DNA from: Octopus vulgaris
Taxonomy: Eukaryota
Direction: 5' to 3'
Length of the DNA: 64,000 nt
Assembly (NCBI GenBank): GCA_951406725.2
Contig: OX597816.1
Span: 147,622,001 to 147,686,000, forward strand
A model generated the notes under the pieces. It was given only the letters and a program-made list of their open reading frames with translations. It made no database searches and was not told where the DNA came from. Both the position numbers and the translations under genes were made by a program. Positions 1-64,000 of this stretch are shown here, in pieces; the first letter of the stretch is position 1, and every line of letters starts with the position of its first letter.

Positions 1-1352
1 GTCAATTACTGAAATATGTCAGCTTGACAGAAAAATACGAAAACTGTTGACAATGCATAGAATGCATCACCCTAAGGCAGATACAGAACGACTTTATCTG
101 CCAAGAAAAGAGGGAGGCCGTGGTCTTTTACAACTGGCAATAACAATGAAGATTGCTACAATTAGCCTAGACACCCCATTGAAAAAGTCTGAAGAATGGA
201 TGTTAAAACTTGTCTCAAAACATGAAAACAAGAAAGCATCATACTCAGTAACAAAACAGGCAAAGGAATATCTAAGTGAATTCCGAATACAACAAATTTA
301 GGAATTAGAGATAGACATACAAGAAACAAGCACAGAAAAAGCTAAGCGCATGAAAACCCGTGCCAAAACTGCGGCCTTAGATATTCTGAATAATAAATAG
401 CAAGAAAAACCTCTCTATGGCAAATACCCAAAGAGAGCGAATAATGCAGATATTGACAAAGCCCTGACCCATCATTGGCTAATGGCCTCTGGCTTAAAAT
501 CTGAAACAAAGGGGTTTATCATAGCAGCTCAAGATCAATGCCTACCAACAAGAAACTACCAGGCCAACATATTAAAGAACGGCAGTAACCCAACATGTCG
601 TGTATGTCGACAACAAAATGAAACCATTGATCATTTTGTCTCCAAGTGCAGTCTTCTAGCGCCTACAGAGTACCTCAACAGGCATGATAGAGCTTCACAC
701 TATATTCACTGGGTAATTTGCAAAAACCTGGATTTGCCCCATGATAAAAACTGGTGGGAACATAATCCACCTCCAGTGCTTGAAAATGACCACATCTCGC
801 TCCTCTGGAACTTCACCATTCAAACTGAGAGAAAGATAGATGCAAATAGGCCAGGCATCATATTGAAAGACTTCAGACAAAGAACATGCCTCCTCATTGA
901 TATTACTGTCCCAATCGATATAAATGTATCTGTCAAGACCTACCAAAAACTGAGCAAAATATAAAGATCTTGAAATAGAAATCAGCAAAATGTGGAAGCT
1001 GAAGACTAAAACAATACCTGTTGTCATAGGTGATCTGGGAATAATAGCGAAAGGGGCTGATTGCTACCTAACTCAGATACCAGGAAACTTCAAAATGGCA
1101 GAAATTCAAAAGATAGTGCTCATGGGAACTGCTCATATCCTACGCAAAATACTCTCTATGTAATCCCAAGGTTTAAAACAAACTTTTTTTTAAAATTTAT
1201 TTATTAGACATTCACTAGTACAACACCAAAAAGAAAACAAATATATGGCACACTAGGCATAACAACAACGTGAACTTCCAACCTGTTGTCTCTTGAGGTC
1301 TCTGGGTGAGACTTGGAGCCAACTTGTACAAACATAAAGCAAAACGTCAAAC

Positions 1353-1418
<66 letters not shown>
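1..1418 (+). mobile_element. 3' part of an R4/Dong-like non-LTR retrotransposon (CCHC + restriction-like endonuclease), 3'UTR and (TAA)n tail; disrupted
   Basis: ORFs 47-301 and 482-964 carry RLYLPRKEGGRGL, CRVC..ETIDH..C zinc knuckle, RHD and RP(D>G)II motifs; coding ends near 1163; (TAA)n at 1356-1418. Confidence 0.9.
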
Positions 1419-1420
<2 letters not shown>

Positions 1421-1587
1421 TCGAAAAATACCCAGGTTCGAAATTTCCGCTAGACACGTGATGAAGCTTGGAGGGTATATCAGCCGAAATGTTGTGTTAA
1501 CAACAAACAAGATGAGAACAAATATCCGTCAAATGTAAATAATGTAAATAATGTACATAACTCCTCATCTCTTAAATATAGAACTGT
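1419..1587 (+). mobile_element. Penelope-like terminal repeat fragment with degenerate hammerhead (1453-1498)
   Basis: Matches the reverse complement of 13981-14110; GACAC-gTGATGA-stem II-GAAAt-GTT-GTGTT. Confidence 0.8.
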
Positions 1588-1699
1588 ATTGAAGAAAATA
1601 TCGTCTAAAATTGTGACTAATTAGAAACAATGCCCTCTTCTCATAAAGTATGGATTCCCGACAAAAAATTTTCAGCGAATAAGAAAGTATCTTTGAAGT

Positions 1700-3330
1700 G
1701 TAAATAAACTGAGAAAAGACAAATGGTGATCAATAGAAATCGAGCTTCAAACGGCTGTTGATAGAAAGGATACAACAGCCTTTTATGAATGAATGAAGAA
1801 AAAAGTGTTTATGGACCTCATCAACATGAATTGTCACCAGTATTAGCTTCGGGTGGATCTACTTCGCTAAATGATAAAGGTAATAGATCCTTAAGCACTT
1901 AAAAGAATATTTCGAAACAGTTTTGAATTCAGCAAATGACATGGATCATAACTTCATTAACGTAGTTTCTTTAGGCCGGAAATTCCTGGATTCGACTTTG
2001 ATCCGACATATGCGGAAGTTAAAAAGGCTATAAAGCAAACGGCATCAGGTAAATCGCCTGGTAATGATGCAATATCAACTGAAGTGTACAGATATGGAGG
2101 TAATATACTCATGCTTTGTATTTGTTTGTTTTGATTTCGAGGAATGTTCAGGTTCCTCGGGAATTTAAAGACTTATTTATTACATGGCTATTTAAAAGAA
2201 AAGTTGGAAAAGAATTGTGTGGCATCCATCGGTGTAAGTCAATGAACACTGTGGCGGGCAAGATCTTTGCTCGAGTTCCTCTTAACAGAATAATAATTCA
2301 CCTGGTAGATCATGTATATATTAAACCCAAGTGTGGCTTCGAAGCTGAGAGATGATATATGGCTTGCGGCAGGTTTCAGGGATAGCACAGGAGAAAAACA
2401 GTGAATCATTTATGATCTTTGTTGACTTAACAAAAGCTTTTGTCTCCTTCACTTGTGATGCTAATTAGATGATCATTGTTATAAGGTCATTCAAAGAAAA
2501 CATGCGAAGTTCTGTTAAGTTAGATTGAGCTTAATATATTTTTCCTGTAAACATGGGACAGCTCCAGGTACCGAAAGTCACCCGTATTTGTGTTTGTTAT
2601 TAACAGTTCTCTAATACTACATTATGCCTTCAGAGCTTGTAATAATGGCGTTTTGCTTGAATTCAGAAAATCAGGTGGGCCCTTCAATGACTCCATGTTT
2701 GCTGATGGTGGTAATTCTAATAGATAATTTTTTTCTCGGGAAGCACAAGAAGTTGTAAGCCGATATTCCTATGCGGCAAAGACATTTAGTCTGACAATCA
2801 GTGTGAAAGAGACAGCAGTCATATGACAACCAAAAGCAACCCCTGTCCATAGAAGAGGCAAATTACTACCTACACACAATACAGTGCGCCATCACGTCAA
2901 ATAGTTGTGAGCAACAAATCTCTTAAGTATATGAAGTTTTTTCTATACTTAGGAAGCAAAACACATTCAAAGGCTTCTTTAGATGATGAAGTTCAAAAAA
3001 GAAACACCAACGCTGGTAATGTTTTTACATAACTGCGAGCAATGTTAAGAAATATGAGAAGATAGATTTGAAAACCGAAACGTCAGTTTTCCACGCTGAT
3101 GTCCCAACATTGCTGAATGGGTCTGAATCGTGGACAATATATAGAAAACACATCACACAACTTGATACATTCTACAAGTAATGTCTTAGAGATTTTGGGG
3201 ATTTCACATAGAGTGACAATGACTCTAATGCATAGTTTTATAAATAATATAAAAAGTACAGACGCCAAGTCGATGTAATCTCAAGTTACATGGGCTGGCC
3301 ATGTAGCTAGATGAATAATGAATGAGTGCC
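1700..3330 (+). mobile_element. Degenerate RTE-clade LINE reverse transcriptase remnant
   Basis: Across frameshifts: KSPGNDAISTEVY, VPREFKD..KIFARVPLNRI, CGF, FVDLTKAF, FADG (YADD position), YLGS. Confidence 0.8.
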
Positions 3331-3416
3331 GCAAATTGATCGTATATATATATATATGCATACCGTCTTCAAAATGTTTCACGTTCTTGTCCCAGTTTGT
3401 GTTTTTTTAACGTTTA

Positions 3417-3469
<53 letters not shown>

Positions 3470-3879
3470 TAGGAATTTTCAAATCCATGCGACTGCGCAG
3501 TGGATTCGAAAAAAATTAAAATGTACAAGCAATTAGACACATGCTGGATTAGCCTCGTTGTTTTTATATTTAATCTATGGCGTCGCTGTTGATAAGACTT
3601 CGCCTGGTAAATAATAATTTTTATTTAGTAAAATAAGTCAGAAACCATGGTCCAGGAATTAGATGGTAAATGTTTTTATTTTTCATTCCCTTCGTGAATT
3701 GCTGGTTTGGACATTAACTGTCCTTTCTAGCGTAGAGGATTCCTGTGATGGAAACCTCTTAATGTGTTTTAATGTACACTGTATTTTATATAATTAATAT
3801 ATAGTCTATTGACTAATTTTTTTACGGTAGGCCAATGGTAGTAAAAATTTCTAAAATTTTTATTACCCTGATATTAATA

Positions 3880-3924
<45 letters not shown>

Positions 3925-3986
3925 TAACATATATATATAGACACACATATATATATATATACATACATACATATATATTTATATAT

Positions 3987-4071
<85 letters not shown>

Positions 4072-4100
4072 AGAAAATAGCAACAAGAATGGATTAGTTG

Positions 4101-4189
4101 TTCAGTACAATTGTTTCATACGAAGAACAGATTTATTAAAAGCTGCAAATATTGCAGCAAATACAAGTGTCCCGTATTCATCAGCCAAA
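4101..4189 (-). ncRNA. Minimal type-I hammerhead ribozyme with intact core
   Basis: Minus strand TTTGG-CTGATGA-ATACGG...TTCGTAT-GAAAC-AATT-GTA-CTGAA; palindromic stem III, GUA triplet; internal hairpin GCTGCAA/TTGCAGC in stem II. Confidence 0.8.
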
Positions 4190-4862
4190 ACACATATGAG
4201 TTTTCCAAACATCCTAGAGGGTGAGGCTACACCCATGAAGTATCGAAGAGAGTTCTATGAAAAGCAATGTTAGATTGTAAGCAGACTTAAAATGTTTTCT
4301 AATGATGCACAGTTTTATAAAAGGCTTTTAAAAAAGATTGTTAGCTTCACAGAAAAGGTAAATCCATCCAGAATAATGCAGGTGTATTTTCCGGAGATAT
4401 GAGGAGAGATTTTATTCTCAGAGAAGATGAATGTATCCATAATAATGAAGATGTAATTTCCTGATATATGAGGAGAAGATGTTGATCACACATCTATTCG
4501 TTTCACAATACTACGTTGTTGGAAGAAGAAATTTGCTATATTGGCTAAAAGTCGCAAAAGAAGTCAGTGAAGTAGAAACCGCCCAAATAAGGACATTATG
4601 GGAGGAAGGGGGTGTAAGTACACAACCTACAAAGTTTAGTTTATTTCTGTGGTGACAGAAAATCTAGGTCAGTGTTGCAGGAATTTAAGATTTATAAGAG
4701 AATATTATTTCTGACCATCAGACAGCTATTGACTGCCACTCCTACAGAGTTAATGGCGGGATAAAAAATATAAAGAAATCAAAGGAAAGAATTAAAGGGG
4801 TCAAAGGCTATCAGTAGAGGGAAATACATTAAGAAATTTAAGTGCAACACTAGAACAGGAGG

Positions 4863-4897
<35 letters not shown>

Positions 4898-5193
4898 TTA
4901 TTGTTTCTATTTATACTAATGTTTCTAAATTGTAAGACAAACTTTAGGTCTATACCTAGATGTCAATTAATTTCTATAGTAAATTCAAAATATAGTGAAA
5001 ATTAAAGTGAAAATTCTTTATATTATTATTAAGGGAGTAGCATTACCTATTAAACTTAGAATAGAATCAGGAAGTATTAGCACTTTATTTGATTTAAGTT
5101 AGGTTAATTAGATTTACTATATAGTCAATTAAAATTTGGCAACGCACAAATACTATTTGTTTCTTTGTGTTCTATATATATATATATATATAC

Positions 5194-5275
<82 letters not shown>

Positions 5276-5504
5276 ATGTATGTATGTACGTACATACATA
5301 AATACATGTACGCACGTCAAAAGCTCTAACAATACTGATCGGGAATACGGCCCAGGGCATGGAGTGAAGCATAGTCTCACACAAGCACCTAAGTGCCAAT
5401 GCACGAAACCCTCAGACCTTATGCCACTCTTTTACTTCTGCTAAATATTAATTAAAATATACATATACTCATATTTTGAGTTTTGTTTTTTCTGTTTGCA
5501 TCAG

Positions 5505-5591
<87 letters not shown>

Positions 5592-5593
<2 letters not shown>

Positions 5594-5710
5594 CCAAATC
5601 CACATACAGGGTTTGATCGGCCCCAAGCTATAGAAGAGGCTACTTACCCAAGCGTCTACGCAGTGAGACTGAACCCGGAATCATGTAGTTGGGAAATAAG
5701 CTTCTTACCT
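5592..5710 (-). mobile_element. SINE fragment, same family as 9900-10043 and 60362-60510
   Basis: Shared GTAAG..GCTT..CCAAC.ACATG..CAGTC.CACT and GTGGATTTGG motifs next to a (TA)n tract. Confidence 0.65.
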
Positions 5711-6084
5711 CGTGTGTCCTTCCAATAAGGAAATTTCAACAATGACCAACCCACCAAACACTTTTTTAAATTGCAGACGTACCACTATTTTCTCGCTTAC
5801 GACAGATAAGGGTGTCGCGCTGTGTATGGGCTAAGCCAGACGTTTTAACTTTTGGAGACATGTAACCGAGCACACTTGCTCGATTTTAAACAACATTGAT
5901 AAAGTGGTTGTTTCCAAAGTACATTGTCTACATCACTTTCTTCTGCCATGCCAAGTCTCCGCTATTTCATAGCACTTGAACCTTAGCTACATAACGCTTT
6001 ATAAATTATATAAGTAAACAATATATAGTGCGTGCATGTGTATGTGTGTGCATGCCTTTATATGTGCGTGTGTATGCATGCACG

Positions 6085-6130
<46 letters not shown>

Positions 6131-6179
6131 TATATATATATAGATAGATAGATAGATGGATCGATAAATAGTTGGATAA

Positions 6180-6252
<73 letters not shown>

Positions 6253-7076
6253 GAGATTGACATCTAAATTAAGTATTTTATGTATATTCGATGTTTTGAA
6301 AAAAATGTTTACATGTTTAAATAATATAGTCACAAAGTAAGCTCCTCGGCGAACGGTAAGTAATAAATTTCACGAAATGGTACGCTACATAGGATACAAA
6401 AGAACGACACCCTCTTGTTATTTGACCATGAAGATCTATAGGGATCCGTTGCCGCACATCATAGAGGATATGAAAGTAAAAGCGAGCGAAATACGTATTA
6501 ATCGAATGCTGCACCATGATACATGAAATCCTCCAAAAATCTAGGTCATCTATGGGACGTATATTTATAGAAAATACATACCAATCTTTGACACAGAATC
6601 ACGAAATGTGCAATAATGTATGATAGCAGCCAAGAATTAACCATTAATGTTATTTATCTGGCAATGACGATTTTATCAGAGGCAACATCGTTCCCATGCT
6701 CACTAGTTGCTTATAAATCATGGAGCAGCGCACCACCAAACCATTACATTCAGAATATGAGATCAAAAGTTTCTTGAAACATCAATGGTGTAAGGAAAAT
6801 TAATGCCCTGCGCTAAACATAAAAGAACAAAAGACTAATATGGAATTATGAAAAATCTTGAATGAAATGGATTAAAATTTAAGACTGTTCTGTCATCAAT
6901 AACGGTTCACTGTTTCTTTATCTCTCTCTTCCCCCTCTCTCTCTCTCTTTCTTTCTCTCTCTCAATGCATACATATAGTGATAGATATATAGATTGGGCA
7001 ATATCTTATATATATATATATATATATATATACAGTCCCACCCCCACTCTCATTTAACGCAGACATGCATTCCCCA

Positions 7077-7125
<49 letters not shown>

Positions 7126-7217
7126 GTGTGTGTATATATATATAGTTATATATATATATATTTATAGATATATATATGTACATATATATATATATAGTTA
7201 TATATATATATATATAG

Positions 7218-7261
<44 letters not shown>

Positions 7262-7897
7262 ACACAAACACACACACATATATATATATACACATATTTA
7301 TATATATATATACGCATATATCTACATACGTATATTCTGTTGTTTCTTTGAATTACAAACAAAATTAAATACAATGCTTATCAGAATATTATCTTCTCAG
7401 ACGAATGAAGTGACAAAGCTGATTTCCAAAGAATTGAAAACAAGAGCGCCATTGTAAATCATGTCAGAAATTCTACCATTTGCTACTTTCAATGTCAGAG
7501 TAAATACGTCATCTAGTTACTTGGCTACAAAGAAAATGTCGGGATTTCCTGTTGCATGACAATCACTTCAAACTTGTTTTGAAATATATGATTGGAGACA
7601 TGGATATTCACATGAAAAATTGACTACTATATAAAGGTTATCACTAGCGGGTTTCTAGAAATTCTTCACGATAAAATCATTGTTAACAATGCTTCTTTTT
7701 AGTCGATAAACGAAAGAGAAATTATATCGTGTTGGAATAAACTAGACGTACATAGTTCTACATATGTTGAGAGAAGTATTGCTTAAAGGAGAAAGGCTGC
7801 AAGAGATTTTCGCAAAGCGTAAATGAAAAGCATACATAAATCTATGTTTGTATGAGGGAACATGTGTCAGTGGCTTGAATTACTTATGTACATGTGA

Positions 7898-8163
<266 letters not shown>

Positions 8164-9819
8164 ATACAGAGAGAGGGAGACAGAGAGAGAAATAATCAAG
8201 ATTCAGTTGAATTAGTAACTTAAGTTGAGGCAGCAAGTCAGTCCGGTATTGTCTGCACTGCTTGAATTTAGGCGTATAAAAGTCAAATAAGTAAGAAGGA
8301 TGTAAAGTTTTTATTGCATATATGCCTTTTTGTGTGTTTGTATATATATATATGTATGTATATATATATATATACGTATGTATGTATGTATGTATGTATG
8401 TATGTATATATGGTATTTTTATACCGTCTTGTATCCTTTAAGATTTTTTGATAATGTTGAAAGTATTTTATATAATTATATTTTTCCAAGGTTTTCAGAT
8501 AAGTTTATCTGTTACAGAATTGATTAAATTATTTTTTGCCCTTAATCTTTGGTTTTCAGTCAACAGAAAACGTGTACACCTTGTCAGCTGATATCTGGAT
8601 TTATTAATGGGTTCATTGTGAATAGTGTTATCGGGACCACCTTAACATTACGCTCAGATGAAGCATTATGAGGGTTTTATTTTATGTAACATAATCCACA
8701 TTTTATGGCTTACATTGGTTTATCTATCCTTCTTCTCTTACTTGGTCCTTAAATCCCTTTCTAAATTTTATTATTTAATATACAAAATATAATGATATGT
8801 AAATTTTTGCTTAATTTGGATATGCAATTTTCCCCTGTACCATTAATGCCCACTTAGATCTCATTACGACCTCCTTTGCTTTCTATTTTAGGCCCCTTTT
8901 AATTGATAATCATAATATAGTTTATGTCAGCTCTGCCCTTCCTGTTTCTGGATATATACCATTATCTTACTGGCATCTTCTGAAGCATCTTCCTTTATGT
9001 AGTCATGACGAATTTATAGTCACAGTAAAATAGAAGTAAGGAAGGATATATGACATAAATTTACTTATCACCGGTATCAATAACTTAACGGTCAAGTCCC
9101 AGTAGTTTCAATTCTAAACGGATGTAGAATACTAGCTGCACTGGATCTTTTGATTGTGAAAGGGGAAAGATGAATGTAGCTATATTACCATTTCTTGACT
9201 CCCATTGAGAGGTTATCAAGCATTAAAGTAATATTTTCAATTATCGCTATGAATAAATTTAACAGTGTTACCTGCTAGTAAGTCAACATTACCACTCAAA
9301 GCATCACTGCAGGAGGAGATGCATATTTGTAAAGTTTTTAAAAATCGTTCATTTTTAAAGTAGCAATAATGCTACGTAAAGTATAAGCGTCTTCTGGATA
9401 ATTTTGTATTGCGTGGAACTTTACATGATAATAGTTTTCCCCATTTTGTTGGTTATAAAATTTTCCTTGTTTTTCATTTCCACAAATTTAGTGTTTATAA
9501 TTTAGAATCATTGTAAAGATGACTCTCCGATGAAGGAATATGAAACATATGATGGTAAAATGAAATTTTAAAAAATAATATAAAATGTCATTTTATCATC
9601 ATATTAAAAAGTGAAACTCCATTGCTATTTCCAAGAAACAAAAACATGTTTAAGACGTTAAAGTCTTTTTTTCTATTTCACATAGTAATAGTACGAATCT
9701 GTTATTTCTTCCTCTTAAAAAAATAAGTAAAAAGTGACCTCCTTCATTTAACAAATAAACACCACTACTACATTTGCATTCTAATTATCATCATTCCTTC
9801 AGTGTTGGTTAATCCCGAA

Positions 9820-9896
<77 letters not shown>

Positions 9897-9899
9897 CAA

Positions 9900-10043
9900 A
9901 GGTTTCTTTCAGTTTTTGTCTACCAAATCCACTCACAGGGCCCGCAGCTATAGTAGAAGACACTCGTTCAGAGTGCCACGTAGTGGGACTGGAACTGGAC
10001 CCATGTGGTTGGTAAGCAAGCTACTTACCACGCAGCCACTCCT
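9900..10043 (-). mobile_element. tRNA-derived SINE, 5' half
   Basis: Minus strand AGGAGTGGCTGCGTGGTAAG A-box-like head ...GTGAGTGGATTTGGTAGAC..AACTGAAAGAA running into (CA)n/(TA)n. Confidence 0.75.
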
Positions 10044-10085
10044 TGCGCTCATCACGGCCATTCATGTGCCGCTCTCTCTGTATAT

Positions 10086-10156
<71 letters not shown>

Positions 10157-10779
10157 ATGATGGTAAGGAAACTATTTATAATATTCGAAATTTTAAACAA
10201 TAATGAGTCATGCATTTTACTGAAACCTGCCAGAAAAGTGCCTAAATTTTTCATTTACTGTGACAATATTCTCTTTTATTTCCTCTCTCTCAATCTTTAA
10301 ATTTTGCCCTGCAATATAAATTCTACTCTCATTCCAAAATTGGATAACTATTAATATTTTAATGTCGCAGAAAAAATATGTTTTTACGAATTCCAAGGGG
10401 AACAAATTAAATGTTCTTCCATACTACACTAGTTATTTATTTCGATGTTTCTCATAACTGTTTAGTTCTTTCACTACTGACTAGTCAATAAGTCATCAGG
10501 TTTGTTTTAAATGAATGCTAATTTAGGGAATGCCGTCCAAATTTACAGAAACAGGAAGTAATATCTATTTCATTGGCAACGAAAAGCCGCAGAAGCTGGG
10601 TGCTTTTTTTAATTACGCAATATTCCCGAAACTTCTTTACTGATTGGCTACTTTCGATTCAGAGAGTTCCAAGTTTATTTATATGTGAGATTTGATTACT
10701 TTAACATAATTTCAGAATCATTGTGATAATCGACGTAGTGCCCTTTGGAGAGTTTATAAAAATTAAATTAAACTTCCTC

Positions 10780-11340
10780 ATGTTGAACCCTCTGACAACC
10801 ATTGGTCAAAATATTCTGAAGCAATGAATTGATATTTTGACAAAAGAATATATGCAAACCAAGTAAATGTTTTTGATAAAGAAGCTCATAAAAATTCTAA
10901 CTACAACTAGATTTATATATAATAAATAAGGGTGTATCAATCCTTTTAAGATGAACTAACTTCGTTAATTCAAAATATCAAATTCAGGAAAACCAATAAA
11001 GCGTTCCAGAGATAACTCCAAATTGTGTGACATTACAAATTCAAACCAGATATTCATAAAATCTGACAAGAATATGAATTGAATAAGCATTCGCACAAAC
11101 GTTACATCGCTAATTCCATTATCAACAACCACAGAAATCCATCTGTAATATATTCAATGCCATAATCATTAGAAGATAAATAAGATCAGCATGAGATATT
11201 GATCCTCTAACGCTGCCTATGATATTGCTTTTACAATATTTAACATAAACGATTAGAAACCTTTCGACTACTTGGCCCAACAAAAGCAGATATCTGAAAA
11301 TTTTGTCAGATACCATATTTCTTATAATATTCCCGAATTG
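10780..11340 (+). mobile_element. Highly degenerate Penelope-like RT N-terminal remnant
   Basis: ELTSLIQNIKFRKTNKAFQ and IFIKSDKN resemble the PLE (A/S)DK(T/G)N region. Confidence 0.45.
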
Positions 11341-11406
11341 AAAGGCCCATATCCCTATAAGCTCTATGGAATAGCAGACTCACAAAAATAAAATGATTTT
11401 AAAATA

Positions 11407-11722
11407 TGGTTCGGTGGTTAGATCGTCGGGCTCACAAACATAAGGTAGTGAGCTTGATTCCTGGACTAGGCTGTGTCTTGTGTTCTTGAGCAAGAAACTT
11501 TATTTCATGTTGCTCCAATCACTCTGCTGTAGAAATGAGTTGCAATGTTACCGGTGCTAAGCTGTATCGGCATTTGCCTTTGTCTTGGATAACATCGATG
11601 GAAAGGGGTAGCTGGTATGCATGGGAGACTGCTGGTCTTCCACAAACAATCGGGTGCCTCGGAGGGAACATTCTCGGTGCAGTCCCATGAACATTTATGA
11701 TCGAAGGGCGTCTTTACACCTT
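11407..11722 (+). mobile_element. tRNA-derived SINE
   Basis: A-box TGGTTCGGTGG, degenerate B-box GCTTGATTCC, then TGTGTTCTTGAGCAAG..ACTT..TGTTGCTCCA shared with 60724-60974. Confidence 0.75.
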
Positions 11723-12359
11723 ACAAAATACCCAATATAGGGTCAATGGAAGTTTGCAAATTTGACAGAGAAATATTACCAGTAGTTGCTCTAAATTTGC
11801 TCAGAGAAATATTGGACTTTATTAGACATGTCTAGTATACCTCAGAAAATAGTAATTATTATGTTCACACATGAACCGATCATGGAATGCATATGGTTGA
11901 GAAGACAATCATGTACATGCATAGGAATATGTGTGAATATAATTATTACAAAATTATAAAGAAGTATCCTCAGGGAAAGAAGCCTTTATATATGTGAGGT
12001 GTTTCATGATATGAATAATGACCAGAATGACAGAATGGTGTAAAACATACCTTTGCTTTGAAATATGGTGTTAAATAATCCCTGACAAAATTGACGATGT
12101 AATTTTTTCCATTATTTTCAAGGTATATTATGATATTTTATGTTAAATATTAAATTGTATATATTATCCATACCACAAACCGATGTAATCAGACAGTTAT
12201 GCTCTAAAAACTTTGCAATCACAATACAATGTTTATGAGAATAGCGGAAAACTCAACTCTCAGATTTACTCATCTCTCAAGGACATTTTACGGAACTTAT
12301 AAACGGCACAGTTACTGTCACTGCTACGACCAATAATGAACTGAAAGAAAAATAACATA

Positions 12360-12919
12360 TCTATATATATAAAACTGTAGTTGTTTGAGTGTCTGTCCCC
12401 TTCGATTTAGATTCCTAACTACTCCCACATTTTGCGGTGCAGTTTAACCAAATTCGGGTATCTTATAGTCGTGATTCATATCGAGCCCGTCTGGGTATTA
12501 ACGCGCGTCTACAATGAGTCTACGATTTTAAAAATAATTTAACATTATTTTTTTCCATTTCTTCCAATTTTGTCGAGTGTCGATGGCGGCGGAGTTGGCG
12601 TCCATGCTCACACCTGCACCTGTGTTGCTTCTCCCCCTTCTTCCCTCCCTCGTGAAGCTGTGGGGAAGGGAGTGTAAGGAAATCAACGTCGTAAAGCGTT
12701 GTCAAGGAGACCAGCGTTCTTTTAGAACAACGACTTCATGGCTTGAAGACACCAAAACAGAAAATGTCTACGATGAGTCAACAATTTAAAAAAAAAATTA
12801 CCATAATTTTTTTTCCATTTTTAATGCCTTTTTTTGCTATTTTTTGGCTATAACCCTCTAAAAATGCTTATATAGTTATTTCCCTTACAAACCCGAGCAA
12901 CGCCGGGCGATACTGCTAG
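12360..12919 (+). mobile_element. Non-autonomous Helitron
   Basis: 5' TC (TCTATATATATAAAA) after A; 3' CTAG before T; subterminal hairpin CCCGAGCAACGCCGGG at 12892-12907; no TSD. Confidence 0.9.
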
Positions 12920-13496
12920 TATTGAATAAATCATTAACTCCGCACCTAAAAGGGAAAGCACAATAACTGTTTTTATTCTTTTGTTCTTTTACATGTTTCA
13001 GCCCTATGGTTGAGGTCATGCTGCAACACCGCCGATCGGAGACTCATCCATTTAGTATAAAACCTATTCATAACACCTCCAGAATAACAATAGCATATAA
13101 TTTATTTACATACATCATAAGGTATTCCCACCCACTCCACAAACATTTAATAAATATTCGAACAAAATACTATCAAACTCCCACGTATTACCACAATTAA
13201 ATTTGTTCATGTGAAATGTTATACTAATCTGTTTAAACCCAATAAATAATTCACTACTCTATACAGTAACAACTGCATAGCAAAGGCAATGACATGCGTC
13301 CATTTGAGCATAATGTTTTTCTGTATTACTTTTATCATAAAATACAAAGTAAAACCTAATAGGCGCGCCCACACGCATAGGCATACACACATGCGCACAC
13401 ACACATACACACGCATATATATATATATATATATGTATATATATGTGTGTGTGTGTGTGAGTGTGTGATTGTGTGTGTGTGTGTGTGTGCGTGTGC

Positions 13497-13561
<65 letters not shown>

Positions 13562-14041
13562 AATATTTAAATCTTTAACTCTTTAAATTGTTTCAGCTTC
13601 AAAGCTGCGGTCATGCTGGAGTACCACAGTTGGCTGTGCTACACCATTATCTGAAACTTGCTCTGATATGTGGCATTTGGTGAATGAGATAGTTTGATGA
13701 TGCTGCCCTCGTTTGATTCCTGACGTGAGGCAGGCTTAATTAGTGAGAGAAAAGGAGATGGAGTTCACAGGAATTCAAGACTAATGAAATCGTAAAATAA
13801 CCTATAGGAGAGACATTTCCAATTACTGGAAGATATAAAGACATCTGCCAGCGCTGAAATTTACCAAATTCTAGTTACAAACATACTTTTTATAAACAGT
13901 TACTCATATCTCCTTTCTTGTCGGCATTTTCATAATGCCTTTCATAGAATATTCTTTATCTAATTTCTATAATTAAAAGTATTAGGAATTATGTACATTA
14001 CTTACATTTGACGGATATTTGTCCTCATCTTGTCTGTTGTT

Positions 14042-14087
14042 AACACAACGTTTCGGCTGATATACTCTCTAGCCTTCATCATGTGTC
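14042..14087 (-). ncRNA. Minimal hammerhead motif with C3>A mutation
   Basis: GACAC-aTGATGA-AGGCT..AGCC-GAAAC-GTT-GTGTT; palindromic AACGTT stem III. Confidence 0.7.
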
Positions 14088-14144
14088 GAACCTGGGTTCT
14101 CATTCGATGTTATTATTAGTTTTCGATGTTATTATTAGTAATCA

Positions 14145-14217
14145 GGTCACTGCCTGGAATCGAACACAACATCTTGGGGTTAGTAGCTCGCGCTCTTAAC
14201 CACTACGCCATATGCCC
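14145..14217 (-). promoter_or_regulatory. tRNA-derived internal Pol III promoter within the PLE terminal repeat (not a functional tRNA)
   Basis: A-box TGGCGTAGTGG and B-box GTTCGATTCC at tRNA spacing; imperfect acceptor and anticodon stems; second partial copy at 52195-52238. Confidence 0.7.
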
Positions 14218-15909
14218 GTGGGCATATTTTAGAGCTTATAAATCTAATATTTTACTATCCTTCCTTAATACTGGTTCCCATATGCTATTCATATCTGCAC
14301 TCGGTCTGCTTAGGAGGTTGTTGTGTCCTAGCATATGTGCTGCTTTTTTTAGTTCACGTATTTTCCAGTGGTGTTCTCTGTCTATTATTTTAACTTCATC
14401 CCACAGAGGGAGGTGGTCTCCATTTTTCCATACATGATCAGCTATACCCGATTTTTCAATATCTCCTCATGTCACGGCTTTGCGATGTTTCTCTACCCTT
14501 AATTTAAGGGGGCGGCATGTTTCGCCTTCGTATAAGTTACCACAGCTGCATGGCATAGATAGAGTACACTCAGTTCTTGGTCATATTCTCTTCTATTTTT
14601 TTCCCGGAGGAGATATTTACGAAGTGTTGTATTACTCTTGAATACTGTCCTGATGTCATGTGGGTCGCATACCTTTTGTATCTTTTTGGAGGGGCGTTTT
14701 ACATAAGGTAGACACACTGTAGACAATTTATTGGTTTCGCTCTCTCTTTTCTTCATAATTGGAGTAGATAGTATGTTTTTGAGGTAGTTGTTGCTTAATA
14801 GATAGTTACTGAGCTTCATCATTTATTCGTGGTGGGTATCACGATCGCTACTTATATTCTTTGCTCGATGTATTAGGCACTGAGTAATTCCTCTCTTTAC
14901 ACTGTATGTATGGTGGGAGTTGAAGTTAAGGTATCATCCAGTGAAGGTCGGTTTGCGGTATACGGATGTCCTTAATTGATACTTGGTGCGTGTTATTCAT
15001 ACATCTAGGAATGCTAGCTGATTTTCTTTTCCCTGTTCAATTGTGAACTGTATGGATGGCTATATTGAGTTCACATGATCTAACGCACTTGGACATCTTC
15101 CTGGTGGGGCCAGAGAAAAAAGGTGTCATTAACATGTCGCACCCATAAGGTTGGTTTTAGTGGTGTTGATCCTAAAGCCAAATTCTCAAAGTATTTCATG
15201 TACATATTGGCTATTATCGGTGATAAAGGCGAATCCATAGCTAAACCATCTTTTGTCGATATATATCAGTGTCCATACTGAAATAGGTAGTTTCTACACA
15301 GAAGGTCAACATTTCTGTCACGTTTCTTGTTGGTATACTAGTGCGTTCTTTTAGATAATGTTTGCCGCTAGTTTTTCTTGAATCACTGATAGTTCTTCAC
15401 CAGTTGGAAGTTTAGTGAACAGACTTGTTACAACTTGACTCACCATCTGCTTGGATTCAATGGTAGTATCCTTGATCAATTCTGTGAAGTGGGAGGAATT
15501 CTTCACGTATGATGTTAACTTTCCTGCTAATGGCCTGATTATATCCACAAGGAAACGGTTCAGTGGATGACATGCTGAACCTCTACACCTCACTATAGGT
15601 CTTAATGGAATACCATCCTTGTCAATTTGTATATACAGAGTCAAACTCACAGATACATGAATAGAGAGTGTATTTCAGTCATACGACAGACACTATGAGA
15701 AAGAAAATAAGTTTATTCATATTGCAGAAATTATCAACAACACATATACAAGCCACTCCTACTGCAAGATAGAGTGTATCCTTCTTTCGTTTTCGTTTTC
15801 ACCTTATTTTAAGTGCCATCTTCAATATTTGTATTTATCACAGTTATCTGTTATTAATCACTGTTACTATCATTTCTAATCTATTATAAATCTGAGATAA
15901 TTGTCATTT

Positions 15910-16185
15910 TTTATCCACAAGAATGTCTTCCCAAGTAATATGTCCTAAGCCATTTCTAACAGAATAGTAACGCTTTTGCATTCACACTGAGTTCAGCGTC
16001 GCCATACATCTCAATCGTTCGTTTCCATATAAGCTGCGCAGGGCCAACATGTACACTGAATTCTTCTTGTAGGACAAATCATCTGATCTTAATAACATCT
16101 CATGCTACAGTGACGTTTTCAAGGAAGGACTTGTATTCGACCTTGCTGTTGGGTGCATATACTGGCAAGATCATAACAGTTTTTC
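15910..16185 (-). mobile_element. Possible LINE AP-endonuclease remnant
   Basis: VMILPVYAPNSK (YAP motif); otherwise heavily decayed. Confidence 0.35.
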
Positions 16186-16269
16186 TTTCAGCTTCATGAG
16201 GCAAAACTATTCACTCTATAACACAATCCGACGGTCAGAAGCATGTCAATAACCCCACTCATAATAACA

Positions 16270-16292
16270 ATAATGATAAAGGATGAGGAAGG

Positions 16293-16329
<37 letters not shown>

Positions 16330-17079
16330 GGGAGAGGGGGGAGTAAGACATTTCTCTTCAATTTTATGTGGTCAATTCATTGAAATTTTATTACAAAGTA
16401 TTTTTCTTTTCTTCTTTTTTTTTCTTTTTTTCCATTGTATACCTATCAACATATTTGTAAATAAATACATTTTATCAAAAGGGCATGTGACCTTTTGAAG
16501 ATGTCAATTTTAAGAAGTAGGATGGAAGAAATAATAAAAGCGTGGAGGCCGAGGGCATCACTAAGAAATTAAAAAATAGAGCTCATTGTCCTATGAGAAT
16601 GCATATTCCTTTACACTGTATAGCCAAGTCCCATATTCTGTGTAACTGTATGTTTTGCATGAACAAACATTAAATATTAGTACAATATTCATCAATTAGG
16701 AAAATAAAGTCAGATTGTAAAACAATAATGTGATACTCTTTATAATTTAATCTATCCTCTATGTACATGTAATCAAACATTATAAATGAGTTTTGTACGC
16801 ATATTGTATATTTAGCTGGAAGCCACTCTGAAGGATACAAATTATATTATAAAGCAGGGCCTGCTTAAATAAATATATTTTTAGTATCTTTCATCCTTTT
16901 GTAGGATTTCTTTTTCTTTTTCTTGCTCGCTTGGATAAGAGAATTCAAAGTAAATCTTTTCACGAACTACTTTGCCAAGTAGCTACATCAGATATCTTTC
17001 CTAATCAGTAAATGTTTATTGTATTCTTTCTCGGGTATATGTAAGTTTTATAAGAACAGCAGTTGTGAAAATCCCAATG

Positions 17080-17164
<85 letters not shown>

Positions 17165-18172
17165 GATGATCATTTATAGAGATGAGTATCACGTTAAATG
17201 TACGAAAGAGAAGCAGAGGAACTACATTTTTATTGTTATGTTTTAATAGTAACGATGATGGATGAAGAGAGAAAAAATATATTACACTATTATTGTTGTT
17301 TCTGAATGTGGCTTCAATGTTAATAACATGATACTCATCTCTATAAATGATCAGATATGTATATATAACATTTTGACAGCTATTGTTCTTATAGAATTTA
17401 TATATACCCAAGAAAGAATACCAAAACCATTTTACCACTAATTCAGAAAGATATCTAATGTAGCTACTCGGCAAAATAATTTGTAAAAAGATCTCCTTTT
17501 GATTCTCTTATCCAAGCAAGCAAGAAAAAGCAAAAGAAATCTCATAAATGGATGAAATATACTCAAAAAATATATTCAAGCAGGCCCTGCTTTATTATAC
17601 AATTTATATCCTACAGATAATATAAAATATATCAGCTAAATATACAATACATGTACAAACCTCATATTTATGAGGTTTGATCAAATGAGAATAGATTGAA
17701 TTATAAATAGAATTTAGAATGAATTATAAACAGTCCCAAATTATTTTTCTATATTCTGATTTTATTTTCCTAATGCATGAATATTGTACTAATATTTAAT
17801 ATTTGTTCATGCAAAACATACAATCACACAGAATATGGGACTTGGTTATACAGTGTAAATAAATGTACATTTTCATAGGACTATGAACTTCGAACTCTTT
17901 TTTTATTTTTCAGTGATGTCCGCGCACTCCCCACTTTTCTTATTTCTTCCATACTACTTCCTAAATTTGACATCTTTGAAAGGTTACCAGCCCTTGTGAG
18001 TAAATGTGTTTATTTACAAATATGTTGATAGGTATACAATGAGAAAAAGCAAGAAAAGAAAGGTTAAAGAAGAAAAAGAAAAATGCGTTAGATTGAAATT
18101 TCAATGAATTGACCACATCAAATCGAAAACTCTCTCTCTATTTATCTATCCTTTCCTCATCCTTAATTATTA
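16270..18172. repeat. Long diverged inverted repeat: ~800-bp arms (16270-17072, 17371-18172) with ~300-bp spacer
   Basis: Colinear reverse-complement blocks e.g. ATTGTATACCTATCAACATATTTGTAAATAAA, CCAAGTCCCATATTCTGTGT, AAAGCAGGGCCTGCTT, GCTTGGATAAGAGAAT. Confidence 0.9.
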
Positions 18173-18201
18173 TTTTTCTCCTCTTTCTTGATTGTTCTGA
18201 A

Positions 18202-19536
18202 GGGAGACGGACAATTCGTCGACAGACAGTTAGCCGCCAGATAACAGATAATTGACCGATTGGATAATTTGCCGAAAGGACAATATGTCAGCATTTAAAA
18301 AAAAATAATAAAAATTACGAAAATGTTTTATTAGACTTACAAAAACAATTATGGTCACATGCCCTTAGAACTTCCAACCAAGCTTCATAGTCGTAATTAT
18401 GAACAATGATTTTAAGTCTTTCATTAAGACGAATGTACTTTTTGCTTTTCCTTGTCACTTCAACCGCTAATATGGCCTGTTCTATTACCATTTCGGTGTG
18501 TATCTGTTCTACCCCAAACTTCTCTCAATTAATTTGGATAAATTAGGCTGATGAGCGTTAACTCCTCTATTGAAGGCATGATACCACCGTTCAAGAGAAT
18601 TGTTGGTTTTCGGGAGATCATTGAGAACTCTGTTTCTGCATAACCATAAAGAAATGTCGTATAGTGGTCGTCGACGTCTACCACGTTGTATGATTCCTAC
18701 CCAAGTACATTCAAATTAAGACAGGAATTCCTCCAAAATTTCATCAGTTTGCGTACTTAAAGAATAAAGTAATTTCTCAAAATAGCTACATCATTAGCTG
18801 GTACGAAAGCTAACGCTTGCAGATGTTTTATAATAAATGCATTTTCTCCTTCGGTATACCACATTTGTAAACCTGTAGCCTGTACCTTGCACCATAAATG
18901 CTGTCCGAAAAGTAAAAAAAAAAACATACAAACACAGAAACAGTCAGACGTTTCGTCACAAAACCATTCACTTTTCATGGATAAAATTTCTAAATTTTTC
19001 ACACTACCAAATATAGAAGCCTCTTCATTTCTATATAGTAAAAGAATTATCACCTGTTGGCGTTTTATACAATTCATTCTCATTAATAACTGGCCTTTTC
19101 CCTCGCACTGAAGGTTTAAATGATTTTCGGTAAATATCCAGCAACGCTGAACGGGCTATTGGAAATTAAGTTTTCAACTATAGAACCCGGCAATTGTTCA
19201 GCTCATCCAGCAAGAAGCTTTATTTCTTCCTTAACTTTTGCAGCATTAATTTCAATCGGCATGGGTGGATATACGTGTTCAGAAGGAGTTGTGCTAATTT
19301 CCTCATCAATCGTCGTCAGTCTAGCACTGCACAGTTTACAATTTGCGCATCTCCAATTAGTCTTTTCTTTTCTGGTTCTATCAGTAATATAAAGAATTAC
19401 TCTTTGTAAAGAAGCTTTTTGTCTGATCGTTCCATTTTGATGAACTTGATGATCGATGCTTTCGCATGCCGACTTGTTGTCCAATCAGCCAATTGTCCAA
19501 TCGGCGAATTGTCTCTCGAAGAATTGTCTGCACGCG
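18202..19536 (-). mobile_element. Mutator-like (MULE) DNA transposon, internally deleted, FLYWCH-type finger plus transposase remnants
   Basis: TSD GTTCTGAA at 18194-18201 and 19537-19544; TIRs built of ~15-bp GACAATTCGCCGA units; WRCANCKLCSARL..H, HLQALAFVP, PKTNNSLERWYH. Confidence 0.88.
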
Positions 19537-19929
19537 GTTCTGAAACCCCTCTCTCTATCTATTTCCCCTTCTTCTTTGCTTTTCTTTCTCCCCCCCCCCC
19601 CCCGTTTTGCCAAAAACACAAAAACAATATTCTCTTCTTCTAAACAAAACAAAAACACATATAAATAAACAACGAAACGTTCTGCTTTTACCATTTTTAT
19701 TCTGATTTTGTCTTGAGTTTAAAAACCAAACGAAAGTGCTAATAAAGGATTATCCATTCTGGCTGCCTCTTTTTTCTCAATATATAATATCTGAACACCA
19801 CTTCAAACATTCTATACACATACATGACAGAAGTAAATAGACACGCCATAAAACATCGTTTTACATTTATTCTAAATTGTAAAGGTTTATATTTTTATTA
19901 ATTGACAATTTTATGTTTCAGGTTCTAGA

Positions 19930-20545
19930 TGTGACTGTTGAATCATGCCATTCACAACAGAAACCTTGGAATTGTCTTTTTGGGACACTGTCATATTTTC
20001 TGAGTTCAGATTTGCTGTATTTCCTGGCAGTGGTCGAGTGTGGGTCTGGAGACACTGTTATCGAGAATTTGATGTGAAAATATTGCAGCGAACAATTACA
20101 ATTTAGAGTAATGGTTGATCAGAGCTGGTGGAATGTCAGGGAAACATAAACTCAGATACATTTGTCCATATTGCAGAAAAGACTCATTCCAATCTTCTCC
20201 AGGGGTGAAATAATTAAAGAAGACTCTTGATCTATGGAAGATGGTGGCTCCTTGTCACACGGCTAAATGACCCAAGATTTATTGGTGGAGAAAGGGATTA
20301 AAAAGCTTTTATGGCGAAGCCAGTCAACAGAAATGAAAACCTCTGGGACACGAGGGACAGAACAGTTCATAAAAGGAACAAGAAAGCATCTTCAAAGCCA
20401 GTTCTTTTGAGATTACTGTATGAAACTTGGCAAAAAAGTCTGCAAGAGAAAACTCGTCATCTGATCAGTAACATGCCTACTAGGGTCCTTGCATTGAAAA
20501 ATTCTGGGTGCATTTCTATTAAATGTCAACTACTAACATTATAAC
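19930..20545 (+). mobile_element. Degenerate Tc1-like transposase remnant
   Basis: E.RFAVFPGSGRVWVWR, DG(A)PCHTA-like, ENLW, SNMPTRVLAL. Confidence 0.7.
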
Positions 20546-20646
20546 AAATAATAATTTGAATGTTTTATTTCAGATTTAAAAAAAATTTTGATGGTTATAA
20601 GTGTGTCTATTTACTTCTGAAATGTAAGTGCACATACATACACACC

Positions 20647-20769
<123 letters not shown>

Positions 20770-21479
20770 TGCTAATAAGCCACCCACATTATATATATAC
20801 ATATATGTGTGTGTGTGTGTATTGTGGGTGTATATATATATATACGTATGTATGTATTTGGGCAAAGCCATTCGCCGTAAGTCATGGACATTCTTCGTAA
20901 TCATATGACGGAAAGAAATCAGCGAGAGATGAATGTTAAACAGCTAAAGAATGCAATATACAATCAAAATGTGTCAAGTCAATAACTTCTACAGGAACAA
21001 ACATTAAACTGAAAACTAATGCAATAAGTAGAACCAGTTGATTGATCTGTTTTGGTCAGAGGTATTTGTGACCCAATGTTTATCTTCATTGACATTATTG
21101 TAAAAGGATACGTGTGGTGGGGCATTTGATTCTTTCATCAACTGTGAAAGCCTGACGCGTATTCAGTTCTTTAATAATTCACACTTTTAAAATATGACGT
21201 TGAAAATGTGTTTGTGTCGTTGGAGTGCAGCGGACTGAGTACATAGCGACAGCAATTTCAAAATATGACAGGCGCATAGTTCACTTAGTCTTATTTGATG
21301 AATAAGTAAGTGGAGCCAGTCGACATTTGAAGTTAAAACATAGTGAGAGAAAATCACATGCGAAAAATGCAATCATGTTGTTCTAATCCACAATGATATT
21401 CACAAGAAAAACCAGAGTACCAGAGAAAATTACTACTACTACTACTACATGTAGCAGCAGCAACAGCAGCAGCAGCACT

Positions 21480-21564
<85 letters not shown>

Positions 21565-21805
21565 ATAGTAGCTATTGTTACTGTAGTAATTATTGTTACT
21601 GTTGCACTGATGTTAATGCAGTCCAGTAACTATTATTGCCTTTACAAAGTTTAACTTTAGTGCATTCTCGTAAATTATAGGTGAAGATATTAGTTTCAAT
21701 ATCCACCATTATATGAATACTGCTTTTGTTATTAACCACCGAAACATTAAAAGCCGAGGCCGAGAAAGGAATCAAATTATAACTATGTGCCTAGGTAGAT
21801 AGACA

Positions 21806-21963
<158 letters not shown>

Positions 21964-22049
21964 GATAGATATTAAAGATTTTTATAATTATGTGTGTGCA
22001 TATATATTTCTATCAATGTGTTGTGTATTTTTTGTGCAGAATGTGATAA

Positions 22050-22525
22050 TACTATAATCACGCACCATATCGTGGTTCACCTATCGCGGCCTCAGTACAC
22101 CGCAGATTTTTCTGGCTAATATATTTAAATTTATATCGCGGGTTTCTGCGGCCGATAGGTATTTATATCTCTTAGATTTTAATTATTTCTCTAGTAAAAT
22201 AAGCATTTTCACGCCTGAAAATTATTAAATTAATAAATAAAAACACAGGACAGTACAGCACTGTATAACACATAATTTGAAATATATCAAACGAAAATAC
22301 GTAGTGTACCGTAGATGAGTAAACAAAGAATCGCACTTAATGTATGAAAAACGAAACTCGGGAGACGTGTGTGTAGTGTTGTTTTGCATTTATAATAAAA
22401 TAAATAAATACAAATTATAGAAAAAATATTAAAATTATACAGCCCGGTTTCTACTTTGCGTATTTTTACCTATAGCGGAAAGGGGTTTGGAACGTAATAC
22501 CCACGATAGTCGAGGGATTTCTGTA
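22050..22525. mobile_element. pogo/Tigger-like MITE
   Basis: Right end CGAGGGATTTCTG-TA (CAG.AATCCCTCG-type TIR); degenerate left TIR; AT-rich interior. Confidence 0.55.
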
Positions 22526-22935
22526 TATTATTCGCATATGAAGTAAGGAAATGATATACATTAAGCTATGAAACAAGAAAGAAATATTAGAGCGGCTTGA
22601 GAAATTAAACAGTTTCTCGGATTTGTTTTCATTTGTTAATTTACATTCTAACAGTTCTTGTTTTGGTAGGTAAGGTATTTTATCATACTTTTCTATAGAA
22701 TTCCTTCTTTGTACGCAGTACCCAATATATTCTTTGCTTCCCATTTCTTTCTTCAAGTAAACTAGTTCATCTCATTTAAATTTTGCTTCACTTTCCATTC
22801 TCATATATTGTAGTTTCAGTTTATGTTCTATAAACTTTGCGCAAAGTTTCTATGTAGGCTTCCCATCAGCTGAGATTTGTTAAATTTTCTTCTGTCTCCT
22901 TCTTCTTCTTCTTCTTCTTCTTCTTCTTCTTCTTC

Positions 22936-23011
<76 letters not shown>

Positions 23012-23012
<1 letters not shown>

Positions 23013-23200
23013 GAGTGTGAGAGCATGCATGCCATCGAAGTGATACTGGGGTAAAATATATGAAGTCCAGTATACCCATCATGACTACCCGTCTCATAGG
23101 GTTACATCAGACACATGCATCACAACCATATGTGCGCGACATAGTGATCTGATATCAAGATAAGCAGCGCATGATCTTCCAGGTGGGGCCCAGTTAGATT
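23012..23200 (-). mobile_element. 5'-truncated copy of the non-coding (TAA)n-tailed retroelement at 58437-58911
   Basis: Clear similarity to 58437-58625; preceded by (ATT)n. Confidence 0.85.
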
Positions 23201-23559
23201 CGGAAGTAGGGGTTAATCGTTCTCTTATGATTTTATTCCATCTAAATGCTACAATGGGCAACTGAGTATATTTATTTGAAACGAAGACATTTGTCCGCAA
23301 CATGCTTGTAACTTGCATATAAAACTTTTGAACTGCCAGAAAAATTTCGGTGCCAGTTAATCACTAAAGGAATTCTGTCACATATTTTAATTTCTTAGCT
23401 AAAATTATGCGTGAATGTTTGACTTTCCTTGCTAATCTTAGCTACGTCATATGCAATTTCCTTTAAATGTGATTCACTATAAACGCGTTTGACTTACTAG
23501 TGTACAAAAGCAACAGCATGTTTCCAGTAATCACCTATATCAGTACAAATCTGTATTAT

Positions 23560-24447
23560 CCTCAAAAATTGACATTACCGATTTGACCGAATTATATGAT
23601 GTGCATGATCAGAGCGGCGGTGGAGGTAAATATGGGATGACGAGGGTTTGCAAAATAACTCTGTCACTATTCTGCCTCCAGAAGACCTAACTTTTGTGTC
23701 CAAAAATTTTACGCTTGATATCCCTGGCATACAATTTCAGATCGTCAATGAATAACAAAACATTCACCTTTTCCCCTTTTTCTAGGAATATCCAGCTTTT
23801 ACAACTCTTGAATACTGACGTTAATGGGATGAGCGCCGACACAAATAACAATGAGGACAGCCTATCTCCTTGGAAGCTGCACGCTTAAATTGGATATTAT
23901 ATATATGTCCTCTTCCTGCGATTAAGTTTGTATTTCAGGGCTACATTGAACAACTGATGAAAGTTCTCATGCTTTCAGCAACTTTGAACACCTTTCAAGA
24001 ACTTCCATATCAAACATTGATGCACCGTATCAATTCACTTCTTATAATATATCCACCCCATAGCTAGATTTGGCTGCCTTCTCCTGCAATTTTTGACAAA
24101 CATTTTATCAATTACAAACTTGTTCTTGATACCGTTACGCATTCTTCTGCATCTCATCTGCTCCTCCCGTAGTAAATCATTCTTCTCAAGATGTTCTTAA
24201 AACTCCTCCGATAGCATGCCCGTTAATAATTTGCACATCAGCGGAAGACAGGTAATGGGTCTGAAATTTGATACCTCATTTCGCTTTGCCTGATCTTTTA
24301 AAATTAATGTCGTCTTTCTTCTATCAACTATTTCAATATGCTGCCTCTCTCAATCGCTTCATTTAATAATGCAGCGAGTATTGATCTGATTGACTTGATA
24401 TTCTTCAGCCAGTAGCCTTGAACCCCGTCGGGTCCTGGTGCTTTTCA
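23560..24447 (-). mobile_element. R4/Dong-like RT fragment
   Basis: [42 protein letters not shown]; abuts (ATT)n. Confidence 0.8.
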
Positions 24448-24462
24448 TTATTATTATTATTA

Positions 24463-24508
<46 letters not shown>

Positions 24509-24535
24509 TATTATTATCATCATCATTATTATTAA

Positions 24536-24715
24536 GGCGGCGAGCTGCCATAATAGTTAGTACGCGGACAGAATACTCCGGTATTTCGCTCGTCGCTACA
24601 TTCTGAGTTCAAATTCCGCCGAAGTCGACTTTGCCTTTCATCCTTTCGGAGTTCATAAACTAATTGCCACTTGAACACTGGAATCGATGTAATCGACTTA
24701 ACACCTCCCCCAAAT
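24536..24715 (+). mobile_element. tRNA-derived SINE (second copy 25434-25600)
   Basis: GGCGGCGAGCTG head, GAGTTCAAATTCC B-box, GTCGACTTTGCCTTTCATCC core. Confidence 0.8.
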
Positions 24716-24789
24716 TTATTATTATTTTTTTTCTTCTTTCAAATTTGCTTCCATTTCTTGCCGAGTGTCTTCCCGACTCCTAGGGCAAA

Positions 24790-26760
<1,971 letters not shown>

Positions 26761-26802
26761 AGATTATTATTATTGTTATTCATTATTACAATCATTATTA
26801 TT

Positions 26803-26834
<32 letters not shown>

Positions 26835-26835
26835 C

Positions 26836-26889
<54 letters not shown>

Positions 26890-26915
26890 CATTGTTGTTG
26901 TTACCATCATCATCA

Positions 26916-26992
<77 letters not shown>

Positions 26993-29900
26993 TCTAAGTT
27001 ATGAAATTTTGAATTTATAAGACGCCCGCTCTGATTGCACATACTTTTGTAGTTTCTTCGGCTTTTCAAACAACTTTTTAAACAATCCTCTCAGTTCAAA
27101 TTACTGAGTTTTTTGCTTGTTTGCTATGGGCTTTTTTTTTACTAAATTTTCATTATCCGAGGCATTTCGTTGGCGTGGCTTTCTTAGGCGATCGCGGTAT
27201 TTATATATTTTTTTTAATTTTCTCTTCCATCTATTTTTGAAAATTTCCAAAACTTTCAGAATTTCAAGCACAAAGTACTGTAATTTTTGAAAGGAGAGGA
27301 GAGCAGGTAGAAAAAGATAATTTTTGGAAGAGTTATTACGACACTGTCTTCTCACTGCTAATGGCTGTGAACCAAACACCACCACCACAAGAGTTGATGG
27401 TGACAGCAACAGCGTAGAAAACACAGCGATAACAGCAGCAAACAAGATAACAGCTACAGCAACAGTGACGCAACGAACAGGAAAACATTGAGTTCACCAC
27501 TATCGACATCACCTCACACAACCTGCACCATCCCCGCTCCAGCAGCTAAATGTTACGGCAACAATGACAACAATCGCATGCATAGTGAAAGGAACAACAG
27601 CCTGTCAAACACAACTACTGGTGCAAAATCAGACAGTGAAGAACATTAAATATTACAATAAATGCTACTAATTTTCCGTGATAAAACGCAGTGAGTAGGT
27701 TGCAAGCTGATCAACGTGGATACACACTATTTGTCAACAAGCGAGATATATTCTCCGTGACAAAACGCAGTGAGTAGTTTGTTCCCCAGTTCGAACATGC
27801 ACCAAGCACATTCGGACTGATAATGATATTGCCGAGTTTTAGATTTTGGTGAAGGAAGAAATTTTAGTGGTTCTCTTTGATAGTCTGGCGCGAAAGTGGG
27901 AAGTTACGCAATCCTATGTAGATATATCCATGACAATCTCAGTTGTTCGCGATACAATATAGACAGCCGGTAGGAAAGCTAAATCAACATGGGTTACTCG
28001 ATAACTTTCGTTTGAATTCATCATAGATAAATTTAGGAAGTCCTCAAGGCACCCAACTACGCTCCTGTTTCCAGAGGCAAGTACCCCGCAATGCACAGTG
28101 ATAACCTCTTGCTGTTTGAATAACTGTCGACGTATTCGAACAGTTTAACACCACAAGCTCATCAATAGTGTCATTAGTTTTCTGTCTCATGTCTACTAAA
28201 TATGCTTGTTTTTCAGACACCAATGCGAAAACTTGGCTACTTGTGAGACATCCCGTTTTAGCCGTGACATAGGATACAGATAACGTCACCGTAATGTGTC
28301 GCACACCTTGAAATTCTGGGTGATCTAGAATTCTAAATAAAAACAAAACTTTGACAGGGGAAAACATTAACTTGGATGAGCCAGTTGGTATACAGTTGGG
28401 CTCCTGTAGAAGCAAGTCTATACTATCTCGCGGTGTCGGGGGGTGCTGAGCGAACGATCTGGCTATGTTGCTTCAGCCTTTTCGGTTCTGACCTCTAGAT
28501 GAAGAGTAAATAGATCAAGGTAATGCGCAGAGTGGATAGTCTCAAATGGTCTAAGAGAATGCTATATGTGGAAGGTCAAGCAGCGAAGGGAAAGTCATAC
28601 ATCTCTTCCGTTATAGTTTACTTACCTGATCGTCAAGCCTTGCTAGAGTATTGGTCTCACCCGATTCTGAAGATTCGTGTGGAAATGGCATATTCCACTG
28701 TACACGTGACTCGTCTGTTTCCTAACATCCTTTGCTTGGATGTCTCGGTATGTCGTGGCTGCTAATGTAAGTGAAAGTGCCGAGGCTGCAAAATGTACAG
28801 AGATTGCAAGACTGGAATTTTACGGTCGTTATTTATAAAGTACATCCTTCCATATCTTGTCTTCTTGACGGAGCTGCATTTTCGATAAAACGAATAACAT
28901 CACGGGCCAATGTTACCAGATTCATGCTACCTTCTACTTCTTGGGCAATGCATTTGGCGAGATTCTGCCATCATGTTCTAGAGAAGTTTATTAGTGAGGT
29001 AAACGAGACGGCATTCACGAGGAATTTCGAGCCAGAAACTCTGGATAATATCCGGAAGTCCCTAGTCGGGAAATGCTACCATATGACATCCCTGATTCTA
29101 GATAAACGTTCTGGGTATGGTGTGTACAAGAAACGCACCGTGTGAGGAATCATTTTTGCATACACTTGCTCAGTATTTGAGCGTTACTGGCTTTACTGTC
29201 TCGTGGAATTTTGTGGAAGAACCGCTGTAGTAAGTAGTAAGAATACAGCTATTGATCGCTTTAATTGTAAACGGTTTATGTACTTCCTATCACACAGAAC
29301 CTGTGATATATCAATTGTTTTTGTATGTTTATATCAATTCCGTTCGAGGACATTCCGGGTAATTCTTGCAGAAACACATTAACAGGTTTTGTGCAAGCAC
29401 CCACTCCCAAATTAAGACCTAGCTTTCGAATTTTGGCTTTCATCTTCTTCGACGGAGTTCCCAAGTTTTCAATAATTTGCATGGGTGTAACTATGTGAGC
29501 TCCCATGTTCCAACATTTGAAAATTTCATACTTCAAGTCGGTATAATATAATTTTTCTTTTACATATTTATGAATTCTGATATTGAAAAAGGTGGACTAT
29601 GTGATTAACAAGACAAACCTTCTTATTATTAACAGTTGTAATATCCGATTTGTTTTGTTGGATTCCCCTTCCTGGTTGTGAAGGTGGTGTGGACATTGGT
29701 CGTCGATCTTCTAATCAAATCAACGAAAGCCTACTTCCATTTAGTCTTAGAAATTGCTAATATTAGCTGTCAGACGCATCTGCTGGCAAAAGTAACACTG
29801 TTATTCGGTGACAACTCAAAATATTCCCCGCTTGTCACTCAAGCAACTTCATCAGTCTCTTGTCCTGGGCTTTTCCTTTTTCACCGGTAGTTATATAATG

Positions 29901-30267
29901 GAAGACAAAATTGACTGCAGCCAGAGTTGAACTCAAAACGCAATGAGTTGGGAAAAACCATGCATTTAGCCCCTTTGCCAATTCAATGCCTGAGTCTTAA
30001 TAAACGGACATCTTTTTTTTTTTCGAGGACTTCCATTTTGGGTGTCACAATATTTTTTTCTGTGCATGAAATATGAAACTGCTTACAAAAAATTCTAATG
30101 AATCATTACAGTAATCTTATCACCCGTTGATTCTTTTGTTGAATTCATTTACTTCTAAACGTGGCTATTTTAGGTGAACAGTGAACTTTATAAGTCTGTT
30201 GTGTGTTTTTTTTTTTCGTTGCATTCCATTTGATAGATAAGATCTGTTCATGGGTACTACAACCATT

Positions 30268-30481
30268 CACACGGTCTCTTTCTTTAATATTCATTTCTTT
30301 GCATAGCCAGCTCTACTTTGATCAGCTCTCATCTCTTTTCCTTTTTGGTTTTTTGTAAAAGAACCAATAGAAACATCTTTCCTTTAAAGTTTCACTTACT
30401 TTTTCTATAATTTATCGTTCATTTCTTTTTCTTATTTTAGGCCTAAATATCTCTATACATAGTCCTTCAGTGATTACCTCC
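30268..30481 (+). repeat. Left copy of a ~214-bp flank duplicated on both sides of the gypsy element
   Basis: Matches 35384-35600 with a handful of substitutions and poly-T length changes. Confidence 0.95.
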
Positions 30482-30709
30482 TGTTACACATTCATATCTA
30501 TGTGTATACGTGTGGCACTATTTGTTAGTGAACAGTACGAACTGTGTTTTAAAGTAAACAGTATTACTACGCTGTGTCTGAAGGTATATAGGTGTCGCTG
30601 CGCTGAGTGTGCGCAGTTCCTGTATTACGAAAAGTAAATAAACACTTGAAAGAATATCTATGCTTCGTATTGAGTTGTCTATCCCAGTAGAAAGAAACTA
30701 CACACAACA
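30482..30709 (+). repeat. 5' LTR (TGTT...AACA, 228 bp)
   Basis: Terminal inverted TGTT/AACA; contains AATAAA; duplicated at 35165. Confidence 0.95.
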
Positions 30710-30722
30710 TGGTGGCAGCGGT
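30710..30722 (+). promoter_or_regulatory. Primer binding site, probably tRNA-Leu
   Basis: TGGTGGCAGCGGT directly after the LTR; complementary to a ...ACCGCUGCCACCA tRNA 3' end. Confidence 0.8.
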
Positions 30723-30833
30723 AAATAATTAATTCGAAAATGTGCCTTTACAACGAAACAGAAACACAACGAACCAGAAATTAACAAACAAAACAACGCT
30801 TCGTCTTCGGACACACATACACGAGGTTCCAAA

Positions 30834-33800
30834 ATGGTGAGCCCCGTCGCCGTACAGATGAATTTACATCCAACCATGAATTGGGACTCCATTGATATCG
30901 TGGAAGCGTTTAAGAAATTTAAACAGAAGACTCAGCTAGTTTTCAAAAGTTTCCTGAAAGGCATAACTGACGAAGAAAAAGTGAGCTATATCCTTTTATG
31001 GACGGGCGAAAAAGGTCTAGACCTATTCAACGGCTGGGACATGTCAGAAGCGGATTGCAATAACCCAGACACACTTCTTGAGAAATTTGAAAGGCACCTA
31101 GAGCCCAGGTCGAACCATAGAATTCACAGATACGAATTCCAGGGCCTGAAACAAGACCCACAAGAGACGATTGACAATTTCCTGTCAAGACTGAAGAATG
31201 TTGCAGAGAAGTGCAAATTCAGAGACAAGGAGGAGAGGATTGTTGACCAATTAATATGGGGGTGTGCCCACAAAGAAGTACAAAAATCCCTCATAGGGAA
31301 AGACACTCTCCAGTTGATAGAAACAGTAGACACTGCAAAAGCATTCGAAGCCACTACCAAACAAATGGCCTCACTTACCTTACAAACAAGCTCACTTAAC
31401 AGCAGTGTAGATATTGTATCTAGCCACAGGACGAAACATACCCGCAAACAAAGAACATGCCAGTACTGTGGTACAGATCATGAATTTAATAACCGAAAAA
31501 AATGTCCTGCATTCGGTACACACTGCAAAGCATGTGGAAATCTTAACCACTGGAAAAAAATGTGTAAGTTGACAAAATCCCAGAAATACAAGCCCCAATT
31601 TTCAAAGAGGAGCGGAAATAGAAGAAGATATATACATGCACAACAACAGGAACAAAACACCTCAGAAGAGAAATTCTTGGCAGTCGGCGCAATAAATGTG
31701 CATGAGATGGGAAAGGACGACCAGAAAGAAAATGAGGCATACACAACAATAAGAATTCAAAAGAAGTCTGGAAAGAAAAGAATAAACATTGACTTAAGGC
31801 TGAAGATTGACACTGGAGCCCAGAGTGATATCTTGCCTGTCAACTTTTACAAGAAGATGTTCCCAGAACACATGACAGAAGAGGATAAAATCGAAGAATG
31901 AATTCTCACACCAAGTGATGTAATCCTCACTGCGTACGGAGGTACCAGGATTCCACAACTGGGTAAAACAACAATTACAGAGACACACAAAGTAAAAATA
32001 ATCAAGTGTTCTTTTTATGTCACAAGAACAAAAGGCCCAGCAATTCTTGGACTCGATACCTGCAAAAAGCTAAATAGTGTGTCAATCAATGGTGAAGTGA
32101 AGGCAACTCCGAGCAGGATAGACAGAGATACGCCTATCAAAGACCGACCACCAATCACAAACAAAGAGGAATTAATAAGCATGTACCCTGAATGCTTTGA
32201 CGATACAGTCGGGTGCTTTGTGAAATGTCGATACCATATAACAGTCGACCCCGATATCAGACCAATTGTTCACCCACCTCGCCGCATCCCTCTAGAACTA
32301 AAAGAGAAGCTGATGACAGAGTTGGACAAAATGGAAAAAAAGGAAATAATCACCAAAGTGACACGACCAACAGACTGGGTAAATTCAATTGTGATCAAGG
32401 AAAAACCCAATGGTACCCTACGGATATGCCTCGACCCAAGGGACCTGAACAAGGCATTAAAAAGAGAGTACCATCCAATTCCAACCCTTCAAGAAATCAC
32501 ACCATCATTGGCTGGGTCCAAATTATTCAGCAAACTGGATGCCAGTAATGGGTACTGGAATATAAAGATAGACGAAGAGTCATCCATGCTCACTACCTTC
32601 AACACACCATTTGGCAGATATCGATTCAACCGACTCCCATTTGGATTGAAGGTGAGCCAAGATGTTTTCCAGCGCCAAATAGATGAGACCTATCAAGGCT
32701 GCAAGGGAGCAATTGGAATAGTATATGACATCCAAGTGCATGGTAAGGATGAGACCACACATGACTTCAATTTACATGAAGCTATGGAGAGAACCCGACA
32801 AGCAGGCATCAAACTCAATGCAGCCAAATGTGTGGTAAAAGCAGAGGAGTGCAAATTCTTTGGAATTATATACTCTGCAGAGGGAGTTAAACCAGACCCC
32901 GCTAAAGTGGAAGCCATCAGAGACATTAAAGATCCTAAAGACAGGAAGGAACTCAGGAGCTTCCTGGGACTCATCAACTACATGGGAGCTTTCATACCCA
33001 AGCTGGCCGATCACACTGGAAATCTCAGAGAACTAAACAGAGATGACGTAGAGTTTGATTGGTGTGCTTCACACATACAGGATTTTGAAGCAATCAAAAA
33101 GCTCATCAGTAAGGAGACAACTTTGCAATACTATGACAGACGCAAACCAGTAACACTCCAAGTCGATGCATCTATGAGAGGAGTTGGCGCAGCACTGATA
33201 CAGGAAGGTAAACCCATTGCATATGCCTCGAAAGCTCTTTCTCTCTCCCACAGAGACAAGGTACGCAAATATTGAAAGGGTACTCCTGGAAGTAGTATAT
33301 GGATGTGAAAAGTTCCCTACATAGCTGTATGGCAGACATTTCAACATTGAAACAGACCATCACCCGCTAGAACAAATACATAGAAAAAAACCTCATGAAA
33401 GAACCAGCCAGACAGCAAAGATTACTGTTAAGGCTTCAAACATATGACTATGATATCAGGTACAAGCCAGGAAAAGACCTGATATTGGCAGATGCTCTTT
33501 CCAGATTATCCTCACATGATAAACAGGAGATGGAAGGACTAAGCATAAAGGTCCACCACATTATAAATGTAACGACTACAAAGCTAGCAGAAATCAAAGA
33601 GGATACCAGGAAAGATGAAGAGCTCCAGCTCTTTACTCAGATGGTGATTGAGGGGTGGCCAGAAAAGAGACATCAGGTGCAGCCCCTAATTCGTGAATAT
33701 TGGGCCATCCATGATGATATATCAGTGGAGAACGGAATCCTGTTGGCGGGATCCCGAATAATAATACCTAAGTCAATAACAAAAGAGATTCTTGACAAGA

Positions 33801-34951
33801 TCCACAAAGGGCATCTAGGAATGGAGAAATGTAAGCTCCTAGCCAAGTCAGCAGTATATTGGATAGGCATGTACAAAGACATAGAAAAGACAGTTTCTAC
33901 ATGCCACATTTGTCAAAAGTACAGAAACTCACAACAAAAAGAGGAAATGATGTCTAGTGACATCCCGAGAAGGCCATGGCAAACTATTGGAGCAGATCTG
34001 TTCACAGAGGGTCAAGAATGGTATTTGATAATGGCCTGCTACTACTCCAAATTTCCATTTGTGAGAAAAGTGAAAGACCTGAGAGCCAAAACAATCACAA
34101 CAGTGGCTCGAAGACTTCTAGCAGAGCAAGTAATACCAGAGCAGATCATATGTGACAATGGAACCCATTTCACATCGCAAGAATTCAAAAAGCTGGCCGA
34201 TGAGTATGGGTTCAATATTACAACTTCATCTCCACACTACACAAAAGGCCATGGGTTTATAGAAAGACAGGTGCAGACAGTGAAGAGAACACTAGTCAAA
34301 TGCCGAGAGACTAAGGAAGACCCACACCTGGCACTTCTGTCCCTACGAGCGACACCACTGAGAGCTGATATGAAATCCCCAGCAGAATTGCTGAATGGCA
34401 GGAAGTACAAAACTACCCTGCCAAGTAAGATCCAACCTCCCATTGACCAGGAAGAGACAAGGACAAAGTTAGCAGCCACTCAAGAACACTCGCAGAAATA
34501 TTACAACAGACATGCACAATACTTACCTGAGATACTTAGAGGACAACATGTACATACTCAAGATCCCATAACTAAAATATGGATTCCAGCACAGGTTGTC
34601 AGAAAAGCTGAAACCCCAAGATCGTATATAATAGAAACGGAATCTGGTAGGCAGCTGAGACGCAACAGGGCCCACATTCGCCCAACACGAAAGCTGTTGA
34701 GGACAACGTATACAACACCTGCTGCATCAGTGACAACACCCACAGAATTATCACCCCAACGGGCACCAACCACCCATCAGCAGGCAACATGTACAACACC
34801 TACAGCATCGGTGACAACACCCACAGAATCATCATCCCAATGGACACCAACAACCCATCAGCAGCCCAACAACACACCTCAGACACCGGTGCGAAGCACA
34901 AGATCTACCAGATGGAGAAAAAACATCCTGCCACCGGTTCAATACCGTTAA
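30834..34951 (+). pseudogene. gag-pol polyprotein broken by a premature stop (31899-31901) and frameshifts
   Basis: Two CCHC knuckles, protease KIDTGAQ, RT LRICLDPRDLN/RLPFGL/IVYDI, RNase H VDAS, integrase HHCC and DLF/DNG/ER. Confidence 0.93.
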
Positions 34952-35152
34952 GGAAAAATATACATGAACTTTCAAAAAGAAAAAAAAAAAACTGCTATGA
35001 TTAATTTAATTATACTCAGTTTGGTTTTCATTTTTTTTATTAATTTTATTAATTTTTTTAGGCAATTGAACTAATGGTATAATTTGAAAAAAATGTAAAT
35101 ATTTTCTCTTTTTATACATGATAAAGTTTTTCAAAACTTTTTTTCTTTTTTC

Positions 35153-35164
35153 AGGAAGAAGGGA
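35153..35164 (+). promoter_or_regulatory. Polypurine tract
   Basis: AGGAAGAAGGGA immediately before the 3' LTR. Confidence 0.85.
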
Positions 35165-35388
35165 TGTTACACATTCACATCTATGTGTATACGTGTGGTA
35201 CTATTTGTTAGTGAACAGTACGAACTGTGTTATAAAGTAAACAGTATTACTACGCTGTGTCTGAAGGTATATAGGTGTCGCTGCGCTGAGTGTGCGCAGT
35301 TCCTGTATTACGAAAAGTAAATAAACACGTGAAAGAATATCTATGCTTCGTATTGAGTTGTCTATCCCAGTAGAAAGAAAGTACACAC
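35165..35388 (+). repeat. 3' LTR lacking its terminal AACA
   Basis: Ends ...TACACAC and runs straight into the duplicated flank. Confidence 0.93.
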
Positions 35389-35600
35389 GGTCTCTTTCTT
35401 TAATATTCATTTTTTTGCATAGCCAGCTCTACTTTGATCAGCTCTCATCTCTTTTCCTTTTTGTTTTTTTTTTTGTAAAAGAACCAATAGAAGCATCTTT
35501 CCATTAAAGTTTCACTTACTTTTTCTATAATTTATTGTTCATTTCTTTTTTTATTTTAGGCCTAAATATCTCTATACATAGTCCTTCAGTGATTACCTCC
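35384..35600 (+). repeat. Right copy of the flank duplication
   Basis: Starts at CACAC shared with the LTR end; ends GATTACCTCC as at 30481. Confidence 0.95.
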
Positions 35601-35732
35601 GCAAGGCAAATTTTTTTCTAGACAGGATCGTATACTAGACTCTTGTTCTACTATATATTTAGCACTCAATAATCCCTTCCTTATGGTATTTTCTATTATC
35701 ATCTATATAATATCATTATCATTATCATTATC

Positions 35733-35783
<51 letters not shown>

Positions 35784-36759
35784 ATTATCATTATTATTAT
35801 TTTTAATATCCTAATGCCTTTTCCATCGACATCTTATTTAGACGTTTTACTTCTCGTTTCTTTCAGTCATTTCCGTTTATTACTTTTGTCTCTTTCTAGA
35901 CATCTCTTTTATTTGCTTCCAGCACACCTTGTTCATATTTATAGCCATCATTACGTCGTTACCCCTACCACCACGATCATCATTGTCACAATATCAACAG
36001 ATGCCATCACCATTAGTGCATCACGACGTCCATCACCATTACCACCATCAAGATTAAGATTATTTGTATTACCAAACTGCAATTACCACAGCCATAACAG
36101 TCATCAGCAACGCCAAAGCCGCTTATTATCACCGTCGGAACTACCACCATAAAATATATCACCGCCACAAATACCAACACCGCAAAGCAGAAATTAATAA
36201 CATCAATAACAGCGCAACTATTTTAATACAATATCGCCGAATGTTTTTATTTTTTCCCTAATAATAGACGAAAGAAGTACAAAATGAGAGGTTTGACTTA
36301 CAAATTGATTATTAGTTGATGCAAGTAGTGAATCGAAACCTATCTTTTATAAACCAATTCGCTTTCTGTTCTTCTAACAGTTTTCTCTGAAATCAATTCT
36401 TTACATATTTACACTTTTGTTACTCCTCTCTACATCAACAGCACCATTTGTTAAAGTTCTGAAATTTGCTGAGCATGTAATTAATGGAAGCGAAAAGAAA
36501 ATGATATATTACTAGCGATTTAGATTCTTCAATGTTTCAAACAGAGAGAAACCCACACTGGCATATGCATATACACGTCACACACAAACATACGCTCGCG
36601 TGTACACAAGCATATACACAAAACATACCGAAAACACATGTAATTTAAATATGCAAATATGTATAAACACGTGTTTATAAGTATGTTTATATATATATAT
36701 AAATTTTGCTACTATATATGTAAGCATAGTGTATCTATATTGTGTGATATGTATGTGTG

Positions 36760-36813
<54 letters not shown>

Positions 36814-37272
36814 TATACACACACATATATACTTACATAAATATAAGTGTATAAGTGTCTGTGTATGTATATCACTAAGCATGCAAATGGAGGATATATG
36901 TATGTATATATATATATATATATACAATTTTAATCTATATATATATATACATATATATATATATGTATGTATGTATATATATATGTATATATGTATAAAT
37001 GTATATATATATGTATATACATATATATGTATATCCACATGAGCATATATATGCATGCGTAGTGCTTCAAACCACATCGATTATGTTTAATAACCCTGCT
37101 GTGTCACACATTCAAATCTAAAGACATATATACAACCACACACGCATAGTCATATTCGTACTATGTACATATACTCTGCATACATATTGCCGTTTTCTAA
37201 CCGGCGTATCAACCTGTGTTTAAGAGCGTGTGTATGAACATATGCAGGTGAAGTGCGTGTGTGCGTGTTTAT

Positions 37273-37315
<43 letters not shown>

Positions 37316-37763
37316 TTTGTGTGTCTTTAAACATAAATCTACAGAAGTTGATACAATTCTGTTTCATAATTACTATAAGTACCACTTGCTTAATGATTAT
37401 ATATTTGCATTTTGAATATTGCATTGGCTCTGTTTTATTATTTTTTTTTTTTTAGTCTTTCTCATTTACTAATTTAATTGTTTATATATTCATGGAAAAC
37501 TTTAAAAATTCATTTAGTTCGAAAAATAAAAGTAAGCATGTACAAAAGCAAGATATTCATTACATGATAAATGCCTAAAGCTTTGTTTTCGTTTGCTTTT
37601 CAATTTTGTTTTCAGATAGCAAATTCTGATTAGAATATATGGAAATATGAAAATGTTAATCTCTTAATCTAAATGTTTACTTGTGCTTTATTCTGGTGTA
37701 GTAGTGAGTGCGACGGGTTTTACAATAACTCTGTATTTCGCTAGACAAAATGTTTTACTATTT

Positions 37764-37826
<63 letters not shown>

Positions 37827-37979
37827 CTTTCTGTTTCTCGGTTCTGAATTAACGACACACCTTCAATTGCCTTTTCTGTATTTGAAAAAGAATAAATATA
37901 ATTGATAAGTAACACATAGACCGAGGTATTGACCGATTTGTCTGTACAGACTTCCTTTGCCAACAATGGCTTTTGTGTT

Positions 37980-38465
<486 letters not shown>

Positions 38466-38469
38466 CAGA

Positions 38470-39716
38470 GAGAGCTTGAACAAAATAATGGAAACACCTT
38501 AAAATTTTAAACGAATTTATTTTAATATGGGGTAGGACCACCTTTGGCAGTAATTACAGCTTGAATTCTACGAGGTATAGTCTTGTACATAATTTGAATT
38601 GTTTCCAAAGGAATTTTTGTCCATTGTTCAGCTAAAACAACCTCCAGGTCTTGCGGTGATGATGATGAAGGATATCGATTCCTTACTTGTTTTTCTAAAA
38701 TGCACCAGAAATGTTCAATAATATTAAAATGTGGGGACTGTGCTGGCCAGTTAAGATGTTCAGCTTCACGAGAATGTTCATCCTCGTGCCATTCAGTAAC
38801 AGTTTTAGCTGTGTGAATTGGTGCATTTTCATCCTGAAAGTTTGCATTTCCCTCCGGAAGCAGTTCCGCAACCATAGGATTAATTTGATCTGATAAAAAG
38901 CTTAGTCATGACTCTTAATTCAGCCATGAAGGGAAACCGTTGGGCCTGTGGATTCCCAAGATATAGCACAACCCCTCCCAGTTCATCACAGATCCTTCTT
39001 CATGTTTAACAGTTGGAAGAAGGCAGTCTGGGTCAAATGCCTCTTTTGGCAGTCTCCACACGTATACTCGGCCGGTCGTCGGAAATAAGGTAAAGGATGA
39101 CTCGTCCGAGAAAACAACATTCTTCTTCTGCTCTAGGAACCAACTTGTAGGCTTTTACTCCAGTCTAAACGCTTTGCAACGTTTGTTTTTGTAAGTAGTT
39201 GTTTTCTGATTGCAGCGCTCCCGTGAAATCAGGCTATATGCAGCTCCCGGCGAACAGCTTTTGTGGAAACTGGATTCTCATTAAGCCCTACAGTAATTTT
39301 GGGAGCTGTACTTTTCTGATCCTTTCTAACATTTCGCGTAAGAGTCTGGCGGTCCCAATCTGAAACTTTTGATTTTCTTTTGGAGATTTGTTTCGACGAA
39401 GATGTTTTTCTCTATTTCTCAAAGGCTGTCATTACTTTCGAAACAGTACTTCATATACCAAACATTTCAGCTGTTTTCGTTATTCTAGCTCCGACAATTT
39501 GACCTCTTTGAAAGTCCGATAGATCTGTCATTTTAATAAATTTTAATTACTTTTTGCTGATGATATCTGAAAAGAAACACGAATTTAAGTAAAACATATT
39601 AAGCAACACTAATAATAAATAAAAATATATATATACAAGCTTTTGACGGTTTTATAGATTTTTCAAAATTATGATGCTATGATGCTAGGTATTCCCATTA
39701 TTTTATCCAATCCCTG
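38470..39716 (-). mobile_element. Tc1-like DNA transposon with disrupted transposase (39531-38522)
   Basis: TIR CAGGGATTGGATAAAATAATGGGAATACCT followed by TA at right, degenerate copy at left; MTDLSDFQRGQIVGA, FSDES, FQDENAPIH, WPAQSP..NIIEHFW. Confidence 0.9.
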
Positions 39717-39723
39717 TATATAC

Positions 39724-39762
<39 letters not shown>

Positions 39763-40199
39763 TATATGTATGTGTACAGAGAGAGAGAGAGAGAGAGAGA
39801 AAGCCCGTTAAGTGGCCTGTTCCTCTAATGTTTCTTGGTGAGCAACCACTTAACTGCGCAAACCCGACGAATGAATCAATGACGAAGAAAATCTGTGAAT
39901 TGACAATAAATGAAATTATAGAAAACGAAAGCAAAATATTCAAAGCGAAAGAAAATTTTCCTAAAAGGACTGGCAGAACCCGTGATGAGATCCTGATGGC
40001 AACTCCATTAAACCACAGTCATGCTAATTATAAGGCTAGCGCTCGACCCAGCTCTCATACTCCAATAAAAAAATTACCTATTTCGAGCAAGCCTGTTCAC
40101 TGGGACTATACTCGCCAAACTCATGCCTCTCTCAACAAAGTTGCTGGGCCTCTGCACTTACATCTCCGCCACCATTTTCCTTTGGAAATGAAACATGAA

Positions 40200-40720
40200 A
40201 ATTTGATGAGCAATTAGCCAAGAAAATGACCATTTAGTGTCGTCCACCACATAATGTCTTCGGCTAAGTTCACCAGGTAGTTGAATTTGTTTGCTTCCCT
40301 AGTCAACTGAATATGTGAGGACTATCTTTACAAAGGAAGCAGCTAATAGCCAGATCCGTTCTAGCGCAATAACAAGTATTCCACTTAAGTCAGCAATGCT
40401 CGTGTACCTTACCGAAAAGTGCTAGACAATTTCACTGCTCTGCGCGCATCATGACGGAGCCAGTTAACGATATGTCATACCTATAGGAACGCCTTCTTTG
40501 AAAATCTGCCACGCCAAGGAAGTCTGAACGGTATCCATAGACGGCAGCCCAAAAGGCCTCCAGAACATACGAGATAGTGGATTTTTATCATCGGTTAGAT
40601 TTTTCCCTGAGTAAGTCGTCGCTTCTGTCTACCTCTTATCCTCTATAGAACATAAATCTGAAAGTCACTTCTATGGAAAAGGGTTGTGAGGGCTTCTCAT
40701 AATATATACTATGCACTCTG
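40200..40720 (-). mobile_element. Degenerate Tx1/L1-like ORF2 C-terminal remnant
   Basis: FQTSLAWQIFKEGVP followed by a decayed zinc-finger region. Confidence 0.5.
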
Positions 40721-43053
40721 TCTCAGTATTTTCTTGAACCAGACACATCAAAGAAACGAGCTAATGAATACAGCAGCGTTTTCAACAACTGTAACAAGGA
40801 GGAAGACAACAACAATGGGAGAAAGAAGGGAGTTACACATAACGCATATTACAAACAGATAACATAGTGAGAAAGAAAATGTTTACAAATTACGAAAGAA
40901 GAAGATAAAACAGAGATGAATTATGAAGTATAAAGGATAAACGCACACATATACACTTGCAAAATATGCACAAACACACTTTTGCATATTCACAAGCACG
41001 CACGTCCAGATGAGTAGAAGCAAGCTTGAAGGAAATTTAATAAGTAGAAGGGAAATTAACGACTACAATAGAATATACAAAAATTAAAATAAGAGATAAT
41101 TTAAAGAAATAAATGTGTAAGTTTTCCGCTTAAAGTGCGATAGGTCACTCCATCACCTATTCACTTATCCATTTCTGAAGTAGTGTTCGAGTGCGCCCTA
41201 ATGCACCAGTAAACATTTTTTTCAAAACATTCGTATTGAAAAGCAAGAACCATCAAGTTGAAAGTATTCTTTATAAATTGAGTAATTTCTTAATTATTAA
41301 TATTATTTCTTTTTTTGCAAGTAATCTATTTTTCGGCGTGCTGATATTCTAAAATTAATTGTTTTGGTGCAACAGAGATGTGTAAGGTTATTTACTATTT
41401 ACTTGGTTGGCTGTTAACACTAACTTTTACACTATCAACTGTAAATGCATTCTCAGTTACGTCATTAACATGTTTGGGAAAAATATGAAAGACAGAATTG
41501 CCTGTTTCATAATTCATATGAATTCTGAATATTTTATACAGAGACAGAATTTTATTTGTTTGAAATCTCTCGCTATAACTGCACATCTAAAAGACGCCTT
41601 ATCAAGTGAGTTGCTAGAGTATTTATAAGATTCCATGCATGTATATTTTGTATATAATTCGGGTTTGAATTTCTGTGCTGCAAGAAACACTACCTTAAGG
41701 CATTAGAAATATAAAATCTAGTCAACATTTATCAATAATATTAGAGTTTATATATTAGGTTATATTATTTAAAACGTTGCTGTCGATGTTGTTATTAGAG
41801 CCTCTAAAATCGTGTTCATCAGTTTTAGTGCTCATCTCGTTTCTCTTCTCTTCATCATAGGCTGATATTGTTTTACTTATAGTTGTTGTTCGCCAAATAT
41901 TTTAGACATATACTTAGATTTAAAATTTATGGATTTTCACGACACAAAAAGCTATTTGATAAATCAAGGGGCTACCTCACCGTATCGGGCACTGTTAATC
42001 GAATTTGATAAGATTTCAACTGAAAAACATATTTATAAAATTTTAACGCATATATTCTAGAATTGGACAGTTGGAACATATATTGACATATGATATTTTC
42101 AAATTATAAATACCACAGAATAAATAATAAATATGCAAACAGTTTCACAAAAAAGCAATCCAGTATATATTCTACAAAGAAATTAATGAAATCTGTTCTG
42201 ATACCAGATCAATTGCGTCAACTGCACACCTGATGCTTTTCGCAAGAGAGCAGCATCCAAATGTCGACAAAGTTCATGCGAACAAACGTATGGAAGCACA
42301 AATATATTGTGTGCTTATTTTATCCTACCACATTCAGACTAAATGCATATAAGTCGACGGTTTCAAGCTTTTCTGAATATGATTTGGGTATACATATTCA
42401 TAACTATATCCACACGCTAACATATTCACGCATGCCCAAACACACACATACGCAAGTATGTATATAAAGGGTTATATATTCTCAAACTAAGATGCATGTA
42501 TGTTTCTTATCGTGTGTGTGCAATCTTGTATATACGCATACAAGTATGCATATTTTATTTATTTCGATCGGTTCTCTACTTTTCCATCCCTTTTAATCAA
42601 TTCCGACACTAGTAGCAAACTGAAACTTACGCTCTTTGTATACTGCACGTTTATTCTACCTATTCTATAAGCTATTTTCTAATTTATGGAACTGTCAGTA
42701 TAACGGTTGATTATTTTCCTTATAAGTCAAGGGTCCAATTTTCCAGAAGAATTGCCTTAACTAAAATAAGTCTTAAAATCTAAGCAGAATATGTTGAAAA
42801 TATTTTTCCAAAATCACCAATGTAAAAATATAACTAAGCCCCATATCCTTTGTGTCCAAAACAAATCTCTCTGTTGCGATGGACGTGAACAGATGACTAC
42901 ACGTTTCATCCGGGACATATAGTGGTTTCCGTGTCTATTCCCTTCGAGACGAAGTTTAATTTAAACTGTTATTCATTCAGCAATTGTCGATATCACATGA
43001 TTCTGGTGAAATACATTAATCAGCGGCATGCACTGGAACAAACCACTTTCCCA

Positions 43054-43123
<70 letters not shown>

Positions 43124-43169
43124 TGCACCCTGCCACAAGCTGGTATAGATAGAATTATGCAACGGAGGT

Positions 43170-43791
43170 TTAATCTTTTACCCTGACCCTAGAAGGATGC
43201 CTCCCAAAGTATATGGTTAGAAGCATTACTTCATCCGTTTTTAAGCGTGTTGCCGAGTGCAGCCTAGCAGTAGCTACCTCTCCTGACTGCACCTCCACTC
43301 TTCCAAATTTTTTTTCCTCTGGTAAGTTAAGACATCCCTTGCCAGATTGTTTTTTAAGCGACTTGAGCGTTCGACATGATTTCCATTCTCTATGTTGTTG
43401 CTGAGTACGTCCTATAAATGTTTTTTTTTCTTTTTTCTTTTAAAATATTTTTGGTGGGGGAACACTTTTATGTCCCCTCCCTTTTAATTATTTCTTTGAA
43501 TCTACTCAACTCCTTCAGGAACACTTTCCTCTTCGCTTTTCATTTTTAACCTCCTCTGCATAATTCTTCACCTCCATTGCTTCGTCTATTCTCTTCAGAC
43601 TTTTAACCAGCTCTTCCTCAGACGATAGAAAGTCTGAAGAAGAACTCTAGCCTTCGTATTCCATTACGAAGTCACGAACTCACGACATTCCCTCATTAAA
43701 CAAAAGGAAAGACGTCGAACAATACTGCCGCAAGGCGGCAAAACACACGTGGTCCACATAAAGGCAGCAGTTCAACAGCAATCAACTAGAC
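43170..43791 (-). mobile_element. Unit C: 5' part of an ORF1-like Tx1-type element, 3'-truncated
   Basis: IYRTYS..KFGRVEV..LLTIYFGRHPSRVRV homologous to units A and B. Confidence 0.7.
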
Positions 43792-45240
43792 GACTACCAA
43801 ACGCTCTCTATTTCATTTTATTGGCCACTGTGGACCCTACACAGAAGGCACAAACAACGATAGACAATACATGTGGGGACATATAACATAAACGAATGAA
43901 TAAAATGAATTTACATAATGGATGAAGGTGCAATGGCTACTCGAAACCTCGCTCTCGAGTAGTACCGTTTAACTATATTTTTCTTCCTTTTTAAACTAAT
44001 GTTTATAACATTAATTTATCTTACTATATAAAATATGGTGTCAATTATTAAAATTCCATCACAGGCGGTAGATAATCGTATCTTACCTCTCGTCCTAGTG
44101 GGTTCACATCATTGCTAAAACTTCACTTTAATCTTTTGTAATTTATTATGTCTATTAATATAAACTCCATGCCTGGTACCCTTACATCGTCGTCTCCTAT
44201 AATTCTTATTACCGTTTTCATTTTTGTAATTTTTTTTTTCAATGGCCGTGTTCGACTAATAGTGCGTTAGATACGCTATATGTTTATAACTGGCCTGTAA
44301 TGTTTGTCTGTCTGCTTGCGTGTATGTTGGTGTGTATTTAACAAAAGATTCTGGGCTGCATGTATGTGTTTGTGTATACTTGACTGGGGGTGCTGGTTTA
44401 TCTGTGTGTGATGGAGATTCTAGGTTGTCTTGGATATTCTTGTATTTTTGCCGTAATGGAATATACTGTATGGGGGCTTGTATGTTTCTTCTTCCATTTT
44501 GCTTTTCTTTTGAGTTCCTCCTGGCGGGGGAGCTTTTAAAGACCTTCTTGTTTCTGTTTTGCGCTTTGTGGAATCCTTCATTTATGCTTCCTAAATTGGC
44601 CTCTTCCCTATTTTCCTTTAATTCCTCGCCTCTTATTTTCTTCTTGCTTCTCCTCTACTGGTATCTGACTATTCGCCTTTATGTGTCTCTTTTTTTCTGC
44701 AGTGGTAACAGGTGGAAGGTCCTCCATCCACCACCACTTGCAACTTCACAGCAGGAAAGCGCACTTCCACTGTACCAAACTTTCTTCATCTGCAGTAAAA
44801 TTCAATGTCACTTCTTATATCTTCTAAGTACTCTTTTACAGCTTCCTCGCTAGCCATTTCTATTTTCTTGCTTCTCAGTGATAGGGTTCTATAAACCACC
44901 ATTTCCCCCTTTTTACTTGTATCTTCCGGCGAGGTCAGTTTTAAACTTGACCCCTCTCTTTAGATTAATTTTTTGCTGCTTCTTACTATTTCAAAATCGA
45001 CAGGTACTTCCCTGACTTTCAGTTGATTCACAGTAGCTGCTGCATTTTCTCTGCCTGCTACTGAAGCGTAGCTCCCGCCACGTGTTTGCAACACTTCCAT
45101 TGCTTAATACTATTCTCTCTTCCACTGGGGGAGAAAACAAAACAAAAGCAAACAATACAACAAAGGTTCAACAATTTCAACAATAGGCCACGTCGCTAGG
45201 GAGGACCTTTAACAAAGGACAACATAATAATTTAACACGG
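43792..45240 (-). mobile_element. Unit B: ORF1-only Tx1-like element with 5'UTR, decayed ORF and 3'UTR
   Basis: MEVLQTRGGSYASVA, VVYRTLS..KFGTVEV, CYHC..H knuckle, C-terminal LPPVMEF, 3' hairpin, AATAAA; no EN or RT motifs seen. Confidence 0.75.
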
Positions 45241-46635
45241 GACTACCAAAACGCTCTCTATTTCTTCATTAAGCACTCAGGTTCATACACGGAGGGGACA
45301 GCACAAAGACAGGCAGAAATTAACAATGGGGACAAAAATATAAAAAGAATGAAAAATGAATGATGTATAGTATAAATGATGGTGGAATGGCTGCATTGAA
45401 CCCCACTCTCAAGCAGTACCATTTAACAGTTAAACTATAAACTAAATCTTTCTTACACTGTCTTTTTTCTTTTAGCATCGCTTTTTTTCTTTTTTCTCCT
45501 TTTTTCCCTTGGAAAAGTCTATTATTTCTCTTTTTCTCTCCTTTTTACTTGGGAAAGTCTATTTTTCTCTTTAAATTATTATTATTTTTTTTACTTACTT
45601 TACTCTTTTTAACAGTTCATAAAGGGTTTCAAATCTTCAAACTCCACGACCGGTGGCAATTCGTCAAATTCGACTTTTACCCCAAACGGGTCTATACTAT
45701 TTCCGAACAGTTCTTCAATTTGTCATATCTATCCTTGTCAATAATTATTCCTTTGGTTTCTTCTGAATATTTCCCGGTGGTAACCTTACTCTTGTAACTG
45801 ATTTAAACTTCGCAATCTTCCGCTCGATTGCCATACTTTTGGCATATGTGACAATATGCTCCTTTTTTTTGTTTTTTCTGTTTTAACATCCCTTTGCTTC
45901 AGCGACAGATCTGGGCTGTCCGCACGAGTCGTTCTACTTGATTCTTCTCTTAGTCCACAAAAATAAGCTTCAATGTCTAAGTCTTCCACATCGTAAGTGC
46001 TGATGTTTCTGCTTCCACTCTACGTTCCATTGTTGATTCTGCTGGTGTCTCGCACCTATTCTTGTCCTCCTCTATCTCAATCCCCTTCATCCTCTTCTAA
46101 CTCTCCGGCGGAGAGGTCACCAGTTCTTTCCTCTTCCTCCTATTTACGACAGTGAATGATTCCTCAACTCTATCTTTCTCTCTTTCCGGTATTTCCATTT
46201 CGGCAATGTTTTTCCCTTTTCTGCTCATCTTCGTTTTCTTTCTGGAGGCACCATGCTTTTAAGTGTCCCTTTTTACTTCATCCTCTATTCTGTGCATCAC
46301 TGCTGCCACTAGCCATACTTCATTAATCTCGGGGTGTACTCTGCCAATTCTTACTCTGGCGACGCGTTTGACACAGTAAGTCGGCAGAAGTACCCATTCC
46401 GCTGTTCTTTTCGGCTCAGTGGCGTGATTTATCGCGTCTTCTTTGCTAAATCCTACTTCCACTGTGCCGTATTTCTTTCAACGCGTATAAAATGTGGTAA
46501 GCCGCTTTATTTCCTTGAAGCACTCCTGTATTGTCTCTATTAATGCAGCCTCTATCTTTCTAGAGGACGTAGATAACGTTCTGTACACCATTGTCCACTT
46601 TGCCACATTGTTCGTCAAATCTTGCGGTGAAGACA
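45241..46635 (-). mobile_element. Unit A: 5'-truncated ORF1-only Tx1-like element
   Basis: MVYRTLS..KYGTVEV..LLPTY..RVARVRIG, CHICQKYGNRAEDC knuckle-like motif, C-terminal LPPVVEF, 3' hairpin; no EN or RT motifs seen. Confidence 0.75.
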
Positions 46636-46749
46636 ATAATAATATGTTATGGCGAAAATGTGGATAATCTTTGACTTCTAGAATGTATGTATGTATGTAT
46701 GTATATGTGCAAATTGTATGTTTTGTTTTATGCATGTATTCTCATGCAT

Positions 46750-47010
46750 ATAGTTACAGGTCTAGACATGTTCATATATACTTAAAGGATAAACGTCTGG
46801 AAAGTCTTACATATTTTTTACAACTCCAGTGATGGATTGGATCTGTAGTCTTCGAATCAGCTTTCTCCTTTCTGGTTTTCAGAAGCCCAATTCCTCGAGA
46901 TTGGTATCTAGACAGTGTTATATATCCTAATACCCCAATAATTACAGGTATAAACCTGAACTTATACTTTGGATAGAGTAGTTGTAGATCCCTAAGTAGA
47001 TCCTTCAGCG
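46750..47010 (-). mobile_element. REL-type LINE extreme 3' end
   Basis: LLRDLQLLYPKYKFRFIPVIIGVLG..LQIQSITGVVKICKTF then stop. Confidence 0.7.
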
Positions 47011-48599
47011 TAGGAACTTTTCATACATATATACATACGTACATGTATTATGTATATAAATATTGAAGAGGCCTATATCTGGTTAAACTTCAAAGTCACC
47101 TTCAACGTATGGCATCCAGATAAAAAGAAAATTTCAGAGAACTTTTATTTAGTTAGATAATGTGGATTCATTCATACATCCCTGCCTTAGCTGCACCATT
47201 ATAATGTCCTTGACCCCCTACTAACATAAAAGAGAAAGCTATTTTAAAACACCGTTTCTTGTAACATGTTTGTAATCTCATAAACGCTTTTCTCTCAACA
47301 ATCTTCAAATGATTTCTTATCTCTCTTGATTCTTAAAATCTGAATCTTTGTTTCGAATTGAAAAATGTGATAAATGTTGTCTTTTTGACATATACAGAAT
47401 CAGGTATTGCATCAAATGTTACTGAACAGCATTCGATCTTTGATCTGTCAGAGAGTGTGTGTTCCTAAACAAGACAGGAGAAACAGAAATAAACGTTGTG
47501 AATCAACTGAAAAATTATGTGCATGCAATATTTCCCCATTTTCCGCGCTTTTTTTCTCTTCCTGGTGTGCGTTTCAAACGCAGGGTGCCAGTGAGACAAA
47601 AGGTCAATCAATTTGAAAATATCATCATTGTGATAATCATTGATGAGATAGGATCTACAAATATTAGTCCATCTAGACTCGCCTGCTACCATCTTTTTAT
47701 AGAATCTGTTTCATGCTTGTGCTTTAATGAATTCTGTTTTTATGCTTTCCTTATGAAAAGCGGTCGAGTTCAGAAATGCAAATACTTTTTCTTTTTTTTT
47801 CTCCATCAGGCTATACATTCTATGTTGTTAAAGCTAATGCATTTTCACTTTCACATTTACATCAGCGATATCGGGCCTGTATATTCTATCTGTTTTATGT
47901 TCACATTGGCCAAATGTGACCTCTCACACCTTCCCTACAATGTCAATCTAAAAATAAACAACAATTTTATAAACATTACAAAGCTAAAAGATAATGTGCG
48001 TTTAACTCAAAACAATGTGGATTTATAAGCATTACACTTAACAGAGAAATGGGTCAGTGTTATCGCGACTTTTCCAAAGATACTATGAAGTAAGCTTGCT
48101 TGCTTCGTTACACTAACGAATCACTTCCTGACATCTCGCCATTTTGAGTGCGTGAAAATGTATCAGCAATAAATATTTGCTATTCTCGGTCGCTTAGACA
48201 TGTTTTTCAAATCAGAATATGCTCTTTATGTTTATGCACTTCTTTGTATGAAGGGTTCTACTTGATTTCAGCCTTCGTATTGTTTATGAACTATTGTAAT
48301 AACTTACTTTAAAAATATGAGCCTTTTATTTGGATAATAGATTTAGTCTGAGATCTCTCACTCAGTATCCTTTTAGTTTGTGTTTGTCCATCTGGATCAA
48401 CATGAAATGATAAATGTTCATCTATTTTTCTCAGTAGATGAAGTATTGTCCAATCAACATTTGGTACTTGAACGACTTAAAATACTCAACGAAAAACATG
48501 CCCAATTTTACTTCGTTTTCGAGACACCATTAGTTATAGTAATCATTGGTCTTTAGCCTAACAGAATTAGCTTTCTGATTCGTTCCATCCAGGATATTA

Positions 48600-49220
48600 T
48601 TCTCAAGAACTACAGCATTGGAAAATAGAGGCAAATGTGGCAATGTCGGAACATTGAGGTATATACTTCCCAATTGCCCACTAGGTTTGGACCATAGATA
48701 GACATGGCAATATAGCCAAGTACTAAGACTGATGCAGTAACTGTCTGAGTGTGACAAGTAAATTAACAACGGCAAAATATTACAGGAAATGGAGAATGGG
48801 AAGATAAACTCCTGCAGCGATAGTGAACGCTGGAAGCCAGTCACTGTAAAGAAGAATAGTCCAGTATAGAAGAGAGTTGTAGAAGGTCTCTGTCTAGAAT
48901 TGATGGTAAATATCATTCGACTCTTTTCGTCACCAAAGTACGTGACCTCGTCGTAAGGTGCAAAGAAAGAATTGCACTAAAGATTGTACATCTAACAATT
49001 CTCAGGGAAGAGAATATTGAAGACACTTTCCTGAAGGAAGATAAAAAGTGCAGTGAGCTGTTTGTATTCTGTAAAAACAATATATGGGGGACAATGTGTC
49101 TTGCCGTAGAGACAAGTGTTAGAGGATTCCATGGAACTAGTATTGACTGGATGCTCAGTAGCCTTGGAGTAACTGCGAAAGAGAGAAAAGATGTTGACAG
49201 AATATTCTCGAGTCAGACGT
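48600..49220 (+). mobile_element. HERO-like REL LINE C-terminal remnant
   Basis: TLRYILPNCP..W.YSQVL, EENIED, AVETSVRGF resemble HERO TL.HIL..C / VEVGCRGF motifs. Confidence 0.55.
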
Positions 49221-49879
49221 AACTGAAAATCCAGAAAATTACACCCGACTCATGAGTGACGATGAGTGGCGATGCAAGATCGAGCATGATACAGATAACT
49301 GACCAGATTTGCAGCAAAACCCAAAACTCAACAAAACTCGTACTGTTGTGTGGGGCTTTTCTTGCCTACATTAGTGAGTGGCCTTAGACGACCTTTGTGC
49401 CACCACAGAGGAGGCAAAAACATATACAGAGCTATTTCACCGTCTGATGACATCTAATTCTGCTTTCGAGGATGGAGTACAGCAACACCTTCAGCATACA
49501 AGTGAAAACGCTAAAATGCTTCCTTACGTAAACTCTTTCCTGAAAAAATTGCTATCACTTCCATATACACTGCATATCGCTATTAGCAACTCATCGTTAC
49601 CCTCCTTTGTACTGCTTTAGCTGCCAAAACTCTCTTACTGCCATTTTATTTCATTCTATTTAGATTATTTTCCTCTCATTTACATCATATTTATATCATA
49701 TTTAATGTATACTGCTTTATTTCACCTCCACTATTTTCATTTTGTTACATTTCCTATCCCTTTTTAATCAATTTTGATTTACATTTTATAACTTTTTAAT
49801 ATTCTATATTTATATGAAGTTACAATGCATTTATCACATTTTGTCATATATTTTCAGAAAAGAAACTACAATATATCAT

Positions 49880-49915
<36 letters not shown>

Positions 49916-49924
49916 TATATATCT

Positions 49925-49959
<35 letters not shown>

Positions 49960-50047
49960 TATATATCTATACATCTATATATATATATATATATACATCT
50001 ATATATATATATACATCTATATATATATACATCTATATATATATATA

Positions 50048-50141
<94 letters not shown>

Positions 50142-50158
50142 ATATATATATATACATC

Positions 50159-50215
<57 letters not shown>

Positions 50216-51824
50216 TGCCATTTATCATTCATCAGCTTCTACCATTTATTATTTTCCCTTTACCCATTCAGCTCAATCATTGCTTTCATCCCTCCAATGC
50301 AGCATATTATTCTTCAAATATTTTTTAGGTTTCTTTCTCACAAACCTTTTACATACAAACAGATTTTAGTTATTCCCTAACTGTACGTCAGTGCAATAAA
50401 TAAGTATGTGTATAAATAAATGTGTGACTATGTATGAGTACATGCATGTGTGCGTACTTATGCGCGTAGTGCATATGCATATATATTAACGCGTGTTTTT
50501 GTGTAACTAACAAAGTGTCAAAATGCAAAATACAAGGATCAAGAAAATATTTAAACTTTTCTACAGCGAGCGTAAGGATACGAGCGTGCGCCAACATGTG
50601 CAGAAAATGTATATAAATGCGTATATTTCTGTATATAAATGCGTATATAAATGTGCGTGTATGTGTGTGATCATGCGAGTACTTAGGTACAAGTCTGGGT
50701 AAATGAATTCACACACAAATGAGTATGAGATGAGAATGAAAAAAATCCCAATAATGCCGCAGCAAAATTATTTCCTATCTGATCTGCTAATTGACATTAA
50801 ACTGGTCGTTCAGACAGTGAATGACTTCTATCGTCTTTACTCTACTTGACAGCAAATCTATACAAATGTTACTTGGTACAACAATGAACTCCTGTGTATA
50901 TGAATGTATTGCTGTCTGCGTTTATTATCTATTCCACATTTGCTCATAAATTTATTTATATGTCGATTCATCAGCACATCTGTGGTCCTCTTTAATTGAT
51001 ATAATCATATATTGCATCGACGACTTGCACTCCATACTTCACATCTTCTTTTATAATATTACACAATAAATACAAGAATATTGCGACTCTCCAACGCATA
51101 CACACAGCATCCCATCAGGATCCAGTTTTATACCGAACTAGTTTCATATTTCTCGGTGTTTCCTCATTTATATTTCCTTGAAATATGAAATAACATCTTT
51201 TCCCTAAGCGGAAATGTAAACAAAACCGGATTTTAGTAAACGCAATTTTTAATCCACAGCATGATATATTTGTCATAAGCACATGGTATAGCTTTCAACT
51301 TAACAATCATACACATACTCCCTGTTTTCCTCGTAATATATTTGCACTTATTTTGGTTTTCGCTATTTTAACGTTGTGAATCTTTCATTTTTACAAATAA
51401 TTAATAAAAACGATGTTTATAGAAATGTATTTATGTCTAAATTGGAATGATGAAATAATTAAATTTAGGACCAGCTCCAAAAAAGAGCAAGTAGCTGAGA
51501 TCTTAATGCTTTAATAAATAGCGAACTGCATCTAGAAGCGGAGAAGGAAGTGGTTGTAAGATGGCAAAAGAAGCCATTTTCTTCAAATTTGAAGATATTG
51601 TCGCAATAGCAGTGATCAGAATTATTCGAGTTAATTAAGTCATAAGAAATTTACTTCTAGGAAAACGAAATTATGATGACGAAGACGACGGTGGAAGCGA
51701 CGTTGAGGACAACAACGATGATGATGTTGAAGATGTGGATGAGTATGATGATGGCAGGATGATGTAGATTACTGTCTATGGTGGAGTTGGTGACGAAGAC
51801 ATTTGTATCAGAAGACATTTGCAA

Positions 51825-52270
51825 CCACCAATAGAAGAGAATATGACCAAGAACTGCGTGTACTCCATCCCATGCAGCTGTGGTAACTTATACAAAGGCG
51901 AAACATGCCGGCCCCTCAAAATAAGGGTAGAGGAACATCGCAAAGCTGTGACACTAGGAGATATTGATTAATAGGGTATAGCTGATCATGTATGGAAAAA
52001 TGGAGACCACCTCCACTGTGGGATGATGTTAAAATAATAGACAGAGAACACCACTGGAATATACGAAAACTAAAAGAAGCAGCCTATATTCTAGGACACA
52101 ACAACCTCCTAAGCAAACAAAGTGCAGATATGAATAGCATATGGGAACCTGTATTAGATTTATAAGCCCTAAAATTCACTCCATAATTGACCGCGGGCAT
52201 GCGACGTAGTGGTTAAGAGCGCGGGCTACAAACCCAAGCTGTGATAATAATCACATCGAAAAATACCTTT
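51825..52270 (+). mobile_element. Penelope-like 3' fragment (GIY-YIG plus partial tRNA-like terminal repeat), same family as 13981-15625
   Basis: CVYSIPCSCGNLYKGETCRPLKIRVEEHRK; GGGCAT..GTAGTGGTTAAGAGCGCGGGCTAC; CATCGAAAAATACC. Confidence 0.88.
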
Positions 52271-53900
52271 GCTGTCAAATTCCTTTGCAGGTATATTTTT
52301 ATCAGTGGGAACACTTACATCTATTACTCTACAATTATATCTGGTCGATTAGCCTAGATCGTTCTGTCAGTGTTGACTGGAAAATTCCACAGAATAGTGA
52401 CATTTTTACCTTCAACGCCTGGATTAGGGTAATGTTCTTACCAGTAAGCAAGAGTGTTGATTTTGTAGTGTTTAAATATTTTCCAATATAAGTATTGTCC
52501 TACCCTATCGAGACGAGACGATCTATTGTTTCATCAAATTCATCGCAGAATCCGCATTTGCAGACGGAGCCGCTTTGGAGAACTTTAGCCTGGTAGTTTT
52601 TGGTAAGCAAGCTTGTGTGCCAATATGAAACCATCGGTCTCTGCTTGCAGTCCTGAACTTCTCAACCACTGATGGGCTGTTACTTGGTCTACATCAGAAT
52701 TTCCACAAACGAAAAATATACTGTCCATACAGAGGCTTCTGGTTCCATCGCTCCTCAATTTTTCTGCCCGTTCTCTTTTTTATCCGTTTTGGTCTTTTCG
52801 TGGCAGTGGTTTCAGTTCTTCATCTAATACTGGGTTAATGCTAAGTTCCCTTACAAATCTGCAAGCTTCCTTGGTAGTAAAATGTGACTCTTTGCTGCCT
52901 TCGTGTTTGCACACAAGTCCAGCATCCTCTCCTCTGTAAAAGATAAGTACTTTTTCATTGCTATTGTGGAGGTCTTATAGCACAGTTCTACCTGCATAAT
53001 TTCATTTCCTCATTACTTATGGGTAGGTACAGACGATCAACGTCTGCGTTGTTGCTATTTTCATTTGGTCTGCCATGGAATAGATGAGGTTATTTAAGGT
53101 TGTTAGACCATTTCCCTTAGTCCTTAAAATCTGTCTAAGAGCAATATTATATATCATGGTTATGTTGAGGTAGGCCTATATTTTCTCCTCTTTTCCCTGT
53201 ATATCCTATTCTTCGCTGTTCTTTCTTCAGCTTCCTCGATGGGATGTACTGCTCGTATACTGGGATCTGCGGATCTGTTACCTATTCCATCTGCATTGTT
53301 GCTGTTTTCATTTGGTCTACCATGGGATATTTGTGTCCTAATTAGGCAAATTTCAGCGTCAGTTAGCCTTTTATTCTCAACAATGTCTCTACATAAATTA
53401 ATTTATTTGCGTCTATATGTTTGCGTACTTCATTAACTACTAAGTTTTTCCATGAAGTATAAGTTTATACAATCTTCTCTAGTCCATTTTATGCGTTTTG
53501 CTGTAGATGGTGTTTTTTTGGTGGTGTTACTACATGTCTAGGGTTAGGGTAATCCTGGTTCTGGTCACCAGGTAGTTCGTGTCTGTTTTTTCTTTAGAGT
53601 TTGTTTCAGCCGCAGACTTTTCGACCAAGTTTCGTTCCCCACTTGGTAACGCGGCATGAGTTTGGGCTTATCATTAACACATTGACAGTAATAATAGGAG
53701 ACGGGTCTGTTTGTTCAAGGTTGATTATTTTGACACGACACCTCTTCCCTGCTCTTTGAAAATCACCTCTGTTTTTTTTTGTTGTTGCTGCTATATTTCC
53801 AGTATAACTGTTTAGTGATGTTTTAAGCTGAGAAGCCTATTTGCTCCTTTTTCTATTTCTTTGTGGGAAGCTGCTTTCTTTTTGTTTGGTACGGTGTCTT
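52270..53900 (-). mobile_element. Internally deleted R4/Dong-like LINE
   Basis: RLYLP, QWLRSSGLQAETDGF, C.F.DE-type motifs joined to an N-terminal KRIKWTRED region. Confidence 0.65.
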
Positions 53901-54359
53901 TCGTGACACGTGTTTTTCTTTTATTTTGTGTGTGTGTACATGTATGTCGTGTAGACATTATTTATGTTGCTTGTAAATATTAGCATGTGTGCATGGATAC
54001 ATGGACAGTTGCATGTTAAGGTTATTATTCAATTTACGTACTTACTGTGTAATTATTGTGTTTATCCAGGATTCATGGTGCTGATTTCAACGTCTTGCAT
54101 ATGTTACATTGGGATATCACGCATTTAAGAAAGAAACTACACTGTAAGTAGCAAAAATATGTCTGATTTTTTAGGTACTTTGCTTTAACAGGACTTTTTC
54201 CATAACTCTATGGTGAAATTTTCCTTCCATTGCACCAATGTTATTGGATTAAGTTTGCTTTGTGGAGAGATGTACTTAGAGTACGTCTATGTTATTCTTG
54301 TTGTTATTCATAAACGCATAGCAGATTAGACAGTTGGAAGAGAAAAATTCTAAAATCGG

Positions 54360-56620
54360 ACTACAGCAAATAACCTTAGATACCAAGAACTCTCCTAACT
54401 ATCATAGCAGTCCCTAATAACACTGTTTTCTGGAGCTGTACTAAACTGGGTTTTGTGCCTATTTCCTCTCAAATATTTAGGGATATTCCTAACGCACCTA
54501 TAACTACTGGGATACATTATAACCGAACTTTTCATATTCTCTGTAATTCAATTGTTAGGTCCAGGTACTTTGCTATTTTTTTCTATACTTCTCATATTTA
54601 GGTTTTCCTCATCTAGGACTGTAAAGTCAATTATCTGGCACTTTTTATTCTCTTTATTTACTACTACTAAATCAGGCCTTCTACGTTCTACTAGACTGTG
54701 GGTCTACATTTTAAAGTCCTACACTATTTTATAATTCTAACTTCCTAGTACTCTACTAGGTTCATGTTTATATCATTTATCAATATGTTCAAAGCCTCGC
54801 TTTCTACATAACTCCCGGTGGAATACTCTCCCTAGATTGTCGTCTTCTTTTGTATTCTTTATGCGCCAGCATGCTACATTCACTTACTATATGAGTAACG
54901 CTTTCCTATTTTGATTTGCATAGGTTACATTAGGAATCTACATGGCTTTTATCCAATTAGTCCTAAATAATCTTTGTTTCCCTTTCCAGTCTTCATTTCT
55001 GCAACCATAACCATGTCTCACTATTATTATTTGCTGCAACTATCTTTAGGAATCTACCATGCAAATCGTTCTTTTGCCAGTCAGGTAACTTCTGTTCTTT
55101 TTTCTGGTTTTTAACTTCTTTTGGGTTTTGGATTTTGGGTTTCCGATGCCTTACTGTGACTCTGGCAGCTTTTAATAAACCTTCTCTACCATTACCTACA
55201 TAGGAGTCGATATTTACTCTAACTCCACTCAGGCTTCTACTGATATTAGCCATTTTCCTCATTCTTTACTAGATAAGTATAATCTTCCTACGCCTACCTT
55301 TGATGGAGTCCTCCATTCATATTGAGTTCCTTCCTAATTCTTCTGTCTAGCTTTGATAATTCAGTTTTTGTCCTATCTACAAAAGCTGCTGAATATTTAA
55401 GTAATGATACTGCCCAAGTATTTACAGCCCTCACTAGATTTGGACCGTTTAGCTTTGACTTCATTAGCTTCCTCATCCTTCAGATGTACGCCTTCTCAAT
55501 TTTCGTTTACATTTCTATAGTTAGTACTCTGTCAGATTCTAATACTCCTAGATACTTATAACTCTTTCCTTTTAATGATTTTAATATCTCGCTATCTGGT
55601 AATGGGATGCCTTCACTGTTGACTACCTGTCCTTTTCTAATATTGCATACTTATCTATGCCTATATCTTTGCTGAGAAGTCTTACGTCTATATTAAGGAA
55701 TCTATCTCTTATTCATTCTCACTAAAAAGCTTCAGATCATCCAGATACAGCAAATAATTACTTTTTCCATTACTATTTCTGAACTAATACACTGCCTTAG
55801 CTTTCCTTAATACTAAACAGAGGTTATCAAACATAAGAGGGGACAACGAATCCTCCTGGAAAATTGCTCCTTTGATATTTACTTTCCATAAGAGTATGTC
55901 AGCTGAGCAGAGTTCTACTATCTATTTCTTCATGCTACAGCTAATTATTTCTCTTATGTTATCTGCTATACTGAATATACTCAAACATTCACTTATCCAT
56001 GAGTGTGAGATCATATCATATGCTTCATATAATCTATCGATCCTATTGTTAGATTTATCTTTCTAGCTTTTACTTTATTTAGAACTGCTTTGTCTATGTA
56101 TGATAGACCATGCATGTCTCTAAACTTCTTCCTGCAACATTTGTGTTCTGGCAGTAAATTCTGGTTGTCAGGGGCTCGAAAACTCTTTCTGAATGTATTC
56201 CTATTAACAGTTCTCTACTCGAAAGCTAAGCAAGTGATTGGTCTATAGTTGCTAGAAGAATTACACTTGATTTTATCTTGCATGAGTGTTGTCCTCTGTT
56301 TAGTCATACAATCTCGCAGTATTCCTTCATTAAAACATTCCTGAAGTTGTTCCCTCATCCTTCCAAGTAAACTACTGAAATCCTTTCGCCATTACCCTTG
56401 AACTAAATCTGATCCTGTGTCCTTCCAATTCAGCATTCCCCTAACACTTTACTCATTAATGCACAAGTTAATCTTAGATCTGGCTGCTTCTCACCCACTA
56501 CTTCTTCCCTCACTTTCTTTAACGATAGTGCATCTCCATCATAATTGACTAGTATATGCCAAATATTACTCCAGAAGTTCTTCTGCCTTAGGTCTCTCAT
56601 CTTCAGTACTTCGTTCTCCA
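54360..56620 (-). mobile_element. R4/Dong-like LINE (RT to REL), degenerate
   Basis: NYRPITCL, FQEDSLSPL, YLDDLKL, YKYLGV, LNGPNLVRAVNTWAV, WQKNDLHGRF, RPDLV, VVIGALG, LQKTVLLGTA. Confidence 0.85.
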
Positions 56621-56646
56621 CTATTTATTTGGTTATAAAATCTACT

Positions 56647-57347
56647 CTGTCTTTGGCTGCTATTTCTAAATTTTCGGTATGTGGTGAAGCAAATTTTGCT
56701 TAACCCTCAATTATATTTAATTATATATAAAAAAAAAAACTTTTTGTAAAAGTTTCTACCGATAATGGTTTTCATTCCATACCGAAACTACTTGGTAAAA
56801 TTTATTAATTATTAAATTAATAATTATTTACCCTATATATGTAATGATTTTTTCACTCCCGCATAACAAACTGCAGTTTTCTTTCTGTGGTACCATCTTG
56901 TGACGCACATGGAGGGAAAATACGAATTCACTCGTCTATATAAATGTGGATGTGCTGACTACCTTCTGTTATTTTCTAATGGCACTTGATTGGGATGCAA
57001 AGGGTAGGATCCTAGCATTTTCAGATTTATAAATTCTCGAAATATTATGCCGACGAAGGAAATGAATTTGTGTAATTCTAATCCAGAAACGCGTCCATAA
57101 TTAATGAAAGACCAATTTCGTTATTTTTTCTTCTTTTTGCCTGTGAGTTACTAATATTTTTATCTGTGGAGTCATATTTGTAATAAAAAGGAATGAGCTG
57201 TCTTTGGCTGCTATTTCTGAATATTTCTGAATCATATTTAATCATATATAAATTAAAAATTTGTAAAAGTTTTCTTTCTATACAGAAACTACTTGGTAAA
57301 ATTAATTAATTATTAAATTAATAATTCTTTACCCTATATCTGTAATG
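56647..57347 (+). mobile_element. Partial tandem PLE-type terminal repeat (56647-56846 repeated at 57198-57347) containing a hammerhead
   Basis: Direct repeat CTGTCTTTGGCTGCTATTTCT...ACCCTATAT.TGTAATG; runs into (TA)n. Confidence 0.7.
57044..57101 (+). ncRNA. Minimal hammerhead, CCGACGA (U4C) core variant
   Basis: ATTATG-CCGACGA-AGGA...TCCA-GAAAC-GC-GTC-CATAAT; perfect 6-bp stem I, GUC triplet. Confidence 0.7.
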
Positions 57348-57411
57348 TATATATATATGTGTAGATAGAAATATTATATATGTATGTAGATATATTACAT
57401 ATATATATATA

Positions 57412-57467
<56 letters not shown>

Positions 57468-57769
57468 GTTTATATATTGTATATATGTATTTATATATAT
57501 TATATATATATATAGGTATTTATATATATTATATATATATATATATATACATATGTATATATATATATATTTATATATTATATATATATGTATTTATATA
57601 TTATATATGTATTTATAGTATATATATATATGTATTTATATATTATATATATATGTATATATATGTATACATATATGTATTTATATATTATATATACATG
57701 TATTTATGTATTATATATATGCATATATTATGTATATATGTGTGTGTGTATCATTTATTATATATATAT

Positions 57770-57806
<37 letters not shown>

Positions 57807-58106
57807 CAATATCAATAGGACTGCTATAGAAGTGCTCTATTGAAAGAGACAAAAATATCAAATTAAATTTACTGAACAAACAAATGCAAGGGAAGGTCTG
57901 AAAAACATTTTTTTTTCTCGCACCTTATTATTATTATTGTTATTATTATTATATGCTTGTATGCTTGTACAGATGAATTATGTTCCATCTTGTGGGATAT
58001 TTATTTGTATATTCTATGATTAAATGTTCGAATTATGAAATGCTATGCGGATGACCTTGCATTTGTTTGTTCAATAACTTTAGTTGGATATATATATATA
58101 TATATG

Positions 58107-58423
58107 CTATTGATGGCATTCCGTCGGTTACGATGACGAGTGTTCCAGTTGATCCGATAAACGGAACAGCCTGCTGGTGAAATTAATGTGTAAGTGGCTG
58201 AGCACTCCATAGACTCCTGTACCCGTAACGTAGTTCTCGGGGAGATTCAACGTGACACAGAGTGTGCCAAGGCTGGCCCTTTGAAATACAGGGACGACAG
58301 AAACAGAAAAAAAGAGTGGTGAAAGAGTACAGCAGGGTGGACCCCCTGCTAGTCTGAGAATCGAAACCGCAATCCTAAGACCGCGAATCAGCTGCCCTAA
58401 CCAGTGGGTTATTGCGTCTCCAC
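58107..58423 (-). mobile_element. tRNA-derived SINE
   Basis: Minus head GGAGACGCAATAACCCACTGGTTAGGG..GGTTTCGATTCTC followed by a GC-richer body. Confidence 0.75.
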
Positions 58424-58436
58424 ATATTATTATTAT

Positions 58437-58911
58437 TGAGTGAGAGAGCAGTTCATGCCATCAAAGTGACACTGGGGTAAACTATACGAAGCCCAATATA
58501 CCCATCATGACTACCCGTCTGATAAAGGTACACCAGGCACATGCATCACAACCATATGTGCGCGACATGGTGATCTCATATCAAGATAAACAGCACATGA
58601 CCTTGCAGGTGGGGCCCAGTTAGAATTTTCTTCAGGTTGAGTAGCCCATCCCGCTCAAACGGTCCCTGAATAAGGGTTGTTTAAGGATGTTGAAAGAACC
58701 ACCCATATTTCCAGAGGTGAACTATTCAAACCCCAAAGAATCCCTCTCAACACATGGCTATGATGCTCCCCACTACTTCTGCTCGTGATCAGAGATGCAC
58801 ATATCGTCAGCCACTAAGGGACATGCTCAACTGGTTAAGGTCAAACAACTGACAAGCAAATCTGTGGTATTGAGCAGAATATTTGCTGTAGCCCATCTTT
58901 TATACCAAGAC
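58437..58911 (-). mobile_element. Non-coding ~475-bp retroelement inserted in (TAA)n
   Basis: (ATT)n on both sides; truncated second copy at 23012-23200; no A/B boxes or ORF recognised. Confidence 0.75.
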
Positions 58912-58920
58912 ATTATTATT

Positions 58921-58988
<68 letters not shown>

Positions 58989-59023
58989 CATCTATATATA
59001 TATACGTATATATATATATGTGA

Positions 59024-59064
<41 letters not shown>

Positions 59065-59636
59065 AGTGTGTGTGTATATATATATATATATATAATTGTG
59101 TATATATTTAAATCTATTTAATGATTACCATTCTATTCTACACACGTACATCCATACTGTAGAGATATTCTGGGATGAGACACTTTTCATAATAGTAATA
59201 GAAATTCTTTGATTGATTTCAATCGAATTTAACTGCAGAGATTTGTGCAAAGGCAATAAATAGAAATGGTTTTATTACTTATTGTTAACGCGTCTAGTAA
59301 TGAAACGAATAAAACCATGTGAATTCGTGTATTGCAAACACACGTAAAACGTTCAATTGGTTAATCAAATATAGGAATGTTTGTTCTTGTGTCAGTCTTT
59401 CAAGCAATGCACAATATTTTTACATGTGTATGAAAGCACACGCGTGAAGACTAGGAAACATTTGTTTAAACGCGCTGCACACATACACACACGCGCACAC
59501 ACGCACCACACACATAGACTTTCTTTATGAGTATCAAGACAAGACATATATCTGTCATGTCTTCTCTTTCTCCCCCCTCTCTCTCTATACCACTCACACA
59601 CACAAAGACACATATATTTATATGTATGTTTGTATG

Positions 59637-59718
<82 letters not shown>

Positions 59719-60361
59719 GACATCACATATACATAAAGAGGCTGCCACCACTGAAAACTAATCTCAACATATTAATCATTGCTGTAAATAATATCCTATC
59801 GGCTGTAACCCCTTAAAGTACAGACAAAGAGATTTCAACATCGCGTACATTAATGCAAACGTTAAGCTCCGAAATATTCCTTAACGATGTATAATCTCGC
59901 AAATCAATATAAATTTAGTATTTAACTATTACATAAATTTTGATCATATCTTTACCCCGTTTTTCGATATATGCTTATCAACAAGACACATCTTGTCCCA
60001 CATTTGAGTTTACATAAAACATACTAACGAATGCACAGATATGCACGTTCATACTAAACATCATTAGTTAAATCATTTTTTCGACGATCTTCACATAATG
60101 ACGCCTTAATAATAAAATCTTAAACGATAAACAGACGTTACTTCATAACGTTTACTGTAATAGTACACTAGGCCAAATAACAATATTAGGGCAAATAAAT
60201 ACAAACATAGCTCTCATACGACACATAATGTTTTCTAAAATGGATGAATACTGCCATAAAATCCCAATGAATGAGAACACATGCTATATCACTTCTAACC
60301 ACAAATACATAGAATATATTATAACAACAGAACAAAAAACAGCACTTTACTAACATACAGC

Positions 60362-60510
60362 TTTGGTATGCAGTAAGAAGTTTGCTTCCCAATCACGTGG
60401 TTCCCAGTCCAGTCCCACTGCCTGATGACTTCTACAAGTATCTTTTACCGTGGCCTTGGGCCAACCAATGCCTTGTGAGTGGATTCGGCAGAGGAAAACT
60501 GAAAGAGAAC
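60362..60510 (+). mobile_element. SINE 5' half; its 3' half appears to resume at ~61070-61280 after nested insertions
   Basis: GTAAGAAGTTTGCTTCCCAA..CCTTGTGAGTGGATT..AACTGAAAGA shared with 9900-10043. Confidence 0.7.
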
Positions 60511-60564
60511 TATAATATATAGTCCTTAAATCTCGCGGTGTAGGAAGTTTAAATTTTTTCTTTG

Positions 60565-60631
60565 TATAGAGTCCGACGAGCTGTCCACAAGGCTTTGGCT
60601 TTGTGGATACGAAACCCTTGGTAGCTCTATG
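60565..60631 (+). ncRNA. Type-I hammerhead, CCGACGA (U4C) core variant
   Basis: TATAGAGT-CCGACGA-GCTGTCCACAAGGC-TTTG-GCTTTGTGGATAC-GAAACC-CTT-GGTA-GCTCTATG; all three stems pair. Confidence 0.78.
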
Positions 60632-60723
60632 TCCAAAATTTAAATTTTTTGTTGTAATAATTACTGTTCTATTTTTAGAGCGTGTTTCTTTTCTAGTATA
60701 TGTTTTATTGACTATATATATAA

Positions 60724-60974
60724 CAAATGCACCCTTTTAAAGCCTAACCAAGATTATGCGCTCGGTTTCCCGGTTTCTATGGCATATGTGTCCCCCAGGT
60801 GGACGGGACGCCAGTCCATCGCAGCGTTACTCATTTTTGCAAGCTGAGTGGGAGTGGAGCAACGTAACATGAAGTGTTTTGCTCAAGAACACAACGCGTC
60901 GCCCGGTCCAGGAATCGAAACCACAATCTTACGATCATGGTGCTGACACCCTAACCACTAAGCCACGCGCCTCC
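60724..60974 (-). mobile_element. tRNA-derived SINE with V-domain-like core
   Basis: A-box TGGCTTAGTGG, B-box-like GTTTCGATTCC, core GCGATGGACTGGCGTCCCGTCCA. Confidence 0.8.
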
Positions 60975-60976
60975 AC

Positions 60977-61056
<80 letters not shown>

Positions 61057-61058
61057 CA

Positions 61059-62360
61059 CACAAACACACATATATATGTATGTATATCTATATGTGTGTA
61101 TTTGTGTCTTTGTTTGTCGCCCTCCCCCACCACCACCACTTGACAACTGGTGTCGGTATGTTTACCTTACCGTAATTTAGCTGTCAATTCATTCGACTAA
61201 CATTCCTTCAAGGTGGTTCGCTAGCATGGCGCAGTCTAATGACTGAAACGAGCAAAAGATAAAAGATAAAAAGATGAAAATATATACATACATATCTACA
61301 CTAATTTTATCTATCTAACTGCCTATATATCCATCTATCTATCTAACTCTCTATCAATGTGTATGCGTGTTTGTGCGCCCACGCATGACTATCTATGTTC
61401 TGCGGTCTTCGGATGTACATGTGTATGAGAGTATTTGCAATCAGTATAGAAGGCGGCTAAACACTTGGTGAGCAAGAATTATGATTTATAAGAATCTCAT
61501 ATATTTTCTCTCATTTCAGGTCGCAGGTGTGATTTATATCCGATTACAATTGAAAACGATTCCCTACTTCTGAGAATTTCATGATGCGCTTTTGAATGAA
61601 GCCTAAACTGTGCTCTTATTTCATATACAAACCTAAATGAACATATACGAACCTGCATATAGACGCGCACGTGCACACACACACACGCACACAAACACAA
61701 ACTCACAAACACACATATATATGTATGTATATCTATATGTGTGTATTTGTGTCTTTGTTTGTCGCCCTCCCCCACCACCACCACTTGACAACTGGTGTCG
61801 GTATGTTTACCTTACCGTAATTTAGCTGTCAATTCATTCGACTAACATTCCTTCAAGGTGGTTCGCTAGCATGGCGCAGTCTAATGACTGAAACGAGCAA
61901 AAGATAAAAGATAAAAAGATGAAAATATATACATACATATCTACACTAATTTTATCTATCTAACTGCCTATATATCCATCTATCTATCTAACTCTCTATC
62001 AATGTGTATGCGTGTTTGTGCGCCCACGCATGACTATCTATGTTCTGCGGTCTTCGGATGTACATGTGTATGAGAGTATTTGCAATCAGTATAGAAGGCG
62101 GCTAAACACTTGGCGAGCAAGAATTATGATTTATAAGAATCTCATATATTTCCTCTCATTTCAGGTCGCAGGTGTGATTTATATCCGATTACAATTGAAA
62201 ACGATTCCCTACTTCTGAGAATTTCATGATGCGCTTTTGAATGAAGCCTAAACTGTGCTCTTATTTCAAATACAAACCTAAAGGGACATATACGAACCTG
62301 CATATAGACGCGCACGTGCACACACACACACGCACACAAACACAAACTCACAAACACACA
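61059..62360 (+). repeat. Tandem duplication, two copies, 645-bp period
   Basis: Landmarks recur at +645 (61141/61786, 61631/62276); few substitutions. Confidence 0.95.
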
Positions 62361-62446
62361 CACATATATATGCATACACGCATATATACGCACTCCTATA
62401 TATATATTTCAATACACATACGTATATACATACAGACATACATATA

Positions 62447-62482
<36 letters not shown>

Positions 62483-62504
62483 TGTATGTATGTATGTATG
62501 TATG

Positions 62505-62564
<60 letters not shown>

Positions 62565-62768
62565 TGAAATTTTTACAAATATATTTACCAAAATTACATT
62601 AAAATATCTTGAAATACTAAACAGTAAATTTATTCAAGACAAAATCGCCATTGGCTTCAACCACGACCTCCAGATGACATGGGAATATCCTGCAACTCTT
62701 CTGGACGGTCTCCTTGTTTAATTTGGTGAATGCAGATAACTCATGTTTTTTTCAGGTTTCGTTTCTTC

Positions 62769-62800
<32 letters not shown>

Positions 62801-62887
62801 ATATATTCCTTATTATTTCTTTATTCCTTATCATATTATGAGGTTAGGTAAACTTTTAGTTTTCAGTTTTTAGATTGTTTTAGGAAC

Positions 62888-63008
62888 TTGACCTGAGGAG
62901 TGACTTCTTTTCGGAGTAAAATCATTTTTCCGTTCTAATGAACTTGGGAATTTTTTCTTTATATGATTTTATACAGTCCTAATTCAGCCATGAAACGTGC
63001 GTAGTCGA
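62888..63008 (+). ncRNA. Hammerhead with ~90-nt extended stem II region
   Basis: TTGAC-CTGAGGA-GTGACT...AGCCAT-GAAAC-GTGC-GTA-GTCGA. Confidence 0.6.
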
Positions 63009-63463
63009 TGTATAAGTACTTATTTTTATTCATTATATTATTGTTTTAATTTTTATTGTTCAATTAATATTTTATTTGATTTTAGATTAATATTTTTATG
63101 TGGAATGTTTCTTTGTATGGTATTCGCTGTGATTTTAAAGGTATTTGCTCTTATATATTATATGAATGTAATAACCTTACTGTTCAATATATATTATTAA
63201 AATTTTAGATTAGTATTGTGTATGGTATATGTCTCACAGAATGGTTTTGGACGGGTTTATTCATTGACTGAGTTGTGGAATGGTGGTTCGTCTCTAAATT
63301 AGTTATATACATATATATTATATAATTCGAAATTCGGTCTAATATCATTATACTGAATTTTACCTGTAAGGTTGGAGTAATAATTTATTCCCTTGTGACC
63401 GCGTGTGTATCGTTGGCCATTTTTTCGTCCGTCTTCCCTTCCTTGGATCTTTCCTTTTCCTAT

Positions 63464-63498
63464 GTTTCTGACGAAGAGCTTCGCTCGAAACGTTAAAT
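63464..63498 (+). ncRNA. Minimal hammerhead with intact core in a PLE-type 3' fragment (~63385-63602)
   Basis: TTT-CTGACGA-A-GAGC-TTC-GCTC-GAAAC-GTT-AAA; palindromic AACGTT stem III. Confidence 0.75.
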
Positions 63499-63641
63499 TC
63501 TCCTTCTTTCTTTCCTTTCCTGAGCGTCCAATAACACTATACTTGTTCCACGTCCTCACGTTGTTGTGTTTTCTCTTTGCATTTTCAGGTTTGGATTAAC
63601 TGTATATATATATATAGATAGATATAGACAGACAGACAGAC

Positions 63642-63733
<92 letters not shown>

Positions 63734-64000
63734 TGTATGCATACATGTAGAGTCAACAAATGAGATTCAGAGATGCACAATATAGAAAGCAATTATTAGT
63801 TCTCAAATTATTTGAACTTAGGCTACGAAGATGTTATGCATCGATATCTTAAGCTTCAAAAAATCCTTGCTCCAACTTTATGCTATCTAGTATCAGTAAT
63901 ATCTGATTACTATCGTTTTACAGGTAGCTACTAGAGATTTTATTTCTTCTGAATATATTTATTTAGAACCTACTTATACTTTCCGAAAAGAAAAAAAAGG

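Follow-up and report, generated by a model that had tools for sequence, protein, structure and literature searches.

The 64,000-nt stretch of Octopus vulgaris DNA analysed here (the window; contig OX597816.1, positions 147,622,001 to 147,686,000) is animal DNA rich in microsatellites, and between its positions 46651 and 43170 it carries a chain of three homologous units, A, B and C, arranged head-to-tail on the minus strand. The earlier note had described three minus-strand units here, and its coordinates hold: all three match one protein family by profile (A at E 7e-43, B at 2e-27 and C at 8e-25), and the motifs it had listed, YRT.S...E, K(F/Y)G.VEV and LL..Y..R..RVR, are present in the units as claimed. 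Over the first domain A and B are 45% identical (E 7e-9), and they also share a weaker C-terminal motif; A-C and B-C stand at 29%, and C, whose pairwise match to A and B is weak, is recognized clearly by the profile. A TA/TG microsatellite occupies 43054-43120, beyond the truncated end of C, and a fragment upstream of A (46772-47020) gave no alignment with a LINE fragment at 401-964. Among the 24 sequencing runs listed, 20 contain the stretch or part of it and 8, spread over 5 studies and 3 organism codes, contain at least half of its words, which suggests that the locus is old and common to close relatives rather than an assembly artefact. No RNA run is listed among those containing it, a fact that carries no information on expression.

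All features of the chain lie on the minus strand and follow one another without interruption. The ORF1 remnant of A (45609..46651) has lost its 5' end, keeps RRM1 and the first half of RRM2, is missing the other half and the knuckle when aligned to the family, and resumes with a charged linker and a frameshifted C-terminal domain that reaches the family's stop position; the first half of that domain lies at 45772..45858 (match to the family member P0057 at E 0.10, profile i-E 0.004). An A-rich spacer (45428..45608; 181 nt, about 55% A), in which no endonuclease remnant was seen, leads to a T-rich tail block (45241..45427), the inferred 3' end of A, which runs from a predicted 5' hairpin through AATGAA to a conserved junction motif. 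The T-rich 5' leader of B follows (45101..45240; 140 nt), and then the B remnant (44021..45100), with a start ATG, an N-terminal SYA motif, RRM1, an in-frame deletion of about 98 codons that removes profile positions 114-211, a decayed knuckle at 44710, a low-complexity linker and a C-terminal domain reaching the family's stop position. A second A-rich spacer (43974..44020; 47 nt) and a second T-rich tail (43792..43973), the inferred 3' end of B, repeat the order seen behind A, with a predicted 5' hairpin, AATAAA and the junction motif. Unit C has a leader of 127 nt (43665..43791) and a remnant (43170..43664) with a probable ATG, a frameshifted N-terminus, RRM1 and the first strand of RRM2; its 3' part is absent. 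With the 5' end of A gone and C breaking off inside RRM2 at 43170, both outer ends of the chain are lost.

The three units are pseudogenes, disabled by stops, frameshifts and deletions. Stops number 1 in the 130 codons of the first part of A, 3 in 147 and 3 in 80 codons of B (6/227) and 4 in 118 codons of C, in addition to several frameshifts, and one Gly codon reads TGA in both A and B. From the stop counts a simple simulation puts the decay per copy, roughly, at 5-25%. The units had been called coding; none of the three ORFs is open, and what remains are fossils that are non-coding today. CCHC-like knuckles had likewise been read in both A and B, a claim that survives for the position in B (44710), where the last Cys is lost, and fails for A. 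There the cysteine at 45853 is out of frame with the C-terminal domain, whose start (45858-45772) aligns across the same stretch in the neighbouring frame, so that the knuckle read in A is a chance reading of another frame. The family's true knuckle, placed after RRM2, is deleted from A, decayed in B and absent from the truncated C.

A profile built from the three units and the gene model P0005 retrieved 327 relatives (clusters at 50% identity) at E<=0.001 in a HMMER search of 1.84 billion representatives. Word-index protein searches had 1, 0 and 3 hits, and only the full HMMER search revealed the family. A species name was attached to 17 of the 30 relatives looked up, and all 17 are Octopus (O. 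bimaculoides, O. vulgaris and O. sinensis). Long uninterrupted members, such as P0038 (404 aa), P0063 (623 aa) and P0086 (603 aa), share one layout: an N-terminal SYA motif is followed by two alpha/beta domains and a CCHC knuckle, and a low-complexity linker then leads to a conserved domain of about 80 residues at the C-terminus. In the AlphaFold model of P0038 (pLDDT 72) each of the two domains is beta-alpha-beta-beta-alpha-beta, and a Foldseek search with this model ranks tandem-RRM structures first (E 1e-4); a wide fold search places ACT-type domains on top (Z 8.7), which supports the general fold only. The RRM assignment is thus a prediction drawn from Foldseek together with the knuckle and the layout. 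Pfam found no match at cut-off for four window translations and has no name for the RRM part of the family, a PDB sequence search matched the knuckle only, and the Atlas neighbours of the family are zf-CCHC and ZCCHC3-like clusters (0.90-0.93). The family protein is predicted to bind RNA through two RRMs and one knuckle, followed by a small C-terminal domain. The proposal of a LINE ORF1-type protein is borne out by the tandem-RRM matches of the P0038 model and by a CCHC knuckle directly after RRM2, recognized by motif in 10 proteins and as zf-CCHC by Pfam in 4 of 150 hits, and by the definition given in PMC5203782 the family belongs to the type I LINE ORF1 proteins. Hits to the family also occur as false exons inside octopus host gene models, among them WD40, LDL-receptor and astacin models.

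Over 89 codons A and B have pS 0.80 and pN 0.33, a pN/pS of 0.41 (bootstrap 0.30-0.55), with identities of 61/71/38% by codon position; A and C, over 56 codons, have pS 0.91 and pN 0.38 and again a ratio of 0.41; and B and C, over 43 poorly aligned codons, have pS 0.56 and pN 0.51, with no clear selection signal. These comparisons come from local protein alignment, which favours conserved codons, and the drop at third positions is still large. Each unit has closer relatives elsewhere (A at 57, B at 52 and C at 60%), and a clade of A, B and C is rejected (AU p 9e-6) in a quick IQ-TREE analysis of 42 hand-picked rows of 111, with FastTree on all 111 rows giving the same picture. A, B and C are therefore three subfamilies, each long under protein selection, that met at one locus. 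The check for dN/dS below 1 that the earlier note had proposed, run here between units, points to past purifying selection on the A-B and A-C comparisons, where pN/pS cannot place that selection before or after any loss of ORF2.

If the chain had instead arisen long ago, when one defective unit was duplicated in tandem and then decayed neutrally, its head-to-tail order, its alike tails and the Gly codon that reads TGA in both A and B would all be expected. However, synonymous saturation at a pN/pS of 0.41 is not what neutral decay predicts, and the three-unit clade is rejected; we agree with the earlier judgement that the units are too diverged for such an origin. The duplication is rejected by the codon comparison and the AU test unless the codon alignment is wrong, and we regard it as extremely improbable.

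The tails tell a different story from the coding remnants. The blocks at 45241-45427 (187 nt) and 43792-43973 (182 nt) agree in 138 of 192 columns (E 7e-14), so that the shared tail of about 185 nt is 78% identical without gaps, far above the synonymous sites; given the decay of the copies, the two blocks may have been near-identical at insertion. Because the synonymous sites are saturated and the tails are nonetheless alike, we infer either that a single partner enzyme reads the tail as a signal or that tails were swapped. The predicted hairpin at the start of both tails is kept through two-sided changes, and the whole tails fold no better than shuffled sequences (z -1.0 and +1.5). Near the tail end stands a poly(A)-type signal, AATAAA in B and AATGAA in A, with no poly(A) run between the signal and the next unit. 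Of the last 24 tail columns 23 are identical (p 0.002 for the chosen window, 0.10 for any window), and the leaders of B and C start exactly at this junction motif, 140 and 127 nt before their ATGs; neither the two leaders (p 0.14) nor the spacers are significantly alike. The junction motif, of 17-24 nt, is either the conserved 3' terminus of the element or a duplicated target.

This description takes the shared block as the 3' end of the unit that precedes it. The boundaries could also be drawn elsewhere, so that the 185-nt block would serve B and C as a promoter or other 5' head, or would flank B as a terminal direct repeat in the manner of gag-only LTR-type elements. An A-rich stretch, perhaps a worn poly(A) tail or purine tract, precedes block and leader, both of which are T-rich, and a 22% divergence between the blocks is in keeping with how far the copies have decayed. 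On the other hand, AATAAA stands near the block end, and B and C, which would share the head, are the more distant pair (29%) and have unrelated leaders. Hallmarks of LTR-type elements are a gag of capsid type and terminal repeats that start with TG and end with CA, but neither block ends in CA, only one starts with TG, and the protein is by its model RRM-RRM-CCHC rather than capsid-type gag. We consider such alternative boundaries distinctly improbable.

With the tails placed at the 3' ends of A and B, little separates them from ORF1. In both, the ORF ends at the stop position of the uninterrupted relative P0038, fourteen codons past a conserved Pro-Val motif, and the tail begins 181 nt later in A and 47 nt later in B, across A-rich sequence. 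These distances leave no room for an ORF2, and a Pfam search in six frames of 40001-49700 found no endonuclease or RT. The earlier observation that A and B pass from ORF to 3' tail and signal without endonuclease or RT is thus upheld, with the refinements that the tail is reached after an A-rich spacer and that the signal is AATAAA in B and AATGAA in A; the description of all three units as ORF1-only is borne out in two of them, C having lost its 3' end. Elsewhere in the family, 0 of 150 hits carry EN/RT and a search for fused forms of 1092-3115 aa came up empty, both of which say little, given that ORF2 would occupy a frame of its own and that the hits are mostly short fragments. The uninterrupted P0086, with no stop, sits on a contig of 2209 nt that leaves 397 nt, against the 369 non-coding nt of B, a weak agreement.

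Could A and B have been ordinary full-length L1/Tx1 LINEs whose ORF2 was deleted after insertion at this locus, such that no ORF1-only family ever transposed? O. vulgaris is reported, in the parts of PMC13282606 consulted, to have 80 L1-Tx1 families covering 56.3 Mb, 13 of them recently active and averaging about 5.4 kb in length. A and B each bear another large internal deletion and C lacks its 3' part; such losses are frequent in these copies, and ORF2 could have gone in the same way. Against this, A and B both retain the ORF1 stop and the entire tail, 47-181 nt apart and with no ORF2 remnant on either side, and the same layout occurs in two lineages whose synonymous sites are saturated. That an ORF2 of 3.5-4 kb was lost twice independently, each time with breakpoints so near both ends, is unlikely, and we infer that the masters of A and B were already without ORF2, which is simpler than two separate multi-kb deletions that spared the ORF1 stop and the whole tail. 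Loss of ORF2 at the locus is accordingly an explanation to which we attach a small, though appreciable, probability.

If the masters of A and B lacked an RT, the question becomes which lineage gave rise to them and which enzyme copied them. The Tx1 clade is defined by RT grouping, with an APE endonuclease in ORF2, and both an AATAAA-type 3' end and a ZCCHC3/DUF4283-like ORF1 are habits of the L1/Tx1 clade. The AATAAA-type 3' end of the units and the ZCCHC3/DUF4283-like neighbours of the family point in this direction, and on such sequence features Tx1 is a probable candidate origin of the family. Parent and partner could instead belong to some other LINE clade whose ORF1 is of type I (CR1, L2 or the Jockey group). 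Type I ORF1 is tied to L1/Tx1 but is also found in CR1 and L2, which carry every ORF1 type (in the relevant passages of PMC5203782), CR1 is active in O. vulgaris (per parts of PMC13282606), and no RT is linked to the units here. Weighed against the tail signal and the neighbours, an origin outside L1/Tx1 seems to us improbable.

How the units came to be stacked is a separate matter. One possibility is that ORF1-only elements accumulated without sequence-specific targeting, the junction motif being a mere conserved 3' end and the chain a product of chance or of some weak bias towards A-rich or related sequence. Repeats make up about two thirds of the genome of O. vulgaris (parts of PMC13282606), no target-site duplication was seen in the window, and the window holds only the two tail copies and no third copy of the junction motif, neither at the 5' side of A nor after C, where both outer ends are lost. 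No Rfam target was found, the only matches being microsatellite-driven and below gathering scores, and neither the motif nor related loci occur in the viral, metagenome and prokaryote collections searched. Chance stacking has to account for two successive same-strand junctions, each falling precisely where a full-length leader starts at its 5' end, and for P0005, a gene model predicted with splicing in which two units of A's subfamily follow each other on one strand, a hint of another stack and of a second pair. Stacking without targeting, whose weight overlaps that of our preferred reading, is in our view unlikely while keeping a sizeable minority of the probability, and the chances of site-specific targeting are about even.

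The three units are remnants from three octopus subfamilies of LINE-ORF1 type. On structural evidence from one locus and two tail copies, our preferred reading is that A and B derive from ORF1-only, HAL1-like non-autonomous LINE elements that would have been copied in trans, probably by an RT of the L1/Tx1 group, and possibly inserted successively at the same short site; we hold this to be moderately likely. Under this reading, a master element of about 1.7-2.2 kb would have been transcribed with its leader, ORF1, tail and poly(A) signal, and its RNA would have been packaged or coated by its own ORF1 protein. The endonuclease/RT of a partner LINE would then have recognized the tail and copied the RNA by target-primed reverse transcription, and the L1-Tx1 families of O. 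vulgaris are candidate partners. The tail could have been kept alike across subfamilies by the need to be read by the same enzyme, or swapped among them, and in repeated insertion each new copy would land in front of an older one. A bolder extension, which we offer tentatively and consider rather unlikely, is that these remnants belong to an old and very large octopus radiation of ORF1-only retroposons (hundreds of subfamilies with saturated synonymous sites) that lived without an RT of their own, kept or swapped one common 3' tail for the same Tx1-type enzyme, and targeted the 5' ends of their own relatives, building interstitial stacks like those of HeT-A.

ORF1-only LINE derivatives have precedents, and the passages of PMC5786205 available to us list HeT-A (Jockey), HAL1 (L1) and Ag-Sponge (CR1) as ORF1-bearing non-autonomous LINEs, with no mention of Tx1 in those passages. 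HAL1 (half-L1) of mammals is non-autonomous, carries ORF1p only and has several origins (parts of PMC5753468 and PMC5786205). As likely ORF1p-only LINE derivatives the octopus units A and B resemble it, but HAL1 descends from mammalian L1 and has a type II ORF1, whereas the octopus units, in a mollusc, have a type I ORF1 (RRM-RRM-CCHC) and are stacked head-to-tail. HeT-A of Drosophila and Ag-Sponge of Anopheles are ORF1-only (PMC5786205, in part), as A and B likely were, and HeT-A is reported to form head-to-tail arrays (PMC13534243 and PMC5537684), an order that the octopus chain also shows. HeT-A arrays, however, are telomeric and added to chromosome ends, whereas the octopus chain is embedded in repeat-rich DNA and brings together three subfamilies that are deeply diverged. 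Target preference is common among Tx1-clade LINEs (Tx1L, Keno, Kibi, Koshi and Tx1-Mar), and the non-autonomous SINEU-3 makes tandem insertions that sandwich a target-site duplication (both from portions of PMC4494074). These Tx1-clade LINEs carry APE and RT and SINEU-3 has no ORF, in contrast to A and B, which have ORF1 only, no RT and no Rfam target match.

What is known already, as far as the consulted parts of these sources extend, is therefore that ORF1-only LINEs exist (HAL1, HeT-A, Ag-Sponge) and that elements mobilized by Tx1 form tandem stacks; the octopus family itself was not met in the literature searched. The literature searched yielded no description of it or of a Tx1-derived ORF1-only element, although Repbase, Dfam and the Zenodo consensus library may contain the family, and no ORF1-only form is described in the main-text parts of the O. 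vulgaris repeat paper or in a word search of its supplement (PMC13282606). The family may be among the L1-Tx1 families of that paper's repeat library or among its unknown repeats (PMC13282606, in part).

The copies at this locus are dead, which limits their functional interest. If a Tx1-type case with many long-lived subfamilies is true, then an RNA-binding ORF1 would pay off over the long term for a LINE parasite, and a tail common to lineages with saturated synonymous sites would mark an RNA signal read by the partner RT. In octopus gene sets the family goes unrecognized, its members appearing as "uncharacterized" proteins and false exons, and naming it therefore aids their annotation.

In units A and B, two of the three head-to-tail, minus-strand ORF1-type retroposon remnants, the RG(K/R)K(Y/F)G motif has TGA in place of its conserved glycine codon, at approximately 46478-46480 (minus strand) in our reading of A and 44786-44788 (minus strand) in that of B, and the third unit, C, and the database relatives have glycine at this position. 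Since the bases flanking the TGA are not alike between A and B, the two stop codons probably represent independent changes. The C-terminal domain of the family, for which there is no Pfam name, is predicted in the AlphaFold model of P0038, an uninterrupted 404 aa relative, to consist of two helices with a long beta-hairpin between them (residues 326-403).

The junction motif, the conserved sequence that closes both copies of the T-rich tail shared by A and B (in B's copy at 43792-43808, minus strand), includes a 7-nt word that recurs in the loop of a predicted hairpin opening B's tail (43925-43950, minus strand); this recurrence may be chance. About 30 nt 5' of B's ATG, a pyrimidine tract with a terminal AG (45100-45160, minus strand) resembles a splice acceptor.

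Immediately 5' of unit A lies a fragment (46772-47020, minus strand) that, like another at 401-964 (plus strand), seems by its motif to resemble the restriction-like endonuclease C-terminal end of R4/Dong-type LINEs. A Pfam scan of the fragment beside A gave no match, and the two fragments do not align with each other. A short TACA run is found near this fragment and unit A, at about 46683-46704.

The window also contains three long, almost uninterrupted plus-strand frames of 390, 457, and 526 aa (30729-34951), by their motifs presumably a Gypsy-type gag-pol, as well as broken transposase pieces, assumed by motif to be Tc1/mariner-like (38522-39411, minus strand), and a short frame that by its motif resembles a Penelope element's GIY-YIG end (51768-51971, plus strand). 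Several relatives show up as exons within host gene models (WD40, LDL-receptor, and astacin). A further stretch, 58125-58382 (plus strand), matches residues 183-263 of the gene model P0052 at 62% and is a second repeat incorporated in it.
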